The position numbers were made by a program, and so were the translations under genes. This document shows positions 1 through 64,000 of a DNA stretch of 64,000 nucleotides, piece after piece. The first letter of the stretch is position 1, and each line of letters opens with the position of its first letter. The notes under the pieces are model-generated. The model was not told the origin of the DNA, did not search any database, and saw nothing but the letters and a program-made list of their open reading frames with translations. The DNA is taken from NCBI GenBank assembly GCA_037308085.1, contig CP147779.1, forward strand, positions 1,504,001 to 1,568,000. Direction: 5' to 3'. This DNA comes from Promethearchaeati archaeon SRVP18_Atabeyarchaeia-1 (GTDB lineage Archaea > Asgardarchaeota > Atabeyarchaeia > Atabeyarchaeales > Atabeyarchaeaceae).

Positions 1-44
1 ATTAGAGTTCCACCAAGATCGAATAGAACAGCCTTGGCTTTCAT
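1..44 (-). CDS. HAD-family hydrolase, N-terminus (runs off window edge)
   Basis: ATG at 44 (minus strand) reads MKAKAVLFDLGGTL, matching HAD motif I (hhhDxxGTL). Confidence 0.7.
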   Translation of the reverse strand, partial: MKAKAVLFDLGGTL

Positions 45-425
45 GAGTGCGTGTTCAACTCCATTGCTCTGAAAATACAGATAGGCTTGCAGAATCTTCC
101 TGCTTCCCTGAAAAACGCTAATGTCCTTAAATTCGTATCTCTTATCGGTTAACGCTGCAGATAGAAAGCGTTAATATAAGAGAAAGCCAACGTATGGGAG
201 AAAATAGTGCTAGCTGGGTGAAGTAAGATGGGAATATCGCTTATCAGACTGGCTTTACTCTCGATTGGTTTGACTCTATTAGCGCTTGTAATCAGTTTCA
301 ATCTTGGCCAAGTGATCAGCGATTTTCTTGGCTTCGCCCACAATATCGCAGCATATCCCGGATATGTTGGCTTTCCGGGATGAGCAAGGTTTCAAGGAAC
401 TTCTCGCCTAGGGTGATATTCTAGC

Positions 426-1400
426 ATGCAGAGTGGAAAGGCTAAGGGAAAAGAAAAGCGCGAGGAACCCGGCGCCAAGTCTGCCACTCGTGAGAATGGA
501 ATTCATCTTCCCATTCTCAGGATTCTGAGGTTCTTGATACAATTGCTTTCCTTCGTCTTGCTTTATGCCGGCCTCTTCCAACTCACATCCTTTGCATTTC
601 CAATCCCTGTGGTACCTGTGCTTTCGAGTTCTGGTGCGCCAGGGGCGACGGCGATAAGCGCTTTGGATGCCCTTGAGCACGGATTGTCCGCTGTGATTCC
701 GCTCCTGCTGGGAGTGGCTGTCGCTGTTTTCCTGTTGTCGGCAGTGCTTGTTGGGAGAGGCTTCTGCGCCTTCGTTTGCCCGTTCGGCTTCGCGCAGGAT
801 CTTGTAAGCTTCATCAGGCGCCCTTTCCACATGAAGGAGACCACATTCTCAGTCAAGACAACCAAGAGCATTACCAGTTTCAAGTACTATATCGTAGCGG
901 TGCTGCTACTATTGGTTGGCATAGCAGGGATCACAACGCTGATTGCAGGCAGGGCGTATGCCCTGAGAATGCTCGGAATCTTTAGTGACGTTCCCTTCTC
1001 TACCCTCTCTCCCGCTGACACACTGTTCGCGACGCTTCCAGAGCTGGCCATTCTCGGGGGACCTTGGGTAATGGGTTGGGGTGCCATACTCTGGTCAAGG
1101 GTAATAATCTTGGTTATTTCATTGGGCGCTGCACTATTCATTCCAAGAGCATTCTGCAGATACATATGCCCAATCGCTGGACTGATGGCTCCTCTTAACA
1201 GATACACAGTAATTGGGCTTGAACGAAACCCAGTGAAGTGTATAGGGGAGAAATGCAGGATCTGCGAAAGGGCTTGCCCCATGGATGTTCCCATCTTCAG
1301 CGGTCCAGACAAAAGATTCACTAAACATCCTGAATGCATAATGTGCCTAGTCTGCAAGGATGTCTGCCACAACAAGGCAATCAGGTTCGCGGTGGCCTAG
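426..1400 (+). CDS. NapH/MauN-like membrane 4Fe-4S binding protein
   Basis: TM helices, GRGFCAFVCPFG and AFCRYICP motifs, C-terminal ferredoxin motifs CRICERACP and CIMCLVCKDVC. Confidence 0.85.
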   Translation: MQSGKAKGKEKREEPGAKSATRENGIHLPILRILRFLIQLLSFVLLYAGLFQLTSFAFPIPVVPVLSSSGAPGATAISALDALEHGLSAVIPLLLGVAVAVFLLSAVLVGRGFCAFVCPFGFAQDLVSFIRRPFHMKETTFSVKTTKSITSFKYYIVAVLLLLVGIAGITTLIAGRAYALRMLGIFSDVPFSTLSPADTLFATLPELAILGGPWVMGWGAILWSRVIILVISLGAALFIPRAFCRYICPIAGLMAPLNRYTVIGLERNPVKCIGEKCRICERACPMDVPIFSGPDKRFTKHPECIMCLVCKDVCHNKAIRFAVA

Positions 1401-1464
1401 CGAATCCCAGATGGCGAGAAAGACGCCAAGAATTGAGTAGGACAAAGTTAGAGTGGATTTATTT

Positions 1465-1953
1465 TCAGCGGCTCTTTCTATCCTTTTCCTTTCCTTCCTC
1501 TTCCTGAAACTTCCTAACCAAGGATGGCTTCACTAGATATTCCTCGCCCTTCTTGGGTGGCGATGTGGCTGCCTCCTTCACTGAGGCTCCCTTCTTGGAG
1601 GCTTCCAGTTCTTTCGCTTCTTCTTGGGCTGCCTTCGAGAGCGGCTTGACTCTTGATTCGACGAAGGCCATGAAGTTCATAAGCAGCTCAGTCGAAGCCT
1701 CGAAGTTCTTCAGGTAGAGGACTTCCTTATCCTCGGACCTCCGCGACAGGGCATCAAGAACCCACTTCATTACGTCGCCGGTCGAGCGCATCTTAGAGTT
1801 CAATTCACCAACCGACTTCGTGAGCCGCTCCAAACTAACCTTAATTTCGGCGAGCTGCGAACTCAACGCAGCAACTAGGTCCTTCGCTTCGCCCTTGGGC
1901 TGAACGGCAGTACTTCCATTCTGATCGCTCTGTTGCTCATCAGATGACGTCAT
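1465..1953 (-). CDS. hypothetical coiled-coil protein
   Basis: Heptad-rich, charged ORF; likely start ATG 1953. Confidence 0.6.
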   Translation of the reverse strand: MTSSDEQQSDQNGSTAVQPKGEAKDLVAALSSQLAEIKVSLERLTKSVGELNSKMRSTGDVMKWVLDALSRRSEDKEVLYLKNFEASTELLMNFMAFVESRVKPLSKAAQEEAKELEASKKGASVKEAATSPPKKGEEYLVKPSLVRKFQEEEGKEKDRKSR

Positions 1954-2228
1954 CGAAATTGCCTCCGAAGAGAGAGAATCAACTGACAGAGAAACTATGT
2001 CTGACATTCTCTTATAATTGATCCCCTTCATCAAACCCCGCGTCGGCTCCCTGCTCCGGTCGAAGGTCGAGAATAGCAGACGAATGCGATCAGAATAGGG
2101 TAGGCTATTGCGGAGATCACAAGGAGGATGTTACAAACCATGAAACCGATATGAACTAGCAGATATCTTTATCTGTTAACCTCGAAGAATGGCTGAGTAC
2201 AAGAACTGGAAATGGGGTAATTTCGTAC

Positions 2229-4610
2229 ATGAATTCTAAGGCAATGAAGATAGCACCACTGTTCTTCATATTGCTAATGACATTGAGCTCGATAACATAT
2301 ACCCCAGCAGCGGCAACAAGCAACTCAACAACGATTACGTCAACAAATGCTCCAGCACCACACTTCGCTCCTCCTTTGGGTGTACACTGGACCAATTGGT
2401 CTAGCAGCTACGCCACCTATAACGGACACTTCTCCCAATGGAGAAACTCATACGTTGAGCCTAACAATGGAATGGACATCATAATGACAGCCAACTTGAC
2501 CTGCGATCCGCATGTGACTTACTCCAACGTATCAGTTGGGCTTACGGAATTCTTCACAGGCGCCACAGTCCCCAATGCAACAGGGCTGTGGTACGACATA
2601 TCCTTGCCCAGCGGCAACGTCCTCGACTCGTGGATGCACCAAATTGGAATCGACGGTTACCCAATGTTCTTCTACCTGCCAAGCGCATGGACCTATACTA
2701 CCATCGGCAACCACGTCTGGATTACGGCACCTTTCGACAGCTTCTCGCCGATTAACTTCGAAGTCATAGGCTACGACACGGTACTGGGTGTCAACTGCGT
2801 AGTTCTAAACCACGCGGTCAACACCGTAACCGACAATGCTACGTCCGGCGAGCACCACCAGACCGACCAGAACATCACCCTGTGGTTCAACACGAACAAT
2901 GGAGTCGACGGCGGCCTGCTCATGAGAATAATAGGGCACAGCTGGCAATACGATTCATACAGCTATGGCTATTACTGGTACAATAACAACATGGAACTGA
3001 GCATGGAGATAGGCCAGACAAACATCCTGGATCTGACATTGCCCCCAGTTGTGAATGGCATGGTTCCTTGGATGAGCACAGGCAAATACCTGCAATACAA
3101 CATTCAAGGCTCAGGCTACATTGATGCAAGGCTAACAGACCACGCTGGCATGGGAATGAACCTGCAGCTCCCCGGAAACACAAAGTTCAGAACAATAGTC
3201 TCAGCGAATTTGACGTTGAAAGTCGACAGAGGAACATCAGCATACCTTGACCCATACGGCAGCTCGAGGTACGTCTGGGTACTGCACCTGATGCTTAACA
3301 ACACTCAGTTGCTGTTACCAGACCTGCGCCGCACGATACAGTACCTTAATGCGACTGGTCTACCTGTACCTTACCCAGAGGGAGCCGACGAGATAATCGC
3401 GATGCTTGCACCTTTCAACAGGACGGGTCTCGTCGCTGACACATGGTTCCTAGTGGACAACTTGACTGGGCAGATGTACTGGCCAGGAGTCCACTTCTCC
3501 TTGCTCTCAGGATATAGCCCATCAATGACCGCGTCGATCGGAGATCTACTTTCTCAAGGACTCGGACTTCAATTGCTCTCATGGTTCGCGCAGAGCTACA
3601 TGTACCAAGGATGGAGTATCAGCAACCCTCCAGAGACTAGGATAATACACCAAGACGCAAGTGATATCTACACGAATAGAACAATAGATGGAACACTCGA
3701 TGCATCAATCACCTGTGTCGGAACCGAGTACCTCAACTTCCCAGGAGGCGGCGCCGGCAACTGTTGGAGAATCAACTCCAACCTTAACGGCCACATCGTT
3801 GAAACCGCCTTCCGTGATAACAGAAGTATCCCCCCTGGCAGCATGTCCCCAGGAGACTTCCTGGACAATAGCACCATGGCCATAATCGGCAACGGCTTTG
3901 TTGACATAGAGAGAACATCAGGGTTCCCACTCGCGCTTGGGTTGAATTTCCGCTTCACCCTCTCGAGTGAGCCTCGTTTCATGCCATACTACTGGTTCTC
4001 CACGTACGTTGATATAGGCCTTGACCTGTCAATGACGATTCCTCACACGAACATATGGTTCAGCAACCCACCTGTCCAGCTAAGCCTAGGGGCCACCGGG
4101 AACGCCACGACGCCAGGCGACTACTTCGGGAAGTACGGGTTCGCTGTGACGACGACGGGAGCAACTGGAGTCTCAGTCACAAGCTCAGCGTCCGCACCTC
4201 CGGGTGTTGGAACACCGCCGACCAGCAAACTTCCACTAGTCTATCTTAGCATCAACGTGGTTACACTCTCCGGGGGTCAGCCTATTCTCTACGTCTACTA
4301 CAACGTGACAAAGGTTACTCAGCTACACATAGACGAAAACAGCTTGGCAATCTACATCTGGAATACCACGTCATCTAGCTGGAATGCGCTACCAAGCACA
4401 CACTTGAGGCTGAACTCCACAACGGGAGTCATCTTCGCTGTGGTACCTCACTTCAGCTACTTCGCTGTAATGGGATCATCGCCTGGTACTCTAGGAATGC
4501 CGACCATATACGTCATCATCGCGGCAGTAGCAGTCATAGCAGTCTTAGCAGCAGTGGTGTACATAAGGAAAGGCAAAGGCAAGAGCGGGTTGAACGCAAA
4601 ACTCGCTTGA
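2229..4610 (+). CDS. secreted cell-surface (S-layer-like) glycoprotein with C-terminal membrane anchor
   Basis: Signal peptide, many N-x-S/T sequons, C-terminal domain ending VPHFSYFAV, then a TM helix and basic tail. Confidence 0.8.
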   Translation: MNSKAMKIAPLFFILLMTLSSITYTPAAATSNSTTITSTNAPAPHFAPPLGVHWTNWSSSYATYNGHFSQWRNSYVEPNNGMDIIMTANLTCDPHVTYSNVSVGLTEFFTGATVPNATGLWYDISLPSGNVLDSWMHQIGIDGYPMFFYLPSAWTYTTIGNHVWITAPFDSFSPINFEVIGYDTVLGVNCVVLNHAVNTVTDNATSGEHHQTDQNITLWFNTNNGVDGGLLMRIIGHSWQYDSYSYGYYWYNNNMELSMEIGQTNILDLTLPPVVNGMVPWMSTGKYLQYNIQGSGYIDARLTDHAGMGMNLQLPGNTKFRTIVSANLTLKVDRGTSAYLDPYGSSRYVWVLHLMLNNTQLLLPDLRRTIQYLNATGLPVPYPEGADEIIAMLAPFNRTGLVADTWFLVDNLTGQMYWPGVHFSLLSGYSPSMTASIGDLLSQGLGLQLLSWFAQSYMYQGWSISNPPETRIIHQDASDIYTNRTIDGTLDASITCVGTEYLNFPGGGAGNCWRINSNLNGHIVETAFRDNRSIPPGSMSPGDFLDNSTMAIIGNGFVDIERTSGFPLALGLNFRFTLSSEPRFMPYYWFSTYVDIGLDLSMTIPHTNIWFSNPPVQLSLGATGNATTPGDYFGKYGFAVTTTGATGVSVTSSASAPPGVGTPPTSKLPLVYLSINVVTLSGGQPILYVYYNVTKVTQLHIDENSLAIYIWNTTSSSWNALPSTHLRLNSTTGVIFAVVPHFSYFAVMGSSPGTLGMPTIYVIIAAVAVIAVLAAVVYIRKGKGKSGLNAKLA

Positions 4611-4618
4611 AGATGAAA

Positions 4619-4652
4619 GATGGAGCCAAGAGTTCCATCCCAAACCTTTTTT
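4619..4652 (+). terminator. putative terminator (hairpin plus T-tract)
   Basis: GATGGA...TCCATC stem followed by a T run just after the stop at 4610. Confidence 0.45.
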
Positions 4653-4792
4653 ATTCCCTATTCTTCTTCTCCAAGAAGTCCTCAGCATCACGCCTCCAAC
4701 TTCTAGGAAGGGCAGCTCGTTACAGGATTAATATAGGCGGCTCGCCACCGTAAGAGCATGCTGCAAAACAAAGGGAGAAGGGCTGCCTCCAA

Positions 4793-5236
4793 TTGACTCC
4801 AAGTCTAGACACCCTGCTGCGCTTGAGTGCTAGCCCAGAGGACTACCTGAAGAAGGTGGAGAAGACCCAGAGAGCGCTTGAATGGCAGAAAGCCATGCAG
4901 GACTTCAACCCCGATCCCAGGATAGTGGAGAGACTGTCGAGGGCAAAAGAAAGGGCTACTGTGGCATGTTTCTCGGCATCTTGGTGTAAAGACTGCCTGA
5001 AGCATGTCCCTGCACTAGTGAAGACGCTTCAGAAAACAGAAAAAAGTAACATAAGGCTCGTGATGCTCGACTACGACCAGAACAAGAAGATCGCTGGGGA
5101 GCTCGGGGTGGAAGCGATACCCACATTCATAGTATTCGGGGGAAGTGGAACTGAGATCGGAAGGATTATCGAGAGCCCGTCCCCACCATTCAAATCCGTC
5201 GAGGATGAGCTGGCCTCCAAACTCAGTCAAAGGTAG
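4793..5236 (+). CDS. thioredoxin-family protein
   Basis: SASWCKDC active site and cis-Pro motif AIPTF. Confidence 0.85.
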   Translation: MTPSLDTLLRLSASPEDYLKKVEKTQRALEWQKAMQDFNPDPRIVERLSRAKERATVACFSASWCKDCLKHVPALVKTLQKTEKSNIRLVMLDYDQNKKIAGELGVEAIPTFIVFGGSGTEIGRIIESPSPPFKSVEDELASKLSQR

Positions 5237-5343
5237 TGGCTGCGTTTCTGCGGTGGCGATCGGGCTCGCGGCGTTTCCATGCGGGAAAACGCCAATACGG
5301 AACAGAGTTGGAGAGGCCTTGGATCGTATCTCCTCGTAGGCTT

Positions 5344-6066
5344 TTACTCCACGACCAGCTTTCCTTCTCGAACTATGTAGGAGAACTCTCTAGTGGAGAA
5401 CTCGCGGCCTACCAGTTTCTTGATCTGAAGAATGGATCGCCAGTCTCTATAGTACCGCTCCTTTCTCAGCTCAAGAACACCGTCCACTATGTGTTCGATG
5501 GCTGAAACTAAGTGGCTGGAGTGAGCCTTGGTGTGAAGTGTGAAGAGGATTATCCCGCCGTACTTCTTCTGGAGGATAACTTGGTTCCGCATGAATGGGA
5601 ACACGCCTGTTGCTTCCGCTGCGCATAGGATTATCGTTGATAAGCTGTCAACAATGCCTCTAAAACTGGATGGGGGCTTTACCTTTTCCGAGTACGCCTT
5701 TAGGTTGTTGTGAATCTCCCGTAGGTCTGAGACATTATGGATCACGGAGTAGGGCTTTTCGGTTGGGGTTTCCTCGATGCCGAACGCGTTCATGAAGGTG
5801 AGTTTTCCGCTTCCCTGAACCTCTTCTAAGTTTATTCCCTGGTTGGACAGCAGTTCCTTGATAGTAGACGGAGGATAGTCAGTATTGAGAACAAATACAT
5901 TTTCATCTTTGTGCAGACCGCCTGCGACAAAAAGAGTGACCAATACGTCTGAGCTCAAACCGGTGTCCTCCTCAAGCAAGAGCACAGAACCCCGAGGGAC
6001 ACCTCCTCCCAAAGCCTCATCTAATACTGGTAAGCCAAACTCCCCACTCAACTTTGAAATCACCAC
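5344..6066 (-). CDS. RAD55/KaiC-like RecA-superfamily protein with degenerate Walker A
   Basis: GLPVLDEALGGGVPRGS, IVDSLS and IEHIVDGVLEL motifs; P-loop reads EEDTGLSS instead of GxxGxGKT. Confidence 0.8.
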   Translation of the reverse strand: MVISKLSGEFGLPVLDEALGGGVPRGSVLLLEEDTGLSSDVLVTLFVAGGLHKDENVFVLNTDYPPSTIKELLSNQGINLEEVQGSGKLTFMNAFGIEETPTEKPYSVIHNVSDLREIHNNLKAYSEKVKPPSSFRGIVDSLSTIILCAAEATGVFPFMRNQVILQKKYGGIILFTLHTKAHSSHLVSAIEHIVDGVLELRKERYYRDWRSILQIKKLVGREFSTREFSYIVREGKLVVE

Positions 6067-6297
6067 TTCAAAACCTCATGATTCACGTAACATCAGGGCA
6101 GACCCCAGTTAAATCAAGGGGCAGGACACAAGCTACTACAACATATCGTACAAATGTATTTATACCTTGACTTATGGCTCCCAACACCCTTTTCGGTGAC
6201 ATTCGTACACCGAAACGCAGATAAAAAGCTCGGGGTGTAAAGTCAAATGCCGTGCAAGTGAACTTGCGAGCTTTGCATAATCACCCGCGAGGGAACC

Positions 6298-6687
6298 ATG
6301 TTGGATTGTAACCGTTGTGGGAAATGTTGTGCTGATACATCTATGCAGCTTTCCCCACAAGATATCAGGCGACTGCAGAGACTAGGTTACGACCCCTCAG
6401 ACTTCACTACCAAGAAGGGCGGGTTCGACACGCTGAAGAACGTCAACGGAGTATGCTACTTCTTTGAAGCGAAATCAAACGCTTGCAAGGTATACGCGTG
6501 TAGACCTGAGGGATGCAGATACTATCCAATAGTGTACTCCATCGACGAGAGAAAGCCAGTGATTGACGGAGAAGTATGTGAAAGAACCTTCACGATAACG
6601 GGAGAAGAGATTAAGAGGGCTGCTCCAAGGCTGGCTGAGCTAGCAAAGCAGCTCATGCGCAAGGGTCTCAAACAACAGGAGGAATAG
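6298..6687 (+). CDS. YkgJ-family cysteine cluster (CxxCxxCC) protein
   Basis: CNRCGKCC ... CYFF ... CKVYACRPEGCRYYP. Confidence 0.85.
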   Translation: MLDCNRCGKCCADTSMQLSPQDIRRLQRLGYDPSDFTTKKGGFDTLKNVNGVCYFFEAKSNACKVYACRPEGCRYYPIVYSIDERKPVIDGEVCERTFTITGEEIKRAAPRLAELAKQLMRKGLKQQEE

Positions 6688-6689
6688 TC

Positions 6690-7154
6690 TTGCTATTGGA
6701 GGAAGATGCTGAGAGGCACATGAAGGATGGATACAACTGTGCAGAATCCGTTCTGCTCGCGTTTATTGAAAGCTGGGAAAAATACTTCAGATCCGGCGTA
6801 ACCTCGGCGGCCGCCACGGCGTTCGGAGGTGGAATAGGTAGAAGTGGGAACATCTGTGGCGCCCTATCTGGAGGCCTGATTGCCCTCGGGCTGGCGGTCG
6901 GAAGAACCGACGCAAAAGATGAAGAAGGAAAACAACAGGCGTACCAAGCTGCCAGAGAGCTACTGCAGGGCTTCCGAAAGCAGTGGGGCGCACTTACGTG
7001 CAGGGAGCTGACTGAATGCGACCTATCAACTCCGGAAGGCTACGAGAAATACCGCGAGTCGAAAATCCATGAGACAAAGTGCAGCAAGATAGTCCGAGAG
7101 ACAACCAGGACAGTAGCAGCCATCATAGATCGATTCAAGAAAGATCCCATCTGA
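6690..7154 (+). CDS. C_GCAxxG_C_C family redox protein
   Basis: YNCAESV, FGGGIG..NICGALSGG, LTCREL and KC motifs. Confidence 0.85.
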   Translation: MLLEEDAERHMKDGYNCAESVLLAFIESWEKYFRSGVTSAAATAFGGGIGRSGNICGALSGGLIALGLAVGRTDAKDEEGKQQAYQAARELLQGFRKQWGALTCRELTECDLSTPEGYEKYRESKIHETKCSKIVRETTRTVAAIIDRFKKDPI

Positions 7155-7425
7155 GGTCGCTAAGAGCTAATGTAGGGCGCTCTTCCACCCTTCTGGGACA
7201 CGCCCACGATACATCACCTCTTGGGCACCCAGGAACGCACCCAATTCCTCGATGGCACTGGCTACAGCTCCGCCTGTCTCCGGCGTCATAGGCGCGTCCT
7301 GCTCTGCGTAGACCGCGTTTATGATAAGCTTCTTCTTCAATCGATCCATCGCTGGATCAACTCGGCCGATTATGCGATCCCCGTGCAGAATAGGCATAAC
7401 GTAATAGCCATACTTCCGTTTCGCC

Positions 7426-8939
7426 GTATACAACAGCCTCGGAATTCATGGGCTTAGGTAGGCGTAGACAGGAGGATGGCCGTTTATATCGAGAATCCTC
7501 GCACGCTAGTATTGGTAAGGATAGGCTCCTATCCAGCGCGGATGTGGCGAGGAATGGACGAGCCGCCTATGAAGGTCGCGGCGGAGAAGCCACTGTAGGC
7601 ATGTCCGCTGAATCAGAAATCTTCCGAGAATGAGAACCTGCAAACACAGGGGGTTTGTTGAAAGCGCTAAGGACCTACTCGCTCAGCCATAACCAGGGCG
7701 AAGCACTCAGCGACCTGATGTCTGCATATAACTCCGCCCTCAACGAGATGCTGCAGCGCATCTGGGGAACAATACAGTGGAGGAAGCATCAGATCAAGGG
7801 CAAGAAGCAGCACCGGCTCTACCCTCGTTACAGGAAGGACAACGCCTTCAAGCGCGGGCTGAGAGACACATGCCTGGAAGGGTGGGTCTACGCTGCTCAC
7901 TGGGTTGACTCCGCCTTGAAGACCGCCTTCAGCATCATGGCTTCCTGGAAGAGGAACTACGACAAGGGTGAGAGGAGGAGGGCGTGCCCACACGCGGGAA
8001 GGCTCTTCCTGCGGGCAAAGCAGACCCTCCTCAAACTTGAGGGTGAAAAGCTGAGGGTCACCGTGAAGCCACGCGAGTTCGTTTACATCGACCTGTCCCG
8101 GCGCTACTTCAAGCTGCCCAGAAACGTGTCCTCCGCAGGCATAGGTGAACCCATCATCACGCCCGATAGAATACACCTCCCCGTCCACGTACAAGAAGAG
8201 CCGCAGAAGAAGCCAGCCGAGAAGACAGCGTGGGACTCGAACATGCTCAGCATGGATGGGTACAGCCCTGAGACTGGCTGGGTGAAGATTGATACGAGGA
8301 GGCTCGCCTCCGTCCACATCTCGGCCTTCGAGAAGAGGCGCAGCGTGCAGAGGAAGGCCTCCAACTCGAAGCGGGCGAAGAGAGCCCTCACGAAATACGG
8401 GAGGAGGGAGAGGCACCGCGCGAGCAAGCACCAGGTGGAGATAGCGAGGGTGATTCGCTCCCTATCAGACGAAAACGGCTTCGAGGAGCTTCGCAAGGAG
8501 AGGCTCTACTCCAAGTCGAGCGTGTGGAACAGGCGAGTAACGCGCACGGACTGGCGCGGAATAAGGAGACTCGCGGACGGCGTTGAGGTGCCTCCCCAGT
8601 TTACCTCGAAGACGTGCTCCAGATGCGGGTGGACGAACAAAGACCTAAGAGGAGGAGTAGCGGTCTTCGAGTGCGGGAAGTGTGGGCTGCGGATTGATAG
8701 GCAGCTCAACGCCGCCATCAACCTCTACCTGAGGATGGAGGGCGTTCCCCACAGGAAGGAGTGGTGGGATGCAAGCATCCTGCCTTCCTTAGTGGGTGGG
8801 TACGCCCTGACGGGGGCGGAGCGGAGGGGCGCCGATGAACTCGTGAGGCGCCTATATGATGCGGTGAAGCCCCAGATCTACGCAGCATACGACAGGTACG
8901 CTGACGCGTACCTACCCATGCCTACGTAGGTTGAAACCC
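7426..8939 (+). mobile_element. non-autonomous IS607-like tnpB element
   Basis: Removing it restores ycaQ VPKAKRKY; CC dinucleotide at both junctions (7424-25 and 8938-39); right end GTTGAAAC; vestigial TnpA HTH start (KDRLLSSADVAR, ~7517-7552). Confidence 0.75.
7655..8929 (+). CDS. tnpB: TnpB-family RNA-guided protein with RuvC-III Asp replaced by Gln
   Basis: RuvC-I WDSN, RuvC-II FEEL, Zn ribbon CSRCG..CGKCG, then DRQLNAA instead of DRDxNAA. Confidence 0.85.
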   Translation: MLKALRTYSLSHNQGEALSDLMSAYNSALNEMLQRIWGTIQWRKHQIKGKKQHRLYPRYRKDNAFKRGLRDTCLEGWVYAAHWVDSALKTAFSIMASWKRNYDKGERRRACPHAGRLFLRAKQTLLKLEGEKLRVTVKPREFVYIDLSRRYFKLPRNVSSAGIGEPIITPDRIHLPVHVQEEPQKKPAEKTAWDSNMLSMDGYSPETGWVKIDTRRLASVHISAFEKRRSVQRKASNSKRAKRALTKYGRRERHRASKHQVEIARVIRSLSDENGFEELRKERLYSKSSVWNRRVTRTDWRGIRRLADGVEVPPQFTSKTCSRCGWTNKDLRGGVAVFECGKCGLRIDRQLNAAINLYLRMEGVPHRKEWWDASILPSLVGGYALTGAERRGADELVRRLYDAVKPQIYAAYDRYADAYLPMPT

Positions 8940-9358
8940 TTCGGCACATAGATCTCCAAGCTGAACTTAGTTGGAGAGCTACTCTGTTCGTCTCCGATCG
9001 CGTATGAGATTGTCAAACGGTGAGAGCAAAGTCGTTCGAGGCTCCCAGAGACCAGACTTCAGTTTGTCGAGTAAGACAGTCCTCCATGTGGATATACCAT
9101 GTCCCGCCCACCACGTCGATTGGATCAATCTTTATATACCCGATATCGCGCACGACATCGACTATGCCATCAGAGGTGGCTGGTGGACAAAGACCCGCGA
9201 GTCGTTGACAAGCAATTGCGAGCCGGCGAGCGATCGTGGGGGAGATGACTCTGGCTGCGACTTCCTTCTCTGAAAACGAGTCCAATCCTCCTCTCCTCGA
9301 CAACAATTTCATTGAGTTCCTCCAAAGGTAGGTCTAGGACAATTCCTTTGACTCTGAG

Positions 9359-10924
9359 TCACTTCTGGGATGGGTAGACTATTCTGCCATCCTGTATTGT
9401 GAGGCTGACTTTGATCTCCTTGATTCGCTTCGGATTTTCATACGGATCTTCAGCGAGAGCGACCATGTCAGCGAGCTTCCCTTCCTCAATCGAGCCCTTT
9501 ATGTTCTCCTCGAATGAGGCAAATGCAGAGTTCCTGGTGTAGCATTTTATTGCTTCGTGCACTGATATTCTCTGAGATTCCATCGGTGCATTCACGGCCC
9601 AATGAATCCCGTATAGCGGGGAGAAGGGCATGCAATCCGACCCGAAGGCTATTACTCCTCCTTCATCGAGTATCTTCCTGTAGGGGTTGTTCTGCTCGAC
9701 CCATTGCTTTCCTAGCCTCTCCTCATACATGTCACCTGGCAGGCCCCATTCTCCTATGAAGTTGGGTTGCATGGAGGCGACTATTCCAAGTTCAGCAACC
9801 TTGCTGATCTGATCGTCGGTGACCAGTTCCATATGCTCGATTCTGTGGCGGTGATCCTTGGTCGGTCTGGATTTCAATGCGCTCTCAATTGAGTTCAGCG
9901 CCACCCCTATTGCTCTATCGCCTATTGCGTGTATGGCGACTTGGATCCCCGCATTGTGTGCCTTAGCCACAACTTGCTCCAACCTGCCCGTTTCATACAT
10001 TAGCATTCCGTTGTTGCCCTTCTCATCTGCATACTCTCCATAGAGGGCTGCAGTTCTTGATCCAATTGATCCATCGGAGAATAGCTTGAGGGCGCCCAGT
10101 TTCAGCTTGTCATCTCCAAACCCCGTTGAGAGTCCAATCTTGATGACATGGTCAAGGAGCTCCTCTATGAAGTTCATGTAGACCCTTATTCTCAACTTTC
10201 CTTCTTTCAGCGCATACTGATAGGCGACGATCTCGCTAGACGAGACAGTATCGTTGACCGAAGTCACGCCGAGGCTGTGAGCGTGGTCAGTCGCTTTCTC
10301 CAGAGCGTTTACAAGGGACCTAGGGTCAGTGGGAGAAAAGTTCTTGACAAAATCAGCAGCTTCTTCTTTCAGGACGCCAGTTGGTTCACCGCTGGCATCG
10401 ACTTCAACGCCGCGCTTTTCACTCGGTATTTTGATTAGCTTCAGTAGCGGCGAGTTGACCGACATCATGTGTCCGTCTATTCTGACCAAGGCGATCATGT
10501 GGTCTGTTGTGACGCCATCCAGGTCCTTTCTCGTGATGTATCGCTTCTCGGGCCACTTGCTCTCATCCCAGCCCGTGCCAATGATGAGCTCGCCCTTAGC
10601 CGTCTTGGCTGCGCGTTCGGCGACTCTCTCAAGCGCTTCCCGCAAGGACTTTGCTTCCCTCAAGTTTACTGCATCGAAAGTGACGCCCATCTGGATAAAA
10701 TGTGTGTGGGAGTCGATGAATCCAGGCAAGAGCACCTTGCCCCTCAGATCCACAACTTTGGTGGATTTGCCTACAAGCCTCTCTGCTTCCTCGTCTGAAC
10801 CGACAAAGATGATCATGCTTCCCGACACGGCTACTGCCTCGGCGGGGGTATCCTTGCCGTCAAAAGTGGTTACTTTGCCATTCAGGAGAATGAGATCCGC
10901 ATCTACCCTTTTCAATTTGTCCAC
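9359..10924 (-). CDS. amidohydrolase (YtcJ-like, Amidohydro_3)
   Basis: LPGFIDSHTH, KLFSDGSIG, HAIGDRA, RHRIEH, FGSD, GKLADMV. Confidence 0.9.
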   Translation of the reverse strand: MDKLKRVDADLILLNGKVTTFDGKDTPAEAVAVSGSMIIFVGSDEEAERLVGKSTKVVDLRGKVLLPGFIDSHTHFIQMGVTFDAVNLREAKSLREALERVAERAAKTAKGELIIGTGWDESKWPEKRYITRKDLDGVTTDHMIALVRIDGHMMSVNSPLLKLIKIPSEKRGVEVDASGEPTGVLKEEAADFVKNFSPTDPRSLVNALEKATDHAHSLGVTSVNDTVSSSEIVAYQYALKEGKLRIRVYMNFIEELLDHVIKIGLSTGFGDDKLKLGALKLFSDGSIGSRTAALYGEYADEKGNNGMLMYETGRLEQVVAKAHNAGIQVAIHAIGDRAIGVALNSIESALKSRPTKDHRHRIEHMELVTDDQISKVAELGIVASMQPNFIGEWGLPGDMYEERLGKQWVEQNNPYRKILDEGGVIAFGSDCMPFSPLYGIHWAVNAPMESQRISVHEAIKCYTRNSAFASFEENIKGSIEEGKLADMVALAEDPYENPKRIKEIKVSLTIQDGRIVYPSQK

Positions 10925-10932
10925 AACCTCTT

Positions 10933-12075
10933 CTAGCTCCTAGCAAATTGCCTTAGTCTTCTAATCGAGCTAACCCTATCTTTTTCGCCGAGCCTAGATC
11001 TATTAATCGAGTTCTCTAGTATTTGTGTTGCTTCGTCCATTGCCTTCCTCTCAACGGGAAAAGGCACTCCATCTTTTCCTCCAAAGGCGAAGCTGAACTT
11101 CACAGGATCTCTCCAGCTTGGCGGCTCGCCATACAGCAACTCTGAAATCAAGGCCAGCCCTCGAACCGTTGCGGGCCCGACTCCCCTCAAACCAATAAGT
11201 TGCTCATAGTTCTGGGGGCGGATGTCATACACCTCTTTCAGAAGATCCCAATTCATTCTTGTTGGGAGAAGCCTATAATGAGTGACGAATCCACCAGCAG
11301 CATAAGTTTTCCCGCCCATCCATTTGTCAAGGGTTGTTCTCGACTCTGCATACGACTTGATCTCCGAGTAAGCTCTCATGATCTTCTCGACACCCTCGTT
11401 AGCGAGGTCAGTGCAAGTTTCTCTGCACCCCCCGCTTGCCTTAGATGTCATATCAAGCACGTCATCACCGTGGTTTCTCGCGCATACGATTCCTGTGTGA
11501 GGCTCCTCCACAAAGCTTCTGACATTGTCTGAGAGCCAGTGGTACCTTCTAACCATTCTAGTTTTGGTGTTCATGCCTTGCTGTATGACCGCCCATTTTC
11601 CGTCCTCTGCCAAGAGGAATGCGTGATGGTAAAGGTGATAGCCATCTTGAATTGCCGCGTTGTCAACCTTTGCAGCCATCCTGCTGGCGTACTTCAAATG
11701 GTTTACGTCGTCAATTGAGAAATCAAAAGACTTCGGCACTGCTTCCTCCAATTCCTTCTGGGTTCCGGTGGACTTCCTTCCCTTACCGCCGCAGATAATC
11801 AAGCCATGCTCCGAGGAATTGAGAACTGTCTTCAGCACTCCACAAGTTACAGTTGTTGTTCCGCTGGAGTCCCAGTCGTAGCCGAGAACGCAGGAGAAAG
11901 CTTGGAACCAAAGCGGGTCAGAGAGTCTTGCGAGCAACTTTCCGGTCCCAAATTCATCAACGAATACGTCAACGATAGCACCAGCTAGCTTGATCATGCG
12001 CCTAACTAGGTAGTCTGGAGCAACTCCTCCATGAAGTCTGAGATCTGCAACGCCTGTTCTCGTTAGCCCGCCCAT
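10933..12075 (-). CDS. DUF763 domain protein
   Basis: ADLRLHGG, DWDSSGTTT, AKVDNAAIQDG, DPVKFSFAFGGKDGVPFPV. Confidence 0.9.
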   Translation of the reverse strand: MGGLTRTGVADLRLHGGVAPDYLVRRMIKLAGAIVDVFVDEFGTGKLLARLSDPLWFQAFSCVLGYDWDSSGTTTVTCGVLKTVLNSSEHGLIICGGKGRKSTGTQKELEEAVPKSFDFSIDDVNHLKYASRMAAKVDNAAIQDGYHLYHHAFLLAEDGKWAVIQQGMNTKTRMVRRYHWLSDNVRSFVEEPHTGIVCARNHGDDVLDMTSKASGGCRETCTDLANEGVEKIMRAYSEIKSYAESRTTLDKWMGGKTYAAGGFVTHYRLLPTRMNWDLLKEVYDIRPQNYEQLIGLRGVGPATVRGLALISELLYGEPPSWRDPVKFSFAFGGKDGVPFPVERKAMDEATQILENSINRSRLGEKDRVSSIRRLRQFARS

Positions 12076-12151
12076 GCAAAACACAGTTCTCCGATTGACC
12101 CATATAGACACGACAAGTTTAATAACGATCCATATGCTGGAGAGAACAATA

Positions 12152-12460
12152 CTAGCCTAGTCTATTCTTCGCTAGGTAGGCAATGAGCGCTAGTTCAACT
12201 ACGACGTTTCCAAACGCGAAGAGCAGGTATGAACCTAGATTGATGGACACGACATAGAGAAGGAGCAGGCCTAGCAAGACCCAGACAAAAATGAAGTTCC
12301 CTCCAAGGCTCGCTTTCTTTCCAGTTGCGCTAGCTGCTTCTCTTCTTCTACTTCTGGTGTTAGAGTAAAGAAAGATGGCGACCGCTGTCATGAATACTAT
12401 GCTAGAGCTGATGCTGATGACCCACCATTCGAATAGCCCAGGATAGTATTGCATAGTCAA
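12152..12460 (-). CDS. small membrane protein downstream of mgtA
   Basis: Three hydrophobic segments; starts 8 bp after the mgtA stop. Confidence 0.65.
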   Translation of the reverse strand: MTMQYYPGLFEWWVISISSSIVFMTAVAIFLYSNTRSRRREAASATGKKASLGGNFIFVWVLLGLLLLYVVSINLGSYLLFAFGNVVVELALIAYLAKNRLG

Positions 12461-12468
12461 CTCCTCCC

Positions 12469-14985
12469 TTAGAATTTACAGACTTTGTAGAAGAACACTT
12501 TGCCGGCATCGACCAGAAGCAAGTACGTGGCAACCATTAACACTAGGAGTATCCAATATTCTGGCGGAAGCTGCGTGAAACCGAGGAAGCCCCCCAGAAC
12601 GGTGAATGGAAGTATCGTGCCAAATGCGACGCATGAGATAGTGAGCAATGCGAGCCATTTCCCAGGCCGGCTTCTTGCGAATGGAATGCGCCTGGTTCTA
12701 ATCACGAATATTACCAGAACCTCAGTCCAGAATGACTCTACAAACCATCCGCTCTGGAATAACGTTTCGGAAGCCCCGAAAATGAAGAGCATGATTCCGT
12801 AGGTAAGAAAGTCATAGAGCGAGCTGAAGGGGCCGAAGAATAGCGTGAATTTCCTTATGAAGCCTATGTCCCAGTGTTTTGGCCTCCTTGTATCCTCGTC
12901 ATCAACGTGGTCCGTTGGTAAAGTCATATTCGATATATCGTATAGCAGGTTCATGAAAAGTATCTGCATGGGAAGCATGGGGAGGAATGGCAGGAATATC
13001 GATGCAGCAGCTGCACTGAACATGTTTCCGAAGTTGGAGCTCGTTCCCATCAGAATATACTTTGTAGTGTTCCCGAAGATCTTGCGTCCTTCCTCAATGC
13101 CATTTGCCAGCGTGAGCAAGTCTTTCTTTAAGAGCACGACATCAGCCGCATCCTTGGAGACGTCAGCCGCCGTGTCAACGGATATGCCCACGTCTGCTTC
13201 GTAGAGCGCGGGCGCATCGTTGACCCCGTCACCCATGAAGCCTACAACATGACCGTTGGACTTCAAGGCCTTGATGATATCAAGCTTCTGTTCGGGTGTG
13301 ATCCGAGCAAATATCGAGGTTTCTTCAACGGTTTTCTTGATTTCATTTGAGCTCATCTCAGTTAGGTCCGATCCGAGAACTACTCTATTGAATGGAACCT
13401 GCAACTCCTCACAGATCTTCTCTGCGACAAGCTCGTTATCTCCCGTAAGGATCTTCACGTCGACCCCCATCCCTCTTAACTTGGCTATTGCCCTGCGGGC
13501 GTCTTCCTTCGGAGGGTCGACGAACACGAGGAATCCGAGGAAGGTCAGATCAACTTCATCATTTGACGAATAAGATGCCCGAAGTGGCGGATTCCGATAT
13601 GCAACTGCGAGGATGCGGTAGCCTACTCGTGATAGCTCGGACAGCTTGCCCTCGATTATCTTCAGAACTGAGCCTATGGGCTCCTTCTTCCCAGTCTTCT
13701 CCGCGTCGATGCATCTTGGGAGCACTGATTCCGGAGCACCTTTTGCTATTAGGACTAGCTCATCGTCCTTCTTGACGACAGTTGACATCATTCGCCGCTG
13801 GTAGTCAAATGGCACCTCGTCAATTCTCTGGTAGATTTTCAGATGATTCTGTGCGTTGTTCTTGATGGCGTAATCCCAGATCGCCACATCCATGGCGTTG
13901 CCTGTAATCCTATCTCCCACTAATGCTGAATTACACAGCAATCCATAATGTAGTATCCTCGGATCCTTCTCTTCATGAGGCGACCAGTAGTCCCTGAGCG
14001 TGATCTTGCCTTCGGTGAGTGTACCAGTCTTGTCGGAGCACAGGACGTTCATGTTTCCAAAATCCTCGATTGAGAGCAACCGTTTGGCAATTACCTGAAC
14101 CTTCCCCATTCTTCGGGCTCCTTGGGAGAGGCTGATCGTGACGATGGCAGGCATCAGCTCTGGTACGAGTCCGATTGCTACTGCGAGCGAGAATAACAGT
14201 GAATCGATTATCTTGTGTCCAAGCAGGGCGTTTATCGCAAATATCCCGATCGCAAGGGCAAGAGTAAGTGTGATTAGCATCGTGCCATAGCTTTTTACTC
14301 CCCTTTGGAACTCGGTCTCAGGATGGGGCCGAACAAGGCTCCTGGAAATTGAGCCAAACTCAGTGTTCCTACCGGTGGAGACTACTACGCCACGGCCACC
14401 CCCATGCATAATAACGGTTCCCATGAAAAGGTAATTGGCCAGCTGCTGGGGAGTTGGGTGCTCGAGGATGAGAGCTATTGGGCTCTTCTCAACGGGAAAC
14501 GATTCTCCAGTGAGGGAGGATTCATCAGCCTCCATCTCCTTACACTCAACTATTCTCATGTCGGCGGGCACAATGTCCCCAATCGAGAGCGAAACCAGAT
14601 CTCCTGGAACCAACAATCTTGAGCTTATCTCGGTAGTCTTGTGTTCTCTCGTGACCACGGCCTTCATGGTTACCTTCTGTCGAAGGTCTTCAACGATCTT
14701 CTCAGCCCTGTACTCGTTGTAGAAGCCTAGGAGGACGCTTAAGCAGATCATTGTGAGGATGACTATTGACTGCTCAGGCTCCGCAAAGAAGAATGCCACG
14801 GCGGCACATGCGATTAGAATAGCGAATATCGGGTTCTTGAACTGCCGACCAAGCAATTTGACTAGGCTGAAGCCTTGAGTTGGCAATTCGTTGTACCCAA
14901 AAGTCTTGATGCGTTGCTGGACTTCTCCCTCAGTCAACCCATGCTCTCGCGTGTCGAGAGCGCGGTAGACTTTCTCGGGTTCCAC
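12469..14985 (-). CDS. mgtA: Mg2+-translocating P-type ATPase
   Basis: AIGLVPELMP, DKTGT, TGES, GDGVND, GTSSNFGNMFS, NLLYD, FQSGWFVES (P3B signature). Confidence 0.92.
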   Translation of the reverse strand: MEPEKVYRALDTREHGLTEGEVQQRIKTFGYNELPTQGFSLVKLLGRQFKNPIFAILIACAAVAFFFAEPEQSIVILTMICLSVLLGFYNEYRAEKIVEDLRQKVTMKAVVTREHKTTEISSRLLVPGDLVSLSIGDIVPADMRIVECKEMEADESSLTGESFPVEKSPIALILEHPTPQQLANYLFMGTVIMHGGGRGVVVSTGRNTEFGSISRSLVRPHPETEFQRGVKSYGTMLITLTLALAIGIFAINALLGHKIIDSLLFSLAVAIGLVPELMPAIVTISLSQGARRMGKVQVIAKRLLSIEDFGNMNVLCSDKTGTLTEGKITLRDYWSPHEEKDPRILHYGLLCNSALVGDRITGNAMDVAIWDYAIKNNAQNHLKIYQRIDEVPFDYQRRMMSTVVKKDDELVLIAKGAPESVLPRCIDAEKTGKKEPIGSVLKIIEGKLSELSRVGYRILAVAYRNPPLRASYSSNDEVDLTFLGFLVFVDPPKEDARRAIAKLRGMGVDVKILTGDNELVAEKICEELQVPFNRVVLGSDLTEMSSNEIKKTVEETSIFARITPEQKLDIIKALKSNGHVVGFMGDGVNDAPALYEADVGISVDTAADVSKDAADVVLLKKDLLTLANGIEEGRKIFGNTTKYILMGTSSNFGNMFSAAAASIFLPFLPMLPMQILFMNLLYDISNMTLPTDHVDDEDTRRPKHWDIGFIRKFTLFFGPFSSLYDFLTYGIMLFIFGASETLFQSGWFVESFWTEVLVIFVIRTRRIPFARSRPGKWLALLTISCVAFGTILPFTVLGGFLGFTQLPPEYWILLVLMVATYLLLVDAGKVFFYKVCKF

Positions 14986-15135
14986 TGACCAGTAATCCGT
15001 ACGGGCGACTTGAGCGTTTTGCTTCTGCGTCCCTTTAAATCCGCCTCACGAAGTCGTCGTGTAAGTGTGAATGACGAGATATAAGGCTTACGTGAGTACT
15101 CGTCGAAAAGAAAGTGTGATGCGTGCCTCACGCTT

Positions 15136-15891
15136 CTATGCAGGCTCTTCGTGGATGTCGACTCTTTCGATCCTGGGATACTCCTTCTTGATTGCTTGTT
15201 CGAGCTCACTTGCGATTGCATCCGCCTTGCCTATGCTGATGTTCGGGTCAAAGTGACATCGAAGGTCAACATGCAGGTTTTCGCCTATCCTGTGAATTCT
15301 TATTCTGTGCACAAGCTTGATCTCGGGAAAAGATTTCGCCGCATGCTCAATATACGACTGTAATCCAGTGTCAACTCCAGTCAGTTCTCTAGACAGTCGA
15401 TCTGACGCAGATTCAATATGAATGTCGATCTCAGAGAAGCTCGGGTTAGCAGCCTTGAGCTTCCTCTCAACCTGCTCTGCAACTTTGTGAGCCTGTTTCA
15501 CAGTCATGTTGGCGCTCACTTCAAGGTGAAAATCGACGCATAGTTTTCGGTCAATGTACTGGACATGAATATTGTGAACATCTCTTGAGCCAGGTACCTG
15601 TCCAGCAACCTGTTTCACGATTTTCCAAATGCTCTTCTGACCGGTGAGAGGCTCCGTGTTTACAGAGATAATCGCATTAGGGACAACTGCCTTCACTTCG
15701 CTCTCGATCCTTGAGGCAATCCTGTGCACATCATCAAACTTGAGATTATCGTCTAGGGAGACAAGCATGTCCACCTCAAATCTCTTGCCCGTCATGCGTG
15801 CACTCAGCTGATCGTAGTTCCTAACTCCCTTAATCGCCTCTACTCTCTTCCTAATTAGCTGCGCGATCTCTTCCTGTGAACGTTCCAACAT
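15136..15891 (-). CDS. protein of three tandem cation-efflux (CDF) dimerization domains, no membrane domain
   Basis: Three repeats of ...VDxHL/C...AHxIAxxIE...IHxEP. Confidence 0.8.
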   Translation of the reverse strand: MLERSQEEIAQLIRKRVEAIKGVRNYDQLSARMTGKRFEVDMLVSLDDNLKFDDVHRIASRIESEVKAVVPNAIISVNTEPLTGQKSIWKIVKQVAGQVPGSRDVHNIHVQYIDRKLCVDFHLEVSANMTVKQAHKVAEQVERKLKAANPSFSEIDIHIESASDRLSRELTGVDTGLQSYIEHAAKSFPEIKLVHRIRIHRIGENLHVDLRCHFDPNISIGKADAIASELEQAIKKEYPRIERVDIHEEPA

Positions 15892-16105
15892 AGGTACAGG
15901 CAAACGATGCACCTCTAATGCTCAGAGGCTGGCACTGATTCAGCATATATCTTATTCAAATCTGTCATAATCTCAATATTAAGATTGCCTTATCAAGCTT
16001 CATCATTCCTATATAGGATGGCCGCAGCTCTAACAAGTTTGAGGTGCCGCCGGAGAGAACAGGGCTGCTGATCAGAACCGTCTTTCGCTTGAGAGATGTC
16101 TCCTC

Positions 16106-17965
16106 ATGTCAGTCGAGAAGATAGTTGAAGGCATTCCTGAGTCGCCTGGCGTCTATCTCATGAAAGATGACCAAGGGCACGTGGTCTACGTTGGGAAGGC
16201 GAACAACATCCGAAAGAGGGTGATCTCACATTTCCGAAGCACGGAAAGCGTCAAGGATCTGACTCTCTCATCAGTCACTGCCAGCGTGGAGTTCATCGTC
16301 GCGCCAACCGAGGTTGAAGCACTTCTTCTCGAGAACAATCTTATCAAGAAGCTGAAACCTCGCTACAATATTCGCCTAAGAGACGACAAGACCTATCCCT
16401 TCATAAAGCTCTCCACGGCCGAGAAGTTTCCACATATCTCCATCGTCAGGAGAATAGCTGATGACGGCTCAATATACTTTGGCCCTATGGGTGACGTTGG
16501 AGGGGCAAGAACCACTCTGAAGCTCATCCGAAGAGTCTTCCCCATCCGAAACTGCACGAAGCCAATTGACGTAAGGGGAAAGAAGGAGAGACCGTGCTTA
16601 GAATACCAACTTAAACAATGCTCCGCCCCGTGCGCACAGCTGATCAGCGAAGATGAGTATCAAAGTCTCGTCGATGGCATTCGCAAGATTCTAAGCGGCG
16701 AACTTGACGAGTTAATGATTGAGTTCAAGAGAAGAATGGATGAGTCATCTCAGAAACTCGAATTCGAGAAAGCCGCTTACTACAGAGACAGAATCAAGGA
16801 CCTCGAGAGAACAACACTGAAACAGGTAATGGTATTCTCCGCAAAGATCTCAAAAGATGTGCTCGCAGTTGCCAAAGAGGGAGACGACGCATGCATCCAA
16901 CTTCTCATGATCCGAGGAGGAAAACTGATCGACCAATCACATTACCTCCTTGAGGGGGCAGGGGGAAGCTCTAACGAGGAGATTCTATCGGAATTCATAA
17001 ATCAACACTACCAGTCCGCGGCACCCTCATCGATTCCACAAGAGATCATGGTAGACAGAGACTTGGAGGAAAGGTCTCTCCTAGAGAAGTCCTTGACCAT
17101 GAGAAAGAAGAACATCCCCCAGGACGTTGGCGCTGGTCTCGTGAAGATAGTCATCCCGAGAACCGACGAGGATTCGAAGCTATATGAAATGGCGAAGAGC
17201 AATGCCAACGCGTACTTGAAACAGAGTCTCGACCAAGAGGAGAGAAGAAAGGTTAGAGCCCAACAAGCTCTTGCTGAGCTAAAAGTCAGGCTCAAATTGC
17301 CCAAAGTGCCTAGCAGAATAGAAGTCTTCGATGTATCAAACATTGGAGGAGAAGCGGCAGTCGGGTCAATGATAGCACTAGTCGACGGTGAGCCAGCGAA
17401 ATCCATGTACCGAAGATACAAGATCAGGACGGTTAGGGGACAAGATGACTTCGCTATGATGAAGGAGATCGTTAAGAGAAGATACAAGAGACTCCAGGAG
17501 CAAAAAGAAAAGAACGTTACGACCATGCCCGACTTGGTAATGGTTGACGGCGGAAAGGGACAACTTAGCGCGGCGCTAGAAGCGGAGAGGGAACTGGGGC
17601 TCTCAATACCTACAATTGGACTGGCAAAGGAGTTCGAGGACGTGTATGTTCCCTACCAGCCAAACCCAGTGGATATACCGAAAGATGCCAAGGCAATGCT
17701 CATCCTGAAAAGGGGAAGAGATGAAGCCCATAGATTTGCAGTGTCATATCATAGAAAGAAGATGAGGGAAAAGACACTAGAATCTATTCTGGACAACGTT
17801 CCTGGAATAGGACCAAAAAAGAAGATTCTTCTTCTTCAGAATTTCGATTCCGTTGAAAAGATCAGAATGGCAGAAGATCAGGAACTGTCACAAGTCCTTA
17901 AGGTAAGCAGGGAGACAGCGCGGAAACTAAGAGAGCATATCCTGCAAATGAGAAGAGAAGAATAG
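16106..17965 (+). CDS. uvrC: excinuclease ABC subunit C
   Basis: GIY-YIG (PGVYLM..YVGKA), KPRYNIRLRDDKTYP, IEVFDVSN, VDGGKGQL, RDEAHRFA, HhH. Confidence 0.97.
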   Translation: MSVEKIVEGIPESPGVYLMKDDQGHVVYVGKANNIRKRVISHFRSTESVKDLTLSSVTASVEFIVAPTEVEALLLENNLIKKLKPRYNIRLRDDKTYPFIKLSTAEKFPHISIVRRIADDGSIYFGPMGDVGGARTTLKLIRRVFPIRNCTKPIDVRGKKERPCLEYQLKQCSAPCAQLISEDEYQSLVDGIRKILSGELDELMIEFKRRMDESSQKLEFEKAAYYRDRIKDLERTTLKQVMVFSAKISKDVLAVAKEGDDACIQLLMIRGGKLIDQSHYLLEGAGGSSNEEILSEFINQHYQSAAPSSIPQEIMVDRDLEERSLLEKSLTMRKKNIPQDVGAGLVKIVIPRTDEDSKLYEMAKSNANAYLKQSLDQEERRKVRAQQALAELKVRLKLPKVPSRIEVFDVSNIGGEAAVGSMIALVDGEPAKSMYRRYKIRTVRGQDDFAMMKEIVKRRYKRLQEQKEKNVTTMPDLVMVDGGKGQLSAALEAERELGLSIPTIGLAKEFEDVYVPYQPNPVDIPKDAKAMLILKRGRDEAHRFAVSYHRKKMREKTLESILDNVPGIGPKKKILLLQNFDSVEKIRMAEDQELSQVLKVSRETARKLREHILQMRREE

Positions 17966-17987
17966 AAATCGGTTAGCTCTCCTTTAG

Positions 17988-18467
17988 CTAAACTATCTTG
18001 TAGATGTCCGGGAATAATGTCTGGAAATCTTGAATACTATCACTATTAATGATTACCATCTTTCTATTGCAGGCTAGGCAGACGGTTGTTCTCTCAGTCT
18101 CAACCGACGTGAAGGTCAGCTTAGGCTCGGAGCAGAATGGGCATTCGCCTCCCGACATGAGAAGCTTCCCAACAAACTCTTTGCCGCTATTCGGCTTTAT
18201 CCTCACCTTGTCGGAATCGACTATTTGTGCGCTTTTTACTATCTCTTTGACTAGTATCATACTTCTCTCTTGGAAGTGATACTCGTGCTGACTTGTCACG
18301 TCCTGAACCAAGTCCTTAGTGGTGCTCCTCATCTTGTCCCACATTGAGGTCGGGCAGATAAGCAGATGGCTGTCAACTCGGATGAGGTGATAAGCTTTCT
18401 TCATTAGCTCAACAAGTCTGTCTGGAACCCTTGTATCAACCGCCACGATTCTCATCGGATTCAACAC
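17988..18467 (-). CDS. hypothetical protein with C-terminal Zn ribbon
   Basis: CPFC ... CLAC. Confidence 0.6.
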   Translation of the reverse strand: MLNPMRIVAVDTRVPDRLVELMKKAYHLIRVDSHLLICPTSMWDKMRSTTKDLVQDVTSQHEYHFQERSMILVKEIVKSAQIVDSDKVRIKPNSGKEFVGKLLMSGGECPFCSEPKLTFTSVETERTTVCLACNRKMVIINSDSIQDFQTLFPDIYKIV

Positions 18468-18712
18468 TCGCGATTTTGGGATTTTCCGTGGGACTAGCCA
18501 AACACAATGGAGTCCATCTTAGATATAAAATCAAGCTTGATGTAATAAACTGAACCACTCGTTCTCTGCGAATTGCGCAACACAATTAACGCCAAGATTG
18601 AAGAGATTTATTCCGTGTTTTTCAAAAGAGCCGGAAGATAGGGAGCCCCATACGCCTCAATGAGTCTCCCCATCATGCCCAACAGAGGACGGTGGCGTCC
18701 TTTTCTTGGGTG

Positions 18713-19939
18713 CTAGATTTGTGGTGCATCCTTGCCTTCGTACTTCAGTCGGAATCCCGTGTCTTTGTTGGCGCACTCCTTGATTACGGCCGCGCCTGAC
18801 ACTATCCTCTGCACCTCATTCGTACCTTCGTAGATCTGAAGGAGCTTTGCTCCCCGCATTAGTTCTTCAAGTGGATACTCCTTCATGTACCCATAGCCAC
18901 CCATTATCTGCATGGCGTCCACGGCGTTCTGCATTGCTGAGTCTCCTGCGAAGGTTTTCGCGAACGCTGACTCCTTAGAGTTCGGCAACTTGTGATCTGC
19001 TAGCCAAGCAGCGTAACGCGTGAGCCAACGGGCTGCCTCTGCTCTGCAAGCCATGTCAGCGATCTTGAAGCTTATTCCCTCGAAGTTAGAGATGGGCTGT
19101 CCGAACTGTTTTCTTACGCTTGTGAACTTGGCTGCCTCGTCAACAGCCCTCTGGCAAACGCCAGTCGCTATCGCACCGATGGCTGCCCGCGTCTTGTCCA
19201 AGGTCATCATAGCAAGCTTGAATCCTATACCTTCTTCACCGACAAGGCAGTCCTTCGGAACTCTTACATCCTTAAAGATGACTTCGCTTTGAACCGAAGC
19301 TTTCTGCCCCATCTTGTGTTCAATGTGCCCAATCGAGACACCAGGCAAGTCAGCTGGGACCATGAAGACTGATATGCCTTTGTGTTTCAATGTCGGGTTA
19401 GTTGAGGCGAACACTGAGAACAGAGATGCGACTGGTGCGCTCGTGATGAAACACTTCATCCCGTTTATGACATATTCGTCTCCAACCTTGTCGGCTTTGG
19501 TCTGGACGCTAGCAGCGTCGGATCCAGACATTCTCTCAGTTAGGCCAAAGCCAGCTAGCTTCACCTGCTTTCCAGTTACGAGAGGCTTGATGTACTTCTT
19601 CAGCTGATCCATGTTTGCGCCAAGTAGGATCGGGGCAAATGCAAGGTTGTTGCAGGCAACAGAAGTCGCCACCCCCGCGTCTCCATATCCAACTGCCTCC
19701 GTAACTAGGGTTTCCTCAACGAGCGTTCTCTCAGGTCCACCAGCGGCTCTTGGCACGTGAAGATTCATTAGTCCCATTTCATAGGCCTTTTGGATCACTT
19801 CCATAGGGAAGTCGTCCTTGTCGTCCAATTCTAGGGCCATGGGCGTAACGTACTTGTAGGTGTACTCCTCAGCCTTCTTTTTTATCTCCAACTCTTTTTC
19901 ATTTAGAGCGAAATCCACCAACTGATAACCAACCTCCAT
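18713..19939 (-). CDS. acyl-CoA dehydrogenase
   Basis: FGLTERMSGSD, RKQFGQPI, QIMGGYGY, QIYEGTNEVQR. Confidence 0.95.
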   Translation of the reverse strand: MEVGYQLVDFALNEKELEIKKKAEEYTYKYVTPMALELDDKDDFPMEVIQKAYEMGLMNLHVPRAAGGPERTLVEETLVTEAVGYGDAGVATSVACNNLAFAPILLGANMDQLKKYIKPLVTGKQVKLAGFGLTERMSGSDAASVQTKADKVGDEYVINGMKCFITSAPVASLFSVFASTNPTLKHKGISVFMVPADLPGVSIGHIEHKMGQKASVQSEVIFKDVRVPKDCLVGEEGIGFKLAMMTLDKTRAAIGAIATGVCQRAVDEAAKFTSVRKQFGQPISNFEGISFKIADMACRAEAARWLTRYAAWLADHKLPNSKESAFAKTFAGDSAMQNAVDAMQIMGGYGYMKEYPLEELMRGAKLLQIYEGTNEVQRIVSGAAVIKECANKDTGFRLKYEGKDAPQI

Positions 19940-20170
19940 CTAAGCTGATTCTATGAGAAGGTGATATGCAATCTATCTATGGCGCAACGCGTCATGCAAT
20001 ATGCCATGAATCGTTTTCAATTTATCTTCCTTTTAAACGTTTACCATGAAGAGAAGTGATGTGTCAAAGCTTCAAAGTAGGCGGAGCGTCTGCAGAATCA
20101 GGTTTCATTGCTGCCTCCATTCTCAGCCAGCCAGTAAGCAACTGTCTACATGTTTCTCGGCCAAAGTGGT

Positions 20171-20827
20171 TTACCGCTTCGGCAGAGACTGGAAAACTGA
20201 GAGTACTGATGCCTGAACCTCGTCTATCGAGCGCGAACCGTCTATGTCCTTGAGGAGTTTCCGTTTAGCATAGAACTTGAGAAGGGGTTTTGTCTGATCT
20301 GAATAGACCTTCAGTCTCTTCTTGACCACATCTTCCTTGTCATCGTCGCGTTGAATGAGTTCGCCGCCGCAGGTATCGCATTTACCGTCGACTTTGGGTC
20401 GGTTAAGAAGGAGGCTGTAGACGGAATTGCACGATTTGCATACTCGTCTTGAGATGGATCTTTTGATTATCTCCTTGTCTTTGACTTTCAGGTTGATCAC
20501 TTGGGTCACAGGAGTTCCTCTCTTCTCAAGTAGCTTCTCCAGCGCGTCTGCTTGTGCAATGGTTCTTGGAAAACCATCCAGAATGAATCCATTTGAACAG
20601 TCTTTCTCCTTGATTCTTTCGTCAATTATGCCTATCACAATTTCATCCGGAACTAATCCGCCGCTATTCATATAGGATTGCGCTTCCCTGCCGAGACTTG
20701 TTCCACGTTTAACTGCATCTCGAAGAATGTCTCCCGTCGATATCTGAGGAGTATTGAATTTCTCTGAGAGGAATTTGGCCTGGGTTCCTTTACCAGCGCC
20801 TGGAGGACCGAACATGATAATCACCAT
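20171..20827 (-). CDS. adk: adenylate kinase (bacterial type, Zn LID)
   Basis: GPPGAGKGTQA, ISTGDILR, ILDGFPR, CKSC..CDTC; likely start ATG 20827. Confidence 0.95.
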   Translation of the reverse strand: MVIIMFGPPGAGKGTQAKFLSEKFNTPQISTGDILRDAVKRGTSLGREAQSYMNSGGLVPDEIVIGIIDERIKEKDCSNGFILDGFPRTIAQADALEKLLEKRGTPVTQVINLKVKDKEIIKRSISRRVCKSCNSVYSLLLNRPKVDGKCDTCGGELIQRDDDKEDVVKKRLKVYSDQTKPLLKFYAKRKLLKDIDGSRSIDEVQASVLSVFQSLPKR

Positions 20828-21108
20828 CTGCAATTTCCAAAAACGCCCCCTTGAAATGCAGTTCTGCAAGGTACATAGAAAATCTCGTCACATATTGACT
20901 CTATCCATTTTTCATAACGCGAGAACAGAGAGGAGTAGAATGCATAAGCAATATAAAGCTTGGCGAAACGCAGAGAGTTTCAGGTTTTCATGCTCTACCT
21001 TTACAAGACACCTACACCGATTACTTCCTGTGTGCTAGGGGGATCGACTGGCATCTCGACTATCTTATATCTTGATGACCCAATAGAGGTAGTTGAGGGT
21101 GAGTATTC

Positions 21109-22257
21109 TTGGCAGAAGATGCTGAAATCCTAACCAAGCACATAGAATCACTGAGCAAGCATTTAGCTGACATGAAGTCAAAGGTCAAAGTCACAATCAT
21201 GCCAGATTTCTTCTTTGATCACCTCATCTTTTTCGACGGCTCATTCAAGTCTCTTCAGGAGCAGATTGAAACTGTCGCCAACCAAGGTGGAGGTAACATC
21301 CCTTCCACCACTCAATGTGTAATGCGCGGGGGGAATTCCGTCAACTGCGTATCGGCGCTGGCTGTTCTCGGCGCCCAGGTCACATTTATCGGTCGTACAA
21401 GCGGTCTGGGTCTGCATCTTCTCAAGTACTTACTTCCGTACGAGAATGTTGATCTATCAGGCGTGAAGACAGATGGAGAGCTAGCTTTGACTGTGGCTCT
21501 AGAGGCCAAGGTCGGGGGGCGCAGATCAAACGTTATGTTGAACTATCCGGGCTCGGTTTCGGATTTTGGACCAGAATCTCTAACGGGGGAAGACTGGGAG
21601 AAGATACTCGGGGCTGATATGGTTTGTTGCTTCAACTGGCTGCAAAACAGGAAAGGGACAAAGCTGGCTGAGGCAGTATTCAGAAAGACGAAAGCTGAGG
21701 GCGGGGGCAAAACATACTTCGACACATGCGACCCATCCTCTAGAAGCAAGGACATCGATGAAGTGATGAAAGGAGTTCTAAAGAAGCCTTTTGTCGACAT
21801 CTTCGGAATGAATGAGAACGAAGCATGCTGGTTCGCGGCGTACTTCGACAAATCATTCAGCAAAAGAAGAAAGACACAGAACCCGAACAAACTAGCGATT
21901 GAAGCTGCAGCGCTTCTATTCGACAAGCTCAAGCTAAGAATAGATCTTCACACCATAGACTACGCAGCCACATTCTCGCAGGGCAATAGGTTTGTGGCTC
22001 CCGGCTTCGACGTCAAGGTCGGGCGTGTAACCGGAGCCGGCGACGCTTGGAATGCAGGTAACATATTCGGGGAACTCGCCGGCATGCCTCACATCGAGCG
22101 GCTCCTTCTTGCAAACGCTGCCGCAGCATACTACATCGAGAACTCTGAAGGAAAGCACGCGACAAGGGAAGATCTTCTCAGCTTCCTGCAAAAGGCGAAG
22201 GCGAAAGCGATCCGCGTTGAGAGCATCATTGAAGGCGAGAAGACAAGCCCAGGATAA
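21109..22257 (+). CDS. PfkB/ribokinase-family carbohydrate kinase
   Basis: RGGNSVN and VTGAGDAWNAG signatures. Confidence 0.88.
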   Translation: MAEDAEILTKHIESLSKHLADMKSKVKVTIMPDFFFDHLIFFDGSFKSLQEQIETVANQGGGNIPSTTQCVMRGGNSVNCVSALAVLGAQVTFIGRTSGLGLHLLKYLLPYENVDLSGVKTDGELALTVALEAKVGGRRSNVMLNYPGSVSDFGPESLTGEDWEKILGADMVCCFNWLQNRKGTKLAEAVFRKTKAEGGGKTYFDTCDPSSRSKDIDEVMKGVLKKPFVDIFGMNENEACWFAAYFDKSFSKRRKTQNPNKLAIEAAALLFDKLKLRIDLHTIDYAATFSQGNRFVAPGFDVKVGRVTGAGDAWNAGNIFGELAGMPHIERLLLANAAAAYYIENSEGKHATREDLLSFLQKAKAKAIRVESIIEGEKTSPG

Positions 22258-22350
22258 GAAATGCCCCCAAGAGGCTATCTTGCCAATTTCAATCTGCAAG
22301 CGCAGCAGAGATGCGCCTACCCACAACCATCCAAGGTTGGTCAGTTCAAA

Positions 22351-23192
22351 ATGAAGAGCGCCGAAGAGTTCTATGCGGCAAATAGGAGCAAATGGCATGC
22401 TTGGCTTCAGAAGAACCACAAAGCCAAGACAGAGGTCTGGCTAGTCTTCTAGGTTCTGTCGAGTCTTCGGTTGAAGGCCCAACTGAGTAGCATCGACTAG
22501 GCGGATTACCCTTCCTTCGGAACAGGGGTTCCGTTACCATCGCTTCACCTGCTACCCCCAGCAGGCTGAACCGCAACCCTGCGCCTATCTGCTGCCTCTG
22601 TTCCTCTCCCGTATTCGGCTATAAAGCTACATGTCGCGGGAATGAGGAAATGCCTGGGGTCTACTACCGTTTTCCGATATATAAATCAACCATAGACTCG
22701 ACAGCACCGTCTTTCTACAAGAAAGAGACTGGCAAGGCCAGCATACCATATGATGAGTCAGTTGAAGAGGCATTATGCTTTGGTTGGATTGACAGCATAA
22801 TAAGGAAGATGGATGAACAGAGGTTTGCTCGCAGATTCACGCCCAGAGACTCGAGTAGCCGATGGTCTAAACTGAACATGGAGCGGGCAGAGAAGATGAT
22901 GAAGGAAGGGAAAATGGAGGAGCTGGGAATGTCTAAGATAATGGATGCAAAGAAAACTGGAGAATGGTGCTCTTCTGCGTCGCCACCAGGAAAGCTTGAA
23001 ACCCCTCTGTTCATGAAAGAAGCGCTCGCTGAAAACGAGAAAGCCTCAAGGAACTTCGATAATCTGGCGGAGTCCTACAAACGGCAGTATATCGCATGGG
23101 TCGCGAATGCAAGAAGGAATGAGACTCGAAGGAGGCGCCTCGCCGAAGCTATCGAACATCTTGGAAAAGGCGAGAAACTGGGCATGAAGTAG
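22351..23192 (+). pseudogene. YdeI/OmpD-associated family protein interrupted by a MITE
   Basis: MKSAEEFY..WHAWLQKNH..EVWLVF | YKKETGKASIPYDESVEEALCFGWIDS, split by the insertion at 22452-22708. Confidence 0.88.
22452..22708. mobile_element. 257-bp MITE with 23-bp terminal inverted repeats and ~8-bp target duplication
   Basis: TIRs GGTTCTGTCGAGTCTTCGGTTGA / GGTGCTGTCGAGTCTATGGTTGA (3 mismatches); flanks GTCTTCTA (22444-51) and GTCTTTCTA (22709-17). Confidence 0.9.
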
Positions 23193-23196
23193 AGAC

Positions 23197-24648
23197 CTAT
23201 GAGATATCAAGTATTTCCTTCACGAGCTTCTTCTTATCTTCGAGATTCGCTTGTCTGGCAATCATGATTCTCTGTGCCTGGGGTGAGCCAGCTCCATGCA
23301 AGGATTCGGTCTTGTAACTCAGCGAGGCCACACCCATCGAGATGTTTTCCAGGAATCTCAGAAGCTTGTATCGGTCCTGTGGAGACACATTGTCGCAGGT
23401 TGAGAGATACTTCTTCACCAGCGGACCAATCTTCGGGTCATCAAAATCTGCTTGGGAGGGCATTGTACAGATGATGCCTCCGGCAAGATCTTCTGCCAAT
23501 CGGCTGATCTCATAGGGAAACCTGGTGACATTCTGCTTATTGACATTGGCAAGCAACATGTCCATTTCATAGTTACCCGCCTCTCTTTGAAAACCCTTGA
23601 CGCTGCATGCGAGGCTGCAGCTGAAAAGAGTTTCATTCAGATGAACCATTTCCACGAGTTTCTCTCTCACATGTGGAGCGTCTTCAACACCGTTGTACTG
23701 TGCGCTCAAGGCGGCTGCGCCAATCAGCACATCCCCCACGCCAGTCTTGCAGGCATAGGATTGCCTGTGAAAGCCCGCAAACCTGTTGACCAGCTCACCG
23801 GTGAATTCAACCTCCCCTTGCATGAACACTTGTTCACGTGGAATGAATACGTCATCAAAGATCACGAATATCTCCTGTCCACCATACTTCCAGTTGCCAA
23901 CGTCAAGCTTGTTTTCCTCCATTTTCCGAGTATCAGATGTCTGCCTCCCATAGATCATAGTGATTCCCTTTTCATTCGTATCAACTCCAAAGCTTACGGC
24001 ATATTCCTCTTCTCCTGGTCTCATAGCTAGTGTCGGCATCACAATTGCCCGGTGAGAATTCAAGAAGCCAGTCTGATGAACCTTCGCGCCACGCACTACG
24101 ATACCATCATCGTTCGAATCCACAATGTGAAGATATGCATCCGGATCAGTTTGCTTACTTGGCCTCTTGCTTCTATCTCCTTTCGTGTCAGTCATCGATC
24201 CAGCCACAAACAAATCCTGTGTCTGCACTTGGGTCCAGTATCGTTTGAATCTCTCATGGTAGCTTGAGCCACGTTTCTGGTCAATGTCCCAAGTTATGCT
24301 GTAAAGGGCGTTTGCCGCGTCGAAACCGACGCAACGCTGGAAGCAGCACGCAGTCTTCTGCCCAATCAACCGCTGCATTTCCACCTTTTTGACCAAATCA
24401 TCCACTGACTGGTGGATATGCGTGAACCTGTTTATGGTTTCACCAGTCAGGTTTGATTTTACTGTCATCAGATTCCTGTACTGGTCCATCTGCGCAAGTT
24501 CGTAGGTCTTTTTCGCAGAGTTGATCGAGGGCTCCATAATCTTGTAGTATGGGTGCTTCCAAAACTGGGTAATCTTTTCCCCGAACATGTAGAGGTTTAC
24601 TTCTCTTCTAATGCTCTGCAAGTACTCCTCTGGTGTCTTTAGCGGCAT
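23197..24648 (-). CDS. abfD: 4-hydroxybutyryl-CoA dehydratase
   Basis: CFQRCVGFD and HRQSYACK Fe-S ligand motifs, MTDTKGDR, ESLHGAGSPQAQ. Confidence 0.88.
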   Translation of the reverse strand: MPLKTPEEYLQSIRREVNLYMFGEKITQFWKHPYYKIMEPSINSAKKTYELAQMDQYRNLMTVKSNLTGETINRFTHIHQSVDDLVKKVEMQRLIGQKTACCFQRCVGFDAANALYSITWDIDQKRGSSYHERFKRYWTQVQTQDLFVAGSMTDTKGDRSKRPSKQTDPDAYLHIVDSNDDGIVVRGAKVHQTGFLNSHRAIVMPTLAMRPGEEEYAVSFGVDTNEKGITMIYGRQTSDTRKMEENKLDVGNWKYGGQEIFVIFDDVFIPREQVFMQGEVEFTGELVNRFAGFHRQSYACKTGVGDVLIGAAALSAQYNGVEDAPHVREKLVEMVHLNETLFSCSLACSVKGFQREAGNYEMDMLLANVNKQNVTRFPYEISRLAEDLAGGIICTMPSQADFDDPKIGPLVKKYLSTCDNVSPQDRYKLLRFLENISMGVASLSYKTESLHGAGSPQAQRIMIARQANLEDKKKLVKEILDIS

Positions 24649-24784
24649 GTTTGACCACTCAGCTCAAAACACTTCCATTGTATGAGACTAATGATATTCT
24701 CTTAAATCTCGCGCTGTGCTTATTGTTCATTGGCTCCAGCGTCTAGCTAGGATGTTGGCACGTTGAGCTAGCGGGGTGCAGTGA

Positions 24785-24971
24785 ATGGGTGCGGAAGGAA
24801 ATCATGCTTGGAAAAGGTTCGTGTTGCATGAACATAGGGCCAAAAGGGCCGGGCTGCATTATGATCTAAGGTTAGAATGGGATGGTCAGTCAGTAATGTC
24901 CTTCGCAATGCGCCACTCCCCTCCGACGGAGTCCGGGGTCAAGCGACTTGCCATAGAGCAACCGCTTCACA
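24785..24971 (+). pseudogene. ligD: LigD 3'-phosphoesterase (PE) domain gene, 5' piece
   Basis: RFVLHEH..LHYDLRLE..PPTESGVKRLAIEQPLH. Confidence 0.88.
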
Positions 24972-25226
24972 GGGGCGCTGCGAGGCAGGGCAGGCTGCTC
25001 GTTGAGGTCGATCCCAGGCACACGTCTCTGTCGTGCCCCTACTGTGGATACACAGGTAGGTCGAACCAGGTTGGCTACTCCTACTTCAGGTGCAGGGCAT
25101 GCGGCTTCGAGGCGAACCGTGACCGCTTGGCGAGCCTCAACATCGCCCTCAGGGCGGCCCAAACAAAAGACACATCCAGCACCTACAAGATGGGCCAGTT
25201 TCCTGGGGGGAGCGCCTCCGTCAGTA
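24972..25226 (+). mobile_element. tnpB: IS200/IS605 tnpB 3' fragment (left part)
   Basis: VEVDPRHTSLSCPYCG..FRCRACGFEANRDRLASLNI; continues in frame at 51639 once the island is removed. Confidence 0.85.
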
Positions 25227-25382
25227 CGTGCTGACAATTGCTGTGTGTCAGTAGGCAACCTTCCTTTCTAACTCCTGCAGCTTACTCATGCGCACCCAAT
25301 GGGGGTTGATATGTCTTATTACACTGAGCTCTAAGCACCCATTGCTTCGGATGATTCGCATAAGGTTACTTATCGCATCTTT

Positions 25383-26231
25383 TCATAGTTCCGTGTCCTT
25401 TTCTCGTGATTTGCTCCAAAGGTAGAACCAAGCTCCGGCGTTAAACCTCGCTGCCGGCAGATTTTTGTCTCTTATCTCTTTGTTCATCATGGAGAACGCA
25501 ATCTTCGCTATCCAAGTGTCGATAGGCTGCCCGTATATCTGATCGTCGATCGAGATCTTCGCCTCCAAATCATAAAGCAGTGTTATGTCTCTCAGCAGGA
25601 AGGATGATATTTTTGGTCCAATGGAGACGATGGAATTTAACTGATTGTAAGCTTTCTCGATATCGCCCTCTTCAATCATTCTCTTGCAGTATTTGACAAT
25701 ATTTCTTTCCGGGATCTCAGTAGCAAACGAAAGCAAATTCAAGACCATCAATCTATCCCTTTCCCTTCCAGTGCTGTTTTCCGTACCAGAGCGTCCTTTC
25801 TCCAGTTCTTTGATGATTGGGTTTCCCCTCGCTACTTCTTCTTGGTAGATCTTATGGGCCTTCTTTTTCTTCTTGTGGGTTTTCACGTACTTGTCAAATG
25901 ATGCCATGTCAAGAAATCCTTGCTTCTTCAAACTGTTAATTCTATCTTCGATCTCCGCGTTGATGTTACCGAAGAACCTCTTCAGGATTGCGAAGGTGCT
26001 TGACTCGAACTTTGAAGACAACTCATCCCTTCTTCCTTGCGCAAAGCATCTTCCGCAAAAGAACCTGAATGCGATCCACCAATCATTCAGCAGGCTTCTG
26101 TTGGTCCATCCCTTCCTCTTGATCTCCTCGTCCAAGTTGATCCTCTTGTACTTGTTCCCGTACTCGGCGACCTTGTCGAACCCCATTTTCAAAATGTCCT
26201 CAACTTCGAGAACCGATTTGTCCATATACAC
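25383..26231 (-). CDS. HhH-GPD-like DNA glycosylase/AP lyase
   Basis: HhH SIVSIGPKISSFLLRD (Lys) and QPIDTWI (Asp). Confidence 0.65.
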   Translation of the reverse strand: MYMDKSVLEVEDILKMGFDKVAEYGNKYKRINLDEEIKRKGWTNRSLLNDWWIAFRFFCGRCFAQGRRDELSSKFESSTFAILKRFFGNINAEIEDRINSLKKQGFLDMASFDKYVKTHKKKKKAHKIYQEEVARGNPIIKELEKGRSGTENSTGRERDRLMVLNLLSFATEIPERNIVKYCKRMIEEGDIEKAYNQLNSIVSIGPKISSFLLRDITLLYDLEAKISIDDQIYGQPIDTWIAKIAFSMMNKEIRDKNLPAARFNAGAWFYLWSKSREKDTEL

Positions 26232-26326
26232 ACCTCCAAATAGCCTCGAAACGTCACGCTAACTGTGCATGAACAGTTATGCCGAACACCATTGGGGACT
26301 CTTGGTGAATGTTCGAGTGAGGATCG

Positions 26327-27112
26327 CTAGTATCTGGATCTGAGTTCTATTACTATCCTATTGGATTCCTCAGCATATCTCAAGGCAAGTTGGGAAACCC
26401 TATCTCTGTCGCATTGCGAACCTCTTCGACACGAGTAGAAGGGTTCATAGAATACTCTCGAACCTCTGCAGCACTGCCTAACCTCAGAGTTGGGAATTCT
26501 TAGGATCTGGCTGACTCCACTGTGATGACGTGGCCTTCCGGGATACGTCTCCCCACTTGACCTGGCTAGGAGTTCTTCTATCTCGCTAACCATTAAGAAG
26601 CAGTCAAGGGGTGGTTTGACATTCTCATCTACCATAAGGTAGTATGCGCTTCTCCAATACTGGCGGAACCTCGCGAGCTGGTTTATGTCTCTCTCTCCAA
26701 ATTCGAAGAAATCCTTAGCCCTGTTGCGCTTCGTCTGCACTGCTGTGACTCCCCTAGTGACGCGGCTTACTTCCTTCGAAATGAAAAAGTCAGCTCCTGT
26801 AAGTCTTTCTCCCCGGCCTGGGTGGAATATCCGTTTGCTGACTGTCACCCCACTAGTTTCGAATTTCCAAATTGGCTCCAGCCCTGCATCTCCTTGCAGG
26901 TAATCCTGCCTAGGCACGGTTCCAATCTGAGCCGCTTGTATAATAACTTGCCTGAATATGTGTTGCGACTCATCTGGCATTGCCTTATTAAATGCCGCAA
27001 ACCCAGTAACGAAGTGTTTAATGTCGCTGACAACACCTTCATTATCGCGTTTGAACTCGGATATCTTACGGTCTTCTACATCATGGAAAACGTTCTTTCG
27101 GTCTGCGTCCAA
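26327..27112 (-). CDS. PD-(D/E)XK-like nuclease
   Basis: ERLTGADFF ... AVQTKR (E-D-QxK variant). Confidence 0.6.
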   Translation of the reverse strand: MDADRKNVFHDVEDRKISEFKRDNEGVVSDIKHFVTGFAAFNKAMPDESQHIFRQVIIQAAQIGTVPRQDYLQGDAGLEPIWKFETSGVTVSKRIFHPGRGERLTGADFFISKEVSRVTRGVTAVQTKRNRAKDFFEFGERDINQLARFRQYWRSAYYLMVDENVKPPLDCFLMVSEIEELLARSSGETYPGRPRHHSGVSQILRIPNSEVRQCCRGSRVFYEPFYSCRRGSQCDRDRVSQLALRYAEESNRIVIELRSRY

Positions 27113-27746
27113 TTAGATCAATTCTCCATTTTATTTTTCACCTATTATTAAACGCTGCTTGACTTGAATTGTTCGATATGAATCGCACGATTATACGTCG
27201 TACTTCGGAAAATTAGTATTCCTCTTGGATTTCAGTCTTGCTACTTCTGGTGATAGGATCCTTGGATTTTTGCTTTGACGTAGAGCCTACCTGGAGTCAC
27301 TTCCAGATCAATGTCTCCACGAAGTAACACCTTCGCTTGGAGAAAAGGGTAACGCGTAGCGCCATTCTCACTAGGCATCATTCTGACAAATTAGCTGCAA
27401 GCTGAGAATACCTATTATTCCTTTTCTTTGCTGTTTTTCTTAGTGACGGAAGCCGTGCCCATAGCTAATCCAAGTCTTTTGATAGCTTGTACCACTGTAC
27501 CAGTCCTCCCCATTGTGGCATTCCAGATACGTTCGGATATACAAGTGATATGTTGGTCAATTCGTCATCACATTTGAGGCAGGCTCTTGCTGATCTGAGC
27601 ATTTTATTCTCCCTCCACAATTGAGTGAGTTATTGACGAAGGAATACTTCAATTCTCTCCCAAGGCTATCGAAAGTAATAAGTTTAGGAATCATGATCTA
27701 AGTAACCATAGGGATCAAGGATTTTTCGTGCTTGGGAGGGACGCTG

Positions 27747-29720
27747 ATGTATCTCAAGAAAGTGACTATTCGTAACTATGGAAGCTTGAAAGACGTATCT
27801 TTCGACGGGGCACCGTTTCTCATATTCATAGGCCCGAATGGTGCTGGCAAGTCCTTGATCTTTGAAGCTCTACACAAATTCTTTAGTGAATTCTCCTTAA
27901 CTGGAGGGCACTCGCCTGCACCAGACCTTCTATGGTACAGAAGAAACAAGGATCTTCCTATAGAATTTGAGGTCTCAATAGAAGCCAGTGACGTGGAGAT
28001 TAAGGAACTGATGCATCTTGATGACAAGTATGCGGAGATCTTGAAGCAGGCCCCACCCGAATATGGTCGCATTGAAATCAAGAGGGTGCTGTTCCCAAGC
28101 GGAGTGTGGTTGACGAAAGAAGTCCTCTGGGCTGGATCGGCTTTGGTCAAGGAAGACGCTGTTGTGACCGACGGGATACTGTCCATTCTCATACCTAGAC
28201 TTTACCCAGATATTCAGTCCTACTATAAGATGTACTCATTTCAAGAGAAGCTCTCTCCGGATGTCACCAAGACAGACACATTGATTGTGGACCTCAAAAG
28301 CAAGAAAGCTTATGGACCTGATCGCGTGTTCGATGAGTTGACTGGAATTGGATTGATATCTCAGTCCGGGGCGAAAATTGATGAGAACAGAGAACAGTGG
28401 ATAAGAAAGAATGGATACGCTTTCTCTCAATCACCTCCTGAAGAAGCTGGAAAGATCTCGCGATTTATCTCAGATTTGAGGCCTAGGAACGGTGAATCAC
28501 TGTCAGGATTGAAGACAATGTTCAAGTTTCTGCCGGCTTCCAGGGATATGAAGGCAACATCTGGCTCACGCGAATCTCTGCTGGATGGCGACACTTTGAG
28601 GAGGATGACAGATCTATCCTTTGATGAAGATACAAACGCGGAACAAAAGTGGGAAAGATACAGAAACATTGTAAGAGAAACTCTTGACTTGCAGCTTGAT
28701 CACAGCAAGACCGAGCTCAAGATAAAGGAGAACGGTCTGGGCCTCCCACCGAGTCATATTGGTGGCGGAGAGCAATCAGTGCTCGGGCTTATTTGGGAAA
28801 CTCTTGACGCAAATGGTATCATTGGGATCGAGGAACCGGAAAACCATTTGCACCCAAAGTTGCAGAGAAGAGTGCTTGAGCATTTCGTGCGCTTATCTGA
28901 GAGAATGCAGGTTGTCGTGAGCACTCACAGTCCCATTTTTGTTTCGCGATCTGACATAAGAGGAGTCTATGCCGTTTCCAAGGACAGCGAAGGGAGGACA
29001 AATTTAGCACAATTGACAGACCAAAATGTGTACACACTTATTGATGAATTGGGCGTAAGGGCAAGCGACGCATTCGACTTCGACGTAATCGTCTTTGTTG
29101 AAGGTCAGACTGATGTCCACGTACTTGACGGGTTAAAACGTTCACTTCTTAGGAACCCACAAACCCGAATTGGTTTTGTGGAGGCGCAAGGATGGACAAA
29201 CATGGTTTACTACGCAAACGCAAGAATAGTGAAATCGATGAGACCTCCGAGACCTGTCTTCATAATCTTCGACGGTGACACGGACAAGAAACAGAGAAAT
29301 AAGGAGATAAAGGATCGCGTTATGAAGGATCTCGACATACCTGAGGAAAACATCATTACACTGAAGAAGAACTGTATAGAAGCTTACTTACTAGTTCCAG
29401 AAGCCATCAAGAAGGCCTATCCAAGGATCAGATATTCAACAGAACAGATTGCCAGAATAATCGAAGATCATGAGGGAACTCAGAACAAGAAGAAAGTCCT
29501 GTCAGAAATCCTTGCAGGTGGGAACGCGGGTTCCTATGATCTAGAAAAAGCGAGAAGGATTACTGAATCAATTCCGCCGGACAAGATTGACGGAAATATA
29601 AAGGAGGCATTCGAACAGATCGAAGGAGCACAGATTCGAATTGGATCTTACAACAAGCCTATTAGGACCTCTGACAAGGAAGAACCACCGCTACCGAATG
29701 ACTCCAAAACCCGCAAGTGA
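27747..29720 (+). CDS. OLD-family ATP-dependent nuclease (ABC ATPase + TOPRIM)
   Basis: GPNGAGKS, IGGGEQ, IEEPENHLHP, STHSP, TOPRIM FVEGQTD and IFDGD. Confidence 0.9.
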   Translation: MYLKKVTIRNYGSLKDVSFDGAPFLIFIGPNGAGKSLIFEALHKFFSEFSLTGGHSPAPDLLWYRRNKDLPIEFEVSIEASDVEIKELMHLDDKYAEILKQAPPEYGRIEIKRVLFPSGVWLTKEVLWAGSALVKEDAVVTDGILSILIPRLYPDIQSYYKMYSFQEKLSPDVTKTDTLIVDLKSKKAYGPDRVFDELTGIGLISQSGAKIDENREQWIRKNGYAFSQSPPEEAGKISRFISDLRPRNGESLSGLKTMFKFLPASRDMKATSGSRESLLDGDTLRRMTDLSFDEDTNAEQKWERYRNIVRETLDLQLDHSKTELKIKENGLGLPPSHIGGGEQSVLGLIWETLDANGIIGIEEPENHLHPKLQRRVLEHFVRLSERMQVVVSTHSPIFVSRSDIRGVYAVSKDSEGRTNLAQLTDQNVYTLIDELGVRASDAFDFDVIVFVEGQTDVHVLDGLKRSLLRNPQTRIGFVEAQGWTNMVYYANARIVKSMRPPRPVFIIFDGDTDKKQRNKEIKDRVMKDLDIPEENIITLKKNCIEAYLLVPEAIKKAYPRIRYSTEQIARIIEDHEGTQNKKKVLSEILAGGNAGSYDLEKARRITESIPPDKIDGNIKEAFEQIEGAQIRIGSYNKPIRTSDKEEPPLPNDSKTRK

Positions 29721-30038
29721 GACACTCTGGTTAAGTGTAACACCTCACAGAATTGCTGCCATGAGTTGGCTTGGCGCTCACGACGCGAAGGTTGGGCGTC
29801 TCGCCAAGCAGGTGGAGCTATTCGATAAGAAAGAGAAGAGGCCCCGCAGTGATGCTATCGAACGCGAGCGCGCTAAGCGGCATCGAATAGAGGTAAGAGA
29901 TTTTGGCTCCGAATTAATATAGCTGGCTTCGTTTTAGAAGCATGTCTGGAACAGTCAAATTGGAACATAACTGGAATTCTGGTCTAATGGAAGCAAACAT
30001 CCTCTAGGGAACGGGAGAGCGCGAAAGCTATTAATATC

Positions 30039-30227
30039 TATAAGACCTAACTTCAGGCGATCGAACCGCGTACGGAGGGGCGACAACCGCCAGAACTCTG
30101 GCTTTCGGAGGGGCAAACTGGTTTCTAGTTTCTTTACATCTTTGAAGGGGGGGGGGTCCTAACGATCGGCGCTGTTCCTACGGCGCCTGCCTGAAGTGAC
30201 TCGGTTGGGAAGATGGAAGGTCTTGTA
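30039..30227 (+). ncRNA. candidate multi-stem structured RNA upstream of the MTase-REase gene
   Basis: Nested complementary pairs TATAAGACCT/AGGTCTTGTA, ACTTCAGGC/GCCTGAAGT, GATCG/CGATC, CTTTCGGAG/CTTTGAAGG, plus hairpins GCCAGA/TCTGGC, AAACTGG/CTAGTTT and GGCGCTGT/ACGGCGCC; wobble pairs are G-U on the + strand. Confidence 0.5.
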
Positions 30228-30246
30228 ACTTCTGGGGGTTAAGATC

Positions 30247-31635
30247 TTGTGGGAAAAACCTGTGTACAGATTCAGAGTTCCTACTAAGGAAGAGTCTGAT
30301 GAGCTACAAGAGATTGTGCTCGATGTAACTGGTTCTGCGCCACCATTCACCGATGTGAAAGATACAATGAAAGGCGTTTTCGAGAAGCTATTGTCGGAAG
30401 AGGGTAGGCGTGCTACTAGTGTTTTGGATTTCGGGGCAGCCAAATTGAGAAATACTCTCTACTTTCTGAATAAGGGCAAGAAGGTCTGCGCAGTAGAATT
30501 CGAAGAACTTCCCAAAAGATCAGAGGATGCCAGGATGATTCTTGAAGAATGCCAGAAGAATGTGAATTTTGAAAGTCTGGTGTTTCCACACCCGTTCATA
30601 GAACATGATGGAAGATATGATTTGGTTTTGTTAATCAATGTAATTCCTGTCATGCCAGTTTTTGCGGAAAGGCTCCTCGTTCTTCAGATTCTGTATGAGA
30701 AGGTGAATGACGGAAAATACGTTTTGTGGTATGCACAAAAGGAGGGCTCTTCATACAAGAGAATTCGAGAAGCTGGAGAAAATGATCTGGGCGATGGAAT
30801 ATGGATGGGTACCACCAGAAGATTCAAGACATTCTACAAGTATCACGCAGTTGAAGATGTTGATGAAATGATGTCTTTAGCTGGTTTTGAATTCATTAAG
30901 AAATTCGCAGGGAAGGGGAATGACGTAAGGCTGTATCAGAAGACTGAGCACAACATTTTCAAAGGCGTAATTGAACAGGAAAACGTCGCTGAAACTATAC
31001 CCACAGATTTAACGATTAAAGATCCGGAGGATGCAGAACTAAAGGTGATAAAAGGTGGTCGCGGAGTCATGGAAATCATCCCAAACCCTTCTTCTTTGTC
31101 CTTAGAGAACCTATACAAAAAAGCACTCGTACAAGTGGCGCCTGGGCCTGAAAATGCGGAAAGATACCACAGACTGGTCTCCCGAATAGTCTACCGCGTT
31201 TTCAGAGGATCCCTAAGAAATATGAAAATCAAACAGGAAATGAATGAGGGCCTAAAGGTAATCGATACTGTCTATTTGAACAACGCGGAGACAGGGTTCT
31301 TTGCCAAGTTGGCAAGGAATTTTCAAATCAAATGTCCCTACATAATAGCTGAGGCAAAGAACTATAGCGTCGATCCGAAAAACCCAGAATTTGACCAATT
31401 AGCAGGTAGATTGAATAATGATGTCGGTAAATTTGGTATTCTAGTCAGTAGAAACATTGAAGACGTTGAAGCTGCTGAACGAAGATGCCAAAGCTACTTG
31501 AGTGATGGCAAATACGTGATTTTCTTCGTCGACGCAGATTTAACGAACTTGCTGGAACTGTACCAAGATGGAGATACTGAGGGAATAGGCGATTTCATGG
31601 ATGGGAAGCTAAGACCTTTGGTTTTCAGGTCATAA
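30247..31635 (+). CDS. class I SAM-methyltransferase-like domain fused to an Mrr-like restriction endonuclease
   Basis: VLDFGAAKLRN and YDLVLLINVI at the N-terminus; KVID..IIAEAKNY..DQL at the C-terminus. Confidence 0.75.
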   Translation: MWEKPVYRFRVPTKEESDELQEIVLDVTGSAPPFTDVKDTMKGVFEKLLSEEGRRATSVLDFGAAKLRNTLYFLNKGKKVCAVEFEELPKRSEDARMILEECQKNVNFESLVFPHPFIEHDGRYDLVLLINVIPVMPVFAERLLVLQILYEKVNDGKYVLWYAQKEGSSYKRIREAGENDLGDGIWMGTTRRFKTFYKYHAVEDVDEMMSLAGFEFIKKFAGKGNDVRLYQKTEHNIFKGVIEQENVAETIPTDLTIKDPEDAELKVIKGGRGVMEIIPNPSSLSLENLYKKALVQVAPGPENAERYHRLVSRIVYRVFRGSLRNMKIKQEMNEGLKVIDTVYLNNAETGFFAKLARNFQIKCPYIIAEAKNYSVDPKNPEFDQLAGRLNNDVGKFGILVSRNIEDVEAAERRCQSYLSDGKYVIFFVDADLTNLLELYQDGDTEGIGDFMDGKLRPLVFRS

Positions 31636-31966
31636 CGCTACTTGTTGAATCAATGAGAATGTGTGCGAGGAGACCCTGCCTCAATTTGTCACCGTAGACG
31701 GATTCCAAGGAGTCTCCCCTTTCTCTGTTTATCTGATTCATGGCTTCTATTCATCTCTGCATAAGATACAAGGCTGGATTCAACGGCTCCTAAGTCTTTT
31801 CTGTCTCATCGAAACTTTCAAAACCGTTGGCATGATCATACTGTATCACAGTCGCGAATGGGGGAGGGTAAACAAAAGTCGAGGGTGTTGGATAGACCCA
31901 AGCTCAGACGTGTATTTTCCATCTATGAAGACATGAGCGGGTGAATATTCCATCCGGGGCGAGACT

Positions 31967-32851
31967 ATGAAGCCGGAGATCATCTTCTTGGGGATCGCGA
32001 AGAAGGATCTTCAGGCGGCCAGATGCCTTCTGAAGGAGAAGTTGTACGCTCAAGCAGTTTTCTACTTACAGCAGAGCGTTGAGAAAGCTGTTAAATCACT
32101 TGGAATATGGGACGGGAAGATCACTGAGGTTGAAGCTAGGAGCGAAATTGGGCACAAAACAATCAGAATCTACTTCAGGATATTTGGCGAAACAAAAGAC
32201 AAACTGATAGCCTTTGAAAAGGCGCTCCTCATGTTCCCTGATCTTAGGAAGCTAGCTTTCTTGGACGTATCCCAAGTGGCCAGATTGAAGCGTGGGATAG
32301 ATGCGTTTCGAAAGGAATTTTCTGACGAGAACGTCGCATTGAGAATCTCTTCCTCGGAGCGCGACCTGCAGGACTTCCTGAGAAAGCTCCGGACGCTGAA
32401 AGAAGAGTTGGGCAACGAGCTAACAAGAATAGATAAGGAGTTTAAGGAGCTGTCAGCGAACGAGAAGAAAAGCGGGGATTTCAAGAGTAAGCTGAGCCAA
32501 GTACTTGAAGTTGGTTCTCAAATCAGGCCAATTATGGCAGAAGGAAGCACGATCGAGGATGTGGTTGACAAGTCAGTCTCGCCTGAGTTCATTATGATTC
32601 TCATTGGTATCTCTAAGTCAATGATCCGACTTAGTTTCTGTTATCAGTCCTTACTCTACTCCTGTCTTATTCTCTATCCGCACGCTGCCAGAACAAGATA
32701 TCCTGGAGACGATTTCAATCCAACGGATTTCTATAATGCAAGAGCACCGCTGATCCAACTCCTAGATAATTTCATAGAGTCCACCGGAGGAGTCTTGCGA
32801 GAACTTGATCTGATCTACTGTGAAGCCCCTAGATTTGGGAAGAAGCGATGA
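31967..32851 (+). CDS. HEPN domain protein with helical insertion
   Basis: AKKDLQAA..YAQAVFYLQQSVEKAVKS, IGH, ARTRYP. Confidence 0.8.
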   Translation: MKPEIIFLGIAKKDLQAARCLLKEKLYAQAVFYLQQSVEKAVKSLGIWDGKITEVEARSEIGHKTIRIYFRIFGETKDKLIAFEKALLMFPDLRKLAFLDVSQVARLKRGIDAFRKEFSDENVALRISSSERDLQDFLRKLRTLKEELGNELTRIDKEFKELSANEKKSGDFKSKLSQVLEVGSQIRPIMAEGSTIEDVVDKSVSPEFIMILIGISKSMIRLSFCYQSLLYSCLILYPHAARTRYPGDDFNPTDFYNARAPLIQLLDNFIESTGGVLRELDLIYCEAPRFGKKR

Positions 32852-33293
32852 TCTCCATATCCTAGAGACGAGCCGCACACATTCTAACGGTTTGGCCTGT
32901 GGATGATCGAAGATCGCGGAGAACAACTCGTTTCTCAGAAGCCTTGCCAGATGCAAAAAGAGAGTGAATGGAGCTTCGATCACTGGGTTCAGCTAAGAGA
33001 ACGATGCACATAAGGTATCTAGGGAAGACGCGCTCCTGCCTTATCCGGAGGAGAATTGGTTTCCTAGCAGTATCAAAGACTTAGTAGTTGAAGGCATGAG
33101 AGACTAGGTAGTGTGAAACCTGTCTCTAGATTAATATCAGCATTCTATTATTCGTCTGCTTGCAGGGTGATTGGCTGGGGCATGGTGAATACCTTGTGCA
33201 GAACCTCAATTGACTTGGTAGCTCAGCGCGCGCTAGATGGGAGTATAGGGACCATCCTTCGATCGCAATCCATAAATGACGAACCAGAGAGTT

Positions 33294-33878
33294 CTATTCC
33301 GTCCCCTCCTCCGTTTCTTGCAGATCCCTCTCAATTTCCGCTCTGATTCGCTTATCGTAGGCTTCTCTACAGTTGTCGTCACAGCATGCAGGAAGAGTAT
33401 AATTCGGTTCCATTTTCTGCACAATGAAGCCTTTTGCGGTAAGTCTTTCCTCCAACAGTCCGAGAAATAGCTCATACTTATCGGGTTTGTATTTCATAAT
33501 GACTTCGTCAATCTCTGAATCCGAAAGGAGCCGCTTCCCGCAATTCGCGCAACACGCGAATTGATTGACGAAATTCCTGTTGATGTAATCCCTGTCCCTC
33601 TCCATCGCTGTTTTAAGGAGATCACTCATTCGGTTTGTTTCATCAGGCCCGTACGCTTCTTTGGCCTCTAACGAGTTGGCGACCACTTGTGAAGCTAGTC
33701 TTCTTAGCGTCTCCGGTACAGAACTTTCCGTGAATCTACTAGGTTCTATAGCCGGGCCTTGTCTATAATGTCGACAATCCCTCTTTCTCGCTATGTTATG
33801 ATGCTTTAGTCCACACGTCTTAGCAAATTTGCAGTCTTCACACCAATTGATGGCAACTGGATACCGCATCCATCTCAC
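33294..33878 (-). CDS. hypothetical Cys-rich (Zn-binding) protein
   Basis: CEDC..C, CANCG, CCDDNC; 3 bp from the upstream ORF. Confidence 0.55.
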   Translation of the reverse strand: MRWMRYPVAINWCEDCKFAKTCGLKHHNIARKRDCRHYRQGPAIEPSRFTESSVPETLRRLASQVVANSLEAKEAYGPDETNRMSDLLKTAMERDRDYINRNFVNQFACCANCGKRLLSDSEIDEVIMKYKPDKYELFLGLLEERLTAKGFIVQKMEPNYTLPACCDDNCREAYDKRIRAEIERDLQETEEGTE

Positions 33879-33881
33879 CCC

Positions 33882-34295
33882 TCAAACATACATAAGCGCT
33901 AAATTCTCCTTGGTTGACCTCTCTGCTCTTTCCTTGTACTCCTTCTGAGCCGTGTTTTCACTTCCCATATCTGGCTTTGCCTTACGCCTAGGTGGTCTGC
34001 GCTTTCTTTCGACTATTGAGACGCATATCCACAATGGCAGACCTAGCCCTATGTCGTGAATCACATTGCTGATATTGTGAGTCCGGGTCGAAATGCCAAT
34101 AATTAGGCGAGACCTAGGCTTCAGAACAATAGTCATGAAACCGTCCTCATCGAAACCGGTAGCTATGACACAACCTTCTTCAATGATGCGATCAAGTGAT
34201 GCTAGATTCCTGGCATGCACTCTGAGCTGAGCCTCTCCCCTACCGTTGATAAAAAATGCTGGTAAGAGATTTTCCCATTGAAGCTTCTCACTCAT
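33882..34295 (-). CDS. hypothetical protein
   Basis: ATG-started ORF with a basic C-terminus; apparently co-transcribed with 33294-33878. Confidence 0.5.
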   Translation of the reverse strand: MSEKLQWENLLPAFFINGRGEAQLRVHARNLASLDRIIEEGCVIATGFDEDGFMTIVLKPRSRLIIGISTRTHNISNVIHDIGLGLPLWICVSIVERKRRPPRRKAKPDMGSENTAQKEYKERAERSTKENLALMYV

Positions 34296-35751
34296 TCAGT
34301 GCTACCTCCATAAGAAACCCATGTGGAACGCCGCCACCGTTCATCAAGCGTTTCACTCAATTTCTCGAACCTCTATTTATCAGCTCGACATGCTTAGGGG
34401 TTTCCGGTCATGCTACGAGTCGACCGTCCGCTCTTCTTCTCAACAACACTGTGACAGAGGTGGCTTATAAGTGTGACGGAAAAGCGCCTCTCTGGTGCCT
34501 CTAATCCAGATTTCAGACATGCTAATATCCTATAAATCAAATATAGATAACTGAATGTCCTAAATTATAAATTAAGGCTCACATTTGGTTTATTTACCAA
34601 TTCCTATATTCACTATTTCATTAATTCTTTTCTTTTCATTTGTTTCATTTATCTCACATTGTGATTTGCAGTATTTTCTGTATTTCTTATGCCCCTCCAC
34701 ATTTTAACGGAGAGAATTGCGCACCTTGTACGACCAAAAGGGAAAACCTTGCTTCCCGAACCATGCTGAAAGTAGGTGGCACAGAAGCAGACGGGTTGTT
34801 CCAGAGTGTATCATTAGTCCAATCCAGCAGGGCATGCGAGCAGACTGTGATGGCAATGTGCCCTCGCGGTGCAGTAGTAAACACCTCGACCGCAGCCTGC
34901 GTATCGCTCTTTGTAGGTCTGGTTCAGATGCTGGGTCCGTTAATAGATGCTGCCGACGAATCACTTGGAACACTCTCTCTCAAGGGGAGAGAGGTAACAG
35001 GGTTGGATCGAAATCGACATGTTGGAGAAAAAGACATCAAATTACAGGGAATCAGCTGAGGATCATAAAAGCCGAGTTATGCACAGCCAACACTACGAAA
35101 GTAGCTAAACGGTGGCGCGCTAAACATATTCTTTCAACTTTGCATCGACCTATCATTACCCTGAACTTCCCTGAACTTGTACCTCATTGAGGTGTCTGCA
35201 CCGGAGGAGTTGTCATAACAACTAATGCATTTAGTCAGTTCAAAACGATTCTCGCCATAGCCTCTTCATCGTTTTCTACATAAATCACCTTGATTCAGAG
35301 ATTGTGATTCCTAACTATTTCAGAATAAACAGCCTCTACGCGCCCTCCAACCTCAATCTGCCGCTTACTACGGTCAACATCTACCAGGCCCTACCTTCTA
35401 TCAGCCTTCTCAATGCAGTCGGTCGCATTCATTTTGAGGGTCTCATCAGCGCAGATGCCGTTGGCGGTTATCTCTGAAAGGTTGAAAGGTTTGATCATCC
35501 ATATGCGATCCTGCCTATCTACTCACATACGTCTCCATCTCAGCATCCATTTAATTTCTATTTAAATTCAATAATCCAATCTATCCGTTTCCGACCAGAG
35601 AACCAAACTCATTTATAAAAGTGCTAATATAAGCTACATAGCTATAGGCATCCGTTTAGGTAGGTACTTGTGCCCTCAACAACCTACCTTCTCACGTCAA
35701 GAACCCTTCTTAATCAGCCAAAACAATTCAAATCAATTCGATTATTATTCC

Positions 35752-35976
35752 TCACTCTGACCCGAATAATCCTGATTTATCGTCATTCGATGCAGGATAA
35801 TAACCTAATTCATGTTCTTCTATTAATTTCAAGACAATATCCTCTGCCTCTGGTCTCTCTAAATTCAATTTGCCACGCAGTAAAGAGACAGCTTCATCTG
35901 TGGATAGACTCTGCCCTTTATACTCCGCTCTCCACTTCGAGACCAGACATCTTGATGCCAGACAATATTCACTCAT
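35752..35976 (-). CDS. small hypothetical protein (possible winged helix)
   Basis: 74 aa, amphipathic helices, GGTGA-like RBS upstream. Confidence 0.4.
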   Translation of the reverse strand: MSEYCLASRCLVSKWRAEYKGQSLSTDEAVSLLRGKLNLERPEAEDIVLKLIEEHELGYYPASNDDKSGLFGSE

Positions 35977-36611
35977 GTGAATTCACCTAACCCCGATTGC
36001 CTAAAGTTCCCTTTGCGAGTGGCTCCGTGGAAAGTATGGAAATTGGTCGAATGGTTGCATCGATCTTCGCAGACGCAGGTGTCCTGACCTAAGACCATAT
36101 TATGATCTTAAGCATGACATCCAGGCGAAAATACTTGCTGGGCTTGCCGAGCTCAGATTTGGAGACTCCAAGTTCATATTTGAGCTCCTAGTCCCAAATC
36201 TCATCCTCGTCCAGCATCCGATATTTGGATGGAAAGAGGCAGGTTCAGTGGCTCATATTTGCACGGCTTTAATAAAACAAGGTGAGCATGAGTTGGCGAG
36301 GAGAGCCTATCTGGGACAAGCAGACAAAGAAACCGTCCATAGGATCCACATTGAATATAACAAGGAACTTTGGCGGCTCTTGAGTGCGCTGATGAGCTAA
36401 AGATTACCTGACGGATCACCGTCTCCCAAAGAGATTCTAAAGAATGTCTCTGTTCCCACTTTCTCGGGGTCTGCAAGCCTATACGAGAGTTATTCAAAGT
36501 CTCCGTTTCAACGGACCTGGTTGTGTCTAATGCGACTCTTTCGACTTGAGACATGTTTGGAAAGATCAGCCGGTATTTGACAGAACTTATCATGGAGTCC
36601 TCTCTGCTCCA

Positions 36612-37696
36612 CTACTTAAGGAGTTTCTTGATGAGATTCGCAATCTTCTTTGCTAGGATCGGAGGAACTGCGTTGGCAGCCTGCTGGTACTGACTATTCA
36701 ATGTCCCCATGAATCTGAATCTATCTGGGAAGCTCTGAAGCCTCGCAGCCTCTCTGACAGAGATTATTCCATGCTGCTGCGGGTGAAGAAGCATAGCCCT
36801 TCGCGCATGAACTACCGTCGGCGAAGGCCGACGCCAGGAGAGCCTGCTGTATATACTGCTGTGAAGAGCATCTCGATTATTGAACCTTTTTTAATAGTAT
36901 CAGGCAAGATATTCCATCCTTCCTAAGGCTCTTTCCCTGACCTATCAACCGGATCGTCTCAACGACTTCATCGCTATGTTCAGTGGACCAGTGGTTGTAG
37001 AGTCTGTTAGCTCTCTTCCAAAGCGTTGCGAGATAAGGAGAACCTCTTATCTTTGGGTGGACCACATTTTCTTTCCCACCTCCGCCCCGCGGGAGTGGCA
37101 GGAGATCCTGAATTGCATCACTCACACAGGTTGCGCCTATTCGCTTCAATAACGAAAAATCAAGTTCAGCGTTATCTAGAAAGCCTGCGACAAATAGCCT
37201 CCTTCTCATCTGTGGAATCCCGAACCACTGAGCTTCCAGGCGAGCAATTGAAAGCCTGTAGCCAAGATCGTTTAGATCCTTGTCGAACGCACCCCACTTG
37301 TCCATGTTTTGAAATCTGACAACGTTTTCGAAAAGAAACCCCTTAGGTCTGATCTCTTTGACCAGCCTTACAAAATGGGAAACCGAGGAAGCAGACGGGT
37401 GATTGCCTCTACAAGGATACATGTTCGCAGGCGAATAGGGCCTGACATGGAGGGACCCCAATCACGAATACTCTTTCGAAACCCATACGAGATGCTATGT
37501 CAAGAAGTTCTCGACCATGAACATCCTCTACATCTCCCAGCACCTGCACTTTACGGAAGTTGCGCTGATATGTCTTAGCTGAGTCAGGATCCTTTTCGAT
37601 AGCAGCGACTATCTTAAAACCGGCTTCCCTGAACCCTAGATTTAGCCCGCCTGCACCTGCGAACGAATCTATGACCCCTATATCCTTTGAAAGCAT
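36612..37696 (-). pseudogene. DNA (cytosine-5) methyltransferase pseudogene, at least two frameshifts
   Basis: DSFAGAGG / PPC.PYS / FLFENV / PQMRRRLF / SVREAARLQSFPD..NAVPP spread over three ORFs; paralog of 48845-49954. Confidence 0.9.
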
Positions 37697-38023
37697 TATC
37701 CTACCTCTAGTACACGACCCCTTCGCTCGAAGCAAGATAATCCTTGATCCAATTCACAACTGTCGTTTCGCAGGCGGGACCGGTCGTCTAAACCAGTTTC
37801 TTTGAGGAATTACGGTCTCTAACGCTTCACAAAATCTCAGAGGCAAGCCACACGCTAGCTTGTATGGTTATGCCCTCATGCATCTCGCTTGATTGCTTCT
37901 GTTCTAGGGATAGTCATAGGCAACGAGGTATAAGATTCTATCTTATGGTGTGGAAAGGGCTGATTGAGTAGAGCTGTAGACACACGTTAATCATGTATGA
38001 ACGGAAGGTCCACGCTTTTCCTA

Positions 38024-40951
38024 TCACTCCTTTGATTGAATCGAACTGAGCAACAAGCTGGCCTTTCTCCTTATCTCCTGGTCGGTGTCAAGAGCCAACC
38101 TGTTCAATATTATTCTCGCAAAATCTCTATCGATCTTCGACAAAGTGTTTGAGATCAGTTCGATCGCCATTAGTCTTGTTGAGGTCTCTGCGTTACCCGA
38201 TAGACTTTCAAGAATGAACTGTAGAGAAGGCTGGAGACTATCAAGCGTATTCTTTACGTTTTCTGGAAGTCTGCCGAAATTCTGTGCGATGGCAAGCGCC
38301 ACCCCCAATACTGTCTTATTTCCCTGGGAGAGCCTGAGAAAGAATTCTCTCTGGGTTTGAGAAAGCTTATCGTAGCATGCTGCTAATACTGATGACGCGA
38401 CCCACCCGCTCTGATCTTTTTCCATTAGTCCCAGTAACAGCTGATCCATGACAGTCTGACTAAAACTGTCAAAATTGATGGTTAAGATCGATGTGACAAA
38501 CGGCTTGGTCTCCCATCTAGTTGCAAGTTTCACTAGCAGTTCTTCCCTGATATCTCTAGGGAGGATATCAAAAGCCATCTCTACGCGTAATGCCAAATGA
38601 ACGACCGTTTCAGTTCTTTCTGCCAACTTCAGTAACAACGATTTCCTATTCTTCGCGGGAAGCACGGGGAACATAAAGGTATCGTACACCAGGCTGGTCA
38701 CTACGTCTTTTGCCGTTTCATCTTTTTCCAGAAGTTTATCTAGTAGTAGGTTCCCATCTGCCTCGGTAAACTTATCAAAATGCGTTATTATCGGAACCGA
38801 TGCCATCTCTCTAATCGATTCATCTTTTTCGAGGAGCTTAAGCAATAGTGCTTTCCTATCATTCTCAGGAAACTTATCAAAGTTATAGTTTATTCCAGAT
38901 ACAAGCTGTATTGCACCTTCACACGTCTCTGAGGACTTGAAAAGCAGGCGTCTAACTTGCGTTGGAAGTCTGTCATAGTATGCCGCTACAGCAGGTACTA
39001 CTCTTCTTGCTGTTTCTTTCGTCTCCGCGATCTTGAATAGCAAGTTTCTAGCTCTTTTCGGAAGTTTATCATAATTAGCTGCGACCGCCAGCGCCACAAA
39101 TCCTGCCTCGTCTCTTCTTGCTGCAAGCTTGAACAACAGAACCTTGACTCTGCTGGGAATTAGGCGGTAGCGGGACGTGAGAAATGGGGCTAACACAAAG
39201 GCTATCCCTTTTCTTTTCGAGAGTCTGAGGAGTGACTCGCTTATAACATTCTCAGGAAGTTGCTTGAGATAGGACATGACGAAGAATATTATATGCACTG
39301 CAGCTTCATCTTTTTCCGAAAGTCTTAGTACTACCTTGCTAACGATCTCTTTGTTTATCCGTGTAAATTGACCTCTGTTTACCAGAAGATGAGTCATTGC
39401 TTCACCATAAGATGGATGAGAGAACATTACCGTTCCATCCTTAATATGGATCTTATCATTCTTGAACCAGTTGAGAACCTCGTCAAAAGTCTGCCAGTTT
39501 CTTATCCTCAGATCATGAACAAGCCTTACATACTCTCTTCTTACAAGCCCTACTGGCAGATGTGAGACAAAGGCGAATGATAGAAACAGGATCTTGTCGT
39601 CGCTCATGTCTCCAATTTCTCTCGCGAAACTCCTTTCGGTTTCTTCGGATTTCCGCATGATCTCTTTCTTCAGTTCTTCTTCTCTTTCCACATTGACTGT
39701 AGAAGTGACGAATTCTCTGATGCTCAATGGCGTAGGCAAGATACGTTCTTTATTCAAGTTTTCCAAGATCAGATCTTTCAGTCTGTCATCTTTGAGCCAT
39801 TTGCAGCCTTTCGCCTCAGCCCACTTGAGAAGAATTTCTCTCCTCTTTTCATAGTTGTAAGAAGGCTTTCTTATGCTCAGCTTCTTCTCGAATTGTTCAA
39901 ATTCCAGTGAAGAAACTTGTTCTCTTCTGAACTGCTTGAACGCCTCTTCTCTTGAGGTTATTATTACATATGCATCTTTGACATTGCGAATCTCCACTGT
40001 TATCGTTCCGATAACCCTTTCCAGATTCTCTCTGCGCTCATATTGGGTTTGCCCAAAAGGGTCCTCAAAATAAATAATGCGATGTGGTCTTAACTCTCTG
40101 GCTATTTCCTCTAATCTTGTCCTAACTTCTTCTCGTTCCCTCTCTTCTCTTCCAGGTATCCATATCGGTTCGTATCCTTTGCTGAAATACTCCCAAAGCA
40201 ACCTTATCGCTGTATATGTTTTTCCGTACTCCTTGGTGCCAGATAGGAAGAGGATTCCGTTTCTCTTGAGAACTTCCTTTATTTCCTCGTATTCCAAGGG
40301 AGGAACATACAAATCGTCAATCCTATCATACCACGCGCTACCAGGAATCCCGATCCTTTGGAGGAACTGAAAAACTCTACCTCTCCGTAGAATCTCACTG
40401 ATCTCAGCAATGAAGAAATCAATGGTCTCGCCCTTCTGACCCTCTCGTTTGATTCTCTGGCATCTTCTCCTATCTAGGGGGTCTAATTCATTATATGCCG
40501 ACTCCGTAAGGACGACGAAAGTTGCCCGTGGTCCTTCATTATCATTGCCATGTGTGCTTCTGTACCATGCGTGATAATAACCGATTACAGCGTTCTTCTT
40601 GTTCTTGAGACCTGCGACTAGTTCATTCGTAAGCGGGAAAAATCTTGATCCCACAAGCTCGGGTAATTCCTCAACTACTATTGCAATCTCAAGCTGCAAG
40701 TTAAGGACTAAGAGTTCACCTATGCCTACGAAGACTTTCCAGAGGTCGCTGAAAACGAGTAGCCATTGGTCAAGTTGAAACGGTTCATATTTCATTAGAG
40801 TACCATTGTCACACAGATTACGTAGCCTGCCTTCAATGAGATGCGTCCAAGCGTCCCTGACATACTCCGCGGGTCTCATAAGTATCTCCGCTTCTTTCTC
40901 AGCACCCTTTTCAAATCCTAGTATGTCAATAATCACAATGAAGTGCTTCAT
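38024..40951 (-). CDS. STAND (nSTAND3-like) ATPase with N-terminal nucleotide-cyclase-like domain and C-terminal ~32-aa helical repeats
   Basis: IIDILGF at the N-terminus; GTKEYGKT; IIYFEDPFG; IITSR; repeats NYDKLP..LLFKxAExxE. Confidence 0.75.
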   Translation of the reverse strand: MKHFIVIIDILGFEKGAEKEAEILMRPAEYVRDAWTHLIEGRLRNLCDNGTLMKYEPFQLDQWLLVFSDLWKVFVGIGELLVLNLQLEIAIVVEELPELVGSRFFPLTNELVAGLKNKKNAVIGYYHAWYRSTHGNDNEGPRATFVVLTESAYNELDPLDRRRCQRIKREGQKGETIDFFIAEISEILRRGRVFQFLQRIGIPGSAWYDRIDDLYVPPLEYEEIKEVLKRNGILFLSGTKEYGKTYTAIRLLWEYFSKGYEPIWIPGREEREREEVRTRLEEIARELRPHRIIYFEDPFGQTQYERRENLERVIGTITVEIRNVKDAYVIITSREEAFKQFRREQVSSLEFEQFEKKLSIRKPSYNYEKRREILLKWAEAKGCKWLKDDRLKDLILENLNKERILPTPLSIREFVTSTVNVEREEELKKEIMRKSEETERSFAREIGDMSDDKILFLSFAFVSHLPVGLVRREYVRLVHDLRIRNWQTFDEVLNWFKNDKIHIKDGTVMFSHPSYGEAMTHLLVNRGQFTRINKEIVSKVVLRLSEKDEAAVHIIFFVMSYLKQLPENVISESLLRLSKRKGIAFVLAPFLTSRYRLIPSRVKVLLFKLAARRDEAGFVALAVAANYDKLPKRARNLLFKIAETKETARRVVPAVAAYYDRLPTQVRRLLFKSSETCEGAIQLVSGINYNFDKFPENDRKALLLKLLEKDESIREMASVPIITHFDKFTEADGNLLLDKLLEKDETAKDVVTSLVYDTFMFPVLPAKNRKSLLLKLAERTETVVHLALRVEMAFDILPRDIREELLVKLATRWETKPFVTSILTINFDSFSQTVMDQLLLGLMEKDQSGWVASSVLAACYDKLSQTQREFFLRLSQGNKTVLGVALAIAQNFGRLPENVKNTLDSLQPSLQFILESLSGNAETSTRLMAIELISNTLSKIDRDFARIILNRLALDTDQEIRRKASLLLSSIQSKE

Positions 40952-41806
40952 TCTACCACCTATTCTCTTTTGTGTGCATGTTCTTGAGTTTCGCCTCGCT
41001 ACCTTTCAAACGTATGTATCCCTAGGTTGTTGCCGGCTGAGTCACCCGAGCAAACCAGTTCTGTGGAGTAAAGCATTTTAGACGGCATGCTCACTAATAA
41101 AGTGAGTCAAGCCCTAGCTTAATAATGAAATGCTCAGAATCAGTCGTTGCCTCTCTCAGACAGATGCGGGCTTACGCTGAACCGAGCCTTGTATGAGAGT
41201 ATGTTGTGGGCAGTTGATTTGAGCGTCTTTGACAATGGATTATGTTGGACCCTCTACGAGCTGATGTAAGAAAAGAATCCTGTCAAAAAGGAACCAACTT
41301 GGGACACCCGCGCCGTAGACGCAATCGCGATCGGATGCACTGACATCGGATGCAACAGTTTCTATCCACCGGAGTTCTGGGTTTGGAGATGCTACGAATA
41401 TTCTCGACGACAGCGCCAACAAACTCAACATGTGCTTTACAGGCAACGCTCAGAGGAATTCTGCTTTCACGGTCACATGCACTTAGACTATTTGACAGAT
41501 GAATACAGGATTGGGACAAACCCTCCAAGGTTCTTCAAATGGGCAAGACGTATACTGGTCGGTCTCTGGGTTGTCTACCTCGCGGTACGTTTGATCCTAA
41601 ATGTCATGGCGACGGTATTCCGTCTCTCAATAGTGGTATAGCTAAGAATGGAGCGATCGACATGTTCTCGAATTTTTCTTAGATATGCCACCATTCTTGA
41701 GACGGCCGGTGACCGTGGTTCTTTCTCCTTCACTACTAGTGTTGGTCATCCTATACGGTGTATCTGTGTCTGATCATTTCATTTCCATGCGTCAATCCAC
41801 TCGTTC

Positions 41807-42030
41807 TCAATTCGAGGTGACGCCCAGCAGTTTCCACACTAGCGGTGCGATTGTGTTTTTGAAGAAGCTGAATCCTGCAACCCAGTTCAGGCACACGGCG
41901 AAGAGGAAGCCGTATACAACTATCGTAGCGATACGCCCGGTGAGAAATTGAAGGATAGAGCCTTCTTTGTTGCTATGAGGAGTTCGGCGAACATGATGAT
42001 GGCGCCTAAGCCGAAGAAAATATCCAGCAC
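41807..42030 (-). pseudogene. frameshifted small membrane protein
   Basis: LDIFFGLGAIIMFAELLIATKK and IATIVVYGFLFAVCLNWVAG lie in different frames. Confidence 0.35.
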
Positions 42031-42043
42031 TGGCTTCAGCGCG

Positions 42044-42154
42044 CGCTACCATTTGGCAGTTTTAGATTTTGCCGCGAAGATATGCACCGCCAAGAATCCA
42101 AGGCACGAGGAGTGCCCTGTTCGAGCTTCTTGCGACTTCTATAAGATCCTTTAA
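42044..42154 (+). pseudogene. C-terminal remnant of an HhH-GPD mismatch glycosylase
   Basis: YHLAVLDFAAKICTAKNPRHEECPVRASC aligns with FNLALLDFAAAVCKPKNPKCRECP of 47999-48706. Confidence 0.8.
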
Positions 42155-42297
42155 CCAGTTTTCAACATTCCGTATTCTCGTATATGGTAGTACTATCTCC
42201 CAAAATATAGGGTTTTAGAGAAAGTTTTATAAATACCAATGTATGTTATTGTATGGAAGCAAATAAATCAAAATACATTCAATATGGCGATGTATGA

Positions 42298-43338
42298 TTG
42301 AGATACATCATAGACATTCCTAGATGGCTGGACGTGAAGATCAAAGCAATATTGGCAGATGAGGGATCAGATTATTCCAGCATCGGGGAATTCATCGTAG
42401 TCGCATGCGAGAACCAAATCAGGATTGAAGCCGAGGACACTGAAGTCGGCTCAATCGAGCCCGTGGCTACGGAGAAGAATGTTCCCAGGAAAGAAAAGCT
42501 AGAACACTTGTTGAGTTCTGATATCTCAGCAGTCTCCACGGTGAATAGTCCAAGTCCAGACAAGGTCGACGCTATTCTGCTATGGGGGCAAGTTAACAGG
42601 ATCTTTCCAATCAAACTGGGCACACGTGTTTTAGCCAACTCTCTCAAAGATATGGGCGCTGGATTAATGAATCTGGAGGATTTTAGAAACAAAGCTACGA
42701 GAATTGCCAGGGAATTCGGTCTGAAATTAAGAATTCTCGACAAGAGGAAAATGCGCAAACCCGGCGAGAAGTTATCAACAGGTCTGCCTGCAGGTAGCAA
42801 GGCAGAGCTTTCAATGAACCGCTACAAGGCGCACTACTTAGCGTACCAGACTGGAAAGGGAACTCTCTCGGGAGCACTTGCTGACCTGCGCCTCGCAAAC
42901 ATCGAAGGCGACAACATTGGCATAACTGAAAAAGGACTAGAGTTTGCAAAGTTAAGCAACCCTCTCCTAGATTCCAAAGAAGCCAATTTGACCATGCCCC
43001 TATCAGGGGGGGAGATCAAATGCTTTCTTTCTCTAGTCAGTGAATTCCTTCCAGACGAACATGCGTTCATGAACACTGTGCTCGGAATGATTGAGTCCGG
43101 AGAGCCTCCAAGGGAAGTGTTCAATTCAAGGGTCAAGGGATTTCTCGAGAAAGTTTGGAAGAGAGAGATAACAAACGCGGTGGCAAATACAATGAGATCG
43201 GGAGTATTGAGTAGGATGTGGGAGCTTAAGCTTGTTGAATGTAGACATGTTGGAAAGACCGTTGTATACTCGGCAGTCAGAGGAAGCGGAGGGGAACTCG
43301 GTGGCGCGAAGGAAGAGGTTTCCAGCAATAAGATTTGA
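42298..43338 (+). CDS. RHH/CopG-type N-terminal DNA-binding protein with predicted winged-helix C-terminus
   Basis: RYIIDIP..YSSIGEFIVVAC RHH pattern; TATA TTTTATAAA at ~42226. Confidence 0.6.
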   Translation: MRYIIDIPRWLDVKIKAILADEGSDYSSIGEFIVVACENQIRIEAEDTEVGSIEPVATEKNVPRKEKLEHLLSSDISAVSTVNSPSPDKVDAILLWGQVNRIFPIKLGTRVLANSLKDMGAGLMNLEDFRNKATRIAREFGLKLRILDKRKMRKPGEKLSTGLPAGSKAELSMNRYKAHYLAYQTGKGTLSGALADLRLANIEGDNIGITEKGLEFAKLSNPLLDSKEANLTMPLSGGEIKCFLSLVSEFLPDEHAFMNTVLGMIESGEPPREVFNSRVKGFLEKVWKREITNAVANTMRSGVLSRMWELKLVECRHVGKTVVYSAVRGSGGELGGAKEEVSSNKI

Positions 43339-43350
43339 GGTGAGTGTAAG

Positions 43351-45729
43351 ATGAGCGAATCCGGCGTGATGAAGTCTCCTCCGGTAAATTGGTCCAGCTT
43401 CCTAGAACAGGTTAGGCGGGACTACGAAACGCCGCCTGCAAAGGGTGTGGCTCACGGCCTTCAAAAGGACGCGATCCAGAACGGCTGGGGAGCTCGAGTC
43501 ACAGAAAAAGGACATGGATGGTCACTTGCCTTCGTGCTAATTGCTTCCCCCGATGGAAGGCTCTTTCTAACCGCCACCGACGCAGGCACAACTGGATTGA
43601 CAGGCAAAGTCTATGACAATGCGAGAGACCAATTGCCCGATGCGTTTCCACCAACTGAAAGACTCGCTCGTTTTGAATGCATGTTTGACTCTGGCGGCAA
43701 TGTGGGACCAGGTCTTTTCGGACGCGGTAAGCTCATTTTCAACTGTTCCTCGAAAGAGAACCTAATATACTATGACAGTCTGACGAAAGATGGTAGCTAT
43801 CGGTTCGGTAAGCGGCACATTTTAGGCCGCGATTGCCTGCAGTATGAAAGAGTGTTCGAGAACTACGAGGCTCGCGAGAAACTGAAGGAGCTTACTGGTG
43901 GGATTATCCCAGCACTTGAGCAGCCCGGCACGCGTATTATTATTGTGAATCCTGTCCAAGATGTTCTCGAAGCTATTCACAGTGGAGTTTTCCTTCAGGC
44001 AATCGAAGAGACTTGGTGGGAAATCATTCTCAAGTACAACGCGGATATCTCTGTGACGGACGAACACCTTGGCATCTCTCGAGCGCAACTCCCAAAGGAG
44101 TTTGATGGTCTTCCTGAGAAAGACGCGAATGGCTGGCGAGTTTATTATAGGACAAACGAAATTGTCCAAGTAGGAGATCAGGAGCTTCGCATCAAGCACC
44201 TTCATTTTCTGCTCCCACCTGCTGGACACACTCTTCGCGAGGACCTGCTTGGTATTAGCGTTCACAGGCGAGGAATGAAAATCGGTCCGCTTCAGTTGAG
44301 CGGGATCCCTGATGAGATCAGTGATCGGTTTTTTGGATATGTCCAGCTAATGCCAAACTTCGAAGATCTTCTAGCAGAAGCTGAGAACACGGTTCACTAC
44401 GGTTTTGCCGGGCACAAGTACAAGCCGGTCTACCGTGGTCTCAAGAAAACGGTTCAAGACCACTTGGAGATCTTCATGCAACAACTCGGCTATCGGAAAC
44501 CCGGCGGTGACCCGGACTTGCAAGCGAAGCAATTGATGGAAGAAGCCCAAGCTGACCTTAACAGCATCCTTAATGGTATGGGCATTCCTAGTCTCGGAAC
44601 CGGAACCGAAAGGGAGTCGGGGATTTTCCTTTCAGTGGAGGGTTTGATTTTTCCACGCGAAACCAACTATCTCACGATCGGAGATGAAATCTCCGGGTTC
44701 TGGTACTTGATAAGGAATACATCAGATAGCCCACAATCCATTCGCTTTGAGGTCTTCACAAATGAAAGAGATGCTGGCAGAATTGAACCACTAATTGAAC
44801 AGAAACTAATAACAGTCGGAAGCAAAAAGGAGTTCAAGACTGATAAGCTGAAGATCGCTATTACTGAGCATAAGTATAGAAGGAACACAAAGGTGGGTTG
44901 CACAGCTCTCATTACTGACCGGAATGGAAAGACCGAAAGAAAGACCTTTTTTTTCTACATTGACTTGCAGCCTCCAGAAGAAGAGGAGAACCTTGCAACC
45001 ATCAAATTGAAGTCAGCTGAATGGCCCCGGAAGAACTCCCGAAGAGTTGACTATAACCAATCTGTCCGCAACCTGACTTATGAGGTTGAAAACAACACGG
45101 CGCTTAACATGCGGATGGAACAGAAGATTAAGACGCTGTGGACTGCCGAAAAAGAACCGATCGTGGATATCTTGAGAGAGAACGACGAACTAGGTCCATA
45201 TGAAGCAAGACTTCTCAGGGTGGACCAGATAACGATGTCTCGTGAGCAGTACCAGGATGTTCTCCGCGGGACGATTACTTTGCGGTGCCACGCCATTGCA
45301 CTTGAGACAACCAAACTTTGGGAGAAAGGACATCGTCTGGCAGAGCATAACATCAATTTCTATTTGAATATGGATCCTTCATATGGCTTCTTTGAAGAGC
45401 CTGAGTACTTTGATGGAGGGCCTAATAAGCCCCGCTCGGAGACGCAACCACTTGAAGGATCTCGGTCATGGCGTTTGCGTATTAACAGGACTCATCCGGC
45501 CTATCTTGTGGCTAGGACCAATGAGTTGCATCATAAGAACTATCTTTTTGAGGAAATGGCGCGGCAGACGGTTTGCGTCCTTATTCGTACGAATCAACGT
45601 GACCCAATTAGAAAGCTGGCTGAGCTACATGGCGAGGAAGTCGACCAGATGGAAGCCGAAGATGTTGTTCAGAATGTGGCATACTGCATAACGGACAGGA
45701 TCCTTGCTAAATACTACGAGGGGTATTGA
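43351..45729 (+). CDS. GHKL (HSP90/MutL/MORC-like) ATPase
   Basis: KDAIQNGWGA, TDAGTTGL, GPGLFGRGK and PGTRIII Bergerat motifs, followed by an S5-like region. Confidence 0.8.
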   Translation: MSESGVMKSPPVNWSSFLEQVRRDYETPPAKGVAHGLQKDAIQNGWGARVTEKGHGWSLAFVLIASPDGRLFLTATDAGTTGLTGKVYDNARDQLPDAFPPTERLARFECMFDSGGNVGPGLFGRGKLIFNCSSKENLIYYDSLTKDGSYRFGKRHILGRDCLQYERVFENYEAREKLKELTGGIIPALEQPGTRIIIVNPVQDVLEAIHSGVFLQAIEETWWEIILKYNADISVTDEHLGISRAQLPKEFDGLPEKDANGWRVYYRTNEIVQVGDQELRIKHLHFLLPPAGHTLREDLLGISVHRRGMKIGPLQLSGIPDEISDRFFGYVQLMPNFEDLLAEAENTVHYGFAGHKYKPVYRGLKKTVQDHLEIFMQQLGYRKPGGDPDLQAKQLMEEAQADLNSILNGMGIPSLGTGTERESGIFLSVEGLIFPRETNYLTIGDEISGFWYLIRNTSDSPQSIRFEVFTNERDAGRIEPLIEQKLITVGSKKEFKTDKLKIAITEHKYRRNTKVGCTALITDRNGKTERKTFFFYIDLQPPEEEENLATIKLKSAEWPRKNSRRVDYNQSVRNLTYEVENNTALNMRMEQKIKTLWTAEKEPIVDILRENDELGPYEARLLRVDQITMSREQYQDVLRGTITLRCHAIALETTKLWEKGHRLAEHNINFYLNMDPSYGFFEEPEYFDGGPNKPRSETQPLEGSRSWRLRINRTHPAYLVARTNELHHKNYLFEEMARQTVCVLIRTNQRDPIRKLAELHGEEVDQMEAEDVVQNVAYCITDRILAKYYEGY

Positions 45730-45730
45730 C

Positions 45731-46399
45731 ATGGATTTTGCAATAGTAACAGAGAAGTATCCGGGAGGAAATATCAAAACTCTGAGATCGACAGTAAATC
45801 CGATTACTCCTGAGCTCGAACAACGTGCGCTCAGGCTTGATTCCTATCTTGGTAGTAGGATTCCTGCAATTGAGAAAGAGCTTATTGATGCTGGGTTGTT
45901 GGACGAGAAGATCCCAAAAGAAGGAAGCTTCAAGAATCAAGGTAATATATCACTCTGGCATGCCCTCGGATTAAGACTGTCCGCGCTTTGTGACAAGGAA
46001 GGTGTGACTAGTGTTCGAGAGCGGCGCTGGCTCTGGGAGGCGATCGAGAAAATCTATGCGACTGAGCGAATCAAACGAATTGGACGGGGGCGTACCAGGC
46101 GCCACTTCGAGTACTGTTACCAGGTTTCCAGGTATCCGATTGAATTCGCAGACCAGTTGAATTGGGCAGAATGGGTCTATTTTTTTGACTCGCGCACTGT
46201 GAGAGAAGAAACGCGGGTGCACGTATGGCTTATGACCCGTGTGAAAAAAGGCGAGAAAATTGATCGATCCACTTTTCGCGTTTTCACGCAACATCTCAAT
46301 AGGCGGCTCCGCAAACTCGACACTTCGGTTCTCAACAACGAGGAACTATTCGCGATATATGATAGAATATGGCAAGGTGTCAAGACCCCTGGGGAATAA
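45731..46399 (+). CDS. DUF1016/YhcG N-terminal-like helical protein
   Basis: LWHALG..RRHFEYCYQVS..LNWAEW pattern; ATG immediately after the GHKL stop. Confidence 0.5.
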   Translation: MDFAIVTEKYPGGNIKTLRSTVNPITPELEQRALRLDSYLGSRIPAIEKELIDAGLLDEKIPKEGSFKNQGNISLWHALGLRLSALCDKEGVTSVRERRWLWEAIEKIYATERIKRIGRGRTRRHFEYCYQVSRYPIEFADQLNWAEWVYFFDSRTVREETRVHVWLMTRVKKGEKIDRSTFRVFTQHLNRRLRKLDTSVLNNEELFAIYDRIWQGVKTPGE

Positions 46400-46878
46400 A
46401 AGCGGGTCTCCTCGACTCTGGTGAACTCTTATTACGATATTTGAGGTCTTGCTTTAGAAGTCCAATTATCCTTGCTCCAAGGGACTTCGCGAAAAGAAGT
46501 GGTATGGCATTCGCGACTTGTTGGGTTGGGAACGCAGAGTACCTAAGAACAAGTAATCATCTGGAAACGACTGGATGCGTGCTGGTTCCCTCACTGAGAG
46601 CCCTCTATCTTGTTCTGGATGAATGAGCATGCTCTTGCGGAGGTTTGTGAGCGCAGCGCGCGCTAGCGCGGTGCTATTCAGCTGATGTCTTGAGGAGGCT
46701 ATTCGTCTTCATGTTGCTCAAAAATGCTTACCACGTTGCGGAGATGTTCAGGTATTTCGTCATACTTTGGGTAATATTGCCAGTTTATCACTTCTGATAC
46801 CTCCCGTACTGATGTCTGCCTCATTCCTGATAACTGTTCAGAAATGCCGAGAAGTCTCAAGACCTCCTAATTCTCTTG

Positions 46879-47709
46879 TCATTTCTTGAGGAAGTTGGTT
46901 TCGATGAGCGCATCAGTCTCTCTCAAAATCGGTATGAAGGTTTTCGCAACATTCGTTACCATGTAGAAGAAATCTTGTCCTTTATCTGTTAACTTCACTG
47001 ATGAAAGTGCACTTATGTAGCTTTGATATGCATCATGGCTCAATCCATTGTAACGGCAGGCGGTATTCTTCACCTCCTGTATGCCACTAACCAGACGGTG
47101 AATCAACCTAGCCTGAACTTTAGAGCTAACATTTCTTACAACCGCATTCCACATGCCAGATTCTGTAATGCCATTCAGTCGCGTGCTTCTTTCTTTCAGA
47201 AAATGATGATCGCCAACGACCGTGATGATCCCGAACCTAATAGTGCCTAACTGAACAGGACTAGAGATTATTAGTTCTGACTCGACCAGATAGTCCGTGG
47301 CCAATACGAGACTGCTGTGAAAGAGTATTTCCGCATCTTTGTCGCTCTCCGCACCGAGATAACTCGAAAGGTGCTCAGCGTCAATACAGTAAAGGTTCAA
47401 TTTGCCCAAATTCGCGTCTTGAACAGTCTCATCGTTTGACTCATGATAGAAACAGGGCAAGCCCAGCAGTGCGTGTCTTATGTGACAGACTTCGTGAAAC
47501 GCAATAGATCTTTTGGCCCACTCGGGGTACTTCCTCATTTGTGTGGTGTATTCAATTGTAAAACTATCATTTGTAGTTTCGCCTACCACCCACTTTGCTG
47601 GAGGTACGAGCTGTGCGTTCTCTTTTAACACTATGCGCTGTTCAATTCCGTAAAACTTTTTCGCGTCCTCCAACCGCGTCTGAAAGGGCGACAGATCCGT
47701 TTTAGACAT
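46879..47709 (-). CDS. HExxH zinc metallopeptidase-like protein
   Basis: IAFHEVCH with downstream DYLVE. Confidence 0.6.
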   Translation of the reverse strand: MSKTDLSPFQTRLEDAKKFYGIEQRIVLKENAQLVPPAKWVVGETTNDSFTIEYTTQMRKYPEWAKRSIAFHEVCHIRHALLGLPCFYHESNDETVQDANLGKLNLYCIDAEHLSSYLGAESDKDAEILFHSSLVLATDYLVESELIISSPVQLGTIRFGIITVVGDHHFLKERSTRLNGITESGMWNAVVRNVSSKVQARLIHRLVSGIQEVKNTACRYNGLSHDAYQSYISALSSVKLTDKGQDFFYMVTNVAKTFIPILRETDALIETNFLKK

Positions 47710-47738
47710 TCTATCATCCCCGGTACACTTTCTTGCTC

Positions 47739-48012
47739 TCACATCATTGTGATCTTTCCTCTGCCACCCACGTTAAGCTCTCCGAATATTGTGAATTCCG
47801 TTTTCAATTCTGACTCTATCGCCGACATTTACCATCTCAACCTGTCCTCTCCAGAGGCTCAGCTTAATTTCTTTGGTTTCGTCTCTCAGAATTACCTGAG
47901 CGTAAAGGGCCTGCCCAAACCGGGTCTGTATCGTCCTTTCCTCAGATTTTTCAATTATGGTGCCCTCCACGTTTATCTATTCCATCCTTTCGCCAATATC
48001 ACTTATTTTCAA
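47739..48012 (-). pseudogene. single OB-fold SSB/RPA pseudogene
   Basis: TTG-KISDIGERME*INVEGTI..LRDETKEIKLSLW..GDRVRIENG, then frameshift to GELNVGGRGKIT. Confidence 0.75.
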
Positions 48013-48706
48013 TCTTCATCGTCGTTCCAGCATAATAGTCGCATATCTCATTGTTGGGGCACTCCCTGCACTTTGGATTCTTCGGTTTGCATACAGCAGC
48101 GGCAAAATCCAAAAGGGCAAGATTGAAATCTCTGCCCTTTCCCGGCATAATGAGCCCTGAAACAAAATTCCAAAATTCTGGGTCTGTTCTCGCCCTCTTT
48201 TTCCGCGCCCTTGGTGAGAACACGCGCTGGACGACTCGAATTGCGTTGGTATCCACTAGCGGCACGTCCTCACCTGCTGAAAAACATAGTACTGCATTGG
48301 TAGCATACATGCCAACTCCCGGCAGTTTGAGAAGCTCTTCTTTCTTCAAGGGAATGGTTCCACCGTGGCCAGACACGATACTGTCTGCAAGCTTCTTTAG
48401 GAGCAGTGCCCTTTTGTGCTCTATTCCGAGTGGCTTTATTATTTCTACGATGTCCGAGGTAGACGCCCCTGCCAGAGACGCCACGTTGGGAAATGACTTG
48501 ATGAACTTGGGAAAGATCTCTCTGACCTGATTCCTTGAAGTCTTTCTGAGCAACATCTCAGCTATGAGAATCTCATAGGAATTTCTTGTTCCCCTCCAAG
48601 GGAATGATGATGTGTTCCGTACATGCCATAACAAAAGTGTCTCGGAGAATGCCCGGCTTTTTACCAGAACCGATGTTTCACTACCAGTCACCCGCTTACT
48701 CACCAC
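47999..48706 (-). CDS. Mig/MutY-type HhH-GPD mismatch DNA glycosylase with 4Fe-4S cluster
   Basis: FPWR..YEILIAEMLLRKT, LPGVGMY, VDTNAIRV, CKPKNPKCRECPNNEIC; adjacent to the C5 MTase, so probably T:G-specific. Confidence 0.88.
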   Translation of the reverse strand: MVSKRVTGSETSVLVKSRAFSETLLLWHVRNTSSFPWRGTRNSYEILIAEMLLRKTSRNQVREIFPKFIKSFPNVASLAGASTSDIVEIIKPLGIEHKRALLLKKLADSIVSGHGGTIPLKKEELLKLPGVGMYATNAVLCFSAGEDVPLVDTNAIRVVQRVFSPRARKKRARTDPEFWNFVSGLIMPGKGRDFNLALLDFAAAVCKPKNPKCRECPNNEICDYYAGTTMKIENK

Positions 48707-48844
48707 TGAGTTTCGAAATGATAGCCTTCAGACTTTCGAGATCTCGATTCCGATAGCTTCCTATTAGAATCCCCCCAACATCCTGTGCGAGCCTCTCGAT
48801 CTGAACCCGATCTAGATAAGCCGACTGGCGTCTACCTGAACTCA

Positions 48845-49954
48845 TCACAGAACGCCTCCTCCTCTACCATCCAACAACCTCCTGATCAAGTGCGCGACCG
48901 CCTCTGCCACGAGCGGAGGGACCGCGTTAGCAACTTGTTGATATTGATCATTCAGCGAACCCATGAACCTAAACCGGTCTGGAAAGCCCTGGAGCCTTGC
49001 AGCCTCTCTGACAGAAAGTATCCTATGTTGCCCAGGATGAAGAAGCATGGCTCTGCGCGCGTGGACTATGGTTGGAGAAGCCCGCCACCTGCACAGCCTG
49101 CGGTAGATGTTACTGTGAAGAGCCTCAAGATTGGAATATCTCCCTTTAATATCCTCAGGTAAGCGCTTCCATGACCTCCGAAGACTCTCTCCTTGCTTTA
49201 TCAAGCGTATCGTGTCGACGACTTCACTACTGTGCACGGTGGAACGATGGTTGTAGAGCTTGGTAGCTCCTTCTAGAAGTCTCTCCACATAGAGGGATCC
49301 ATTCTTCATTGGGTGGACTGCATCATCCTTACCTCCTCCGCCCTCGGGTAGCCGTGGCAAGCCGCAAATCGCCTCTCCGACATGAGTCGGCTCACGATGT
49401 CCCAATAGTGAAAAATCAAACTTAACCCCATTCTTAAAGCCCGCAACAAAAAGTCTTCTTCTTATTTGCGGCACCCCAAACGTCCGCGCGTCGAGATGAG
49501 AAAACGAAAGCGTGTAACCAACATTGCTGAGAGCATTGACAAACGTCTCCCAGGTATTCATGCGCTGAAACCTCACGACATTCTCAAAGAGAAAGCCCTC
49601 AGGCTTGGTCTCTTGAACTATCCTAACAAAATGTGACACCGAGGAAGCGCAGGGGTGTCGATCACCATTGTTCTTGTGCGTATTTGCAGGCGAATACGGC
49701 TGACAGGGAGGCCCACCAACCAGAAACAATCTGTCAAATCCTGCACTAGCCGAGATGTCGACAAGGTCGGCACCATGAACATTCTCTGCATCTCCAAGTA
49801 GACGTACTTCAGGGAAATTGAGCTTGTAAGTCTGAGCGGAAGGAACATCTCGCTCCACAGCAGCAACTATTCTGAATCCAGCTTCCCTGAAGCCTAAACT
49901 AAGCCCGCCGGGACCTGCGAACAGATCTGTGATTGCGACATCTTCGTAAGGCAT
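48845..49954 (-). CDS. DNA (cytosine-5) methyltransferase
   Basis: DLFAGPGG, GGPPCQPYS, FENV, PQIRRR, SVREAARLQGFPD, QVANAVPP. Confidence 0.95.
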   Translation of the reverse strand: MPYEDVAITDLFAGPGGLSLGFREAGFRIVAAVERDVPSAQTYKLNFPEVRLLGDAENVHGADLVDISASAGFDRLFLVGGPPCQPYSPANTHKNNGDRHPCASSVSHFVRIVQETKPEGFLFENVVRFQRMNTWETFVNALSNVGYTLSFSHLDARTFGVPQIRRRLFVAGFKNGVKFDFSLLGHREPTHVGEAICGLPRLPEGGGGKDDAVHPMKNGSLYVERLLEGATKLYNHRSTVHSSEVVDTIRLIKQGESLRRSWKRLPEDIKGRYSNLEALHSNIYRRLCRWRASPTIVHARRAMLLHPGQHRILSVREAARLQGFPDRFRFMGSLNDQYQQVANAVPPLVAEAVAHLIRRLLDGRGGGVL

Positions 49955-50257
49955 CACGCCGCCCCCCGCACACAAATTAAAGGGCATTCGCTGTGGTGAA
50001 GAGACCCGAACGTGAATTGAACCAATATCCACTAGTCAATGCCAAGCACTTGAAATGACTTCCCCCCGTAATGCATCGAATCCCTGACCACACTGAGCGA
50101 TAGTGGCACAAACGACCCGCCGAGAATTGATTATGGCGTTGCCTTGCCAAGTTTGTGCCAATCATGTCTGTACCACATTCATTTATGAGTAGCGGAGTAT
50201 AAAACTCTAGCTCTTTCTTCAGATGCAGGGACAATGTAAGACTGCTCTCCCAACATT

Positions 50258-58466: not shown

Positions 58467-61442
58467 GTGGGAGCAGATAACTCGGCAACAGCAACAGACG
58501 AGAAGGCATTCCAGAAGAAGTATGCCGAAACATGCTCGCTCTCACTGGATGAGCTGACTAAGCAGCTAAAGACCGATCTCACGAAAGGACTATCTCAACG
58601 TGACGCCGAGGAGAGGCTAGAGAAATCGGGTCCAAACCTAATTCCCAAGGTCAAGCCGAGCTTCTACAAGATATGGATCGCTCCTTTCATGAATCTGCTA
58701 ATAACCATCTACCTAATCATCAGCACAGCACTGGCGTTAATCGCCATTTTCATATTGCCCGACGCGGGGGCGCGCTTGTTCATATGGATCCCGATAATCG
58801 CCATCAATGCCATTCTCTCTATCGTACAGCAAGCCAGAGCGCAGAAGAAGCTTGAGGCGCTTCAGCGGCTATCTGCGCCACAGTGTGAAGTGGTCAGGGA
58901 CTCCAAGCTAGCCGTGATTTCCTCCGATCAACTGGTTCCAGGCGATGTCATAAAGCTGAAGCAGGGTGACAGGGTACCAGCTGATGGCAGAGTGATCACT
59001 GCATCAGCCCTTTCTGTAAATGAAGCAATTCTAACCGGGGAATCTGAAGAGGTAGAGAAAGTCGAAAGCCACGCAGAATGTGATAAGGATTCCCCAGTCT
59101 ACTCCTGGAGGAACATGACCTTCCTCGGAACTTACGTGACTGCTGGGTCAGGGAGCCTCTTGGTACTTAAGACTGGTAAGGAGACCCAGCTCGGGAGAAT
59201 CTCAGCAACCTTGGAGCAGCTTGACACTGGCGAAATACCGCTGCGCCAGAAGATCAATAGACTAGCAAGGTACCTCGGGGTCGCAGTCGTGCTTTACCTC
59301 GTCGTGTCACTAACTTACGGCATCTATGTTCTATCTCAGCAGGGCAACCTTTTTGTAGCGGGCGCTTTGGACGTAAGGAGGGTCGCCGATGACGTGGTCG
59401 TAAGCTTGGTCACGGCGATGAGCATAATGCCAATCAACATCCCGCTACTGACAACAATTACGCTGCTGACTGGTATCTTAGCCATGGCGAAGCATCAGGT
59501 TCTAATTCGTGATCTCAGCGCCGTCGAAGGTCTGGGCAGAGTCTCAGTCATATGTTCGGACAAGACCGGGACAATCACGAAAAACGAGATGACTGCAGAG
59601 TGGGTGTGCACGCCGCGAGTTAAAGGACCATTCCCAACCTACAGAGTCAGCGGCGTCGGTTACCAGCCTAGTGGAAGAATCCTAGAAGCCGAGTCAGATG
59701 CAGATGTTAAGGATCCAGTGAAGATGAAACCCGGAGATCCTAGCCAAGATACCGTCGATGTCAAGCATGAAACCCCTCTCGAGTACATCCTCGCCTCCTG
59801 CATACTCGGCAACGAAAGTTCCATCACCCACGACAAGTTGAAAATCGGGAAAGTGGAGCACACGGTCCATAAGGCTGTGGGAAATGCTACTGATGCCTCA
59901 CTACTAGTCCTATTCCGCAAATCCAAGCTAGATGAAAAAGAATATAGATCAAGATTCAAGGAGTTATTTAGCTACCCCTTCGACTCAAGGGCAAAGCGTA
60001 TCACCAATGTCTACAAGGATGACAAGACCCACAAATACGTTGTTCTAGCAAGAGGGGCAACGGAAATGCTGTTGCCGCTATGTGGGCGCCTGGCTGAAAA
60101 GAAGATGGGTGAGACAGCAAGCCTGCGGGAGGATGGTAGATCCGCGATAGAGAAGCATGCCTATCTCTATGCGTCATCTGGTTACAGAGTCATCTCATTT
60201 GCTATTAGGCAGCTAGACGAGCCACCTTCAGCAAGCAAACCCGAAAGAGAGCAACTTGAGAAAGATATGACCTACTTGGGTTTCGTAGCGATTATGGATG
60301 CGCCAAGAGAAGGCGTTCTCGAGTCCGTCCAAGAGGCAAGAATGGCTGGAATAAAACCAGTCATGGTGACTGGAGACAGCCTGCCAACTGCGAAAAGCAT
60401 CGCACAAAAGGTTGGAATAGCTGAGGAAGGAGACAACTGTATAGAAGGATCCAAGATCGATTCTCTATCGAACCAAGAATTCCTTAAGACCAGCGTGTTT
60501 GCCCGCGTTTCCCCAGAACACAAGATGATGATAGTGAATCGATATAAGAAGCAGAAGCGCACAGTCGCGATGACAGGTGACGGAGTAAATGACGCACTTG
60601 CAATTTCCAAGGCTGATGTCGGCATCGCCACGGGAATAACAGGTACGGACGTCGCGAAACAGGCTGCAGGCATGATAATAACTGACGACTCATTCACCTC
60701 GATAATAACAGGTGTCCGTGAAGGACGAGGGCTCTTCCAGAAGATCAGAGCGATAGTCTTTTTCTATATTGCCGTGAACTTCGCTGAAGCCATGATCTAT
60801 TTTGGCTCCTCACTCTTCCCGGGATTCCATCTGCTCAACTCATGGCAGCAGATATACATCTTCGCCACGGTCCACTCAATCCCTCCATTCGCAATAATCT
60901 TCGGCCATATCAGCAAGGACGTCATGAAGGAGAAGCCACGCGACACCGAAGGAATATTCACTAAGCGGCTGGGCATCGCATTACTCCTCTTCTCTCTTTC
61001 ACTGGCGTTAATGCTCTACGTCGTCTACGGCGCCTGCCTGAATGGGATCTGGGCGGTCTTTCCCGAGAACATGCTAGGTTACATCCCGACAGTCAGCTGG
61101 GAACAGGCAAAAGCACGCACGATGCTTCACTCAGTCATAGTGATATCTGAGAGCCTCGTAGTTGCATCATTGATCCAGATGAACAAGCCAATAGACAGAA
61201 CACTGGTGCAGGAGAATCGCCTGATTCTCCCCTTCTTCATCATACTAGTTCCCTTGGCGCATATTGCGCTCATGTATAACCCGGCGCTTCAGTCAATGCT
61301 CTATCACGCTATCGGTCTAGATCTCGAGATTATTCAGCTCAACCTGCTCGACTGGGTCGCTGTTGTGCTTCTCGCGCTATTCCCTGTGTGGATTTTAGAG
61401 ACGTATAAGAAAAGGGTTAGAAACCAAGGCTTGTTCTTCTAA
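58467..61442 (+). CDS. P-type ATPase (P2A-like scaffold, atypical transport site)
   Basis: TGES, DKTGT, MVTGD, GDGVND; TM4 reads IMPINIP. Confidence 0.9.
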   Translation: MGADNSATATDEKAFQKKYAETCSLSLDELTKQLKTDLTKGLSQRDAEERLEKSGPNLIPKVKPSFYKIWIAPFMNLLITIYLIISTALALIAIFILPDAGARLFIWIPIIAINAILSIVQQARAQKKLEALQRLSAPQCEVVRDSKLAVISSDQLVPGDVIKLKQGDRVPADGRVITASALSVNEAILTGESEEVEKVESHAECDKDSPVYSWRNMTFLGTYVTAGSGSLLVLKTGKETQLGRISATLEQLDTGEIPLRQKINRLARYLGVAVVLYLVVSLTYGIYVLSQQGNLFVAGALDVRRVADDVVVSLVTAMSIMPINIPLLTTITLLTGILAMAKHQVLIRDLSAVEGLGRVSVICSDKTGTITKNEMTAEWVCTPRVKGPFPTYRVSGVGYQPSGRILEAESDADVKDPVKMKPGDPSQDTVDVKHETPLEYILASCILGNESSITHDKLKIGKVEHTVHKAVGNATDASLLVLFRKSKLDEKEYRSRFKELFSYPFDSRAKRITNVYKDDKTHKYVVLARGATEMLLPLCGRLAEKKMGETASLREDGRSAIEKHAYLYASSGYRVISFAIRQLDEPPSASKPEREQLEKDMTYLGFVAIMDAPREGVLESVQEARMAGIKPVMVTGDSLPTAKSIAQKVGIAEEGDNCIEGSKIDSLSNQEFLKTSVFARVSPEHKMMIVNRYKKQKRTVAMTGDGVNDALAISKADVGIATGITGTDVAKQAAGMIITDDSFTSIITGVREGRGLFQKIRAIVFFYIAVNFAEAMIYFGSSLFPGFHLLNSWQQIYIFATVHSIPPFAIIFGHISKDVMKEKPRDTEGIFTKRLGIALLLFSLSLALMLYVVYGACLNGIWAVFPENMLGYIPTVSWEQAKARTMLHSVIVISESLVVASLIQMNKPIDRTLVQENRLILPFFIILVPLAHIALMYNPALQSMLYHAIGLDLEIIQLNLLDWVAVVLLALFPVWILETYKKRVRNQGLFF

Positions 61443-61494
61443 CCTACATGCCTCTAGGAATTCCAGAGAGCAACTCAACCAGAGCGCTATCAAG

Positions 61495-61977
61495 GTGAGC
61501 AAATTGAGCGAGCTTCCTCCTGCCGAAGACGCGAAAGTCACTCTCCGTAGGATCAATGGAAAGACCGTGAGGAGGATCTGCAACCTAGGCGTATCCGAAG
61601 ATCAAAGGAATTTCGTTGCGCCAAACGCAGTATCGATTGCACAAGCCTATTTCAACAAGACAGCATGGTTTCGCGCAATATACGCAGACACAACCCCAGT
61701 CGGCTTCCTGATGCTCTCCGAGGTTCCCAAGCGAGGATTCTACTATCTTTGGCGGTTCATGATCGATGCCAAGTATCAGGGTAAGGGTTATGGACGCAAA
61801 GCTCTTGAACTTGTCATCAAGCGAATCCGGAAAATGCCTAAGGCAAAGGCTCTCTACTTGTCCGTGGTGAGAGCTAAGGGGAGTGCAGAGGATTTCTACA
61901 AGAGCTTCGGCTTTGAGTTTACGGGAAGAATGGATGGCGTCGAGTATGTGATGAAGCTCGCGTTTGGTAAGCAATGA
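61495..61977 (+). CDS. GNAT acetyltransferase (polyamine acetyltransferase-like)
   Basis: QRNFVAPNAVSIAQA, WRFMID..YQGKGYG, FYKSFGF. Confidence 0.85.
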   Translation: MSKLSELPPAEDAKVTLRRINGKTVRRICNLGVSEDQRNFVAPNAVSIAQAYFNKTAWFRAIYADTTPVGFLMLSEVPKRGFYYLWRFMIDAKYQGKGYGRKALELVIKRIRKMPKAKALYLSVVRAKGSAEDFYKSFGFEFTGRMDGVEYVMKLAFGKQ

Positions 61978-62112
61978 TCTGCGACCGGATTCGAGATAGA
62001 TGGCATCGACCTCTCGTACTACACTAATATGGACATGGTGGACGGAGAGATAGCCATATTCATGAAGAAGAAGATAACGAACGCAAGCAGACAATGAGGA
62101 GCCCGCATAGTT

Positions 62113-62976
62113 TCAAGAGGGGATTCCTGACTCACAGGGCACGCCCGTCTGGCACAGTCCACACCCATAACCTTCAAAGCCGTAGTGGGTTCTCACGTAG
62201 TTCCACATCGAGTCGACATATTCTCTGCACTTGATCTTGTCATGACCTGCTTTGGAGATGGCTCCGACTGGGCACCGTTCGACGCATTTGCCGCATGTCC
62301 CCTTGGAGAAGAAAAGGCAGTAGGCGTGGTGATCAGTGTACGGTCTTTCAGACGGTGGGATGCTGATCTTGGCGACTGCCGAGCCGCATCGCATGGCCTT
62401 CCCCACTGGTGTTATCAGTCCATCACAGAGGCCGAAGGTTCCAAGTCCAGAGACGTATGCAGCATGCCGCTCGGACCAATTCGAAGTGATAAGGTATTTC
62501 CCCGATACTCTGGTTCCCCAGAGATGTGAAAGAGAAGGTGCGACCGACTCATACCCCTTCTCTGCGAGGATGCTGACGACGTGTCGTCGAAGGGTGTCAT
62601 TGAAATTCTCGCCGTAAATTCGAGCTCGAGCCCATCTTTCAGTCGGAAACCTATTCTCCTTTCTGTGTTCATTCTTTGTGGCCTCAGTATGTGGTAGCAC
62701 CCAACTTATCACTGTGAGCTGGTTCGCCGTGGTCCTCGTTTTCGGGAAGGCTCTGGCGAATATTTCGAGTGGTGACAGGTAGAACTCTCCAATATCCTTC
62801 TTAAAGAACTGGTAAAGGGGGTCAGCTCCACTTGAAAAGCCCACAATAGGGTCTGCCCAAGCCCTCTCATTTTCCTTGTTCTTCAGGGAGTTCTCGGGGG
62901 AAACCCCGACAAACCGCTTTACGGAGTCCCCTATCCAGCTAGCCGGGTTTCTGTCTCTCCCAGTCAAATTCACCAT
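62113..62976 (-). CDS. epoxyqueuosine-reductase (QueG)-like Fe-S protein
   Basis: SNWSERHAAYVSGLGTFG, CGKCVERCP, CGLCQTGVPC. Confidence 0.8.
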   Translation of the reverse strand: MVNLTGRDRNPASWIGDSVKRFVGVSPENSLKNKENERAWADPIVGFSSGADPLYQFFKKDIGEFYLSPLEIFARAFPKTRTTANQLTVISWVLPHTEATKNEHRKENRFPTERWARARIYGENFNDTLRRHVVSILAEKGYESVAPSLSHLWGTRVSGKYLITSNWSERHAAYVSGLGTFGLCDGLITPVGKAMRCGSAVAKISIPPSERPYTDHHAYCLFFSKGTCGKCVERCPVGAISKAGHDKIKCREYVDSMWNYVRTHYGFEGYGCGLCQTGVPCESGIPS

Positions 62977-62994
62977 CGTCTATCTTCATGATTC

Positions 62995-63714
62995 CTACAG
63001 CTTAACAAAGCGAGAGGCTACCCCCAATATCCTCGTCTGCAATCGCAGAGTGACCTTCCCGACAACCAAACCTATGAGAACGCCTACAAGAACATCTAAA
63101 GGATAGTGCACTCCGACGTATATCCTGCTGAAGGCAACCGCGATCGATAGAAGATACAGTAGCAGCACCTTCATGGATTTCCTGGTTGGGAAGACAGCAG
63201 CAAGGGCGAATATCCTCTCCGAGTGACCGCTTGGGAAACTCGAGCCAGACTCGTAGTCGAGGGGGATGACCCCCGATAGTGTTGAGTATGGCCTGGGCCG
63301 CATCACTGCTATCTTCAGGGGGGCTACTATGAGAGTTCCTATCACAACGGTTGTCAGGATCAATACCGCTTCCTTTCTATAGCCCAACCAATACAGCACG
63401 ATGCAAAACACGACGACCGCAAGTGTGCTACCCAAGTGAGTTACCAACCCAAAAAAGGCACTTGGAATAGGGCTCAGAAGCCCGGGGTTAATGGCTAGTA
63501 GCAGAGAGGCGTCCCATTGTGCGATCGGAGGCGGAAAAACATCGGGTCCTGTAGGTCCACCTAGACCTAACCCTATTGTATCGATGTACTCGAAGAGGAC
63601 ACCTAGAACAATAATTACAATTCCAAGTAGAATCTCCCATGATTCTGGTCGACGCCTCAGAACGCTATCTTTCTTGACCTCATTTCCCAATATTGCCGCT
63701 CCCCGAGAAAGCAT
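62995..63714 (-). CDS. PAP2-family membrane phosphatase
   Basis: K..RPRP, SFPSGH, SRIYVGVHYPLDV. Confidence 0.9.
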   Translation of the reverse strand: MLSRGAAILGNEVKKDSVLRRRPESWEILLGIVIIVLGVLFEYIDTIGLGLGGPTGPDVFPPPIAQWDASLLLAINPGLLSPIPSAFFGLVTHLGSTLAVVVFCIVLYWLGYRKEAVLILTTVVIGTLIVAPLKIAVMRPRPYSTLSGVIPLDYESGSSFPSGHSERIFALAAVFPTRKSMKVLLLYLLSIAVAFSRIYVGVHYPLDVLVGVLIGLVVGKVTLRLQTRILGVASRFVKL

Positions 63715-64000
63715 GACCTAGAATTTGCAGGCGATTTGAATGGTATGTCTTGTCTTCTCTTATAGATTATGCATTGGACACGTTGCTAGCCGATGCATGA
63801 AGGTGCTTTGGCACCTAGATGATATAAGCCTCAAGCTACCCTCACGTTTACTAGAAGCGGTGGGAGCTGGATCAACTATGGGTGTTGACCTGGGTCTGTA
63901 TCGTTTTCCTGATGGTTTTCTTTGGGGATCATGTATCGGGGACTATGAGACCTTTAGAGGAGCTGAATGACGCAATCGAAGTGGACAAGGTCAATGTCAT

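Follow-up and report, generated by a model that had tools for sequence, protein, structure and literature searches.

Restriction enzymes of Type IIS, such as FokI and BspD6I, and of Type IV, such as MspJI and AspBHI, consist of an N-terminal head for recognition, which is a DNA reader of the helix-turn-helix or SRA type, and a separate PD-(D/E)xK cleavage domain at the C terminus. In the Type IIG/IIL enzymes MmeI, BpuSI, and DrdV, one polypeptide unites a nuclease with a methyltransferase fold; these proteins of ~900 to 1,000 aa begin with the nuclease, and they also contain a gamma-class N6-adenine methylase bearing NPPY and a target recognition domain. The locus described here has points in common with both groups and, with a structured stretch directly preceding a nuclease gene on that gene's own strand, also recalls the type III toxin-antitoxin RNAs (ToxI), the noncoding RNA (ncRNA) of retrons, and SAM riboswitch leaders. 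It lies in a window of 64,000 nt, the whole stretch of DNA that was analyzed, from Promethearchaeati archaeon SRVP18_Atabeyarchaeia-1 (assembly GCA_037308085.1, CP147779.1, positions 1,504,001 to 1,568,000 of the forward strand), and all coordinates refer to that window. An initial annotation had proposed an RNA-protein defense module at this site, with the RNA serving as antitoxin, scaffold, or switch. The features of the locus are as follows.

27732..29720, + strand: gene for an OLD-family ABC-ATPase/TOPRIM nuclease (662 aa), the upstream neighbor; Pfam AAA_15, AAA_21, and OLD-like_TOPRIM
29721..30035, + strand: initial part of the spacer, 315 nt without excess structure (fold z of +0.57 versus shuffles)
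30029..30044, + strand: AT-rich TATA-like box TATTAATATCTATAAG, read from the sequence as a candidate archaeal promoter
30036..30232, + strand: stem-rich stretch, predicted to form 71 pairs with 4 branch points (minimum free energy [MFE], -78.4 kcal/mol)
30039..30058, + strand: 5' arms of helices P1 and P2
30039-48/30218-27, + strand: helix P1, the outer closing helix, TATAAGACCT/AGGTCTTGTA, confirmed in the sequence
30050-58/30189-97, + strand: helix P2, a closing helix, ACTTCAGGC/GCCTGAAGT, confirmed in the sequence
30059-63/30163-67, + strand: helix GATCG/CGATC, confirmed in the sequence
30066-75, 30089-102, 30115-31, and 30168-87, + strand: hairpins, confirmed in the sequence
30103-11/30139-47, + strand: helix UUUCGGAGG/UCUUUGAAG, confirmed in the sequence
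30147..30156, + strand: G10 homopolymer (11 G in one metagenome contig)
30189..30227, + strand: 3' arms of P2 and P1, separated by a 20-nt bulge
30234..30238, + strand: GGGGG, Shine-Dalgarno (SD)-like, 8 nt before the start
30247..31635, + strand: gene for a two-domain protein of 462 aa, TTG start
30247..30951, + strand: N-terminal domain (residues 1 to 235), class I SAM-methyltransferase fold (AF2 model, pLDDT 90.5)
31030..31632, + strand: C-terminal domain (residues 262 to 462), PD-(D/E)xK nuclease of the FokI/BspD6I/MspJI type (model pLDDT 87)
31264..31359, + strand: catalytic core, D340 (31264-66) and E369-A-K371 (31351-59), invariant in 35 sequences

The start of the fusion gene at TTG 30247 is backed by an in-frame stop at 30226 to 30228 and by W2, which is invariant in 35 homologues. 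Structural comparison of the N-terminal domain returned 3sm3 (Z, 16.2; rmsd, 2.9; 187 aligned residues), 5ufm (Z, 15.7), and METTL6 (Z, 15.4), with hundreds of methyltransferases at a Z of >8 and a Foldseek probability of 1.0, and the nearest folds include small-molecule and tRNA methyltransferases (METTL6, Trm9, and a cmo5U34 enzyme). The family motifs of this domain are DVTGSAP, FGA[AG]KLRN (G63, A64, K66), AVEF (E84), and NVxPVMP (N131). Motif I reads LDFGA[AG]KLRN as against E/DxGxGxG, with the first glycine invariant, the second either glycine or alanine, and the third replaced; E84 is invariant in 35 fusion proteins and nearly so when stand-alone relatives are added. The same motifs are found in stand-alone relatives of 227 to 244 aa, and the head is therefore probably a working SAM enzyme; SAM is probably bound by the domain. 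Searches of Pfam gave no match to DNA-methylase families, the only hit being a weak one to Methyltransf_23 (E, 0.0014) that fell below the cut-off, and the canonical motif, (D/N/S)PP(Y/F/W) or PC, is absent, with SAPPF and NVIPVMP present instead. With neither a family match nor a catalytic motif, an N6A, N4C, or 5mC DNA methyltransferase was rejected, and the class I SAM fold devoid of DNA-methyltransferase motifs that had been read from the sequence was borne out. The further proposals that the head senses SAM and acts against SAM lyases are speculation.

The closest structures to the C-terminal domain are FokI (Z, 12.8), N.BspD6I (Z, 12.1), the small subunit of R.BspD6I (Z, 11.9), and AspBHI (Z, 10.1); MspJI and AspBHI were the top Foldseek matches, and the PD-(D/E)xK relatives Can2 and Card1 were also among the fold matches. 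The initial annotation had called this domain an Mrr-like ID..EAK nuclease. The PD-(D/E)xK fold and the invariance of ID...EAK uphold the nuclease part of that description, whereas the Mrr label gives way to closer likeness to FokI, BspD6I, and MspJI: Pfam Mrr_cat was matched by 4 of 32 members (best E, 0.072) and not by the window protein, and the Mrr family was set aside for want of an above-threshold match. The likeness to FokI and MspJI is structural and predicted, sequence similarity being below Pfam thresholds. The head, a SAM-methyltransferase fold, is what separates this protein from FokI, BspD6I, MspJI, and AspBHI. With MmeI, BpuSI, and DrdV it shares the joining of nuclease and methyltransferase fold in one chain and SAM as the expected cofactor, and BpuSI and DrdV match the C-terminal fold, if more weakly, through their nuclease domains (Z, 6.5 and 5.5), but it differs from them in being 462 aa long, in its reversed domain order, and in having no DNA-methylase Pfam match and no NPPY/DPPY. 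A third likeness is to protein A of PADLOC PDC-M36: the profile PDLC04597 is hit by 33 of the 35 members of the family (best E, 1e-16), in every case by way of the C-terminal nuclease module (profile positions ~270 to 450 of 457), whereas its first two thirds find no match, and the heads therefore differ. PADLOC recognized no PDC-M36 partner gene among the neighbors. The nuclease module forms the C terminus of many proteins of 180 to 700 aa that have other heads.

The fusion family comprises at least 431 cluster representatives at the 50%-identity level (E of ≤1e-30), mostly from archaea, and is sporadic, with members in 7 of the 399 other genomes from this phylum. The commonest neighbor cluster occurs at 7 of 102 loci, and no Pfam family is found in more than 5 of 99 flanking proteins, among which ResIII helicases, DNA methylases, HsdM/HsdS, NACHT proteins, integrases, and transposases recur. 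The neighbors in the window (OLD, HEPN, and others) are absent from all 105 homologue loci. The OLD gene, which is also matched by the PADLOC profiles AriA, Old, and GajA, was rejected as a partner, since no OLD homologue occurs at those 105 loci. Across the loci compared, the fusion gene stands alone, without a conserved neighbor, in variable contexts rich in restriction genes and mobile elements. Literature searches on PDC-M36 and on methyltransferase-nuclease sensor fusions yielded no paper that mentions PDC-M36 and none on the fusion family, which is compact, well conserved, and uncharacterized.

The spacer between the end of the OLD gene (29720) and TTG 30247 is 526 nt long. It had been described as folding into at least seven stems; the segment from 30036 to 30232 is indeed stem rich, whereas the first 315 nt carries no excess structure. 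That first part contains a 53-codon open reading frame (29761 to 29922) whose homologue search returned only the protein itself, and a decayed gene was rejected as the origin of the spacer, since six-frame tblastn searches of the genome and of the homologue loci matched only the spacer itself. The nested stems at 30039 to 30227 exist as claimed, CGGAGGGGC is present twice as reported, and the 3' end of the structure falls 19 nt before TTG 30247, in agreement with the ~20 nt given earlier. The fold is far stronger on the + strand (-78.4 versus -52.4 kcal/mol on the - strand) because of its composition (31% G and 24% U), and G-U pairs are not enriched (fraction, 0.17 versus 0.20 in shuffles). 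The SD-like sequence and the start codon are unpaired in both the MFE and centroid structures, the large structure leaving the former free. The TATA-like box overlaps the 5' arm of P1. In this genome, such boxes are most frequent 50 to 100 nt ahead of starts that have an SD, their frequency at -200 being no higher than background, and the box nearest the gene, ~205 nt upstream, is atypically distant for the genome. A scan for bacterial promoters and terminators, which is not applicable to an archaeon, found none.

The significance of the fold is moderate. Against shuffles, z is -2.47 for 211 nt and -3.6 for the exact 197 nt, whose bounds were chosen post hoc and which beats 300 of 300 shuffles; adjusted for composition against the window background, z is ~-2.1, a rank of 163 in 6,382, with more than 30 separate places being equal or better. 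The same tool finds better folds in the window at 181 to 380 (z, -4.16) and 36081 to 36280 (z, -3.66). The sole unusual element is the composite helix of P1 and P2, a double helix with 15 matches (9 distinct loci) in the 2.8-Mb genome versus 6.3 in shuffled genomes; six of the nine loci lie outside long open reading frames, and one is a tRNA-like gene. Going by these counts, the structure might be more than an accident.

No relative of the stretch was recovered. Rfam 15 gave no match anywhere in the window at gathering thresholds and none between 29600 and 30400 at E of ≤10, SAM riboswitches included, in keeping with the earlier statement that the RNA belongs to no recognized family, and ARAGORN found no tRNA. 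BLAST, blastn at word size 7, and a covariance model (R1) found no further genomic copy; R1 retrieved only the stretch itself and had no hit among 150 genomes of the phylum or at 60 plus 7 loci of gene homologues. Genomes of the same genus and the same family lack the stretch, and they also lack the gene. Two 20-mers from the structure had no exact match in viral contigs. Tandem Repeats Finder (minimum score, 30) returned no rows, the only repeat being a 14-nt motif in two copies, and a ToxIN-like type III toxin-antitoxin system, which requires a tandem RNA repeat array, was rejected. OLD-type effectors accompany some retrons; a retron requires an adjacent reverse transcriptase, and PF00078 matched nothing anywhere in the genome (97% complete), so that this candidate was also rejected. 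A MITE or other multicopy repeat, which had been named as an outcome that would undo the proposal, was discarded on account of the single copy. In the genomes searched, the stretch is thus an orphan specific to one archaeal strain.

The regions upstream of the gene homologues likewise gave no sign of the RNA. No similarity to the spacer was detected at the 105 homologue loci, many homologues have the preceding gene only 1 to 40 nt away, and 17 homologues with long gaps, one of them 65% identical, showed no excess folding upstream versus shuffles; the upstream comparison left out the closest homologues, P0003 to P0008 (64 to 70% identity). A conserved covarying structure was thus not found in the 105 loci, the 17 folds, or the 67 loci searched with the covariance model. 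The homologues lack the upstream structure, and the RNA-protein module is therefore not supported; as judged by these comparisons, the fusion gene does not have the RNA as its partner. Neither does the stretch conform to ToxI, retron ncRNA, or SAM riboswitches, from which it differs in having no tandem array, reverse transcriptase, or Rfam match and in not being conserved along with the gene family.

We consider it probable, with room for error, that the gene encodes a self-contained, restriction-like enzyme acting as a single gene and that the stretch is strain-specific noncoding DNA and not a component of a system. The gene would be horizontally scattered, and its product would tether a (probable) SAM-binding methyltransferase-fold domain to a FokI-type PD-(D/E)xK cleavage domain. 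If FokI, BspD6I, and MspJI are a guide, selection or licensing of the target may fall to the N-terminal domain and the cutting of nucleic acid to the C-terminal one, probably once paired with a second copy; we infer a DNA substrate and a role in defense. The 197-nt stretch, between the TATA-like box and the ribosome-binding site, would most likely be the 5' leader of the gene, transcribed by inference, or junction DNA of the island, and its structure would be incidental, with a local braking of expression as the most that it might do. Three observations sit against this explanation: the count of loci with the composite helix of P1 and P2 (9 in the genome versus ~6 matches in shuffles) suggests that the structure may be no accident, the ~205-nt distance from the TATA-like box is compatible with a functional leader, and the exact stretch outfolds every one of the 300 shuffles.

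An unlikely, though serious, alternative is a cis-acting leader that evolved only in this lineage, a long structured 5' untranslated region that would lower or time the production of a nuclease potentially toxic to its own host, acting, for instance, on the stability of the mRNA or on the access of ribosomes. The stretch lies exactly between the TATA-like box and the SD/start codon, the gene has an SD and therefore needs a leader, the + strand fold is much the stronger, and closing helices of the P1 and P2 type are rare in the genome (9 loci versus ~6 matches in shuffles), but the SD and start are left unpaired, no homologue has a similar stretch, and a promoter at 30029 to 30044 would place the transcript start at ~30060 to 30070, giving an RNA without the 5' arms of P1 and P2. 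A second sample carries two single-nucleotide polymorphisms (SNPs) in the stretch, at 30059 and 30068, both G>A, and each disrupts a predicted G-C pair, which weighs both against an RNA partner and against a leader. We think it improbable that the stretch is a mobile or foldback relic (a solo hairpin, a MITE-like insertion, or an inverted local duplication between promoter and gene), whose stems would be inverted repeats at the DNA level with no role as RNA. An interrupted 20-nt inverted repeat at both ends, a separation of box and gene ~180 nt above that typical here, the TnpB and IS relics held by the island (a TnpB fragment lies at 24785 to 25234), and a 10-nt direct repeat, TAACTTC(A/T)GG, at 30048 and 30226 fit such a relic; against it, there is a single copy with not even weak ones by blastn at word size 7 or the covariance model, the 20-mers are not found in viral contigs, and no insert-free strain that would reveal the joints was seen. 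The direct repeat was rejected as a target site duplication: repeats of 10 nt with 9/10 identity are expected by chance in 800 nt, and nine such families were found.

We give very little credence to a two-component defense system in which a trans-acting RNA (antitoxin, scaffold, or methylation substrate) partners the protein. The stretch adjoins the gene on the same strand, the closest folds to the head include the tRNA methyltransferases METTL6, Trm9, and the cmo5U34 enzyme, and Can2 and Card1 are among the nuclease matches, but the ≥431 cluster representatives keep both domains without such an RNA, tandem repeats of the type III toxin-antitoxin kind are lacking, and the genome without a reverse transcriptase excludes a retron. 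The SNP load points the same way: 2 SNPs fall within the 97 nt of the RNA region that were covered, whereas ~1.3 kb of the gene has 2 SNPs plus indels. With the RNA lacking in homologues, this reading is already largely refuted. Just as remote is an independent small ncRNA gene of no recognized family, present here by coincidence: the composite-helix criterion also finds a tRNA-like gene elsewhere in the genome, and a TATA-like box lies directly upstream, but searches of genomes from the same genus and the same family and of 150 genomes of the phylum recovered no relative, no archaeal oligo-T terminator follows 30227, and the internal G10 tract varies in length.

An RNA-plus-protein defense system would have been of a new kind, and it is the RNA half that fails on comparison with relatives. 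What remains of interest is the coupling of an unusual methyltransferase-fold head to a FokI-like module that is shared with many other heads. Should the head turn out to sense SAM or a modification, the protein would exemplify a minimal sensor-nuclease design of relevance to archaeal immunity and, possibly, a programmable cleavage scaffold. As a doubtful extension, the family might constitute a new class of single-gene, SAM-linked immune nucleases, mainly archaeal and rich in DPANN members, in which the head senses a signal or licenses the FokI-like cutter and a leader arisen de novo acts as a cis brake at this locus. The head would then be a small-molecule or RNA-type methyltransferase, and the signal would be the SAM/SAH level, a modified base, or RNA. 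A minor observation concerns the 12-mer CAGCGCGCGCTA, which was rejected as a cassette-boundary motif in the spacer, its 9-mer copy there being within chance (1 found versus 0.4 expected); the full 12-mer is enriched, with 3 copies versus 0.17 expected.

The fusion of a SAM-fold head to a nuclease described in the initial annotation is real, as the predicted structures and the invariant nuclease residues attest, and is uncharacterized. In an AlphaFold2 model of the 462-amino-acid product of 30247-31635 (+), generated from a 35-sequence alignment (pLDDT 90.5, pTM 0.91), residues 1-235 adopt a class I SAM-methyltransferase fold, with VIA-align Z scores of 16.2 to 3sm3, 15.7 to 5ufm (toxoflavin N-methyltransferase), and 15.4 to METTL6, and Foldseek agrees on this assignment; in Pfam, the head matched Methyltransf_23 only, below threshold, and no DNA-methylase family. 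Residues 262-462, modelled alone with a pLDDT of 87, are predicted to form a PD-(D/E)xK nuclease in which D340, E369, and K371 are invariant among 35 homologues; the nearest fold match is the FokI cleavage domain (Z 12.8), and N.BspD6I (12.1), the BspD6I small subunit (11.9), LlaBIII, AspBHI (10.1), and MspJI are also close.

The head carries strongly conserved, family-specific motifs (DVTGSAP, LDFGA[AG]KLRN, AVEF, and NVxPVMP), and since these are shared with stand-alone relatives of 227 to 244 amino acids, it looks, judged by sequence, like a functional enzyme or ligand-binding domain rather than a decayed one. The stand-alone relatives adjoin SecY in Micrarchaeota and a HerA-like ATPase in some bacteria. 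In the micrarchaeal loci L018-L019, they lie directly behind SecY (checked in Pfam for L018, by matching gene layout for L019), and in the bacterial loci L023-L025, 227-residue versions immediately follow a HerA-like (DUF87) ATPase, confirmed with Pfam in L024 and L025 and represented in L023 by an upstream ORF of similar size. Seven family members of about 600 to 630 amino acids (P0159, P0163-P0165, P0167, P0169, and P0173) have an extra domain of about 140 residues ahead of the head.

The nuclease module, to which alone the PADLOC candidate PDC-M36A matches, forms the C terminus of many proteins of 180 to 700 amino acids with different heads, one of which resembles the C-terminal part of DarG. 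This last combination is, on sequence similarity, a second effector architecture. It occurs in proteins of 361 to 377 amino acids from AT-rich genomes of the same phylum: those at L113:1501-2583(-) and L115:1501-2631(-) pair the DarG-like head (PADLOC E down to 5e-11) with a module matched by PDC-M36A, and in that at L117:916-2025(+), which also has the head (E 2e-12), the module shows up by tblastn similarity but not as a PDC-M36A match. By analogy with FokI, BspD6I, and MspJI, a nonspecific cleavage domain would be attached to a head that determines the timing or site of cleavage; in the fusion protein, the head is the modelled SAM-type Rossmann domain, which might methylate, sense SAM or SAH, or read a modified base or RNA. 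Gating of the nuclease against viral SAM lyases, an example given in the initial annotation, is speculative.

The family is large, with 247 proteins in a word-indexed search and at least 431 cluster representatives at E<=1e-30 in an exhaustive profile search. It has no conserved neighbour: the commonest neighbouring cluster was present in 7 of 102 loci, and no Pfam family appeared more than five times among 99 flanking proteins. ResIII helicases, DNA methylases, HsdM/HsdS, NACHT, TOTE primase, integrases, and transposases recur, and the gene is found in 7 of 399 other genomes of the phylum; this pattern of restriction and mobile-gene themes without a fixed partner is consistent with a restriction-like module of one gene that spreads horizontally. 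ResIII helicases were neighbours at five loci. The four inspected (L003, L041, L045, and L073) have a ResIII/SF2 helicase gene of about 730 to 785 codons directly upstream on the same strand, with gaps of 11 to 37 nt, and may represent a two-gene variant of the system.

The sequence features listed in the initial annotation for the spacer between the OLD gene and the fusion gene were all present, and this part of the observation stood; the fold as a whole exceeds chance only moderately. At minimum free energy, 30036-30232 folds with 71 pairs, and the structure stops 19 nt short of the TTG at 30247. Its elements are as follows.

30039-48/30218-27, + strand: closing helix P1, 10 bp, one G-U
30050-58/30189-97, + strand: closing helix P2, 9 bp, perfect
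Inside P1/P2, + strand: GAUCG/CGAUC helix
Inside P1/P2, + strand: inner three-way domain based on UUUCGGAGG/UCUUUGAAG
30168-87, + strand: GC-rich hairpin of 8 bp, inside P1/P2
30147-30156, + strand: homopolymer of ten G (G10) within the leader

In a metagenome contig from a third sample, this tract has 11 G, either a length polymorphism or an assembly slip. In contigs from a second sample, G is replaced by A at both 30059 and 30068, and each substitution leaves A·C where G-C pairing is predicted.

For 30030-30240, z was -2.47 (1 of 200 shuffles folded equally well), and it reached -3.6 after the boundaries were trimmed, post hoc, to the closing helix. When every 200-nt segment of the 64 kb was folded on both strands and energy was regressed on composition, the stretch scored z -2.06, ranking 163 of 6,382, with more than 30 separate places equal or better. 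G-U pairs were not enriched (0.17 versus 0.20 in shuffles), the strand asymmetry of folding is due to a G content of 31%, 31% of shuffles attained a longest helix of 10 bp, and no excess structure was seen in the initial 315 nt of the spacer (526 nt in all). The two strongest folds in the window, neither with an Rfam match, lie elsewhere.

181-380, + strand: long imperfect hairpin, MFE -70.8 kcal/mol, z -4.16, 0 of 200 shuffles as good; no long ORFs within, and a 324-aa ORF (426-1400) beginning about 45 nt downstream
36081-36280, + strand: z -3.66 with the same tool as for the stretch, 0 of 200 shuffles as good; located between ORF 35670-35990 (+) and ORF 36201-36593 (-), with part of it inside the second

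The sole really unusual element is the nested pair of long-range helices, P1 and P2. Such a composite gave 15 hits at 9 loci genome-wide, versus 6.3 hits in shuffled genomes; of the nine loci, six do not fall in long ORFs, and one is a tRNA-like gene. This excess and placement make a nonrandom origin plausible, though not established. Seven of the 15 hits fall in L123 (G000:C1:2597100-2597325), where long-range inverted repeats with TGAGTCATT-type units overlap in a dense cluster that has no Rfam match.

The proposal that RNA and protein form one module was not borne out: the stretch does not accompany the gene in the relatives' loci compared. In 105 loci of relatives fetched from genomes and metagenomes, blastn and nhmmer found no sequence similar to the spacer; another 7 loci came from the same phylum. 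In many loci, the preceding gene ends 1 to 40 nt before the start, and in a set of 17 whose gaps are long, the 65%-identical L028 among them, the 220 nt ahead of the gene showed no stronger folding than shuffles. A covariance model of the structure (self-score, 240 bits) had no hit at E<=10 in 60 relatives' loci, none at E<=1 in 150 phylum genomes, and, run without filters, none exceeding 9.6 bits in the 7 added loci. The stretch is single copy in the genome and has no tandem repeats, and the genome has no reverse transcriptase.

The TTG at 30247 is the right start, backed by an in-frame stop at 30226-28 and by Trp-2, invariant in 35 homologues; GTG 30262, implied by a 457-aa database entry, would remove that residue and was rejected. 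The start codon and an SD-like GGGGG remain unpaired when the leader is cofolded with the gene start. TATA-like AT-rich boxes in this genome peak 50 to 100 nt before SD-led starts, and the fusion gene has none in that interval. The closest, at 30029-44, is some 205 nt away on the upstream side and shares sequence with the P1 5' arm. Either the gene's leader is unusually long, and P1 and P2 might then not be transcribed whole, or the gene is read through from the OLD gene. The stretch is most likely strain-specific leader or junction DNA. The main rivals to this reading are a local regulatory role and a relic of a foldback insertion.

The OLD and fusion genes were found in no genome of the same genus or family, and their setting is a variable island. 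The window (48.6% GC) is also present in metagenomes from freshwater sediment and wetland. About 5 kb upstream of the fusion gene lies a relic of a mobile element.

24785-25234, + strand: truncated TnpB relic, a 149-aa ORF matching the TnpB (Cas12f1-like TNB) zinc-ribbon domain, plus a LigD_N fragment

Close to the 3' end of a TnpB element, at 8600-8900, both strands fold strongly (z about -3.5 after adjustment for composition); this may be the element's guide-RNA scaffold. A short CAGCGCGCGCTA copy in the spacer, at 29867, is not beyond chance; the 12-mer CAGCGCGCGCTA itself has three copies in the window (33224, 42037, and 46654), in a single orientation, versus 0.17 expected. The source genome is archaeal, a single 2.8-Mb contig, and its 16S rRNA gene, L108 (G000:C1:448464-450889; archaeal SSU model, 1293 bits), spans 2,426 nt for a 1,478-position model and so holds about 950 nt of insertions, probably one or more introns.
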